Both the position numbers and the translations under genes were made by a program. A stretch of DNA of 36,551 nucleotides from a virus (taxonomy: Duplodnaviria; Caudoviricetes): IMG/VR virus record IMGVR_UViG_3300012953_000006, positions 1 through 36,551 of that record; one strand, given 5' to 3'. Positions 1 through 36,551 of this stretch are shown in pieces (position 1 is the first letter of the stretch; each line of letters opens with the position of its first letter). The notes below the pieces were generated by a model. It was not told the origin of the DNA, searched no databases, and saw only the letters and a list, made by a program, of their open reading frames with translations.

Positions 1-123
1 AATGATGTATCTGAAGTTCAGAAAGTTGTTGGTGGAAAAGATAACTATTCACAACTATTAGACTGGTCTTCTAAAAATCTTTCACAAGCAGAAAAAGACG
101 CTTTCAATAATACAATAGATAAT
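1..123. repeat. Terminal direct overlap, copy 1 (assembly circularity)
   Basis: Identical to 36429-36551; lies inside the scaffold ORF. Confidence 0.95.
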
Positions 124-354
124 GGAAGCACTGAACAAGTGAAGATGGCAGTACAAGGTCTTATGGGTAGAGCAGGTATGTCTGCTGATAATCCACAACA
201 AGATTTATTTGAGGGAAGTGTTGATAATACAAACACTGATGTCTTTGGTTCTGTAGCACAAGTCACAGACGCTATGAATGACCCAAGATACCAAAAAGAC
301 CCTGCATATAGAAAAGAAGTAGAAGATAAATTAGCCAGAAGTTCAGTAATCTAA
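1..354 (+). CDS. Capsid assembly scaffolding protein (T7 gp9-like), 3' part, continuing from 35958 across the origin
   Basis: Frame 1 open from base 1; C-terminal AMNDPRYQKDPAYRKEVEDKL is typical of gp9; lies between portal and capsid. Confidence 0.9.
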   Translation, partial: NDVSEVQKVVGGKDNYSQLLDWSSKNLSQAEKDAFNNTIDNGSTEQVKMAVQGLMGRAGMSADNPQQDLFEGSVDNTNTDVFGSVAQVTDAMNDPRYQKDPAYRKEVEDKLARSSVI

Positions 355-719
355 TGTTGAATTTTGTTTTACCTATTCTCAAAAATCCTTTGACTAGAAT
401 GATAGGTTCTAAAGTCATTGATGGGATTAATCATAAAATGGAGAAAGATAAAATAATTAGAGCAAAAGAAATTGAAGCTGTAAAAACAGTTTCTGTTGAA
501 CAAGTAAGACAACAAGAACACTCAATTAAAGATGAACTATTAACCATTTTAATTAGTGCTATTTTTATTTTTACTTTTCTACCATTTTCACAACCTTATA
601 TGACAAAAGGTTTTGAGATACTTAAATCAGCACCAACTGAATTTTGGTGGGCAGTTCTAATTGTCTTCTCAGGAAGTTTTGGAATGTCTACTCTTAAAAA
701 CATAAAGGGGAAAAAATAA
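354..719 (+). CDS. Membrane protein, putative holin
   Basis: 121 aa with two hydrophobic helices (LLTILISAIFIFTFLPF, FWWAVLIVFSGSFG) and a basic C-terminus; TAATG coupling. Confidence 0.6.
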   Translation: MLNFVLPILKNPLTRMIGSKVIDGINHKMEKDKIIRAKEIEAVKTVSVEQVRQQEHSIKDELLTILISAIFIFTFLPFSQPYMTKGFEILKSAPTEFWWAVLIVFSGSFGMSTLKNIKGKK

Positions 720-814
720 TGTACGGAAAAAAACCAAAGAAAAAATATAGCAAAAGTAAGAAACAACAATCTGCAATTGCTATTGCTAAAAAGAAAAAGC
801 TAAAGATTAAATAA
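719..814 (+). CDS. Lys-rich micro-protein, 31 aa (MYGKKPKKKYSKSKKQQSAIAIAKKKKLKIK)
   Basis: Translated by hand; TAATG overlaps at both ends. Confidence 0.7.
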   Translation: MYGKKPKKKYSKSKKQQSAIAIAKKKKLKIK

Positions 815-963
815 TGGCTTTATCTAAAGAACAAAAAGACACTTTAAAAAAACACAGTAAACATCACGGCAAAAAACATATGGCTATGATGAACGCTTTA
901 ATGAATAAAGGTAAGTCTTTTAAATTTGCTCACAGACAGGCACTTAAAATTGCAGGAAAGTAG
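814..963 (+). CDS. Basic His/Lys-rich micro-protein, 49 aa (MALSKEQKDTLKKHSKHHGKKHMAMM...)
   Basis: Translated by hand; TAATG coupling; abuts the next ORF. Confidence 0.75.
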   Translation: MALSKEQKDTLKKHSKHHGKKHMAMMNALMNKGKSFKFAHRQALKIAGK

Positions 964-1116
964 GTGGCAAAAAAGAAGAATAGTCTTCTTACTAAGATAG
1001 AACACGAAACTAGAAGTAAATTTAAGAAAACAAGTCAAAGCAAAAGAAGACCTAAGTTTTCATCAATGAATAAATCTAAGAAAAGAACATTTAAAAAGGC
1101 AAATAGAGGTGGCTAA
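964..1116 (+). CDS. Lys/Arg-rich micro-protein, 50 aa (MAKKKNSLLTKIEHETRSKFKK...)
   Basis: GTG start directly after the preceding TAG; AGGA upstream; overlaps the next gene by 8 nt. Confidence 0.7.
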   Translation: MAKKKNSLLTKIEHETRSKFKKTSQSKRRPKFSSMNKSKKRTFKKANRGG

Positions 1117-1369
1117 TCAACCATTAAATAAAATTATTCGTGAAACGAAAGGTAATAAAAAATTTAAAGTATTCGTTAAAGACGGAGACAAGATTAAAAC
1201 CGTAAGGTTTGGTGACGCTAATATGAGTATTAAGCGTGACGACCCACAAAGACGTAAAGCATTTTTTGATAGAATGAACCCAATACTAGCTAAAGTAAAA
1301 GGCAATAAAAAGTTATCGCCTGTGTATTGGTCTTTGAGGTCGTGGAAACTTGGAACAAAAATCACCTAA
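1109..1369 (+). CDS. Basic hypothetical protein (marine-phage type; VRFGD...RRKAF...SPVYW motif)
   Basis: 86-aa ORF with GTG start, in operon. Confidence 0.75.
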   Translation: MANQPLNKIIRETKGNKKFKVFVKDGDKIKTVRFGDANMSIKRDDPQRRKAFFDRMNPILAKVKGNKKLSPVYWSLRSWKLGTKIT

Positions 1370-1481
1370 GAAAAAATGTAAATGCAAAGAGTGTAAATGC
1401 AAAACAAAGCATAAAAAGAAAAAGAGATATACAACAGAAGAAGAATTTTGGAAGTTTATGTCTCAAAGATTTCACAAATGA
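1350..1481 (+). CDS. Cys/Lys-rich micro-protein, 43 aa (MEQKSPKKKCKCKECKCKTKHKKKK...)
   Basis: TTG start with GAGGT 9 nt upstream; fills the gap before the capsid leader. Confidence 0.5.
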   Translation: MEQKSPKKKCKCKECKCKTKHKKKKRYTTEEEFWKFMSQRFHK

Positions 1482-1605
1482 ACACCACTTCTCATAAGAG
1501 GGGTGTACTTATTAAAATCTAACTTAGCCACTTACGAGTGACAACTAGAATATGAAAGTAGATAAGTTGATAATAAATAAATAGTTAATAAGGAGAATAT
1601 AAACT

Positions 1606-2559
1606 ATGGCAAACGCTACACCAACAAGACTAGGTCAAAACCTAGCAACAGGTGACGCTAATGCTCTTTTCCTAAAAATATTTTCAGGCGAAGTTTTATC
1701 AGCTTTTGGTAGAGAAAACCAAATGATGAATATGACTACTGTCAGAAATATTCAAAATGGTAAATCTGCTTCTTTTCCAGTCACTGGTAAGATTACAGCA
1801 GACTATCATACAGCAGGAAATGAGATAACTGGCTCAACTGTTAAACAAACAGAAAAGCTAATCAACATAGACGATATGCTAATTTCTTCAACATTCGTTG
1901 CTGAAGTAGATGAACTGAAAAATCATTTTGATGTTCGTTCTATTTTTTCAAATGAAATGGGCAGAGCATTAGCGAAAAAAGTTGATAAGCACTTACTACA
2001 ACTAATCGTTAAAGCGAGTAGAAGTACTGCAAATATCAGTGGTGACACTGGTGCAGGTACTGAAATCGTAGACGCTGACGCTGATACAAATATGACTTCA
2101 TTAATTGAAAGCGTATTTGAAGCTATCCAAAAGTTAGATGAGAATGATGTTCCATCAAACGAGAGATATATGGTTGTCACACCAGACATTTACTACAAAT
2201 TAGCAAATGTTGATAAACTTGTAAGCAGAGATTTCTCAGCTAACAACGGTGACTTCGGTAAAGGTTCAGTAGTAGCAATCGGTGGAGTTCCAGTAATTAA
2301 ATCAAACACAGCAGTAGAGAGTTATGTAAACTCAGCTACTGATAGTGCAACTGGACAAAACAACGATTACTTAGTCAACGCTTCAGACGTTGTTGCAACT
2401 ATTTTTCAAAGAGGTGCAATAGGAACTGTAAAGAGAAAAGACTTAACTCTTGAAAGTACTTATGACCCAAGAAGAATGGGAACATTAATGACTGCAAGAA
2501 TGATGGTTGGACATAACATTCTAAGACCAGAATGTGCCGTTTCAATTAACAAATCGTAA
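1606..2559 (+). CDS. Major capsid protein (T7 gp10-like)
   Basis: ALFLKIFSGEVLSAF, IQNGKSASFPVTG and GHNILRPECA motifs; AAGGAG RBS. Confidence 0.96.
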   Translation: MANATPTRLGQNLATGDANALFLKIFSGEVLSAFGRENQMMNMTTVRNIQNGKSASFPVTGKITADYHTAGNEITGSTVKQTEKLINIDDMLISSTFVAEVDELKNHFDVRSIFSNEMGRALAKKVDKHLLQLIVKASRSTANISGDTGAGTEIVDADADTNMTSLIESVFEAIQKLDENDVPSNERYMVVTPDIYYKLANVDKLVSRDFSANNGDFGKGSVVAIGGVPVIKSNTAVESYVNSATDSATGQNNDYLVNASDVVATIFQRGAIGTVKRKDLTLESTYDPRRMGTLMTARMMVGHNILRPECAVSINKS

Positions 2560-2573
2560 TAGACGATAAACTT

Positions 2574-2613
2574 CAGGCGTAGAGATTAACACAGACAATC
2601 TACGCCTGTTGTT
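2574..2613 (+). terminator. Stem-loop terminator after capsid (T-phi position)
   Basis: CAGGCGTAGA (2574-2583) pairs with TCTACGCCTG (2599-2608), followed by TTGTT. Confidence 0.65.
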
Positions 2614-2629
2614 CAAAGGAGACATAAAA

Positions 2630-2707
2630 ATGATGTGTTGGTTTTGTAAATTCAGAAAATGGATAGGAAAGAAAATAGACCAATGGTTCGATAGTTTTCT
2701 ACCATAA
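2630..2707 (+). CDS. Micro-protein, 25 aa (MMCWFCKFRKWIGKKIDQWFDSFLP)
   Basis: AAGGAG RBS; its stop overlaps the tail tubular A start (TAATG). Confidence 0.6.
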   Translation: MMCWFCKFRKWIGKKIDQWFDSFLP

Positions 2708-3312
2708 TGACAACAACAACAAGAAGTACGGAATTAGAAGCCGTAAATGTTATTCTTTCAACAATTGGAGAAGCACCATTAAACTCTTTGAGTGGTTCTT
2801 TACCAGTAGATGGAACAGTAGCAAAAAATGTTTTATCAGAAGTTGCTAGAGAAGTTCAATCAGCAGGTTGGCACTTTAACACTCACTATAAAGCTACACT
2901 AACAAGAGATACAAATAACAAAATTCCAATAGGAACTAACGTAGTTAGAGTAGAACTAGACCCAAATCTAGTATCCAAAGCTGATTATGATTTAGTTCAA
3001 CGTGATGGCTTCCTATTTAATATGGCAAAAAATACTGACATATTTGATAGAAATTTTGAAGATGTCACTCAGGTTTTATTATTAGCTTTTAATGAAATAC
3101 CTGAACAAGCAAAAAGATATATTACAATAAGAAGTGCTAGAGTGTTTCACGATAGAACACTTGGTGCAAATACTTTACACAAATTTTCACAAGAAGATGA
3201 AAAACAAGCATTGTCAATTTTAAGAAATGCTGAAGCAAGAACTGGTGATTGGACAATCTTTGATACACCAGAGCAAATATACACAATAGCAAGAAACAAT
3301 AGAGGTTATTAA
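2707..3312 (+). CDS. Tail tubular protein A (gp11-like)
   Basis: ELEAVNVILSTIGEAP and VQSAGWHFN motifs; position. Confidence 0.93.
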   Translation: MTTTTRSTELEAVNVILSTIGEAPLNSLSGSLPVDGTVAKNVLSEVAREVQSAGWHFNTHYKATLTRDTNNKIPIGTNVVRVELDPNLVSKADYDLVQRDGFLFNMAKNTDIFDRNFEDVTQVLLLAFNEIPEQAKRYITIRSARVFHDRTLGANTLHKFSQEDEKQALSILRNAEARTGDWTIFDTPEQIYTIARNNRGY

Positions 3313-5669
3313 TGCCTTTAGTATCACGAACAATTCCTAATTTAGTTCAGGGTGTAAGTCAGCAACCAGAAGTTCTAAGACTTAGTTCACAAGCCACTGC
3401 ACAAATAAACGGATTTAGTTCTGTTGTTGAGGGTCTTAAAAAAAGACCACCAACTAATTATATTGCTAAATTATCTTCGTCTAGTTTTGGTAATTGTTTT
3501 GTTCACACAATTAATAGAGACGCAAACGAAAGATATGTTGTTATTGTAAAGAATGGTTCAATTGAAGTTTATGATATTGATGGAACACAGAAAACAGTAG
3601 TTAATCAAACTGGTGCTTCTGCTTACTTAACTTCTTCAGACCCAAAGAATGATTTTGTTTTAGTCACAGTAGCTGACAATACATTTGTTTTAAATAAAAG
3701 TATTGCCAATGAAATGGACACTACAACAAGTCCTGCAAAAGTAGAACAAGCAGTTTATTCAGTTTTACAAGGTGTTAATAGCACACCATACTCAATTACA
3801 ATTGATGGAACTACGACTACGTTTACTTCATCAAACACAAACACTAAAGATATTCGAGACGGATTAAAAAGTGCAATTGGAAGTCCGTCAGGAATAACTT
3901 TAGCAAACATTGGTGACAGTAGTTTTTCTATTGTTAAATCTTCAGGAACATTAAGTATATCAGCTTCTGATGGATTTGGTGATGACGCTTCACAAGTTGT
4001 TGCAGATACAGTACAGAATTTTTCTGATTTACCTCAACCTGCTATTAACAATATGGTTGTTGAAGTGACAGGAGACGCTTCAAATAATTTTGATAATTAT
4101 TTTGTAAAATATAATACTGATGTTTGGGAAGAAACTGTAAAACCTGCAACACCAATAAATATAAAGAATACAAAATTTCCTCATTTATTAATAAGAACTG
4201 CTGACGGAAACTTTAGGTTTACTCAGATAGATGGAAGTTCTTATACTATATCAGCTACTTCATATGATGTACCCACGTTAGGTAGCAGAGTAGCAGGAGA
4301 CTTAAACTCTGCACCTGACCCAAGTTTTATAGGAAAGAAGATAAATGATATTTTCTTTCATAGAAATAGACTAGGTGTACTTGCAGATGAAAATGTAATT
4401 ATGTCTAGAAGTGGAGAGTTCTTTGAGTTCTTTGCTGAAACAGTGACTTCTGCTTTAGATACTGACCCAATAGATGTTGCAAGTACTCACACTAAAGTAA
4501 GTATTCTACAGAACGCAGTTTCTTTTGATGAAGAACTTTTATTATTCTCAGAACAATCACAGTTTATGGTGACTGGTGGTGCAACATTAACTGCAAGTAA
4601 TATATCAATAAATGTCACAACAGAATTTGAAGCAGACAAAAGAGTTAAACCAGTCGGTTCAGGGTCTAATGTCTTCTTTACTTTTAATAAAGGAAATTTC
4701 ACAGGGGTTAGAGAGTTTTTCGTTGCGTCTGATACAGATACAAAGAAAGCTGACGATATTACTGCTAATGTTCCAAAGTTTGTACCTGCTAATGTTTTTA
4801 AACTTGCTACTTCTACTACTGAAAACATCTTAATAGCTTTGTCTTCTGATGAAGAAAATGCTCTTTATGTATTTCAATATTATGTAGCACAAAACAAAAG
4901 ACTACAATCTGCTTGGCATAAATGGACTTATGGTTCTACTACTTCAGATAAACTCTTAAATATAGACTTTATTGAAAATACTTTATTTATTGTAAATGAA
5001 AGAAGTGATGGAGTTTATTTAGAAAGTATTGATGTTTCACCTGCACTTACTGATACTGGAGAAACTTATCTTACTCATTTAGACAGAAAAATTAATAACA
5101 CTCAGATTACAGAAAGCTATAACGCAGGAACTAATCAGACTACTTTAACACTGCCATACACAATTAATAATACTATGAAAGTTGTTGGTAAGTCTGGGTC
5201 TACAAATAAAGCAGGTCAAGAGATAGCAACAGTCAGTCAATCAGGAACAAGTATAGTAGTTTCTGGTGATATTACTGCACAGAATTTTTTCATAGGAGAG
5301 CAATATGAATTTGAATTTCAATTCTCTCAACAATTTATCCAAGTAGCTGATAGCGTAGGAAGTAGAATTTCAGTTAAAGAGGGTAGATTACAAATAAGAA
5401 ACTGGTCGGTTTCTTTTAATGATACAGGATTTTTTACGACAGAGGTGACACCAGTAGGACGTAGTACATCAAATGCTACATTCACAGGTACTGTTTTAGG
5501 TTCAGGTCTTACAGGAACAATTAATTTAGAAGACGGAGATTTTGATTTCGCAGTTCAATCTGAGAATGACAAACTAACAGTAAAACTTAAAAACAATAGT
5601 CACTTACCTAGCAACTTCATAAATGCAAGTTGGCAAGGTTTCTATGTCACAGCAAGTCAAAGAATTTAA
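3312..5669 (+). CDS. Tail tubular protein B (gp12-like)
   Basis: IPNLVQGVSQQP, GLKKRPP, FFHRNRLG and QSAWHKW motifs. Confidence 0.95.
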   Translation: MPLVSRTIPNLVQGVSQQPEVLRLSSQATAQINGFSSVVEGLKKRPPTNYIAKLSSSSFGNCFVHTINRDANERYVVIVKNGSIEVYDIDGTQKTVVNQTGASAYLTSSDPKNDFVLVTVADNTFVLNKSIANEMDTTTSPAKVEQAVYSVLQGVNSTPYSITIDGTTTTFTSSNTNTKDIRDGLKSAIGSPSGITLANIGDSSFSIVKSSGTLSISASDGFGDDASQVVADTVQNFSDLPQPAINNMVVEVTGDASNNFDNYFVKYNTDVWEETVKPATPINIKNTKFPHLLIRTADGNFRFTQIDGSSYTISATSYDVPTLGSRVAGDLNSAPDPSFIGKKINDIFFHRNRLGVLADENVIMSRSGEFFEFFAETVTSALDTDPIDVASTHTKVSILQNAVSFDEELLLFSEQSQFMVTGGATLTASNISINVTTEFEADKRVKPVGSGSNVFFTFNKGNFTGVREFFVASDTDTKKADDITANVPKFVPANVFKLATSTTENILIALSSDEENALYVFQYYVAQNKRLQSAWHKWTYGSTTSDKLLNIDFIENTLFIVNERSDGVYLESIDVSPALTDTGETYLTHLDRKINNTQITESYNAGTNQTTLTLPYTINNTMKVVGKSGSTNKAGQEIATVSQSGTSIVVSGDITAQNFFIGEQYEFEFQFSQQFIQVADSVGSRISVKEGRLQIRNWSVSFNDTGFFTTEVTPVGRSTSNATFTGTVLGSGLTGTINLEDGDFDFAVQSENDKLTVKLKNNSHLPSNFINASWQGFYVTASQRI

Positions 5670-6108
5670 CGGATTTCGTTTATCTATACACGAAGACTGC
5701 ATTTATTTAGCAGATAAACTTCGGTACGAAGATAAAAGAGAAATCTTAGACGCAAGTGGTTTTGCACCATATGGTGGACTACTAAAGAGTTATGTAAACT
5801 CTGAAGTTTGTTTCACTATTATTGATAAAGATGACGTACCAGTTGGTATGTTTGGTGTCAGTAAAGATGGTGGTATTTGGCTCTTAGCGTCTAATGAAAT
5901 ATTTAGGATACGATTTTCTTTCTTACGAGAAAGTAGAAAGGTCGTAGACTTTTTAAACAACAAATATCCAAAACTATGGAACTACGTTGATTGTAGAAAT
6001 GAACTACATATCAGGTGGCTTAAATGGTGTGGATTTAAATTTTTACGAAAAATTAAATACGGAGTATCTCAAAAACCTTTTTATGAGTTTATAAGAATAT
6101 GTGTGTAG
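5644..6108 (+). CDS. Internal virion protein A-like (gp13, GNAT-like fold)
   Basis: LWNYVDCRNELHIRWLKWCGF motif; position; start could be 5623 or 5644. Confidence 0.8.
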   Translation: MSQQVKEFNGFRLSIHEDCIYLADKLRYEDKREILDASGFAPYGGLLKSYVNSEVCFTIIDKDDVPVGMFGVSKDGGIWLLASNEIFRIRFSFLRESRKVVDFLNNKYPKLWNYVDCRNELHIRWLKWCGFKFLRKIKYGVSQKPFYEFIRICV

Positions 6109-6692
6109 AACCAACAACGGCATTAATGATTGCCAGTGCAGGTTCGTCATTGTTGCAATTCCAACAGGCGAAACAACAACAAAAGAACGTATACCAAGCA
6201 CAGAAAAGACAAAATGAAATTGCTAGAGAAAATGCAATTAGAAGATATGCAACTGAACAATTAAAGATAAGACAAGAAATTAAGAAAAGTTCTGCAAAAG
6301 GATTTGAAGCAAGTCTAAGGTCTAAAAAAGCTAGAGCAAAATTTATAGCAAGTTCAGAGGGATTAGCTTTATCTGGTTCACAAGAAGCATTATTTAGAGA
6401 TTATTATAGAGTTCAAGGTAATTACAATTCGTCATTACAAAATAACTTACAATTAAATATAAATCAGTTTGAAAGAAATTTAGAAGCAATTCAATTTGGA
6501 CAAAAAGCACAATCAACTTATGTTCAACCACCTAATCCAAACTTATTGTTTGTTTCTGGTGCATTGAATGTTGCTAATACTTATTATGGTTTACAAGTTC
6601 AAAAAGAACTTAGAGGTTTAAACCCAGACGCTTCTCAACCTAATCAATCAATGGACGTATCAAGTATGTCCGATAGTGGTTTTAGATACTAA
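6099..6692 (+). CDS. Internal virion protein B (gp14-like)
   Basis: MCVEPT N-terminus, Gln/Ala-rich helical sequence, size and position. Confidence 0.8.
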   Translation: MCVEPTTALMIASAGSSLLQFQQAKQQQKNVYQAQKRQNEIARENAIRRYATEQLKIRQEIKKSSAKGFEASLRSKKARAKFIASSEGLALSGSQEALFRDYYRVQGNYNSSLQNNLQLNINQFERNLEAIQFGQKAQSTYVQPPNPNLLFVSGALNVANTYYGLQVQKELRGLNPDASQPNQSMDVSSMSDSGFRY

Positions 6693-8482
6693 TGGCTAAG
6701 AAAAGAACTACACCAGAATTAAATCTACAAAAAGAATTACCACAAGTTCTTTCAACAGATTTTAATTTATTTTATAAACCTGATGTTGCACCAATAGATA
6801 AAAGTGTAGACATATTTACAAAATCATTAGACGCTTTTGTATCAGGTGCAGGAACTGATTTAGTTATTGCAAGTGAACTTAAAGAAAAGAAAACTAATGA
6901 AGCAGAAGCAATAAAAGATTACAATGAGAATAGAGATAAGTTTACTAAACAAGTAGAAACTGGTTCTATTCCAAAAGAAGCAAATCCATATTACATAGAA
7001 AAATTACAAGAATTACATTTAAATAAAAAAGCTGAAGAATTTAAAATTCAAGCATACAAAAATTATGCACAAGCAAAATTAGGTCAGAATACTAATGTTG
7101 GTGCTTTTGATAGTTATTACGAAGACGAATTAAAAAACTTTGTAGCAACTAATCAATTAGGTACTTTCGCACCTGAAAAATTAGAGAAAGGTTTCTTTTC
7201 TAAAACTTCAGGCACAAGAAATTCACTTGCACAAACACACGCACAAAATCAACTTATTGCAGTAGGTGATGAATTTGATTTATTATTTAAAGAAAACATA
7301 CAAATATTTTTAAATAGTGATGAAACTGTTGAACAAAAAGGTGAAAAAATTTCTCTCTTTATTCAAGACGCAGTCAGAAATGGTGCAGGTAAAGTATCTA
7401 CAAGAAATTTATTATTAGATAGTTTAAAAGATTATTTAGCTACTACTTCTGATTTTGAGGGTGCGAATAGAATTATTAGAGAATTACCAAAGAGTATTAA
7501 TCTTTCAGGTCTTGGTGCTTTAGGTGATGTAAAAGCATTAGAGAATGATTTTAATGCACTTAAAGAAGCACTTGATTTAAGAGAAATAGAATTTTTAGAA
7601 ACAAAATCTAGAAGACAAAAAGCATTAGATGGTGTTGAAAAAGATAAAATTTACGACAGTTTAGAAACTTATGATAGTTTTGAGGATTACCAAAAGTCTG
7701 AAGAATACAATAGTCTTACTGAACCATCTAAAAAATTATCACAAAAAATATATGCTACTCACTTCTCAGGTTATGCAACAATTACAAACGAACAATCAAG
7801 AAGTGAAGTTGAAAAATTAATATTAGAAAGTAAGTTTGATGAAGCTAAAGATTATCTAATTGACAATCAATCACAGTTTAAAGAAGCAGAATTTAATAAA
7901 TTAAGAAACGAAGTAATAGTTTTAAAAGCTACAGAAAAAGATGGATTGATTACTCACGATTTATTTGTAGCTATTCAAGATAATATTGAGACAAATCTTC
8001 AAGCAGTAAATAAAGCGTCACCAACTGGGTCGCCTTTAGTATCACCATCATTGGGATTACAGTTTAAAAAAGAAATGGCTCAATGGTTAAAAGATAATCC
8101 AAAAGAAAATTATCCAAGTGCTTCAGCAAGACAAGAAGCATTTTTAAAAAAGGTAGCTGAAAGAAGTGAAGATTACTTAGGTATCATTGCTAAAAATCAA
8201 ATACCAGTTCCATCAAGTCAAATACCAACAGGTAATCAACAAAGTGGTAATGGTAATACAGAAATATTTAACCCAGATAAATTAGGTAAGAAGAAAGAAG
8301 TAGAGGGTTCAGAGGTAGCTATACCATCAAACAAAATTCAAGATAACGGACAACCTTTTAAAAGATTAAGTGATGTTCAAAAACAAATGACTGAAAATTT
8401 AACAGGTGAACAAATTAAAAGACAATTCGATATTGATTTTCCAATAAATGAAAAGTCACTATTTAGACCAATAAAGGATTAA
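6692..8482 (+). CDS. Internal virion protein C (gp15-like)
   Basis: 596-aa helical protein in the syntenic position. Confidence 0.65.
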   Translation: MAKKRTTPELNLQKELPQVLSTDFNLFYKPDVAPIDKSVDIFTKSLDAFVSGAGTDLVIASELKEKKTNEAEAIKDYNENRDKFTKQVETGSIPKEANPYYIEKLQELHLNKKAEEFKIQAYKNYAQAKLGQNTNVGAFDSYYEDELKNFVATNQLGTFAPEKLEKGFFSKTSGTRNSLAQTHAQNQLIAVGDEFDLLFKENIQIFLNSDETVEQKGEKISLFIQDAVRNGAGKVSTRNLLLDSLKDYLATTSDFEGANRIIRELPKSINLSGLGALGDVKALENDFNALKEALDLREIEFLETKSRRQKALDGVEKDKIYDSLETYDSFEDYQKSEEYNSLTEPSKKLSQKIYATHFSGYATITNEQSRSEVEKLILESKFDEAKDYLIDNQSQFKEAEFNKLRNEVIVLKATEKDGLITHDLFVAIQDNIETNLQAVNKASPTGSPLVSPSLGLQFKKEMAQWLKDNPKENYPSASARQEAFLKKVAERSEDYLGIIAKNQIPVPSSQIPTGNQQSGNGNTEIFNPDKLGKKKEVEGSEVAIPSNKIQDNGQPFKRLSDVQKQMTENLTGEQIKRQFDIDFPINEKSLFRPIKD

Positions 8483-8483
8483 T

Positions 8484-11400
8484 ATGATAGAGAGAACTGC
8501 ACCAAACGGAACAATTATACAATTTCCTGACGGAACACCTGAAGAAACTATTAATCAGTATTTAGAACTTGAAGAATATAAAGCAACAGAACCAGTTCCT
8601 GTCGTAAGACCAGAAGATAATAATGTTGTTCAACAAGATAGAAAAAGAAGTTTTCTAACAGATATACCTTTACAGATAGTAGGGGGTGCTAGAGATAGTA
8701 TTCAGTCATCAATAAACCTAGTAGAGGGAATAGGTGACACTTTAGGGATAGGAGACCCAAATGAATTTGATTTATTTGAACTTCCTGAAATAGACGCACC
8801 AGATACAGTCGCAGGTGGTTTAGTCAGAGGAGTATCTCAATTCGCTACTGGATTTGTAGGAGTAGGTAAATTTCTTGCACCAGTTAAAGGATTTCAAAAA
8901 TTAGGTTCAACAACTAAATCTTTAGTAAAAGGTGCAGGTGCTGACTTTATTGGCTTTGATGAAAACTCAGGTCGTTTTGTAGATATGATAAATGACTACG
9001 CACCTAGCTTATCAAACCCAATGTTTGATTATTTAGCTTCTGACCCAGATGATACTTTTTGGGAGGGTCGATTTAAAAATGCAATAGAGGGTGTCGCTTT
9101 AGGTGGAGTTGCAGAGGGAATATTTAGAACTGCTAGATATATGAAACAAAAAAATGCAGAGAAATATTCTAAAATTAAACCAAATAAGAAAATACTAGAT
9201 GAAGACAGAAATTTCTTAAAAGGTTTTGATGATAATATTACAGACTTTAAACCAGAAAATATAAAGCCAAAAACAAAACAAGAATTAATTAAAGATGTAG
9301 AAGATAGTTTTGTAGCTACATTTAAGAAAGCACAAACAGAAAAATCAGGAAACAAATTTAAATCTAGACTTTTATCTGATGGTGATTTTGATTTAGGTTT
9401 TAATGCAAGACAATTAGTTAATTTAGATAAAGAGGGAATATTAACTTTAAAAACATTAATACCTCTTGTTAGAAAAAAATTAAAAGAACAAAAAACAGTC
9501 ATTCCTCAAAAGATGATTGAGAAAACTGCTGACAAAATGTTCGGTGGTAAAACTGCTAAAATGTTTAAAGCAGTCGGTAAACTTTCAAAAGATACTAAAG
9601 ACGCACCTTATACAGTAATGGCTCTTAATATGTATTATGAAACTATTACTAATGCTTTACCTAGATTAGCAAGATTAGGTTATGCAAATAAATCAAAAGA
9701 CTTAGACAATCTTGTTGATAGATTAATGGGTGAGTGGGAAGTCTTAACTTTCAACAGAGACCAAATTGGTGAAAACTTTGGAAGAACTTTAGGAGTATTT
9801 GGTAAAACAGGTGACGCTAAAAATATTGATGAGTTTCTTGATAAAGTAAAAAATATTCAAAACGCAGTTGATAGTGGAAAATTAATTAAAGGTAATAGAC
9901 GAGAATTTTATAGAAGAATTGGAAAGGCAGATAGTAAAACTGCTGAGAAAATTTTAACTGCCGTCACTAAGAATAAAACTTGGAATATGGCAAATGAAGT
10001 TTGGATTAATGCTCTACTATCAAATCCAAAAACTCATATAATAAATATGACTTCTAACTTGGTTAATACTTTTGTTAAACCAATGGAACAAATTATAGGA
10101 AGTAGATTAACTTCTAGTTTAATTGAAGACCCAAGAATGGTTAAACAAATTCAAGCAGAGGGTCAAAATGCTTTAGATACTTTAGCAGGTTTAAAAATGT
10201 ATTTAGGTGACGCTACGAAATATTCTAGAATGGCTTTTGCAAAAGAAGACACAATTATTTCTAGTAGAAGTAAATTAGATACACCAGTTAAAGCAATTGG
10301 TGGTGGTTCTTTTTCAGACCCACTTGGTAAAGTTATTAGATACCCAACTAAATTCTTAAATGCTGAAGATGAATTTTTCAGACAAATAAATTACAGAGCA
10401 AAACTTTATGCTAATGCAGTTAAAGACGCTAACAGATTAGGTAAAAGTAAAAAGAAAGTAGTTGGTAAAGTTAATGGAAAAAATATTACAGAATTTGAAG
10501 AATACGTAAATGCGTATTTTAGAAAAGGTTTCGACCCAGATACAGGTTTATTAGGTATAGACGCAGACGCATTAAGATATGCTGAAGAAAGTACTTACAC
10601 ACAAGAACTATATGGTTTGTTTAAGAAAGTCCAAGATATGACTAATGCTCACCCTTGGCTAAAACAAATCATTCCATTCGTAAGAACACCAGTAAACTTA
10701 ATGTTAAATGTAGTTGATAGAACGCCTTTAGCTTTAGCAAGAAAACAATTTAGAGACGACTTCTTTGGTTCAAGTGGTAATCCATATAGAACTGCACAGA
10801 CTAGAGGTCAAATGGCTACTGGTTTTAGTTTAATTACTTTAGCAAGTTTGATGGCTTCAGAGGGTATGATTACTGGTGCAAATTCAAATGCTTTAGATTT
10901 ACCAACAAACTCTAGAGACCTAAAAGATTTAAGACGTGGAACTGGATTTCAACCTTATTCATTTAGATTTTTTGATGAAGACACAGGTAAATATAAATAT
11001 GTTCAGTTTGGAAGATTTGACCCATTCGGTACATTCTTTGGTTTAGTTGCAGACTTTACAACATTCCATCACAAAATGACTGAAGATGAATTAGCTAGAG
11101 CAGGTGGAGATATGCTTATCGCTTTACATAGAATGGGTGGTAATGCTGATACTGATTTAGGTATTGGAACTGATATTAAAAATATTAGTAAAGCAGGATT
11201 TCACTCAATAACAAGAAACTTATTTTCAAAAACATATCTAAGAGGTTTATCAGAATTTATGGAAGCTATAACTGACGATGACCCAAATAAAATAGGAAGA
11301 TATGTTCAGCAAAAAGCAGGTTCATTTTATCCTAATGTATTTCAAAAATTAGTTAATGACCCATTTTATAGAGACGCAAAAGGTATAGTTGATGAAGCAA

Positions 11401-12020
11401 GAAAAAGAACTGGTATAGGTGTCGGTTCTGTTTCACCTAAATATGATTTCAGAGGTAATCCAATCAAAGGTTATGGAAGTGATGGTATGAGATTATTTCA
11501 AAATATATTTAATCCATTCAATTATTCTGAAGATAGTAATGATGTTGTTGCCGAAGAAATTTTAAGACTAGGTTATAATATGCCTAAGTTAAGAGAAAAT
11601 CTTAATGGTGATATTAATTTAACATTCTTTAAAAATAAAGATGGTATCTCTGCTTATGATAGACAACAAGAATTATTACAAAATGTAAAAATTAATGGTC
11701 TAACTTTAGATGAAAATTTAAGACAAGTAATAAATTCTGATTTTTATAAAAGATTAGGTGAACCAACTCAGGTTGATAAGAACAACAAAGAAAGAGGTGG
11801 TAAAGTAAAATACCTAACAAGAATTATAAAAGATTATCAGGCAATTGCAGAAATGCAGATAATGTCTGAAAGAAACAAGTTCTTTAGTACAGAAGACCCA
11901 ACAGGGAAATTTACTTTAGATAACGCAATTAAAAACTTAGGAATAAACAAACAAATTTTACAATTGGGAACTTCGCCTAACTTAAAGGCACTAGAGGGTC
12001 TCTATAAATTTAGTCAATAG
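8484..12020 (+). CDS. Internal virion protein D (gp16-like)
   Basis: 1178 aa; WINALLSNPKTH, AEDEFF and IPFVRTPVN motifs; precedes the tail fibre. Confidence 0.8.
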   Translation: MIERTAPNGTIIQFPDGTPEETINQYLELEEYKATEPVPVVRPEDNNVVQQDRKRSFLTDIPLQIVGGARDSIQSSINLVEGIGDTLGIGDPNEFDLFELPEIDAPDTVAGGLVRGVSQFATGFVGVGKFLAPVKGFQKLGSTTKSLVKGAGADFIGFDENSGRFVDMINDYAPSLSNPMFDYLASDPDDTFWEGRFKNAIEGVALGGVAEGIFRTARYMKQKNAEKYSKIKPNKKILDEDRNFLKGFDDNITDFKPENIKPKTKQELIKDVEDSFVATFKKAQTEKSGNKFKSRLLSDGDFDLGFNARQLVNLDKEGILTLKTLIPLVRKKLKEQKTVIPQKMIEKTADKMFGGKTAKMFKAVGKLSKDTKDAPYTVMALNMYYETITNALPRLARLGYANKSKDLDNLVDRLMGEWEVLTFNRDQIGENFGRTLGVFGKTGDAKNIDEFLDKVKNIQNAVDSGKLIKGNRREFYRRIGKADSKTAEKILTAVTKNKTWNMANEVWINALLSNPKTHIINMTSNLVNTFVKPMEQIIGSRLTSSLIEDPRMVKQIQAEGQNALDTLAGLKMYLGDATKYSRMAFAKEDTIISSRSKLDTPVKAIGGGSFSDPLGKVIRYPTKFLNAEDEFFRQINYRAKLYANAVKDANRLGKSKKKVVGKVNGKNITEFEEYVNAYFRKGFDPDTGLLGIDADALRYAEESTYTQELYGLFKKVQDMTNAHPWLKQIIPFVRTPVNLMLNVVDRTPLALARKQFRDDFFGSSGNPYRTAQTRGQMATGFSLITLASLMASEGMITGANSNALDLPTNSRDLKDLRRGTGFQPYSFRFFDEDTGKYKYVQFGRFDPFGTFFGLVADFTTFHHKMTEDELARAGGDMLIALHRMGGNADTDLGIGTDIKNISKAGFHSITRNLFSKTYLRGLSEFMEAITDDDPNKIGRYVQQKAGSFYPNVFQKLVNDPFYRDAKGIVDEARKRTGIGVGSVSPKYDFRGNPIKGYGSDGMRLFQNIFNPFNYSEDSNDVVAEEILRLGYNMPKLRENLNGDINLTFFKNKDGISAYDRQQELLQNVKINGLTLDENLRQVINSDFYKRLGEPTQVDKNNKERGGKVKYLTRIIKDYQAIAEMQIMSERNKFFSTEDPTGKFTLDNAIKNLGINKQILQLGTSPNLKALEGLYKFSQ

Positions 12021-12031
12021 GAAAATCAAAT

Positions 12032-13777
12032 ATGTCGTTCAATGCACGTGTCAGCTATACTGCTGACGGAAACACAAGTACGTTTGCTATAACATTTAGT
12101 TTTATAGATAGCACACACGTAAAAGTATTTTTAGATGGAGTAGCAACAACAAACTTCACAGTTTCAGGAAGTAATATAATTATGAATAGCAATCCTGCAA
12201 ATGCAGTGGTTGTTATGATTAAGAGAGAAACACCTACAAATGCTAGACTTGTAGACTTCCAAGATGGCTCTGTATTAACAGAAAGTGACTTAGATAAGTC
12301 AGCAGACCAAAACTTCTTCATTGCACAAGAAATAAATGATGAAAGTCAAAGTGCTTTAAAATTAGGTGTTGATGATACCTATGACGCACAAAGTAAAAGA
12401 ATTAAAAATGTAGCTGACCCAACTGCTTTACAAGACGCAGTCACTAAGAATTATTTAGAGAATACTTACTTAACGACTTCAACAATAGCAAATATTAATA
12501 CTCTTGGTGCTATTTCAAACTTAGGAACTTTAGCTTCTAATAATACCAACGTAAATACGGTGGCAACAAACATTGCTGACGTAGTCACGGTAGCTAATGA
12601 TATGCCAAAAGTTATTACAGTTGCTAATGATTTAAATGAAGCAGTAGCAGAAATAGACACAGTCGCTACGAATATTGCCAATGTAAATCTAGTTGGAACT
12701 GATATTGGAAATGTAAATAGCGTTGCAACGAATTTAGCTTCAGTAAATGCTTTTGGAAATACTTACAAAATTTCAGGAACTGCACCTACAGGAATACCAG
12801 AGGGAACTCTTTGGTTTGATACTGCTAATGATGTGATGAAAGTTTATGACGGTAATGCTTTTCAAAATGCAGGTTCGTCAGTCAATGGCACTTCACAAAG
12901 AAATAAATTTACTGCAACTTCAAATCAAACTACTTTTACTGGAAATGATGATGACGGTGTTGCGTTGGCGTATGACCCAAATTTCTTAGACGTTTATTTA
13001 AATGGAGTTCGTCTTGTTAATGGTGCTTCAAACGACTACGTAGCAACTAATGGCTCTAGTATAGTTTTAAATTCTGGGGCAGGTACAGGAGATATTTTAA
13101 ATGTAGTATCGTTTGGAACATTTTCTATTGCTTCATTTTCAGCGACTGCGATTACTTCAGATACTTTACCAATTGCTAGGGGTGGTACTGGACTTACTTC
13201 AGTATCAGGACAAGCAGACAAAGTTTTAAAAGTAAATAGTTCAGGTAATGCTTTCACTTTAGGACAAGCAAGTTCACCTGAAGTTTATGGATTTATAAAA
13301 GGATTTACTGCTTCAACAATTAATTACACAGTCACTGTTTCAAGTGTTGGTGGTTCAAACAAATACTTTATCAACGGTGAACAACAAAAAACATTAGAAT
13401 TATTAGAGGGTAATACGTATATCTTCAACTATCCATCAGGACACCCATTTAAGTTTTCAACAACTTCAGACGGTACTCACGGTGGGGGTTCAGAATATAC
13501 GACAGGTGTCACTCACAACAGTTCAACCCAAGTGACGATTGTAGTAGGAAGTTCAGCACCAACGCTTTACTACTATTGCAGTTTACACTCAGCTATGGGT
13601 GGACAGGCGAATACACCAGTACCTGCTAATAATACTTTACAAGTTATCACGACCAATCAAGGTGCAGATAACATAACAAACACTCAGTACAATTCGTTTA
13701 CGGATACACTGTTTAGTGCAAGTGGATTTTCATTTAGCATTGACGGAACTACTGGGAACTTAATCGCAACAATATAA
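12032..13777 (+). CDS. Tail fibre (T7 gp17-like N-terminal adaptor, ~10-aa repeats, C-terminal cupredoxin-like domain)
   Basis: YTADG...F.ITFSF and RLVDFQDGSVLTESDLD...FFIAQE gp17 signature. Confidence 0.9.
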   Translation: MSFNARVSYTADGNTSTFAITFSFIDSTHVKVFLDGVATTNFTVSGSNIIMNSNPANAVVVMIKRETPTNARLVDFQDGSVLTESDLDKSADQNFFIAQEINDESQSALKLGVDDTYDAQSKRIKNVADPTALQDAVTKNYLENTYLTTSTIANINTLGAISNLGTLASNNTNVNTVATNIADVVTVANDMPKVITVANDLNEAVAEIDTVATNIANVNLVGTDIGNVNSVATNLASVNAFGNTYKISGTAPTGIPEGTLWFDTANDVMKVYDGNAFQNAGSSVNGTSQRNKFTATSNQTTFTGNDDDGVALAYDPNFLDVYLNGVRLVNGASNDYVATNGSSIVLNSGAGTGDILNVVSFGTFSIASFSATAITSDTLPIARGGTGLTSVSGQADKVLKVNSSGNAFTLGQASSPEVYGFIKGFTASTINYTVTVSSVGGSNKYFINGEQQKTLELLEGNTYIFNYPSGHPFKFSTTSDGTHGGGSEYTTGVTHNSSTQVTIVVGSSAPTLYYYCSLHSAMGGQANTPVPANNTLQVITTNQGADNITNTQYNSFTDTLFSASGFSFSIDGTTGNLIATI

Positions 13778-13790
13778 GGAGAATATAATT

Positions 13791-14495
13791 ATGGCGACAA
13801 TAGATATAGGCAAAATAAAACCTGTATTCAAAGGTACTTACGACAATAGTACTGCCTATGTTTTAGATGACATAGTTTATTACAATGGCAGTTCATATGT
13901 TGCAAAGACTTCAACAACAGGAAATCTTCCAACTGACAACACGAAATGGAACGTACTCGCTTCTGGTTCTGGTGGAATTTGGGATAGCACTTTAGGAATA
14001 GGAAGTGCAGGACAGGTGGTAAAAGTAAACTCAGGTGCTTCGGCTCTTGAATTTGGTACTGCTGATAGTGGAAAAACTTTAAATGTCCACGCAGTTGAAA
14101 ATAGTACACGAACATCACTAGGTTCTACGACAACTTATAATTATTTTGATTTTACTTACAATCAACAAAAAGCAAATAGTAAAATTAGATTAGAAGCTCA
14201 ATTAATTGGACATACAAATAACAATGGTTGCACAGGAATAGACTTTGTTTATGACGGTACAGTATATGCAGGTCGAGGTTCGTATTCTTATACGGCTCAC
14301 GGAAACCAACATAATCTTACTGCGTTGGCTTACATTACTGGTTCTAGTTCAACTGGAAATAAATCAGTTCAGTTTAGACACAGTCACGCTACAAGTTCTG
14401 GGTCACCTTTTAATATTTGGAACCCAACAAGTACTGATGACAACAGATTGGCTACTTCAACAAGTACAATGATTGTCACTGAATACGACTTTTAA
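13791..14495 (+). CDS. Secondary tail fibre / receptor-binding protein
   Basis: N-terminal GTYDNSTAYVLDDIVYYNGSSYVA...P.....W module (CBM5/12-like); Ser/Thr/Gly-rich; AAGGAG RBS. Confidence 0.7.
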   Translation: MATIDIGKIKPVFKGTYDNSTAYVLDDIVYYNGSSYVAKTSTTGNLPTDNTKWNVLASGSGGIWDSTLGIGSAGQVVKVNSGASALEFGTADSGKTLNVHAVENSTRTSLGSTTTYNYFDFTYNQQKANSKIRLEAQLIGHTNNNGCTGIDFVYDGTVYAGRGSYSYTAHGNQHNLTALAYITGSSSTGNKSVQFRHSHATSSGSPFNIWNPTSTDDNRLATSTSTMIVTEYDF

Positions 14496-14512
14496 TATAG
14501 GAGAAAAATAAA

Positions 14513-14755
14513 ATGGCAACATTTGATATAATAGTACAAAAAAGAAATAACTTTAAAGGTTATACTGGCGAACCACCAAAAGATGAAGCTGAATATAATG
14601 ATATGAAAGCTGATATGTTTGATGGTACTTCACCTACTTGGTCTGAAATTCAAGCCGAAGTAAGTGCTTATGTAGACCCAAAAGTAAGTCTTAAAGCAAA
14701 GTTAATAGCAGGAGAGCCATTAACTGAAGAAGAAGCAAGTATATTAGTTTCTTAA
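14513..14755 (+). CDS. Small tail-associated hypothetical protein (possible fibre chaperone)
   Basis: PTWSEI and LTEEEA motifs; AGGAG RBS. Confidence 0.6.
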   Translation: MATFDIIVQKRNNFKGYTGEPPKDEAEYNDMKADMFDGTSPTWSEIQAEVSAYVDPKVSLKAKLIAGEPLTEEEASILVS

Positions 14756-14777
14756 TTACAAATCATAGGAGAGTTAA

Positions 14778-16280
14778 ATGACAAAAGCTAGAGACATAGC
14801 TGATTTTAAATTTGAAAATATAGTTGATACTGGAACTACTGGTACAAAAGTCGCTTCAGGAACAACAGCACAGCGTGGTTCTACAACTGGACAATGGCGA
14901 TACAATTCAGACAGTGGATATTTTGAGGGAAGAAATGCAACAAGTTTTTCAACATTAGAGCCAACACCTACAGTCCTTTCAGTTGATGTCACTGAAGTTG
15001 ATAGTCAAGCAGGTGGAAATCAAACTATTGTAATTACAGGAACAAACTTTTCTTCTGGTGGAGTAATCCAATTTGTTGGAAATGCAGGTACTGATTTCAA
15101 TGCTTCTACAACGACTTACAATTCAGCGTCACAAGTCACGGCAGTTGCACCTAAATCAAGTTTTTTAAATGCACAAGAACCTTATAAAGTTAAATTTACT
15201 TCGTCTTCAGGAATGGTGGGAACGTCTGCTAGTGGATTAATCAGTGTAGACACTTCACCGACTTGGAGTACGTCAGCAGGAAATATTGGCACTGTCACTG
15301 AGGGTGAAAGTGCTAACATAACAGTATCAGCAACCGACCCAGATAGTGATACGATAGCGTATACTGAAACTGGGGGAACGGTTTTAACAACAAACAGTCT
15401 TTCACTCAATTCATCAACTGGCGTTATTACTGGAACTGCACCGACTGTTTCAAATGATACGACACTCACTTTTGATTTAAGAGCAACGGCAAATTCTAAA
15501 AATGCAGACAGAACTTTTAATATAATTATTCAAGATAACCCATTAAGTGGTGTTTCAGAATTTTCAGCATTAAATTATGAGGGTACTTCAAATTTCTTAT
15601 CTACTTTATCTAGTGCAGGTAATCTTCGTGAAGTCACATCATCATCTACAATAGATACTGTTGCAGGAACAACTTGGACAGGAACAAAATTAATTAAACT
15701 AAATGATGGTGGAAACTGTGGAGATTGGACTAACATTGTAAATACGATTGGTGGTTCTGGTGGGTGGTCTGTCGTTCACTGGGGAAGAATGGACGCTTCA
15801 TCTGACGACACTTTATCAGGAAGTGTTAATCAATCCCAAGCTAGTAGAAGTTTAGATTTTTATTCTCATAAATCAGAATGGTTAGATTGGAACAATATTA
15901 CAAACACATCAAGCACCAGTTTTGGGTCAGCAGGTGATGGTTCTGTATCTTCAAATACTTTACTTGGTCAAGGTACTATGGATATGAAAGTATGGAGATT
16001 TTACGCTTATGTTTGGTCAGCTTCACCATTAAGTGGAAGTTCACAAACTTTTAAACTTGGTTTAAGTAATAGTGGAACTATGTATTTTAACACTACTGGC
16101 TCATTCACGATTACTGGTACGTCAAGCAACTCAGGATTTATGGGATATTCACCACAAGCTAGTTCAGGTGTTAATACTTATAACTATGAGGGTTGGACTG
16201 GTGGTTGGAGAGCATTTAACACAGCATTATCAGACGCACAAATTAACTTCTTATACAATAGTGGTAAGGGTAGGTTCTAA
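14778..16280 (+). CDS. Virion structural/adhesin protein with Ig-like (IPT and cadherin-like) domains and a C-terminal ConA/LamG-like domain
   Basis: IVITGTNF, SATDPDSD, LNSSTGVITGT, and WRAFNTALSDAQINFLYNSG. Confidence 0.7.
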   Translation: MTKARDIADFKFENIVDTGTTGTKVASGTTAQRGSTTGQWRYNSDSGYFEGRNATSFSTLEPTPTVLSVDVTEVDSQAGGNQTIVITGTNFSSGGVIQFVGNAGTDFNASTTTYNSASQVTAVAPKSSFLNAQEPYKVKFTSSSGMVGTSASGLISVDTSPTWSTSAGNIGTVTEGESANITVSATDPDSDTIAYTETGGTVLTTNSLSLNSSTGVITGTAPTVSNDTTLTFDLRATANSKNADRTFNIIIQDNPLSGVSEFSALNYEGTSNFLSTLSSAGNLREVTSSSTIDTVAGTTWTGTKLIKLNDGGNCGDWTNIVNTIGGSGGWSVVHWGRMDASSDDTLSGSVNQSQASRSLDFYSHKSEWLDWNNITNTSSTSFGSAGDGSVSSNTLLGQGTMDMKVWRFYAYVWSASPLSGSSQTFKLGLSNSGTMYFNTTGSFTITGTSSNSGFMGYSPQASSGVNTYNYEGWTGGWRAFNTALSDAQINFLYNSGKGRF

Positions 16281-16519
16281 TGCCTAGAAGAAAGATTACT
16301 GCTAAAGAGTTTGTTGAACAAGCGTCAGGAGTAAGACTTTCTGCTCACGAAAAATTATGTGCTGAGAGAATGAAAATTCTTAATGAAAGTATAAACGAAT
16401 TAAAAAAAGAAGTTAAATCTTTAAGACAAGATGTTTCTAAAGGTAAAGGTGCAGTAGCTGTACTTGTATTTATTGGAACTCTTGTAGTTTCTATTCTTGG
16501 TTTTTTAAATTTTAAATAA
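16280..16519 (+). CDS. Coiled-coil protein with C-terminal TM helix (possible lysis accessory)
   Basis: HEKLCAER motif, heptad repeats, hydrophobic tail. Confidence 0.65.
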   Translation: MPRRKITAKEFVEQASGVRLSAHEKLCAERMKILNESINELKKEVKSLRQDVSKGKGAVAVLVFIGTLVVSILGFLNFK

Positions 16520-16753
16520 GTGAAATATCTATTAATACTCTATATGTGCAGTATGAGTACTGGACAGTGTCCATCTAGTTCAATTTCAGGTTGGCAATTT
16601 AATAATCATTATGATTGTGTAAATGCAGGTTATGGAGTTGCACAAAAAACTTTTCAAAATTTAACTGAATTAGAAGAATGGGATATTCCACATATAAACG
16701 AAAACAAAATAGTTGTTAAGTTTGAATGTAGAGAAGTAGGTAGACCAGTATGA
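16520..16753 (+). CDS. Small Cys-containing hypothetical protein
   Basis: 77 aa; GTG start directly after the upstream TAA; hydrophobic N-terminus and 4 Cys. Confidence 0.65.
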   Translation: MKYLLILYMCSMSTGQCPSSSISGWQFNNHYDCVNAGYGVAQKTFQNLTELEEWDIPHINENKIVVKFECREVGRPV

Positions 16754-17100
16754 AAATAAATTCAGAGACAAATTTAAGTTTACCTATTCGTAATTTAGTA
16801 GCTTTGATTTTTGTAATTTGTTCTGGCTTGTGGGCTTACTTTGGAATTGTTGAAAGAATAAATACTTTAGAAACCTCAAAACAATTGATGGAAGCTGACT
16901 TATTAAAGAAAGCTGAACAAACACCACGTAATTTAGAAATGCTAATGTTGATAGAACATAACGCAGGTATTTTAGAAAAGCACCAATCAATGCTAGATGA
17001 AAATATTCATACAAAAGTTTTATTAAATGAAGCAACTAAAAAGATAGATAAATTACAAGAAGACGTAGAAAAACTAATACGTAATGGGAGTGGACACTAA
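16750..17100 (+). CDS. Membrane-anchored coiled-coil protein (i-spanin-like topology)
   Basis: N-terminal TM helix plus coiled coil; ATGA overlap. Confidence 0.6.
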   Translation: MKINSETNLSLPIRNLVALIFVICSGLWAYFGIVERINTLETSKQLMEADLLKKAEQTPRNLEMLMLIEHNAGILEKHQSMLDENIHTKVLLNEATKKIDKLQEDVEKLIRNGSGH

Positions 17101-17300
17101 TGGTAGAGATTATGGCTTTATTAATGTTTGTTGGTGCAGAGCAAAAATTAATAGAAATGACCTATATGCCTAGTGTCAAAAAATGTATTGAGAAAAAAAG
17201 AATAAGCACCAGAAATAGCAATGCTCTTTATATATGTTCAAAAGTAAAGGCAGAGTTAGATGAAGATATGAAAATTATAAGAATAGAGAGAAATCAATGA
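17100..17300 (+). CDS. Small hypothetical protein
   Basis: 66 aa, coupled on both sides. Confidence 0.65.
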   Translation: MVEIMALLMFVGAEQKLIEMTYMPSVKKCIEKKRISTRNSNALYICSKVKAELDEDMKIIRIERNQ

Positions 17301-17515
17301 GTGATAAATTAAAAGAATTACACGGAGTTTTAGCAGAGGAATTACTAAAAAGAGTTAAAGACCCAGAAGCAAAATCTAGTGACCTAAACGTAGCTAGACA
17401 GTTTCTCAGAGATAATAATATAGACGCAGTACCTACACAAGACAGTCCATTGAGTAAATTAATAGAGGAACTACCATTTGATGAAAAACGAAAAACTTCT
17501 AACAAAACTAACTGA
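17297..17515 (+). CDS. terS: Terminase small subunit (gp18-like)
   Basis: DLNVARQFLRDNNI motif; directly precedes terL. Confidence 0.85.
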   Translation: MSDKLKELHGVLAEELLKRVKDPEAKSSDLNVARQFLRDNNIDAVPTQDSPLSKLIEELPFDEKRKTSNKTN

Positions 17516-19145
17516 TTTTAGAAATTTTTTATATCTCACTTGGAAACATTTAAACTTACCTGAACCAACTAAAATACAATACGATATAGCTGATTATATA
17601 GCTAATGGTGATAGTAGGATTATTGTTTCTGCATTTAGAGGTGTAGGAAAATCTTGGATTACTGCAAGTTATGTACTTTGGAGAATTTTATTAAATCCCA
17701 ATATAAACATACTTGTTGTATCTGCTTCTAAAAATAGAGCAGACGATTTTAGTACATTCTGTTTAAGGTTATTATCTGAGATACCAATACTACAACATTT
17801 GTATCCAAAGGACGACCAGAGACAATCAAAGATTAGTTTTGATGTAAATACTGCAAGTGCTTCTCAGCAACCAACAGTAAAGTCTTTAGGTATTACTTCT
17901 CAGATTACAGGTTCACGTGCTGACTTAGTTGTAGCCGATGATATTGAAACTTCAGGAAATACTCAAACTCAGTTTATGAGAGACAAGTTATCTGAAGCTA
18001 TTAAAGAATTTGAAGCAGTAATTAAACCAGATACTTCTAGAATTGTATATCTTGGTACACCACAGAGTGAACAGAGTATTTATAATAAACTTCAAGAGAG
18101 AGGTTATAAGATTAGATATTGGACTGCTAGATACCCAAGTGAAAAACAAATTAAATCATATGGTTCTAATTTAGCACCTATAATAAATAATACTTGGGAT
18201 ATTAATTTAATTGGTAAACCTACTGAACCTACAAGATTTGATGAAAAAGATTTATTAGAAAGAGAAGCTAGTTATGGAAGACTAGGTTTCAATATGCAGT
18301 ATCAATTAGATACTACGTTAAGTGATTTAAATAAGTTTCCATTAAAATTATCAGACTTAGTGGTTATGAATTGTAATCCTGAAAATGCACCAGAAAAAGT
18401 TATCTGGGCAAGTTCACCTGAATTACAACATAATGATTTACCTAATGTTGGATTACAAGGAGACGCTTATTATAGACCTATGAATATTCAAGGGTCTTGG
18501 CTTCCATATACAGGTTGTGTTATGGCAATTGACCCAAGTGGTAAAGGTCGTGATGAGACTGCCTATTGTGTCACTAAATTTGCAAATGGTAATATTTATT
18601 TATTAGATATTGGTGGTTTCAATGCAGGTTATTCTGAACACACTTTATCTAAATTAGTAGAAGTAGCTAAGAAACACAAAGTTAATAAAATACTTATTGA
18701 ACAGAATTTCGGACAGGGAATGTTTGAAGCATTATTAAAACCTTATTTAATAAAGCAATATCCTTGTACGACTGAAATGGTTCATCAACAGACTAATAAA
18801 CATAGAAGAATATTAGATACGTTAGAACCAATTATTTCACAACACAGATTGATAGTAGATAAATATGTAGTCAAAAAAGACTATGAAGAAACTAATATGT
18901 TGTATCCACAAGAAACAGCATTGAGGTATCAATTATTCTATCAATTAAGCAGATTACAAAAAGAAGTACATTCTTTGGCACAAGATGACAGAATTGATTG
19001 TCTTCAAGTTGCCTGTAATCATTGGGTCAAACATCTATCAAGAGACCAAGAACTAGCTATGAAAATGCGTAAAGAAGAACTCTTTAATAATGAAATGGAA
19101 AAGTACTTTGGAGACCCAATAGACAACTCTTGGATTAAAATATGA
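17478..19145 (+). CDS. terL: Terminase large subunit (gp19-like)
   Basis: AFRGVGKSW (Walker A), GSRADLVVADD (Walker B), IDPSGKGRDE and DDRID nuclease motifs. Confidence 0.96.
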   Translation: MMKNEKLLTKLTDFRNFLYLTWKHLNLPEPTKIQYDIADYIANGDSRIIVSAFRGVGKSWITASYVLWRILLNPNINILVVSASKNRADDFSTFCLRLLSEIPILQHLYPKDDQRQSKISFDVNTASASQQPTVKSLGITSQITGSRADLVVADDIETSGNTQTQFMRDKLSEAIKEFEAVIKPDTSRIVYLGTPQSEQSIYNKLQERGYKIRYWTARYPSEKQIKSYGSNLAPIINNTWDINLIGKPTEPTRFDEKDLLEREASYGRLGFNMQYQLDTTLSDLNKFPLKLSDLVVMNCNPENAPEKVIWASSPELQHNDLPNVGLQGDAYYRPMNIQGSWLPYTGCVMAIDPSGKGRDETAYCVTKFANGNIYLLDIGGFNAGYSEHTLSKLVEVAKKHKVNKILIEQNFGQGMFEALLKPYLIKQYPCTTEMVHQQTNKHRRILDTLEPIISQHRLIVDKYVVKKDYEETNMLYPQETALRYQLFYQLSRLQKEVHSLAQDDRIDCLQVACNHWVKHLSRDQELAMKMRKEELFNNEMEKYFGDPIDNSWIKI

Positions 19146-19321
19146 CAAAAAAATCAACTGTAAATAAAGCAGGTAATTATACCAAACCAACTTTAAGAAA
19201 ACGTATATTTCAGAGAATAATGAATAGTAGTTCTTATGGTACACCTAGTGGTAAGTGGAGTGGGCGTAAAGCACAGGCACTTGCTAAAGCATATAAGAAA
19301 GCAGGTGGGGGTTATAAATAA
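19142..19321 (+). CDS. Basic protein, 59 aa (…GKWSGRKAQALAKAYKKAGGGYK)
   Basis: Translated by hand; ATGA and TAATG overlaps; recognisable marine-phage motif. Confidence 0.8.
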   Translation: MTKKSTVNKAGNYTKPTLRKRIFQRIMNSSSYGTPSGKWSGRKAQALAKAYKKAGGGYK

Positions 19322-19557
19322 TGGCTCTATCACCATCACAGAAGTCTTTAAAGAACTGGTCGGCTCAGAAGTGGAGAACCAAGTCAGGAAAGAAGTCTAG
19401 TGTCACTGGAGAAAGGTATTTACCAGAAAAGGTAATCAATAGGTTATCTTCAAGTGAATACGCAAGAAGCACAGCAAAGAAAAGAAAGAATAGAAAGAGA
19501 GCAAAGTACAGTAAGAAAATAGCTTCTATGGTTAAGAACGCACTTAAAGTTGTTTGA
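19321..19557 (+). CDS. Basic protein (QKSLKNW..QKWRTKSGK...GERYLP; DUF5872-like from memory)
   Basis: 78-aa ORF coupled to the upstream ORF. Confidence 0.75.
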   Translation: MALSPSQKSLKNWSAQKWRTKSGKKSSVTGERYLPEKVINRLSSSEYARSTAKKRKNRKRAKYSKKIASMVKNALKVV

Positions 19558-19570
19558 TTTTGATGATTTT

Positions 19571-19591
19571 TAATTAAGTGCCACTATTAGG
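19571..19591 (+). promoter_or_regulatory. Candidate phage-RNAP promoter (phiOR-like position)
   Basis: TAATTAAGTGCCACTATTAGG; similar to 27087-27106 and 33901-33919. Confidence 0.55.
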
Positions 19592-19687
19592 ATATTACTA
19601 TAGTTAAACTTATAGTTATATCTTTATGCAGAAATAAGAAAAACCAACAACATCTAACTATAAGTATATCTTATTGTAAATAAAGTT

Positions 19688-19954
19688 ATGGATAAACCTA
19701 AAATAATATATCTCAAAGCTCTCTTTAAGAAACATAAGCCAGAGAATAAGCTAGAGAAAATAATAAAAGATTTTGTAGTACACGCAGATTTACAAGAAGT
19801 AAGCAAAGAGAAACTTAAAGTTCCACAAAAAGACAGGTCTAAGGTGGCTAGAGAGTTTATATTAGATAATGTTGAGGACTTCTTGGCTTACGCAGTAGAC
19901 TATTCGTTATACGATAAGTTTTTCTATGACGAAAATTTAGAAGAAAAAATCTGA
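19688..19954 (+). CDS. Hypothetical protein (last late gene)
   Basis: 88-aa ORF. Confidence 0.6.
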   Translation: MDKPKIIYLKALFKKHKPENKLEKIIKDFVVHADLQEVSKEKLKVPQKDRSKVAREFILDNVEDFLAYAVDYSLYDKFFYDENLEEKI

Positions 19955-20256
19955 CAACCTTACGTATAGTCTTTATTTTTATTTTACCCCAGTGCCTAGT
20001 CTTTAATTTTGCAGGGGGTGGGGGTCGGAACGTATCCTTATTACGTTTTATTCACTGATTAGTTAGGTATTACTTCATTTTGCGTTAGTCTTAGTGACTA
20101 CCGAAGTACTTATTGCTTTGTTTTTTCTATTTTCTTGAAAAAATAATTTGCGTTTATCTCTCTCATTATCTGTTTTGATATTTATACAATTCTTTCCACA
20201 AAACTTATGGGTGGACTTGAAGTTTAACTATTCAATCTGATATACACTTTATAAGT

Positions 20257-21213
20257 ATGGTTAAGAAAAAGAAAATAATAACTGATAAAGATATAGATAA
20301 TCTTGCATTTGAAATAAGTAATCTTGATGGCAAGGCAAGAATTACAAGAGGTGGTAAACCAGTTCAAACAGTAGCACCACCAACTGATTACTCTGATAGA
20401 TATAAAGATTTAAAACAAAGAACAGACCAAATCATAAGGTTAAACCAAAAGAATACTTTAAAGAAACTACAAGAGCAATTGGATAGCGTACAAAAGAAAG
20501 TACAAGAACCTTTGAAACCAATAGTCAAACTACAAGAGAAGATTAATAAAGATATAAAACCGATTACTGACTTTCAAAAGACACTATTAAAAACTTCATT
20601 TCCATTTAATCCATTCTTTAACTTTGCACCTAAAGGTGGTGGTCTACTTGGCACTTACAATAGAAAGAGAAAAATGGGTAATACTATATTGGGTGGTAAT
20701 ATTAAATCAAAACCAATAGCTAGAAATAAACCTGATAAGGAAAAGAGAAAACCGTCTGCAATAGGTCTTGGATTAAATACCTATATGGATAAGCATAAAC
20801 TGGTAAATCCAGTGGAATTTGCAAAGGTATATCCAAAGAATAAAGACTACAAAATTAACCATTTTATTCATTTAAGAGAGGTATGTGCAGAACTTAACGT
20901 CAATGTAGAAGAAGCATTACTTTATATATGTGAGGGTATGACCTCAACTGACAACAGATGGCGTAGACATAGAATAGAGAAAGAGTTCTGGCGTGGCTCT
21001 GAAAGTATAGTCAATATGTGCAAGTATTATAAAGATAAAACTAAAGACGCACAGTCTAAAGGATTAGCCAAATATTCAGTTAAGAATTTATGGAAATCTA
21101 AATACGTAAAAAATATTTTTAATCAGAACCAAGCTAAAGTTCCAAGCTATCCAGTATTCAGTCAATGGTTTAAGAAACAAATGCACCACTGCGAAGTGTT
21201 GAAACTCTGTTAA
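20257..21213 (+). CDS. Hypothetical basic protein (first early gene)
   Basis: 318-aa ORF; no family recognised. Confidence 0.75.
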   Translation: MVKKKKIITDKDIDNLAFEISNLDGKARITRGGKPVQTVAPPTDYSDRYKDLKQRTDQIIRLNQKNTLKKLQEQLDSVQKKVQEPLKPIVKLQEKINKDIKPITDFQKTLLKTSFPFNPFFNFAPKGGGLLGTYNRKRKMGNTILGGNIKSKPIARNKPDKEKRKPSAIGLGLNTYMDKHKLVNPVEFAKVYPKNKDYKINHFIHLREVCAELNVNVEEALLYICEGMTSTDNRWRRHRIEKEFWRGSESIVNMCKYYKDKTKDAQSKGLAKYSVKNLWKSKYVKNIFNQNQAKVPSYPVFSQWFKKQMHHCEVLKLC

Positions 21214-21232
21214 TGTTTCACGTGGTTTAAAA

Positions 21233-21271
21233 GTTTCAGTATGACTGAAACAGTTTTAGTGGCACTGAAAC
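21233..21271. promoter_or_regulatory. Tandem 19-bp palindromes (operator-like)
   Basis: GTTTCAGT-ATG-ACTGAAAC and GTTTTAGT-GGC-ACTGAAAC, 1 bp apart. Confidence 0.55.
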
Positions 21272-21485
21272 AATTAAAACGTGTGTTCTATAGAATAATA
21301 AAATTTAAATGTTATATCCAGTTGTAGGCGTAATGCAGTTAAACTTTTGCAACAATTGTTTAATTAAATAATATTTAGCTGACCTTTACTATCTTTCTAT
21401 CAGTTGCTTACGCCTTAACAGGAAAGATTTTTTTATTAACATCAAACTTCTTTTTAGAAGTTGTTTAAACAAAAAAGGATTAGAT

Positions 21486-21656
21486 ATGTTTATAACACAC
21501 GTCAAAGAAACACCTAATGTAGGACATATGCTTGACACAGTGGGTAAGGATAAATTGGCAATTGCTTTAGCAAATGCTACTTCCGAACTTGGTGCAAGAC
21601 CTGTCGTAGCACATAAGGTTGTTGTCTTTCAAACACCAGAAGACGAGTTAGAGTAA
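21486..21656 (+). CDS. Small early protein, 56 aa (MFITHVKETPNVGH...PEDELE)
   Basis: Translated by hand; AAGGA RBS. Confidence 0.65.
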   Translation: MFITHVKETPNVGHMLDTVGKDKLAIALANATSELGARPVVAHKVVVFQTPEDELE

Positions 21657-21812
21657 TGCAGTCACTGGTTGTCACAGACAATAGGTCGGAAAGCTACATA
21701 AGTTTTCTATCTATTTTTTCGCAGTTTATATTGAGTCTAAATTGCATACAATTCACAGGTGCAATAATCACTTGTGCAACAATCACAAATAATATACAGA
21801 TAGGAGTTAAGT

Positions 21813-22286
21813 ATGGAAAATAATAAGTTAAAAACTAAACCTTTAACTAAAGTCATTATGGCTATAGCAGAGGTGTCGTGCAAAGTATGGTACTATTGCA
21901 GATGTAAGTTATGGAGACAGATAAATGATTTTGATTATTATGTGTTTGACTTACGTTGCCAATATCCAAATCAGATAGTTTACAAACACGAAGTATCTGA
22001 CCTACCATTCTTCAACAGAACCATAAATAATGACGATGAGTATGAAAGGACTTCGTCAATAAAAATAGGTGACTGTTGTATCCAATATACTTTCAACAAG
22101 ATTAGACGTTCAGGTCTTATAGAAACAACTGAAGTACTTCCGTTGTTTGAACATATAGACCCATACAAAAATCAGTTGGAGAATATAATATCACAGACAA
22201 AAATCTCTCATAATGAACCTAAGAAGTTAAAGGTAATAAAGCTAAATAGAAAGGAGAAGAATGTCGTACAGTTGCACAGTAAATAA
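21813..22286 (+). CDS. Hypothetical early protein
   Basis: 157-aa ORF with AGGAG RBS. Confidence 0.7.
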   Translation: MENNKLKTKPLTKVIMAIAEVSCKVWYYCRCKLWRQINDFDYYVFDLRCQYPNQIVYKHEVSDLPFFNRTINNDDEYERTSSIKIGDCCIQYTFNKIRRSGLIETTEVLPLFEHIDPYKNQLENIISQTKISHNEPKKLKVIKLNRKEKNVVQLHSK

Positions 22287-22701
22287 CATTCACTTTGACA
22301 AAGTGTTTGTTCAGGAAGTGAGCAAAAGCACGAACAAGAATGTTCAGTTCGCTAATGGAATACCATTACAATTATCACTGACATTCAAGGTAATATGTAG
22401 TTTACCTGATACAGAAGAACTAAGTACAAATGTAATCAGGGATTATTACCATCAATTTTTTGGAGTTGTTATTTCTACTTCAAGTGTTTCAAGAATGATT
22501 TCAGACTTAAAAGGTCTGGGTTTTGTTGAAGCAATACTTAATCCATCAGGCAGTAAAAGGTTGTCTTGGGTTAAGCTAACTACACTTGGTAGAAGACTTC
22601 AAAAACTATTCATTGGAACAACTGCTGATTGGAAAGACCAACCCAGATTGACAGTGGATAGACAATTCAAACAAGCACGTTCTATGAAAGGAGTAATGTA
22701 A
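22261..22701 (+). CDS. Winged-helix (MarR-like) DNA-binding protein
   Basis: ISTSSVSRMISDLKGLGFV...KRLSWVKLTTLGR matches the MarR helix and wing; AAGGAG RBS. Confidence 0.8.
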   Translation: MSYSCTVNNIHFDKVFVQEVSKSTNKNVQFANGIPLQLSLTFKVICSLPDTEELSTNVIRDYYHQFFGVVISTSSVSRMISDLKGLGFVEAILNPSGSKRLSWVKLTTLGRRLQKLFIGTTADWKDQPRLTVDRQFKQARSMKGVM

Positions 22702-22702
22702 T

Positions 22703-24010
22703 ATGAACGCTAAACTAAAAGCACTTATAGGCGATAGACTTCCGAAAGGAATTTCTCTTAAAAGAGATAAGTCTTTGTTTATAAAAAAGTCTAAGAAGTA
22801 TAGACACAATGGTGAGGAAAAGGAGAAGACTTTAACTCACACAATTCATTTGGGTATAACTTCTGATATGACTGACGCAAAAGCAAGAGAGCAGTTTGAA
22901 ACTCAATTAGCTTCTGCAACAACAGTCAGAAACCAAATGGTAGAGAAGTTAGCTTCAAGAAAATTCCTTGAAACTGACACTGCAAAAACTGTAGGAGAGG
23001 GTTCGCTTCAGCAGGTATTCGATATGTTAAATGATTTGGGTACTTGGAAAGGCAAACACCAACAGTTGGTGCAACAATACTTTCAGGACACTATGAATTT
23101 TTTCGCTGAGAGGGAGAATAAAAAACCTATGGTGAAAGATTTACATACCAGTGAATGGACTTTATTTGAGTTCAAAGAATGGTGTGCTAAAGCAGTAGTG
23201 AATAGAAAGATGAATATGTATAAGACTGTTAATACAAATTCAGTCAATAAAAGACTGGGTGTGTGGAGACAGATTACTGCATATGCTATCAAGAAAAGAC
23301 TGTTTAGTCTTTCTGATACACTAGACCCAAGTAAGAAAAACTTTGGTATTGAAGATGAGAAAAGAAACCAAAGTAAACCTAAACCACCTCTATCAATAGA
23401 GCAGGAAGAAAGTCTTTTTGCAGTTATCAGAGAATATGATGATAGCTTTTGGGAAGATTGTTTAACTGTAGCTATAGATACTGGTGTTCGACACGATGGT
23501 GAATTGAATAGAATTTCTACTGATTGGATTGACTTCGGTAAGAAAACTCTACAATTCAAAAGACCTAAGACGCAAACTTGGTCTACTATTCCATTAACTA
23601 AAAGAGCATTTGATGTCTTTAAAAGACGTAGAGAGATTGCTCTTAAAGATGAGAACAACAGGTTCTTTCCTGTAAGTAAAAGTTCTATCAGACACACTTG
23701 GAATAAGTATCGTGAGAGAGCAGGGTTAAGTGTTGATTACACACCTTATTGCACAAGACATACTTTCATTACAAGATTAGTTGAAGCAGGAGTTTCACCT
23801 AAAGCAGTAATGGATTTAGCAGGTCACGGTGCAATCGAAACAACACTTACATTCTATACTCATTCAACAAATGAGATATTAGAAACTGCTATTTCTAGTT
23901 TAGAGGAATACAAAGATAAGAAGAAAGTAGCTAATATGAAACCAGTAAATGGTGCAGTTGGTGGTTCTTCTTTAATAGGTCATAACTCTAGAAAGGTGTT
24001 GAAAAAATAA
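22703..24010 (+). CDS. int: Tyrosine integrase
   Basis: TGVR (R), RPKT (K), YCTRH (HxxR variant) and LAGH...TLTFYTH (H, Y). Confidence 0.93.
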   Translation: MNAKLKALIGDRLPKGISLKRDKSLFIKKSKKYRHNGEEKEKTLTHTIHLGITSDMTDAKAREQFETQLASATTVRNQMVEKLASRKFLETDTAKTVGEGSLQQVFDMLNDLGTWKGKHQQLVQQYFQDTMNFFAERENKKPMVKDLHTSEWTLFEFKEWCAKAVVNRKMNMYKTVNTNSVNKRLGVWRQITAYAIKKRLFSLSDTLDPSKKNFGIEDEKRNQSKPKPPLSIEQEESLFAVIREYDDSFWEDCLTVAIDTGVRHDGELNRISTDWIDFGKKTLQFKRPKTQTWSTIPLTKRAFDVFKRRREIALKDENNRFFPVSKSSIRHTWNKYRERAGLSVDYTPYCTRHTFITRLVEAGVSPKAVMDLAGHGAIETTLTFYTHSTNEILETAISSLEEYKDKKKVANMKPVNGAVGGSSLIGHNSRKVLKK

Positions 24011-24026
24011 AGATGTCATCTATAAG
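23999..24026 (+). promoter_or_regulatory. Candidate sigma70 promoter for the tRNA
   Basis: TTGAAA-N16-TATAAG ending 22 nt upstream of the tRNA. Confidence 0.4.
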
Positions 24027-24048
24027 TTCTACATATCAATTGCGTAAT

Positions 24049-24133
24049 GGGGCGATGGTGGAACTGGTAGACACGCCAGTCTTAGGAACTGGTCGAGCAA
24101 TCGGTGAAGGTTCGAGTCCTTTTCGCCCTACCA
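24049..24133 (+). tRNA. trnL: tRNA-Leu (anticodon TAG)
   Basis: Acceptor stem GGGGCGA/TCGCCCT plus ACCA; anticodon arm CCAGT-CTTAGGA-ACTGG; long variable arm; T-loop TTCGAGT. Confidence 0.95.
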
Positions 24134-24137
24134 AAAC

Positions 24138-24364
24138 TGACTACGTTAGTGGATACGTTATCAGTCTTTTGGATACGCTAGTAGGGAAAGGAGTGTTGGT
24201 AGTTGTAGGTTTAAGTCCATACGTTGGTCTTAGGAACTACCGACACTTTTTCTCTTATGCACAAGTGACGAATATAACTGGTATCACTTGTGTTTTTTTA
24301 AAATATCAACCTTTGCACCTGTGCGTTAGTCACGTATCCAAACGTATCAAAACTAACGTATCCA
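24138..24364. other. Putative attP: core GTCTTAGGAACT (24227-24238) with arm-type repeats
   Basis: Core equals the tRNA-Leu anticodon loop region; TGGATACGTTA-like sites x3 on the left and their reverse complement x3 on the right. Confidence 0.75.
24259..24299 (+). terminator. Possible intrinsic terminator (arms double as operator-like sites)
   Basis: GCACAAGTGA / TCACTTGTGT inverted repeat followed by a T run. Confidence 0.4.
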
Positions 24365-24403
24365 TACACACGTGCAACAAAAATAAGAGGAAATGTTCAC
24401 ATT

Positions 24404-25372
24404 ATGTCCGACATATTAAATAAACAACAACAAGACTTACAGGAACAACTACAGGAATTAGTCAAAGTAGGAGTAGGTGGTAAGTTTAAAGACAACAATG
24501 ACTACACTAAAAGAATACAAGAAGAACTGGAGTTTGAAGAAGCTATGCTTCAGGGTGGTATTGATAGGTTTAAGAAGACAGTCAATGACGCTATTATAAA
24601 AGGTCAAGAGAGTACTACACTTCACGGATTGGTATTACAGCAGAAGTACATCACTAAATTATCCTTATTAATTAATGGCGATATATCACTTATGGAAAAA
24701 GGTGGTGCAGGTAATAGATTAACTGCATTAAAACTAATCTGTCAGTGTCTTCCCAAAGACGCATTTGGCAGTGGGTTATATCTTAAAAAGCAACACTCAA
24801 TCTGGGATACTTGTTCTTTGATTATCCTAAAGAATGTAATCGATGGTATCTCAAATGAAACCACAATGAATAAACTAGCTATCAAGATAGGCACAGGTCT
24901 AATGATGGAAGCTAGAATTACAATGTTCAAAGACCAGAACAAAGAAAAGTTTAATCAAGTTAGTAAAAGATTAGCTGAGAAAAACATACCTCAAAATGAG
25001 AACCGATATAGGTACAAGCAAAAGGTTTGGACTTATATGATGAATAAGAATGACTTGGTTTTTAATGACTGGGGTAAAGAGGGTAGACTTCACTTGGGTG
25101 TGAAGATGATTGAGTACTTGGAAAAACTAGGACTTATCAAGCACCAGAACCGAAAGCTAAATAAATTTAAGACAGTCACTTATGTTGAAGCTACTAGAAA
25201 AATCATAGATGAGATTAGGAATTTCAATATTAAGAATGAAGCACTACAACCAAAGTACTTGCCAATGCTAATGCCACCAAGAAGATGGGAATATAATCCA
25301 TTTGTTGGGGGATACTATGGAAGAAAACACAACTACGAAAATAAACCAGAAGATATTAAGGAGATAAAATAA
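24404..25372 (+). CDS. T7-like RNA polymerase, N-terminal subunit
   Basis: ELEFEEAMLQGGIDRF and PMLMPPRRW...GGYY correspond to T7 RNAP residues up to ~288. Confidence 0.9.
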   Translation: MSDILNKQQQDLQEQLQELVKVGVGGKFKDNNDYTKRIQEELEFEEAMLQGGIDRFKKTVNDAIIKGQESTTLHGLVLQQKYITKLSLLINGDISLMEKGGAGNRLTALKLICQCLPKDAFGSGLYLKKQHSIWDTCSLIILKNVIDGISNETTMNKLAIKIGTGLMMEARITMFKDQNKEKFNQVSKRLAEKNIPQNENRYRYKQKVWTYMMNKNDLVFNDWGKEGRLHLGVKMIEYLEKLGLIKHQNRKLNKFKTVTYVEATRKIIDEIRNFNIKNEALQPKYLPMLMPPRRWEYNPFVGGYYGRKHNYENKPEDIKEIK

Positions 25373-27069
25373 TGCACTTTAATTTAGTCAAAGCGTCAAA
25401 CCGTAGATACCTTGAAGAACTAAAGAACAGAGGACACGAAATGAAACCTGTATATGACGCAGTTAATATTATGCAGGAAACAGAATGGGTAATTAATAAA
25501 CCTGTATATGAGGTTATTTCTAAACTCATAGAGAGTGATGATGGTATGGGTAATTTACCTACTAATCCTCAGACTATTCCTCTACCAATTAAAGAAGTAG
25601 ATGTAGAGAATAATGATAAGACATCACCAACCTATAAAGAAAACTTAGTTAAATGGAAAAGACAGGCAAGTCTTGTTTATAAAGATAGAGCCAAGTCTAA
25701 ATCTAAATACATTCAAGTAAGACAAATACTTACTGAAGCACAATTACTTTTAGATAGGTCTTTCTTCTATCCATATCAGCTAGACTTTCGTGGTCGTATA
25801 TATCCAAAACCTGCTATGTTATCACCACAAGGTGCTGACTATTCAAGAGCATTAATTAAATTTAAATATGGAAAACAAATGAAAGAGAATAATTCATTTG
25901 ATGATTTCGCAATTGCAGGTGCAGGTTTATATGGTGAAGTTGATAAAGAGGATATTCAAACTAGATTAGATTGGGTCAAAGACAGACTAGATTTATTTGT
26001 TAGTTATGCAAAAGAACCATTAATAAATACTGATTGGTCTAAAGCAGATAAACCTTTCTGTTTTTTAGCTTGGTGTTTTGAACTTAAAGACTTTGCTGAA
26101 ACAGGATATGACGCAACATTTATAACAACATTACCAATACAATCTGATTGTAGTAATTCTGGTTTACAGCATTACTCAGCTATGATGAGAGACCCAGTTG
26201 GTGGTAAAGCTACTAATCTAATACCATCTAATAAACCTGAAGATGTTTATAGAATAGTTGCAGAAAAAGTTATTGAAAAATTAAAAACTAAAACAGACCC
26301 AATGGCTAAGTTGTGGTTAGATTATGGAGTAGATAGAAAACTCTGTAAGAAACCTGTGATGTGTTTACCTTATTCTTTAACTCAATATTCTTGCAGACAA
26401 TATCTACAAGACCACGTTGAGAAAGAAAAAATAGAAAAGAGTAGACCTCATTACTTTGGTGAAGATTTATTCAAAGCTACTAATTGGCTAACACCAATAG
26501 TATGGGAAAGTATCAATGAAGTTATTGTTGGTGCAAAAGAAATAATGGGTTTTCTAAAAACGGTATCAAGACTTGTTGCTTCTGAAAACTTACCTGTCAC
26601 TTGGACAACACCTAAACCTTTAAACTTTCCAGTACAAATGATGTGCTACAAAAAAGAAAGTAAAAGAGTAAAGACAAAGATGGGTGATAGTATAATAAAA
26701 TTATCTATTCAATCTGATACAGACGAAATAGATAAAAGAAAAACTGCACAATCTATATGTCCTAATTTAATTCATAGTTTGGACGCTAGTGTATTACAGT
26801 TAGCAGTAATCAAAGCTAAAGAAAAAGGTGTCACTAATTTTAGTTTGATACACGATAGCTTTGGTTGTGTTGCACCTGATGTAGCAAAACTTTCTGAAGC
26901 AATACGTGAAGCGTTCTGTGAAGTGTATGAACAAGATGTACTCACAAACTGGGCGATGGAAATGAAGCAAATGTTATCAGATAAAAATGCTAAGAAGTTT
27001 CCTCATATACCAGTAAGAGGTGAGTTGGATTTATCTTTAGTTAAACAATCAATATTTTTTTGTGTTTAG
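25372..27069 (+). CDS. T7-like RNA polymerase, catalytic subunit
   Basis: DFRGRIY, motif A DCSNSGLQH, motif B RKLCKKPVMCLPY, motif C IHDSFG; own AAGGAG RBS. Confidence 0.95.
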   Translation: MHFNLVKASNRRYLEELKNRGHEMKPVYDAVNIMQETEWVINKPVYEVISKLIESDDGMGNLPTNPQTIPLPIKEVDVENNDKTSPTYKENLVKWKRQASLVYKDRAKSKSKYIQVRQILTEAQLLLDRSFFYPYQLDFRGRIYPKPAMLSPQGADYSRALIKFKYGKQMKENNSFDDFAIAGAGLYGEVDKEDIQTRLDWVKDRLDLFVSYAKEPLINTDWSKADKPFCFLAWCFELKDFAETGYDATFITTLPIQSDCSNSGLQHYSAMMRDPVGGKATNLIPSNKPEDVYRIVAEKVIEKLKTKTDPMAKLWLDYGVDRKLCKKPVMCLPYSLTQYSCRQYLQDHVEKEKIEKSRPHYFGEDLFKATNWLTPIVWESINEVIVGAKEIMGFLKTVSRLVASENLPVTWTTPKPLNFPVQMMCYKKESKRVKTKMGDSIIKLSIQSDTDEIDKRKTAQSICPNLIHSLDASVLQLAVIKAKEKGVTNFSLIHDSFGCVAPDVAKLSEAIREAFCEVYEQDVLTNWAMEMKQMLSDKNAKKFPHIPVRGELDLSLVKQSIFFCV

Positions 27070-27086
27070 ACCTTTGCACCTGTGCT

Positions 27087-27106
27087 TAATAAAGTTCCAC
27101 TTATGG
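27087..27106 (+). promoter_or_regulatory. Candidate phage-RNAP promoter (start of replication genes)
   Basis: TAATAAAGTTCCACTTATGG; shared motif and expected position. Confidence 0.5.
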
Positions 27107-27141
27107 CTACACAACGTAGCTATAATTAATAGGAGTACACT

Positions 27142-27735
27142 ATGTCAAATACGACAAATATAAGTGTTATTGGCGAAGCCATTTATCCTCATTTAAATAA
27201 ACCTGATGTCAGATTTTCTGAAGCAGGTGAATTTAAAGTGACCTTAAAAGTTGCTAAATCAGACGCTACTGAAATGCTGAAGTCTTATGACAAAGCTATA
27301 GAAGACAGTCTAAAATTAGCTGAACAAAACAATAAGGGTAAGAAGATAAAGGACGCACCAAAACCTTACACTGAAGAAAACAATTTCGTTTTCTTTAAAT
27401 ACAAAATGAAAGCAACTGGGGTAAACCAGAAAACTAAAGAAAAGTTTTCACAAAGACCCCAATTGTTTGACGCAAAGAAGAACCCAGTTCCATTGAATAC
27501 TATCATATGGGGTGGTTCTAAATTACGTTGTGCTTACAGTTTAGTTCCTTACTACACACCAATGCTTGGTGCAGGAGTGACGGCTAGATTAAAAGCAGTA
27601 CAAGTTATTGAACTTGTTGAGGGTAAAGACAGTAATCTATTTTCTAAAGAAGATGGATACGAAGCTACACCAGAACCAAAATCAGAAGTAATCTCAAATG
27701 ACAAGACCGAAGTACAAGAGAGTAAAGACTTCTGA
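27142..27735 (+). CDS. ssb: Single-stranded DNA-binding protein (gp2.5-like)
   Basis: YPHLNKPD, IWGGS and RLKAVQVIELVE motifs; acidic tail ending in Phe. Confidence 0.92.
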   Translation: MSNTTNISVIGEAIYPHLNKPDVRFSEAGEFKVTLKVAKSDATEMLKSYDKAIEDSLKLAEQNNKGKKIKDAPKPYTEENNFVFFKYKMKATGVNQKTKEKFSQRPQLFDAKKNPVPLNTIIWGGSKLRCAYSLVPYYTPMLGAGVTARLKAVQVIELVEGKDSNLFSKEDGYEATPEPKSEVISNDKTEVQESKDF

Positions 27736-28141
27736 TGGTGTTGTTTTAAAATCTGGGTTGGAAGAAGCAGTCTATAATTTTCTTAATAAAAACTCTGTGA
27801 GTTTTATTTATGAGGGAATGAAGATTGTTTACTTTCAACCTGAGATAAAGAAAACATATACCCCAGATTTCCCAATTCAAAACACCCCATTAGTTTTAGA
27901 AACTAAAGGTGCTTTCAACAGTGCAGATAGAAAGAAGATGAAAACTATCAAAGCACAAAACCCAAATTTAGATATTAGATTTATATTTTCTAACTCAAAA
28001 ACAAAGATAGGTAAAAAATCAAAAACTACTTACGCCAAGTGGTGTGAGTTATTTGGATTTAAATATCATTGTATTCAATCAACCAAAGAAACATTCCCAA
28101 AGGAATGGCTTAAAGAAATTAAAGGAAAACAAAATGCGTGA
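27698..28141 (+). CDS. Endonuclease I / Holliday junction resolvase (gp3-like)
   Basis: KSGLE, YTPDF, LETKG and DIRFIF motifs. Confidence 0.93.
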   Translation: MTRPKYKRVKTSDGVVLKSGLEEAVYNFLNKNSVSFIYEGMKIVYFQPEIKKTYTPDFPIQNTPLVLETKGAFNSADRKKMKTIKAQNPNLDIRFIFSNSKTKIGKKSKTTYAKWCELFGFKYHCIQSTKETFPKEWLKEIKGKQNA

Positions 28142-28631
28142 AGAAACTAAATATATAGTTATCCATTGTTCTCAGACTAGACCAAGTCAGGATATAGACG
28201 CTAAAACAATTGACCGTTGGCATAGAGAAAATGGGTGGCTTAAAATTGGCTACGGAAAAGTTATTAAAAGAGACGGTACAGTAGAACAAGGTAGAGGTGA
28301 TGATGAAGTACAAGCACACGTCAAAGGATACAATCATTGTAGCTACGGTATTTGTTTAGTTGGTGGTGCAAAAGAAGAAGACTGGAAACAAGAAGATGAC
28401 AACTTCACAGGTGAGCAGTTTGAAAGTCTAAAAAAATTATTAGAAGAATTATTAGTTAAATACCCAGACGCACAGATTGTGGGTCATAGAGATTTAGATG
28501 AAAGTAAATTCTGTCCATCATTTAGTGTTAGAACATATTTACTTAACGAAGATATTAAAGGGTACAAGTTTCAAGATGGTCTAACTACTGACGCAGATTT
28601 GCAGGAGTTAGAGCATAATGGAAACGAATGA
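28134..28631 (+). CDS. N-acetylmuramoyl-L-alanine amidase (T7 lysozyme gp3.5-like)
   Basis: IHCS, IGY, GHRD and KFCPSF Zn/catalytic residues; start revised to ATG 28134 (AAGGA RBS). Confidence 0.92.
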   Translation: MREETKYIVIHCSQTRPSQDIDAKTIDRWHRENGWLKIGYGKVIKRDGTVEQGRGDDEVQAHVKGYNHCSYGICLVGGAKEEDWKQEDDNFTGEQFESLKKLLEELLVKYPDAQIVGHRDLDESKFCPSFSVRTYLLNEDIKGYKFQDGLTTDADLQELEHNGNE

Positions 28632-30210
28632 AAAATTTTCACATCATACAAGTTGTGAAAACTGTGGTAGCCGAGATAATCGTGGCGTTTGGTTAAATCC
28701 AGACGACACAATCCACCATACTTATTGTTTCGGTTGCCACGAATATTCAGCGACTGGCGAAGCTCAACCAGAAAATAAACAACCAATAGTAAGAGATATG
28801 ATTACAGGAAATTATGAACGATTAGATAAACGTAAAGTTAGTGAGGATACCTGCAAGGTATTTGATTATGAAGTAGGTGAATATGATGGAAGACCTGTTC
28901 AAATAGCTAACTATTATGACAAGCAATATAATAAGGTAGCACAGAAGCTACGGTTTCCTGACAAATCTTTTAAGTGGTTTGGAGACACAGATAAAATAAC
29001 TTTATTTGGACAGCAAAACTGGAGAGACGGTGGAAGAACTATTGTTATTACAGAGGGTGAATTAGATTGTCTTTCTGTTTCACAAGTAAACAATAATAAA
29101 TATCCAGTAGTATCTATTCCATCAGGAACTGCTTCAGCAAAAAAATATATAAGACAAGAATTAGAATGGTTATCTAAATTTGAAAAGATAATCTTAATGT
29201 TTGATACAGACACAGCAGGTATGAAAGCTAGTGTTGAATGTGCAAATATTTTACCAGTAAAAAAATGTTATATAGCTAAAGTACAAGGTAAAGACGCAAA
29301 CGAATTATTACAAAGTGGCAAAGGTCAAAAGATAATTGACGCTATCTTTGAAGCTAAACATTACACACCACAAGGTATTATTGAGGGTACTGAAACAAAA
29401 GAATTATTATTAAATGATGATTATGTTGAAAGTGTTCCATATGCTTTTGATGGACTTAATAAAAAATTATCAGGTATCAGACCAAAAGAATTAGTACTGT
29501 TATGTGCAGGTTCAGGTACAGGTAAATCACAAGTATGTAGAGAACTTGCTTTTGATTTAATTAATAAAGGACACAAGATAGGATACATCGCACTTGAAGA
29601 AAGTGTTAAGAGAAGTATCAGAGGTCTTGTATCACTAGCTGTAAACAAACCTATACATATACCAGAAGTAAGAAAAAATATTCCAACAGAACAATTAGTA
29701 TTAGAGTGGGAAAAGATAAAAGACAAAGTTTGTTTTTACGACCACTTTGGAAGTTCTGATAGTGAAGACTTACTAAATAGAATTAGGTTTATGGTTCAAG
29801 GACTGAACTGTAAATTTATTTTTCTCGACCATATATCCATTGTTATCTCTGGGATTTCTGAGGGTGATGAGAGAAGATTAATTGATAACACTATGACTAA
29901 CCTGAGAAAGTTAGTTGAAGAAATCAATTGTGGAATGTTTGTAGTATCACACTTGAAAAGAGTTGATAGTAGAACAGGACACGAAGACGGACTTCAAACT
30001 TCCTTATCACACCTCAGAGGTTCACACTCACTAGCACAATTATCAGACGCTGTTATTGGGTTTGAAAGAAATCAACAATCGGAAACTGAGAATAATATAA
30101 TGACTGCAAGAGTTCTTAAAAATAGATTTACTGGCGACACAGGTGTTGCTTGTGATTTGATTTGGAACAAAGATACAGGTCGTTTGTTAGAGGGAAACTT
30201 TGATGAATGA
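28618..30210 (+). CDS. Primase-helicase (gp4-like)
   Basis: CENCGS...YCFGC Zn ribbon, TEGELD and FDTD TOPRIM, GSGTGKS, LDHISI, LRGS. Confidence 0.96.
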   Translation: METNEKFSHHTSCENCGSRDNRGVWLNPDDTIHHTYCFGCHEYSATGEAQPENKQPIVRDMITGNYERLDKRKVSEDTCKVFDYEVGEYDGRPVQIANYYDKQYNKVAQKLRFPDKSFKWFGDTDKITLFGQQNWRDGGRTIVITEGELDCLSVSQVNNNKYPVVSIPSGTASAKKYIRQELEWLSKFEKIILMFDTDTAGMKASVECANILPVKKCYIAKVQGKDANELLQSGKGQKIIDAIFEAKHYTPQGIIEGTETKELLLNDDYVESVPYAFDGLNKKLSGIRPKELVLLCAGSGTGKSQVCRELAFDLINKGHKIGYIALEESVKRSIRGLVSLAVNKPIHIPEVRKNIPTEQLVLEWEKIKDKVCFYDHFGSSDSEDLLNRIRFMVQGLNCKFIFLDHISIVISGISEGDERRLIDNTMTNLRKLVEEINCGMFVVSHLKRVDSRTGHEDGLQTSLSHLRGSHSLAQLSDAVIGFERNQQSETENNIMTARVLKNRFTGDTGVACDLIWNKDTGRLLEGNFDE

Positions 30211-30472
30211 TAATATGCTTACTAAGTTCATACTTAGTTTTCTTGTTCATAAAGACGAATACGTCAAAATGGATACAGACCAACAGCAGTTAATATTTCA
30301 AACCTGTAAAACAATTATGATGGCTATTTATAATTCCATCAAATACGAAAATGTTCACCCAGTTATTTATTGTGGTGACGCAGAAGCACAAGAAGTTATT
30401 TCAAAAGCAATAGGAAGTGTAAGAAACTTTCTACCTAGTACAGATAAAATTACTATTCACTTAATACATTAA
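30200..30472 (+). CDS. Hypothetical protein
   Basis: 90-aa ORF coupled to its neighbours; exact start uncertain. Confidence 0.7.
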   Translation: MMNDNMLTKFILSFLVHKDEYVKMDTDQQQLIFQTCKTIMMAIYNSIKYENVHPVIYCGDAEAQEVISKAIGSVRNFLPSTDKITIHLIH

Positions 30473-32235
30473 TGAAACTTATAATCGACCTAGAAACCAA
30501 TGGTTTCTTGGACAGGTTAGATGTTATTCATTGTATTGTCTGCAAGGATATAGAAACCCAAAAGGTATATTCATATAATCCTGACAATCTGAATGATGGT
30601 CTAGAGTTGCTAAAGAAAGCTACTTTATTAATAGGTCATAATATTCAGGGGTTCGATTTACCTGCATTAGATAAAGTATTTGGATTTAAATATAAGGGTG
30701 AAATTCTTGATACTCTTTTATTATCAAGATTAATTTATACCAATAGACAGGAATTAGATTTTAAAGTTAGAGACCTACCACCTAAATTAATCGGAAGACA
30801 CTCACTTGAAAGTTGGGGATACCGATTGGGTTTACGAAAAGGAGACTATCAAGAACATTCTACATTTGATGTTTGGTCTCTTGAAATGCAAGATTATTGT
30901 GAGAGAGACGTTGAAGTCACTTATAAATTATATGAACTAATAAACAGTTTAAATTATTCTAAAGAAGCTATCCTCTTAGAACATCAATTCGCACACTGGA
31001 TTAGACGACAAGAACAATACGGAGTGCGTTTTGATGAGATGTCTGCTGAGACACTTTTATCAATCCTAACCAAGAGGAGACTAGAGTTAGCCGACCAGTT
31101 AGCTTTAGTTTTTCCTGCTTGGGAACAAGTCATAGGTTTTAAAACTTATAAAAGAGATAATAAGAAAAGAGGAATTAGAGCAGGAGTACCAGTCAAACAA
31201 GTTAAGACTATTACATTCAATCCAAACTCTAGAGACCATATAGCTTCAAGATTGAAAACTTTGGGTTGGAAACCTAAAGACTTTACAGCAGGTGGTAAAC
31301 CTGAAGTAAGTGAAAAAATTCTAAAGACATTAGATTATCCTGAAGCAAAACTTATTGCTGAATATTTAATGATACAAAAAAGACTTGGACAACTTTCAGA
31401 GGGAGACCAAGCATATTTAAAACAAATTAAAAGAGGTAAAATTTATGGACAAGTTATTACGAATGGTGCAGTCACTGGACGTTGCACACACCATTCACCA
31501 AATCTTGCACAAGTTTGTTCAAGTGATTTACCATATGGTAAAGAACTTCGTGCCTTATTTAGTGCTTCTGCCAATATGGATTTTGTTGGCGTTGATTTTT
31601 CTGGTTTGGAGTTGCGTGTGTTGGGGCATTACCTGTGTGTATATGACAATGGGAATTTTCTTAAAACATTACTTACCGATGATATTCATTCCGAAAATCA
31701 AAAACTTCTCGGACTATCCACACGTAATAAAGCTAAAACTTTTATATATGCTTACATATACGGTGGGGGAAATAAGAAACTCGGTGAGATACTTAACGTC
31801 TCTTATGACGAAGCCAAAAGAATAAGAGAAACTTTTGAGAAAAAATTACCTGCACTTAAAACTTTAAAAGACGCAGTTGTTTCTAAATATAGAAGAACTG
31901 GTTTTGTTAATGGTTTAGATAAAAGAAAATTATTTTGTAGAGCAGAACATAGTTCTTTAAATACATTAATACAGTCAGCAGGAAGTTTACTTGTAAAACA
32001 AGGAACAATTATTCTTAATGAAGAATTACAAAAAGCAGGATTTGTTTGGGGTGAGGATTATGCACAAGTACTTCATATCCACGATGAAATTCAGTTTGAA
32101 GTAAAGAAAGACAAAGTAGAAAAATTCAAAGAAATAACCAAATCAATATTTAAAAAGACACAAGACCACTTTAATTTTCGATGTCCTTTAGATGGAGAGA
32201 TTAAAGTAGGACAGAACTGGAGTGACACTCACTAA
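30472..32235 (+). CDS. polA: Family A DNA polymerase (gp5-like)
   Basis: Exo DLETNG, motif A DFSGLELR, motif B KTFIYAYIYG, motif C HIHDEIQ. Confidence 0.96.
   Translation: MKLIIDLETNGFLDRLDVIHCIVCKDIETQKVYSYNPDNLNDGLELLKKATLLIGHNIQGFDLPALDKVFGFKYKGEILDTLLLSRLIYTNRQELDFKVRDLPPKLIGRHSLESWGYRLGLRKGDYQEHSTFDVWSLEMQDYCERDVEVTYKLYELINSLNYSKEAILLEHQFAHWIRRQEQYGVRFDEMSAETLLSILTKRRLELADQLALVFPAWEQVIGFKTYKRDNKKRGIRAGVPVKQVKTITFNPNSRDHIASRLKTLGWKPKDFTAGGKPEVSEKILKTLDYPEAKLIAEYLMIQKRLGQLSEGDQAYLKQIKRGKIYGQVITNGAVTGRCTHHSPNLAQVCSSDLPYGKELRALFSASANMDFVGVDFSGLELRVLGHYLCVYDNGNFLKTLLTDDIHSENQKLLGLSTRNKAKTFIYAYIYGGGNKKLGEILNVSYDEAKRIRETFEKKLPALKTLKDAVVSKYRRTGFVNGLDKRKLFCRAEHSSLNTLIQSAGSLLVKQGTIILNEELQKAGFVWGEDYAQVLHIHDEIQFEVKKDKVEKFKEITKSIFKKTQDHFNFRCPLDGEIKVGQNWSDTH
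31445..31825 (+). CDS. Candidate overprinted ORF (+1 frame in DNA polymerase)
   Basis: 126 codons stop-free, GAGGT RBS, and atypical synonymous codons in the host frame. Confidence 0.35.
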   Translation: MDKLLRMVQSLDVAHTIHQILHKFVQVIYHMVKNFVPYLVLLPIWILLALIFLVWSCVCWGITCVYMTMGIFLKHYLPMIFIPKIKNFSDYPHVIKLKLLYMLTYTVGEIRNSVRYLTSLMTKPKE

Positions 32236-32599
32236 AGGATTTAATCCTAACTTTGATATTTGCCTAGAGTTTGGTGAAAAGTATGAAAACGAATTTCAAA
32301 AGATAATTGAAAGCAAACAAATAGAAGTAAAGACAGATAAAATTTGTCAGAGAACTGGCAATATATTTGTTGAATTTGAAAGTAGAGGTAAGGAAAGTGG
32401 TATTAATACTACTACTGCCAACTACTGGGTTTACTGTTTATGGACAGATAAATTTAAAGAACAGACTTACGTCTTTATTCCAACCAGACGTTTAAAAAAA
32501 TTAATCAAAGAGAAAGAGTACAGAGTTTCCAACGGTGGAGATAACTGGACAAGCAAAGGTTATCTAATTCCAAAAGAGGATTTACTAGAATTAATATAA
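32222..32599 (+). CDS. PD-(D/E)XK nuclease-like protein
   Basis: IEVKTD...TGNIFVE...SGI.TT.A.YW motif. Confidence 0.7.
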   Translation: MTLTKGFNPNFDICLEFGEKYENEFQKIIESKQIEVKTDKICQRTGNIFVEFESRGKESGINTTTANYWVYCLWTDKFKEQTYVFIPTRRLKKLIKEKEYRVSNGGDNWTSKGYLIPKEDLLELI

Positions 32600-32859
32600 T
32601 GAAATACAAAAAATATAGAATTGTTTTTCTTGACCCCACTGGAGATAGTGGTTGGCAATCAGAAAAAGACTTAAAAGAATTTACACCTGAAGAATGTGTA
32701 ATCGAAGCATACGTTTATTCTAAAGATAAAAAAATAGTTAGAACCTTTGCTTCATTTTCAATCAACAAAGGCAGTAAGGAAATTACGTTTGCAGATACGA
32801 ATGTAATACCTCGTGCCTGTATTAAAACAATTAGGAGAATATATGAAAAACTTAAATGA
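32599..32859 (+). CDS. Hypothetical protein
   Basis: 86 aa; DPTGDSGW and IPRACI motifs. Confidence 0.75.
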   Translation: MKYKKYRIVFLDPTGDSGWQSEKDLKEFTPEECVIEAYVYSKDKKIVRTFASFSINKGSKEITFADTNVIPRACIKTIRRIYEKLK

Positions 32860-33658
32860 GTTTCACGCCAACAAAAAGAAGACAATGTTGGTTGATGGTG
32901 ACTTACTTGCTTATAAGATTACTTCTGCATTAGAAGAAACTATTGAGTGGGAAGATGATGTGTGGACTTTACATTGTGACTTAGACAAATGTAAGCAATT
33001 TTGGAAACAAGCAATTGCATATTATATGACACTAACAAATTCTGCTATGTGTATCATAGCGTTTTCTGATGTCGCTAATTACAGAAAGCAATTAGATTTA
33101 GAATATAAATCTTTTAGAAAAGGAATTAGAAAACCAATTACATACAAACCATTAAGACATTGGATAGAACAAACTCACAAAACATTAAGTTATCCTTTCT
33201 TAGAGGGTGATGACACTTTAGGATTACTAGCAACTGGTGATTACAAAGATAATTGTGTCATTGTTTCTGGTGATAAAGATATGAGAACAATTCCATCTTG
33301 GCATTGTTTTATCATAGATGACAGTATTGAATATGTAGATACACAAAAAGCTGACTATAACTTTTGCACACAAGTATTAACTGGTGACAAAGCTGATGGA
33401 TACATTGGTTGTAAAGGAGTTGGTTCAGTTAAAGCGTCAAGAGTTCTAATAGATAAAAAAGATATTTCACAAATGTGGGAAGCTGTACTTCAGGAGTACC
33501 AAAGAAATGGATACAGCGTAGATGACGCTTATCACCAAAGTAGATTAGCAAGAATACTTAGAGAGGGTGAATACGATTACAAAAAAGAAGAACCTAAATT
33601 ATGGAGTTATAAATATGAACACTACAGACATTTTACAGAAGACAGAAAAGTTAGTTAA
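32843..33658 (+). CDS. 5'-3' exonuclease (gp6-like)
   Basis: LVDGDLLAY, LEGDD, SGDKDM and GDKADGYIGCKGVG motifs; start revised to 32843 (AGGAG RBS). Confidence 0.93.
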   Translation: MKNLNEFHANKKKTMLVDGDLLAYKITSALEETIEWEDDVWTLHCDLDKCKQFWKQAIAYYMTLTNSAMCIIAFSDVANYRKQLDLEYKSFRKGIRKPITYKPLRHWIEQTHKTLSYPFLEGDDTLGLLATGDYKDNCVIVSGDKDMRTIPSWHCFIIDDSIEYVDTQKADYNFCTQVLTGDKADGYIGCKGVGSVKASRVLIDKKDISQMWEAVLQEYQRNGYSVDDAYHQSRLARILREGEYDYKKEEPKLWSYKYEHYRHFTEDRKVS

Positions 33659-33962
33659 TGGTGATAGAGATAAAACTCACGGTAATAAAATAGTAAACCA
33701 CGAGAATATCTCTAGACTTTGGAGTGCATATTTACAAAACAAAACCAAACTAAATATTATTCTTTCACCTGAAGATGTGGCACAGCTAATGTCTTTATTG
33801 AAGATTGCTAGAACACAAGCAGGTGAACATAACATTGATGATTATGTAGACGCAGTTGGCTATCAAGCAATTGCAGGAGAAATAGCAAGTAAGAGGTCTG
33901 AATTAAGTTCCTCTTTAGGAGTATCTAATGAACGAAAATCCAAAAATACCAACAATAAGTGA
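33615..33962 (+). CDS. DUF6378-like (all-alpha, nucleotide-metabolism-associated) protein
   Basis: RLWSAYL...PEDVAQLMSLLKIAR...DDYVDAVGY; GGAG RBS before 33615. Confidence 0.7.
   Translation: MNTTDILQKTEKLVNGDRDKTHGNKIVNHENISRLWSAYLQNKTKLNIILSPEDVAQLMSLLKIARTQAGEHNIDDYVDAVGYQAIAGEIASKRSELSSSLGVSNERKSKNTNNK
33901..33919 (+). promoter_or_regulatory. Candidate phage-RNAP promoter (start of late genes)
   Basis: AATTAAGTTCCTCTTTAGG; phi6.5-like position. Confidence 0.55.
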
Positions 33963-34104
33963 AGAACTTATTCGGTATCTAGATAATTTATTTCCTGACA
34001 AATGTGCTGATTTAAAAGACACAGACAAAGAGATTTTTCATAAATCAGGACAAAGGTCAGTCGTAAATCATTTAATTGAACAATTTAAAATACAAGGAGA
34101 ATAA
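33928..34104 (+). CDS. Small protein, 58 aa (T7 gp6.5-like)
   Basis: Translated by hand: PTISEELIRYLDNLFPD...GQRSVVNHL; AGGAG RBS. Confidence 0.8.
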   Translation: MNENPKIPTISEELIRYLDNLFPDKCADLKDTDKEIFHKSGQRSVVNHLIEQFKIQGE

Positions 34105-34105
34105 T

Positions 34106-34351
34106 ATGTGCGTTTCAGTAAAAGCACCCAGTCCACCACCAGCACCAGAACCTGTTCCAATTCCAACGAACACAGTTTCAAATGCTACTACACAGCAGAC
34201 AGCACCGACTTCTGCAACAGGTGAAGCGTCTGGCAGAAACACTTCTGTTGCTTCAAGAGTAGCAAGAAGACGAGTAGGCAGAGGAAGTTTAAGAATACCT
34301 CTAGCTACTTCTGGTCTTACAAGAAGTGGTCTTAACATTCCGAGTGCATAA
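34106..34351 (+). CDS. Small virion protein (gp6.7/7.3-like)
   Basis: MC start, Pro-rich, RRVGRGSLRI...GLNIP; AAGGAG RBS. Confidence 0.8.
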   Translation: MCVSVKAPSPPPAPEPVPIPTNTVSNATTQQTAPTSATGEASGRNTSVASRVARRRVGRGSLRIPLATSGLTRSGLNIPSA

Positions 34352-35952
34352 TGGAGAGATATGAGATTGGTAATACTACCATAGCCGACAAAGGTTCTAT
34401 GGAAAGTCAGTACCAAAAGATGGAGATAGATAGAGAAATCTATTTAGAGAGAGCAAGAGATAGTGCTGAACTTACTATTCCATATCTTGTACCAGAAAAA
34501 GGTTCAAACTCAGCAACCAATTATCCAACACCTTATCAATCAGTAGGTTCTAGAGGTGTGATGAATTTAGCTAGTAAATTAATGTTAGCTTTATTTCCAC
34601 CACAAGCACCATTCTTTAGATTAGATGTTGATGATTTAGTTTATAAACAAGTACAAGGCGACCCAAGACAGAAAGCTACAATCGAACAAGGTTTAGCTAA
34701 AATAGAAAAATCTGTAATGGATAGTATTGAAAGTGATAATGATAGAGTTGCATTTTATGAAGCATTAAAATTATTAATTGTATCAGGAAATGTTTTATTA
34801 AAATTAACTGAAGATGGTTTAAGAGTTTACAGATTAGAAAACTATGTAGTTAAAAGAGATAATCAAGGTAGAGTTTTAAAAATTATAATTAAAGAAAGTT
34901 TATCACCTACAACATTACCAAAGAAAATTGCAGAAACAGTTGGTAATAAAATTACTGAAGAACAAAAAACTATAAATTTATATACTTGTGTTGAAAGACA
35001 AAAAAATAAATTTTTAGTTTCACAAGAAGTAAAAGGAAAAATTGTTTTTCAAACTTCTTATGACTTAGATAAAACACCATTCATAGCTTTAAGATTTAAT
35101 AGAATTGATGGTATGAATTATGGTAGAGGTCACGTAGAGAGTTATCTTGGAGACCTTAAATCTTTAGAGGGATTATCACGTTCTATATTAGAGGGTTCTT
35201 CTGCTTCAGCAAAAATGCTTTTGATGGTAAATCCGTCAGGTACGACAAGGGCTTCGGCTCTGGCAAAAGCCCCCAACGGTGCAATAATCGAGGGAAGTGC
35301 AGGAGACGTTTCAGTTTTACAAGCCAATAAGTTTGGTGACTTTAGAGTAGCTTTAGAAAGTATGAATAGAATAGAGCAACGATTACAGTTTGCTTTTCTA
35401 TTAAATGCTTCAGTACAAAGACAAGCAGAAAGAGTGACAGCAACAGAAGTAAGTTTAGTTGCTAACGAATTACAAGACGCACTTGGTGGTGTGTATGGAA
35501 TATTAACAACAGAATTTCAATTGCCTTACTTAACAAGTAAATTAGCTATGTTAAGGCAAAAGAAACTTTTACCAGAACTTCCAAAAGATATTGTTAAAAC
35601 AAAAATCATTGTTGGAATGGAAGCACTCGGTAGAGCCAGTGATAGGTTGAAATTACTTCAATTCTTATCTGACCTTGCAGGAACTTTAGGTGCAGAAACA
35701 CTAGGTAAATATATTAATCTTGATAATGCTATTAAGAAATTTGCAGTAGCAAACCAAATAGATACTCAGGGATTAATTAAAACTGAAGAACAAATCCAAC
35801 AAGAACAACAAATTGCTCAACAACAACAGTTTGCACAGCAAAGTTTAGCTGACCCAAGAGTGGCGATAGAAATGGGAAAACAATTAGCCAACTCTAATGT
35901 CAGTCCAAGTGTAGACGGTGAGGGCAACGTACAACTTAATCAAGGAGAATAA
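34351..35952 (+). CDS. Portal / head-tail connector (gp8-like)
   Basis: PYQSVGSRGVMNLASKL, YGRG and ERVTATEV motifs. Confidence 0.96.
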   Translation: MERYEIGNTTIADKGSMESQYQKMEIDREIYLERARDSAELTIPYLVPEKGSNSATNYPTPYQSVGSRGVMNLASKLMLALFPPQAPFFRLDVDDLVYKQVQGDPRQKATIEQGLAKIEKSVMDSIESDNDRVAFYEALKLLIVSGNVLLKLTEDGLRVYRLENYVVKRDNQGRVLKIIIKESLSPTTLPKKIAETVGNKITEEQKTINLYTCVERQKNKFLVSQEVKGKIVFQTSYDLDKTPFIALRFNRIDGMNYGRGHVESYLGDLKSLEGLSRSILEGSSASAKMLLMVNPSGTTRASALAKAPNGAIIEGSAGDVSVLQANKFGDFRVALESMNRIEQRLQFAFLLNASVQRQAERVTATEVSLVANELQDALGGVYGILTTEFQLPYLTSKLAMLRQKKLLPELPKDIVKTKIIVGMEALGRASDRLKLLQFLSDLAGTLGAETLGKYINLDNAIKKFAVANQIDTQGLIKTEEQIQQEQQIAQQQQFAQQSLADPRVAIEMGKQLANSNVSPSVDGEGNVQLNQGE

Positions 35953-35957
35953 ACATT

Positions 35958-36551
35958 ATGAGTACAGAACGAGTAGAAATAAATCCAGATAGTAATAATA
36001 AATCACTAGAACAATCTCAGGAAGATTTAGCCAAACAAGGTATAAATACAAATGAGGGTGTTGTTAATAATAATGGTGAAAGTGTAAATATTTCTGAACC
36101 AGAAAATACTTCACAATCTTCAGAAGATAAATCTTATGAAAATGAAGCAAGACCTGATTGGTTGCCTGAGAAGTTTAAGTCTGCTGAAGAATTAGCAAAA
36201 GCATATGGTGAACTTGAAAAGAAAATGTCAGCACCACAAGAAGAACAAACTACTGAACCAGTAGAAGAAACTGCTTCACCAGAAGAAGTTAAACAGCTTG
36301 ATAAATATTATGATGAATTTATTGAAAAAAATGAATTATCAGAAAAAAGTTATGAAGAACTAGACGCTTTGGGTTTACCTAAAGATTTAGTTGATGGTTA
36401 TATTGCAGGTCAAAAAGCACTTGCAGACAATGATGTATCTGAAGTTCAGAAAGTTGTTGGTGGAAAAGATAACTATTCACAACTATTAGACTGGTCTTCT
36501 AAAAATCTTTCACAAGCAGAAAAAGACGCTTTCAATAATACAATAGATAAT
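35958..36551 (+). CDS. Scaffolding protein, 5' part (about 274 aa once joined to 1-354)
   Basis: AAGGAG RBS; acidic; RPDWLPEKFKSAEELAKAYGELEKK; open to the window end. Confidence 0.9.
   Translation, partial: MSTERVEINPDSNNKSLEQSQEDLAKQGINTNEGVVNNNGESVNISEPENTSQSSEDKSYENEARPDWLPEKFKSAEELAKAYGELEKKMSAPQEEQTTEPVEETASPEEVKQLDKYYDEFIEKNELSEKSYEELDALGLPKDLVDGYIAGQKALADNDVSEVQKVVGGKDNYSQLLDWSSKNLSQAEKDAFNNTIDN
36429..36551. repeat. Terminal direct overlap, copy 2
   Basis: Identical to 1-123. Confidence 0.95.

Follow-up and report, generated by a model that had tools for sequence, protein, structure and literature searches.

A lineage-wide natural split of the T7-type RNA polymerase of temperate SAR11 phages lies past the hinge of the C-linker

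The RNA polymerase (RNAP) of phage T7 is a single chain of 883 amino acids, in which residues 251-296 form the C-linker, with the hinge at 258-266 (Tang et al., PMC3961267), and residues 739-772 the specificity loop (PMC4299498). A natural heterodimer of the same family is described in coliphage N4 (Schitoviridae). Its RNAPII consists of gp15 (269 aa), which holds the N-terminus, the thumb and the DX2GR motif, and gp16 (404 aa), which holds motifs A-C (PMC4496689); its N-terminal domain is truncated, and the enzyme needs gp2/Drc-type SSB cofactors (PMC4496689, PMC7145618). T7 RNAP has also been split by engineering (Segall-Shapiro et al. 2014, PMC4299498), and the engineered "sigma fragment" is not the N-terminal domain but a C-terminal piece that carries the specificity loop. 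A T7 phage whose RNAP is in two pieces, divided at a different site from the one described below, is viable but below wild-type fitness (PMC6009699). The marine Autographiviridae AG-10.1 and AG-14 likewise have two RNAP-annotated genes per genome, in their case a full RNAP of ~800 aa and an extra one of ~650 aa (PMC12361551). For the lineage studied here, Chen et al. (2019; PMC6811365 / 10.1101/672428) reported that the RNAP genes of HTVC019Pvirus group III pelagiphages, except that of HTVC011P, and that of uv-Fonsiphage-EPL are fragmented in two, and that the interruption is not recent. The split is therefore already in print and is not new. The available part of that text covers the fragmentation and its age, and holds no breakpoint, subunit model or test. 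In the open-access literature we found the split mentioned by Chen et al. only, and found no biochemical study. It goes unmentioned in the accessible portions of 10.1101/410191, PMC8163748 and PMC12361551; PMC12753301 covers HTVC022P and HTVC027P rather than group III, and PMC4246154, considered as a lead, was rejected, as it concerns a split terminase.

The DNA analysed here, hereafter the window, is the whole 36,551-nt stretch of IMG/VR record IMGVR_UViG_3300012953_000006. It looks like the complete genome of a temperate phage that infects SAR11 bacteria of the ocean and is of HTVC019Pvirus group III type. A 123-nt terminal repeat suggests a circular assembly of the whole genome. Pfam searches revealed a T7-like gene content, with structural genes (capsid, tube, nozzle, tail fibre, terminase and portal) accompanied by integrase, RNAP, SSB, endonuclease I, amidase, primase-helicase, DNA polymerase and exonuclease. 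Two features lie upstream of the RNAP genes:

22703-24010, integrase gene
24049..24133, + strand, tRNA-Leu(TAG) with an attP-like core, between integrase and RNAP

An integrase and a tRNA-Leu upstream of RNAP are a hallmark of group III (preprint of PMC6811365). A 136-aa ORF at 24013-24423 covers the tRNA, has no Pfam match and was treated as spurious. The top public matches of both RNAP halves were HTVC041P, HTVC025P, Gjalp, Eyrgjafa, HTVC011P and fosmid S30-C28 (61-71% identity); beyond these Pelagibacter phages identity falls to 40% or less. In the RNAP tree the window shares one clade with HTVC025P (support 100). Among the genome-collection matches, 12 of 13 were Pelagibacteraceae or Pelagibacter assemblies. 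The group III members of Chen et al. (HTVC025P, HTVC041P, Gjalp and MedDCM-OCT-S30-C28) are of the same lineage as the window, with the same breakpoint, start motif and integrase / tRNA-Leu / RNAP / SSB order. Only the junction geometry differs: a 1-nt overlap in the window, and overlaps of 20-32 nt or a 497-nt gap in the group III records.

A sequence-only reading of this locus had claimed a two-subunit RNAP of 322 aa plus 565 aa. We indeed found the enzyme encoded not as one polypeptide, as is usual for T7-type RNAPs, but by two ORFs:

24404..25372, + strand, RNAP N-terminal subunit gene, 322 aa (T7 residues to ~288: promoter-binding domain, subdomain H, C-linker hinge)
25372..27069, + strand, RNAP catalytic subunit gene, 565 aa (T7 ~292-883: thumb, palm, fingers, specificity loop)
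25783..25797, + strand, DFRGR (DX2GR) motif, in the second subunit (aa 138-142)
26647..26739, + strand, specificity-loop region of the catalytic subunit (~aa 426-456, aligned with T7 739-770)

The first part matched Pfam RPOL_N (PF14700, E 4e-11) and T7 RNAP, the latter both by sequence (E 1e-7) and by predicted fold (E 2e-5; model pLDDT 62). The second part matched RNA_pol (PF00940, E 6e-93), and its predicted fold matched T7 RNAP with a TMq of 0.76. From these matches, the T7-type N-terminal domain and the right-hand fold are both present, and the pair has the fold and motifs of the single-chain T7 enzyme. DX2GR and motifs A, B and C, with the catalytic Asp, Lys and Tyr, are all in part 2. 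The catalytic motifs had been described as intact, and D138, R140, R142, D259, R322, K326, Y334, H494, D495 and S496 were invariant in 28/28 aligned relatives, the exception being G141, which is a serine in 10 of the 28.

The position of the break was placed in T7 numbering, taken from PDB alignments and counted along the alignment. Y305 of part 1 aligns with T7 W287, and P283 with P266, the hinge proline. The LVK of part 2 corresponds to T7 L296-V297-R298, as placed through a fused distant relative and counted from W287. Because LVK aligns with T7 296-298, part 2 starts at about T7 residue 292 and the break falls at ~288-292, in agreement with the 288-293 estimated earlier. Given the limits of the linker (251-296) and of the hinge (258-266), the cut is at the far end of the C-linker, past the hinge. 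The reading had also pointed out that N4 RNAPII keeps DX2GR in its first subunit and is hence cut differently, which the description of gp15 bears out. In the window DX2GR is in subunit 2 and the N-terminal domain is full length (322 aa); N4 is compared here by its description, and its RNAPII chains were unmatched by sequence search and absent among the fold matches listed. Unlike the engineered T7 splits, the window's is natural, with its own Shine-Dalgarno (SD) sequence and an evolved start motif, and unlike AG-10.1 and AG-14 it has two non-overlapping halves of one enzyme.

The junction itself carries four features:

25319..25369, + strand, variable tail of the N subunit (aa 306-322), overlapping the SD of part 2
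25358..25363, + strand, SD sequence AAGGAG of the catalytic subunit, 8 nt before the ATG
25370..25374, + strand, TAATG stop/start overlap, likely to give translational coupling
25372..25392, + strand, N-terminal motif MH[YF]N[LF][VIF]K of the catalytic subunit, in 70/70 split loci

The SD sequence, its spacing and the TAATG overlap were as previously described. Across the split loci the catalytic subunit begins M/V-H-[YF]-N-[LF]-[VIF]-K, and the H-x-N is specific to split forms, being found at the same position in 0/101 fused representatives. A GGAG, GAGG or AGGA core lies upstream of the catalytic start in 70/70 split loci checked. A charged tail of ~15 aa had been said to have been gained by part 1. 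The extra length stood, as the tail is ~12-13 residues longer than the T7 linker. A functional charged tail, however, was not supported: the length varies from 14 to 35 residues across relatives (counted from GGY), the sequence is weakly conserved beyond N310, and the final K-E is the SD of part 2 read as codons.

The sequence-only reading had left the breakpoint in relatives to be surveyed. Loci were gathered with patterns inside the catalytic part, which can catch fused forms too; 87 loci were examined, of which 61 covered the junction and 26 did not. The split was in the same place in 60/61. These 60 loci showed 11 geometries in all three relative frames (offsets 0/1/2 in 4, 31 and 25 loci); the extremes were an overlap of 32 nt and a gap of 497 nt with other genes inside. 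TAATG accounted for 18 of the 60 and ten other geometries for the remainder. Most junctions were overlaps or 1-nt gaps, and some gene pairs were separated by 131-497 nt; in HTVC025P the 497 nt between the halves contain two annotated ORFs. HTVC025P, HTVC041P and Gjalp are propagating cultured phages with the split. A sister clade around fosmid KM23-C739 (Chosvirus, 40% identity) was cut in the same place in 16/16 covered loci (22 loci surveyed, 3 without the junction), and 3 distant loci outside it (33% identity) were fused. The split also held in all 13 loci from the genome collection, of which 12 were in SAR11 assemblies. After pooling and removal of duplicates (among them L073 = L003 and L122 = L006), 71/72 distinct junction sequences were split, this count being limited to sequences with the start motif and hence without distant fused forms. 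Among the top 120 homologues of part 2, 119 had 555-569 aa and none was full length, lengths up to 989 having been searched, while 140 of the best 150 clusters at 50% identity had at least 740 aa. The split is thus limited to one small branch, within a family whose enzymes are fused.

Purifying selection acts on both halves, and the N half is not decaying. In pairwise Nei-Gojobori comparisons of 54 distinct loci (260/1431 pairs with dS 0.05-1.5, the pairs being non-independent) the median dN/dS was 0.22 for the N gene and 0.20 for the C gene; in the window's own 3 pairs it was 0.05-0.12 and 0.09-0.15, respectively. The identities of the two halves track each other over the 54 loci (Spearman 0.90), as shared ancestry alone also predicts. 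Quick maximum-likelihood trees (LG+G4, SH-aLRT only) bear on the origin of the split. In the N-part tree both split clades were sisters (SH-aLRT 97), and P0122, the nearest fused relative, branched outside them. When the C-part tree was left free, a three-way fork lacking resolution joined P0122 and the split clades (99 for the three), and the split label needs 2 changes on it; a C-part tree holding the split clades together was not rejected, with lnL 9.3 higher and p-AU 0.58. It is likely, from these trees, that the split had a single origin for both clades.

The split is real. That it should be a sequencing or assembly artefact, or a decaying gene, is extremely improbable. In favour of an artefact is the GenBank record of HTVC011P, with one 880-aa ORF, the sole fused record among the covered relatives. 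In this record the ATG survives in another frame together with the nine residues that open the start motif, and the LVK strand is absent from the fused product. When contigs were sought with the 28 bases of the record that lead up to the difference, 14/14 contigs carrying the HTVC011P junction were split; 5 of these, with 99% identity to the record across ~900 nt, had one extra A. The fused ORF of HTVC011P is most simply read as a one-base deletion error in the record, to which a real re-fusion in the isolate might be the alternative. For the window, the claim that the junction looks evolved rather than erroneous was upheld by contigs of runs X2, X5 and X7 (3/4 runs, 3 studies), which bridge the junction with 0 gaps and more than 31 nt on each side; none of these runs is the one flagged as a possible source of the window. 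Bridging contigs, the survey of relatives and the HTVC011P contigs rule out an assembly indel, and purifying selection on both halves argues against decay. Four metatranscriptome runs gave short contigs only, of which none crossed the junction and a single 237-nt contig, possibly from DNA, lay in the N gene. A programmed frameshift or readthrough giving one fused polypeptide, such that the split is only apparent, is also very unlikely, though less so than an artefact. The part-2 frame of the window is open for 4 codons upstream of the ATG, with an A-run before the stop, and an XXXYYYZ heptamer lies in the shared zone of 10/71 distinct junctions. The shift that would be needed, however, varies by lineage (+1 in 42, -1 in 27 and 0 in 2 of the 71 junctions), the gaps of 131 and 497 nt contain stop codons as well as other ORFs, the SD and start codon are kept in 70/70 loci, and an Rfam search of the window, L002 and L048 gave neither an intron nor a recoding element. 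Junction geometry and the Rfam search rule out a family-wide frameshift, readthrough or intron; a minor fused product could still be made in the phage of the window. Because the junction occurs in all three frames, from overlap to gap, and always with an SD and MH[YF]N, the two parts are likely translated separately; a fixed start signal with a free frame relationship fits that prediction, unlike recoding.

That the two genes encode separate subunits had been proposed with multimer modelling as a check, and both the junction geometry and the predicted complex make this likely. The complex scored 0.72 against 0.03 for the best control, a mark reached by 116/157 solved complexes and 2/215 mismatched pairs, but such a pass may reflect likeness to the solved single-chain T7 RNAP and shows compatibility, not binding. 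Runs agreed in at least 70% of contacts, with partner pLDDT 60-63. Confident predicted contacts joined residues 281-304 of the N subunit to residues 1-6, 17-39, 118-135 and 146-150 of the catalytic subunit:

25244..25315, + strand, conserved C-terminal arm of the N subunit (aa 281-304), predicted tether, including P283 (T7 P266)

The model places the arm alone with confidence, and the remainder of subunit 1 is uncertain in position (pLDDT 62). The arm is also the most conserved stretch of the N subunit; L281, P283, M288, P291, P292, R293, W295 and P299-G306 are invariant.

Taken as a whole, the best explanation, which we consider probable, is that the two gene products come together as a single heterodimeric enzyme and that this functions as the single-chain T7 RNAP does. 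The N and C genes would be translated separately and their products would form one heterodimer, the SD and the TAATG overlap coupling translation to give roughly equal amounts of the subunits. The N subunit would be clamped to the catalytic subunit by the arm, which would replace the lost peptide bond, and the hinge upstream of the arm would work as in T7. At promoter escape, the N subunit would rotate and refold as in T7, without release. Promoter specificity would be shared, with the specificity loop in subunit 2 and the upstream and melting elements in subunit 1. The split probably had one origin, at a tolerant surface seam, and probably became fixed when the new start motif MH-x-N took over the interface; adaptation need not be invoked. 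Engineered T7 RNAP split after residue 301 or 302 is active (means of 793 and 530 against 2488 for the split at 179, i.e., about a third or a fifth; PMC4299498, Figure 2B), and that seam is across the LVR strand from the natural cut, at a distance of ~10 residues. As the engineered split T7 phage is below wild type, neutrality of the split is not to be assumed.

Sites around the gene pair were also analyzed:

24314..24325, + strand, palindromic operator-like site upstream of the N-subunit gene (second copy at 24365-24376, third at 27075-27086)
27089..27106, + strand, candidate phage-RNAP promoter, ahead of the SSB gene

A promoter-like motif occurred downstream of the catalytic gene in 34/36 distinct regions, against 0.03 expected per region from coding DNA, the motif having been chosen after viewing those 36 regions. 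A second zero-mismatch candidate site is at 19573. Genome-wide, with 3 mismatches allowed, the motif showed no excess over chance (7 matches; 13/100 shuffles as high). The conserved candidate promoter before the SSB gene is consistent with a working enzyme. The operator-like palindrome was present in 20/36 upstream and 24/36 downstream regions, against 0.006 per 130 nt in coding DNA, and its third copy directly precedes the candidate promoter. A 15-nt repeat at 24310 and 27071 was dropped as a phage promoter; with only two occurrences and a palindromic look, it reads better as an operator, and the motif next to it makes the stronger promoter candidate.

Two other readings of the separate chains give the split a regulatory role. 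The sequence-only reading had suggested that the N-terminal domain is a separable, sigma-like initiation subunit that eases promoter release. Here subunit 1 would be a dissociable factor, released or exchanged after promoter escape, and this did not hold up well. Three points speak for such a factor: the cut coincides with the edge of the N-terminal domain (C-linker 251-296; PMC3961267), the confident predicted interface is restricted to an arm of ~24 residues, and some gene pairs are separated by 131-497 nt. Release is nonetheless unlikely because the hinge proline is in the N part, invariant together with the arm, the specificity loop, the main promoter-specificity element, is in the C part, and the predicted arm docks on part 2. 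Moreover, according to PMC3961267, subdomain H of T7 RNAP contributes to the RNA channel during elongation, so the N-terminal domain would still be needed after initiation, and each locus examined has one N gene beside one C gene, with the covarying identities noted above. We regard the sigma-like cycle as quite improbable. Slightly less improbable, but still unlikely, is regulated assembly, in which the enzyme is an obligate heterodimer and the split was selected as an AND-gate on phage transcription, e.g., for prophage silencing. Group III members are temperate (integrase, tRNA-Leu att site), an intact split pair adjoins host-type genes in the SAR11 single-cell assembly L125, operator-like palindromes flank the gene pair, and 2/71 distinct split junctions are in frame with stop and start 3-9 nt apart, yet unfused. 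Against this, overlaps or 1-nt gaps at most junctions suggest coupled, equal synthesis, the two long gaps that were checked held no promoter-like motif, and fused temperate relatives (the HTVC019P group) integrate too. A bolder reading, in which the N subunit is a separately controlled, exchangeable promoter-opening module and the two-component polymerase gates lysis-lysogeny in SAR11 prophages, we hold to be doubtful, with a somewhat better chance than either. The preferred reading thus remains that of an enzyme that most likely works like T7 RNAP.

To the fragmentation already reported, this analysis adds the breakpoint in T7 numbering, the split-specific start motif, the geometric case for separate translation, the extension to the Chosvirus clade, the likely error in the sole fused record, and a tether model that favours a T7-like over a sigma-like cycle. 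The reference ORF of HTVC011P is probably wrong, and annotation or HMM surveys that expect one RNAP of ~800 aa may miscount the split clade. The natural split interface could serve split-polymerase sensors. If the exchangeable-module reading were true, the lineage would, after N4 RNAPII, be the second case in which nature arrived at a T7-type enzyme of several subunits, and would hand synthetic biology a natural split polymerase ready for use. The split is old, selected and lineage-wide. It provides a second, independent cut site in this family, and since cultured phages exist and a close fused relative can be compared, it is open to direct testing. Since the cut parts the refolding N-terminal domain from the catalytic body past the hinge, it offers a test of covalent linkage in promoter escape.

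The RNAP of HTVC011P (L005, KC465900.1) is annotated as a single 880-aa ORF. Comparison with five 99%-identical environmental contigs, found among the 14 that carry the HTVC011P junction (L087-L100), revealed that one A is missing from KC465900.1 (locus ~2480-2520), and as a consequence the part 1 stop codon is lost. A sequencing error in this record, which is widely used as a reference, probably accounts for the single RNAP ORF.

The interval between the RNAP halves is occupied in several relatives. Small ORFs, two of them annotated, lie there in HTVC025P (L002:3267-3754). Ahead of part 2 in this phage there also appears to be a third short one, which lacks annotation and includes a hydrophobic stretch. 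The two annotated ORFs gave no convincing Pfam match. Small ORFs are also inserted in the 131-nt gap separating the halves in loci L048, L049, L056 and L084.

The window contains the following palindromic operator-like sites and candidate phage RNAP promoter motifs.

24314-24325, operator-like site, 5′ of the N-subunit gene
24365-24376, operator-like site, 5′ of the N-subunit gene
27075-27086, operator-like site, immediately 5′ of a candidate promoter
27089-27106, candidate promoter
19573-19590, candidate promoter
33902-33919, candidate promoter, weaker
19815-19832, candidate promoter, weaker

In relatives, the palindromy of the operator-like sites is kept while their sequence varies. It is possible that a putative phage repressor acts at both places, on the pair that precedes the N-subunit gene as well as on the site next to the candidate promoter. 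Where the candidate promoter would be expected, the KM23-C739 clade carries another motif that is more T7-like. A 157-aa early protein (21813-22286) showed a weak Hfq-like match (E 5e-4, below the cutoff).

According to the preprint by Chen et al. 2019 (PMC6811365), HTVC025P integrates at an 11-nt core. Two copies of this core were found in the window, one within the phage tRNA-Leu (24079-24089) and the other ~95 nt 3′ of it (24227-24237), and they likely represent attP. Unlike other group III loci, L014 and L016 lack the tRNA/operator region, and their N-subunit gene directly follows an integrase-like C-terminus.

In the catalytic-part alignment (A2, position 141), DFRSR replaces DFRGR in 10 of 28 relatives. 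The nearest fused relative of both split clades is P0122 (811 aa), which shares 44-46% with their catalytic parts and provides a natural control for comparing the split enzyme.
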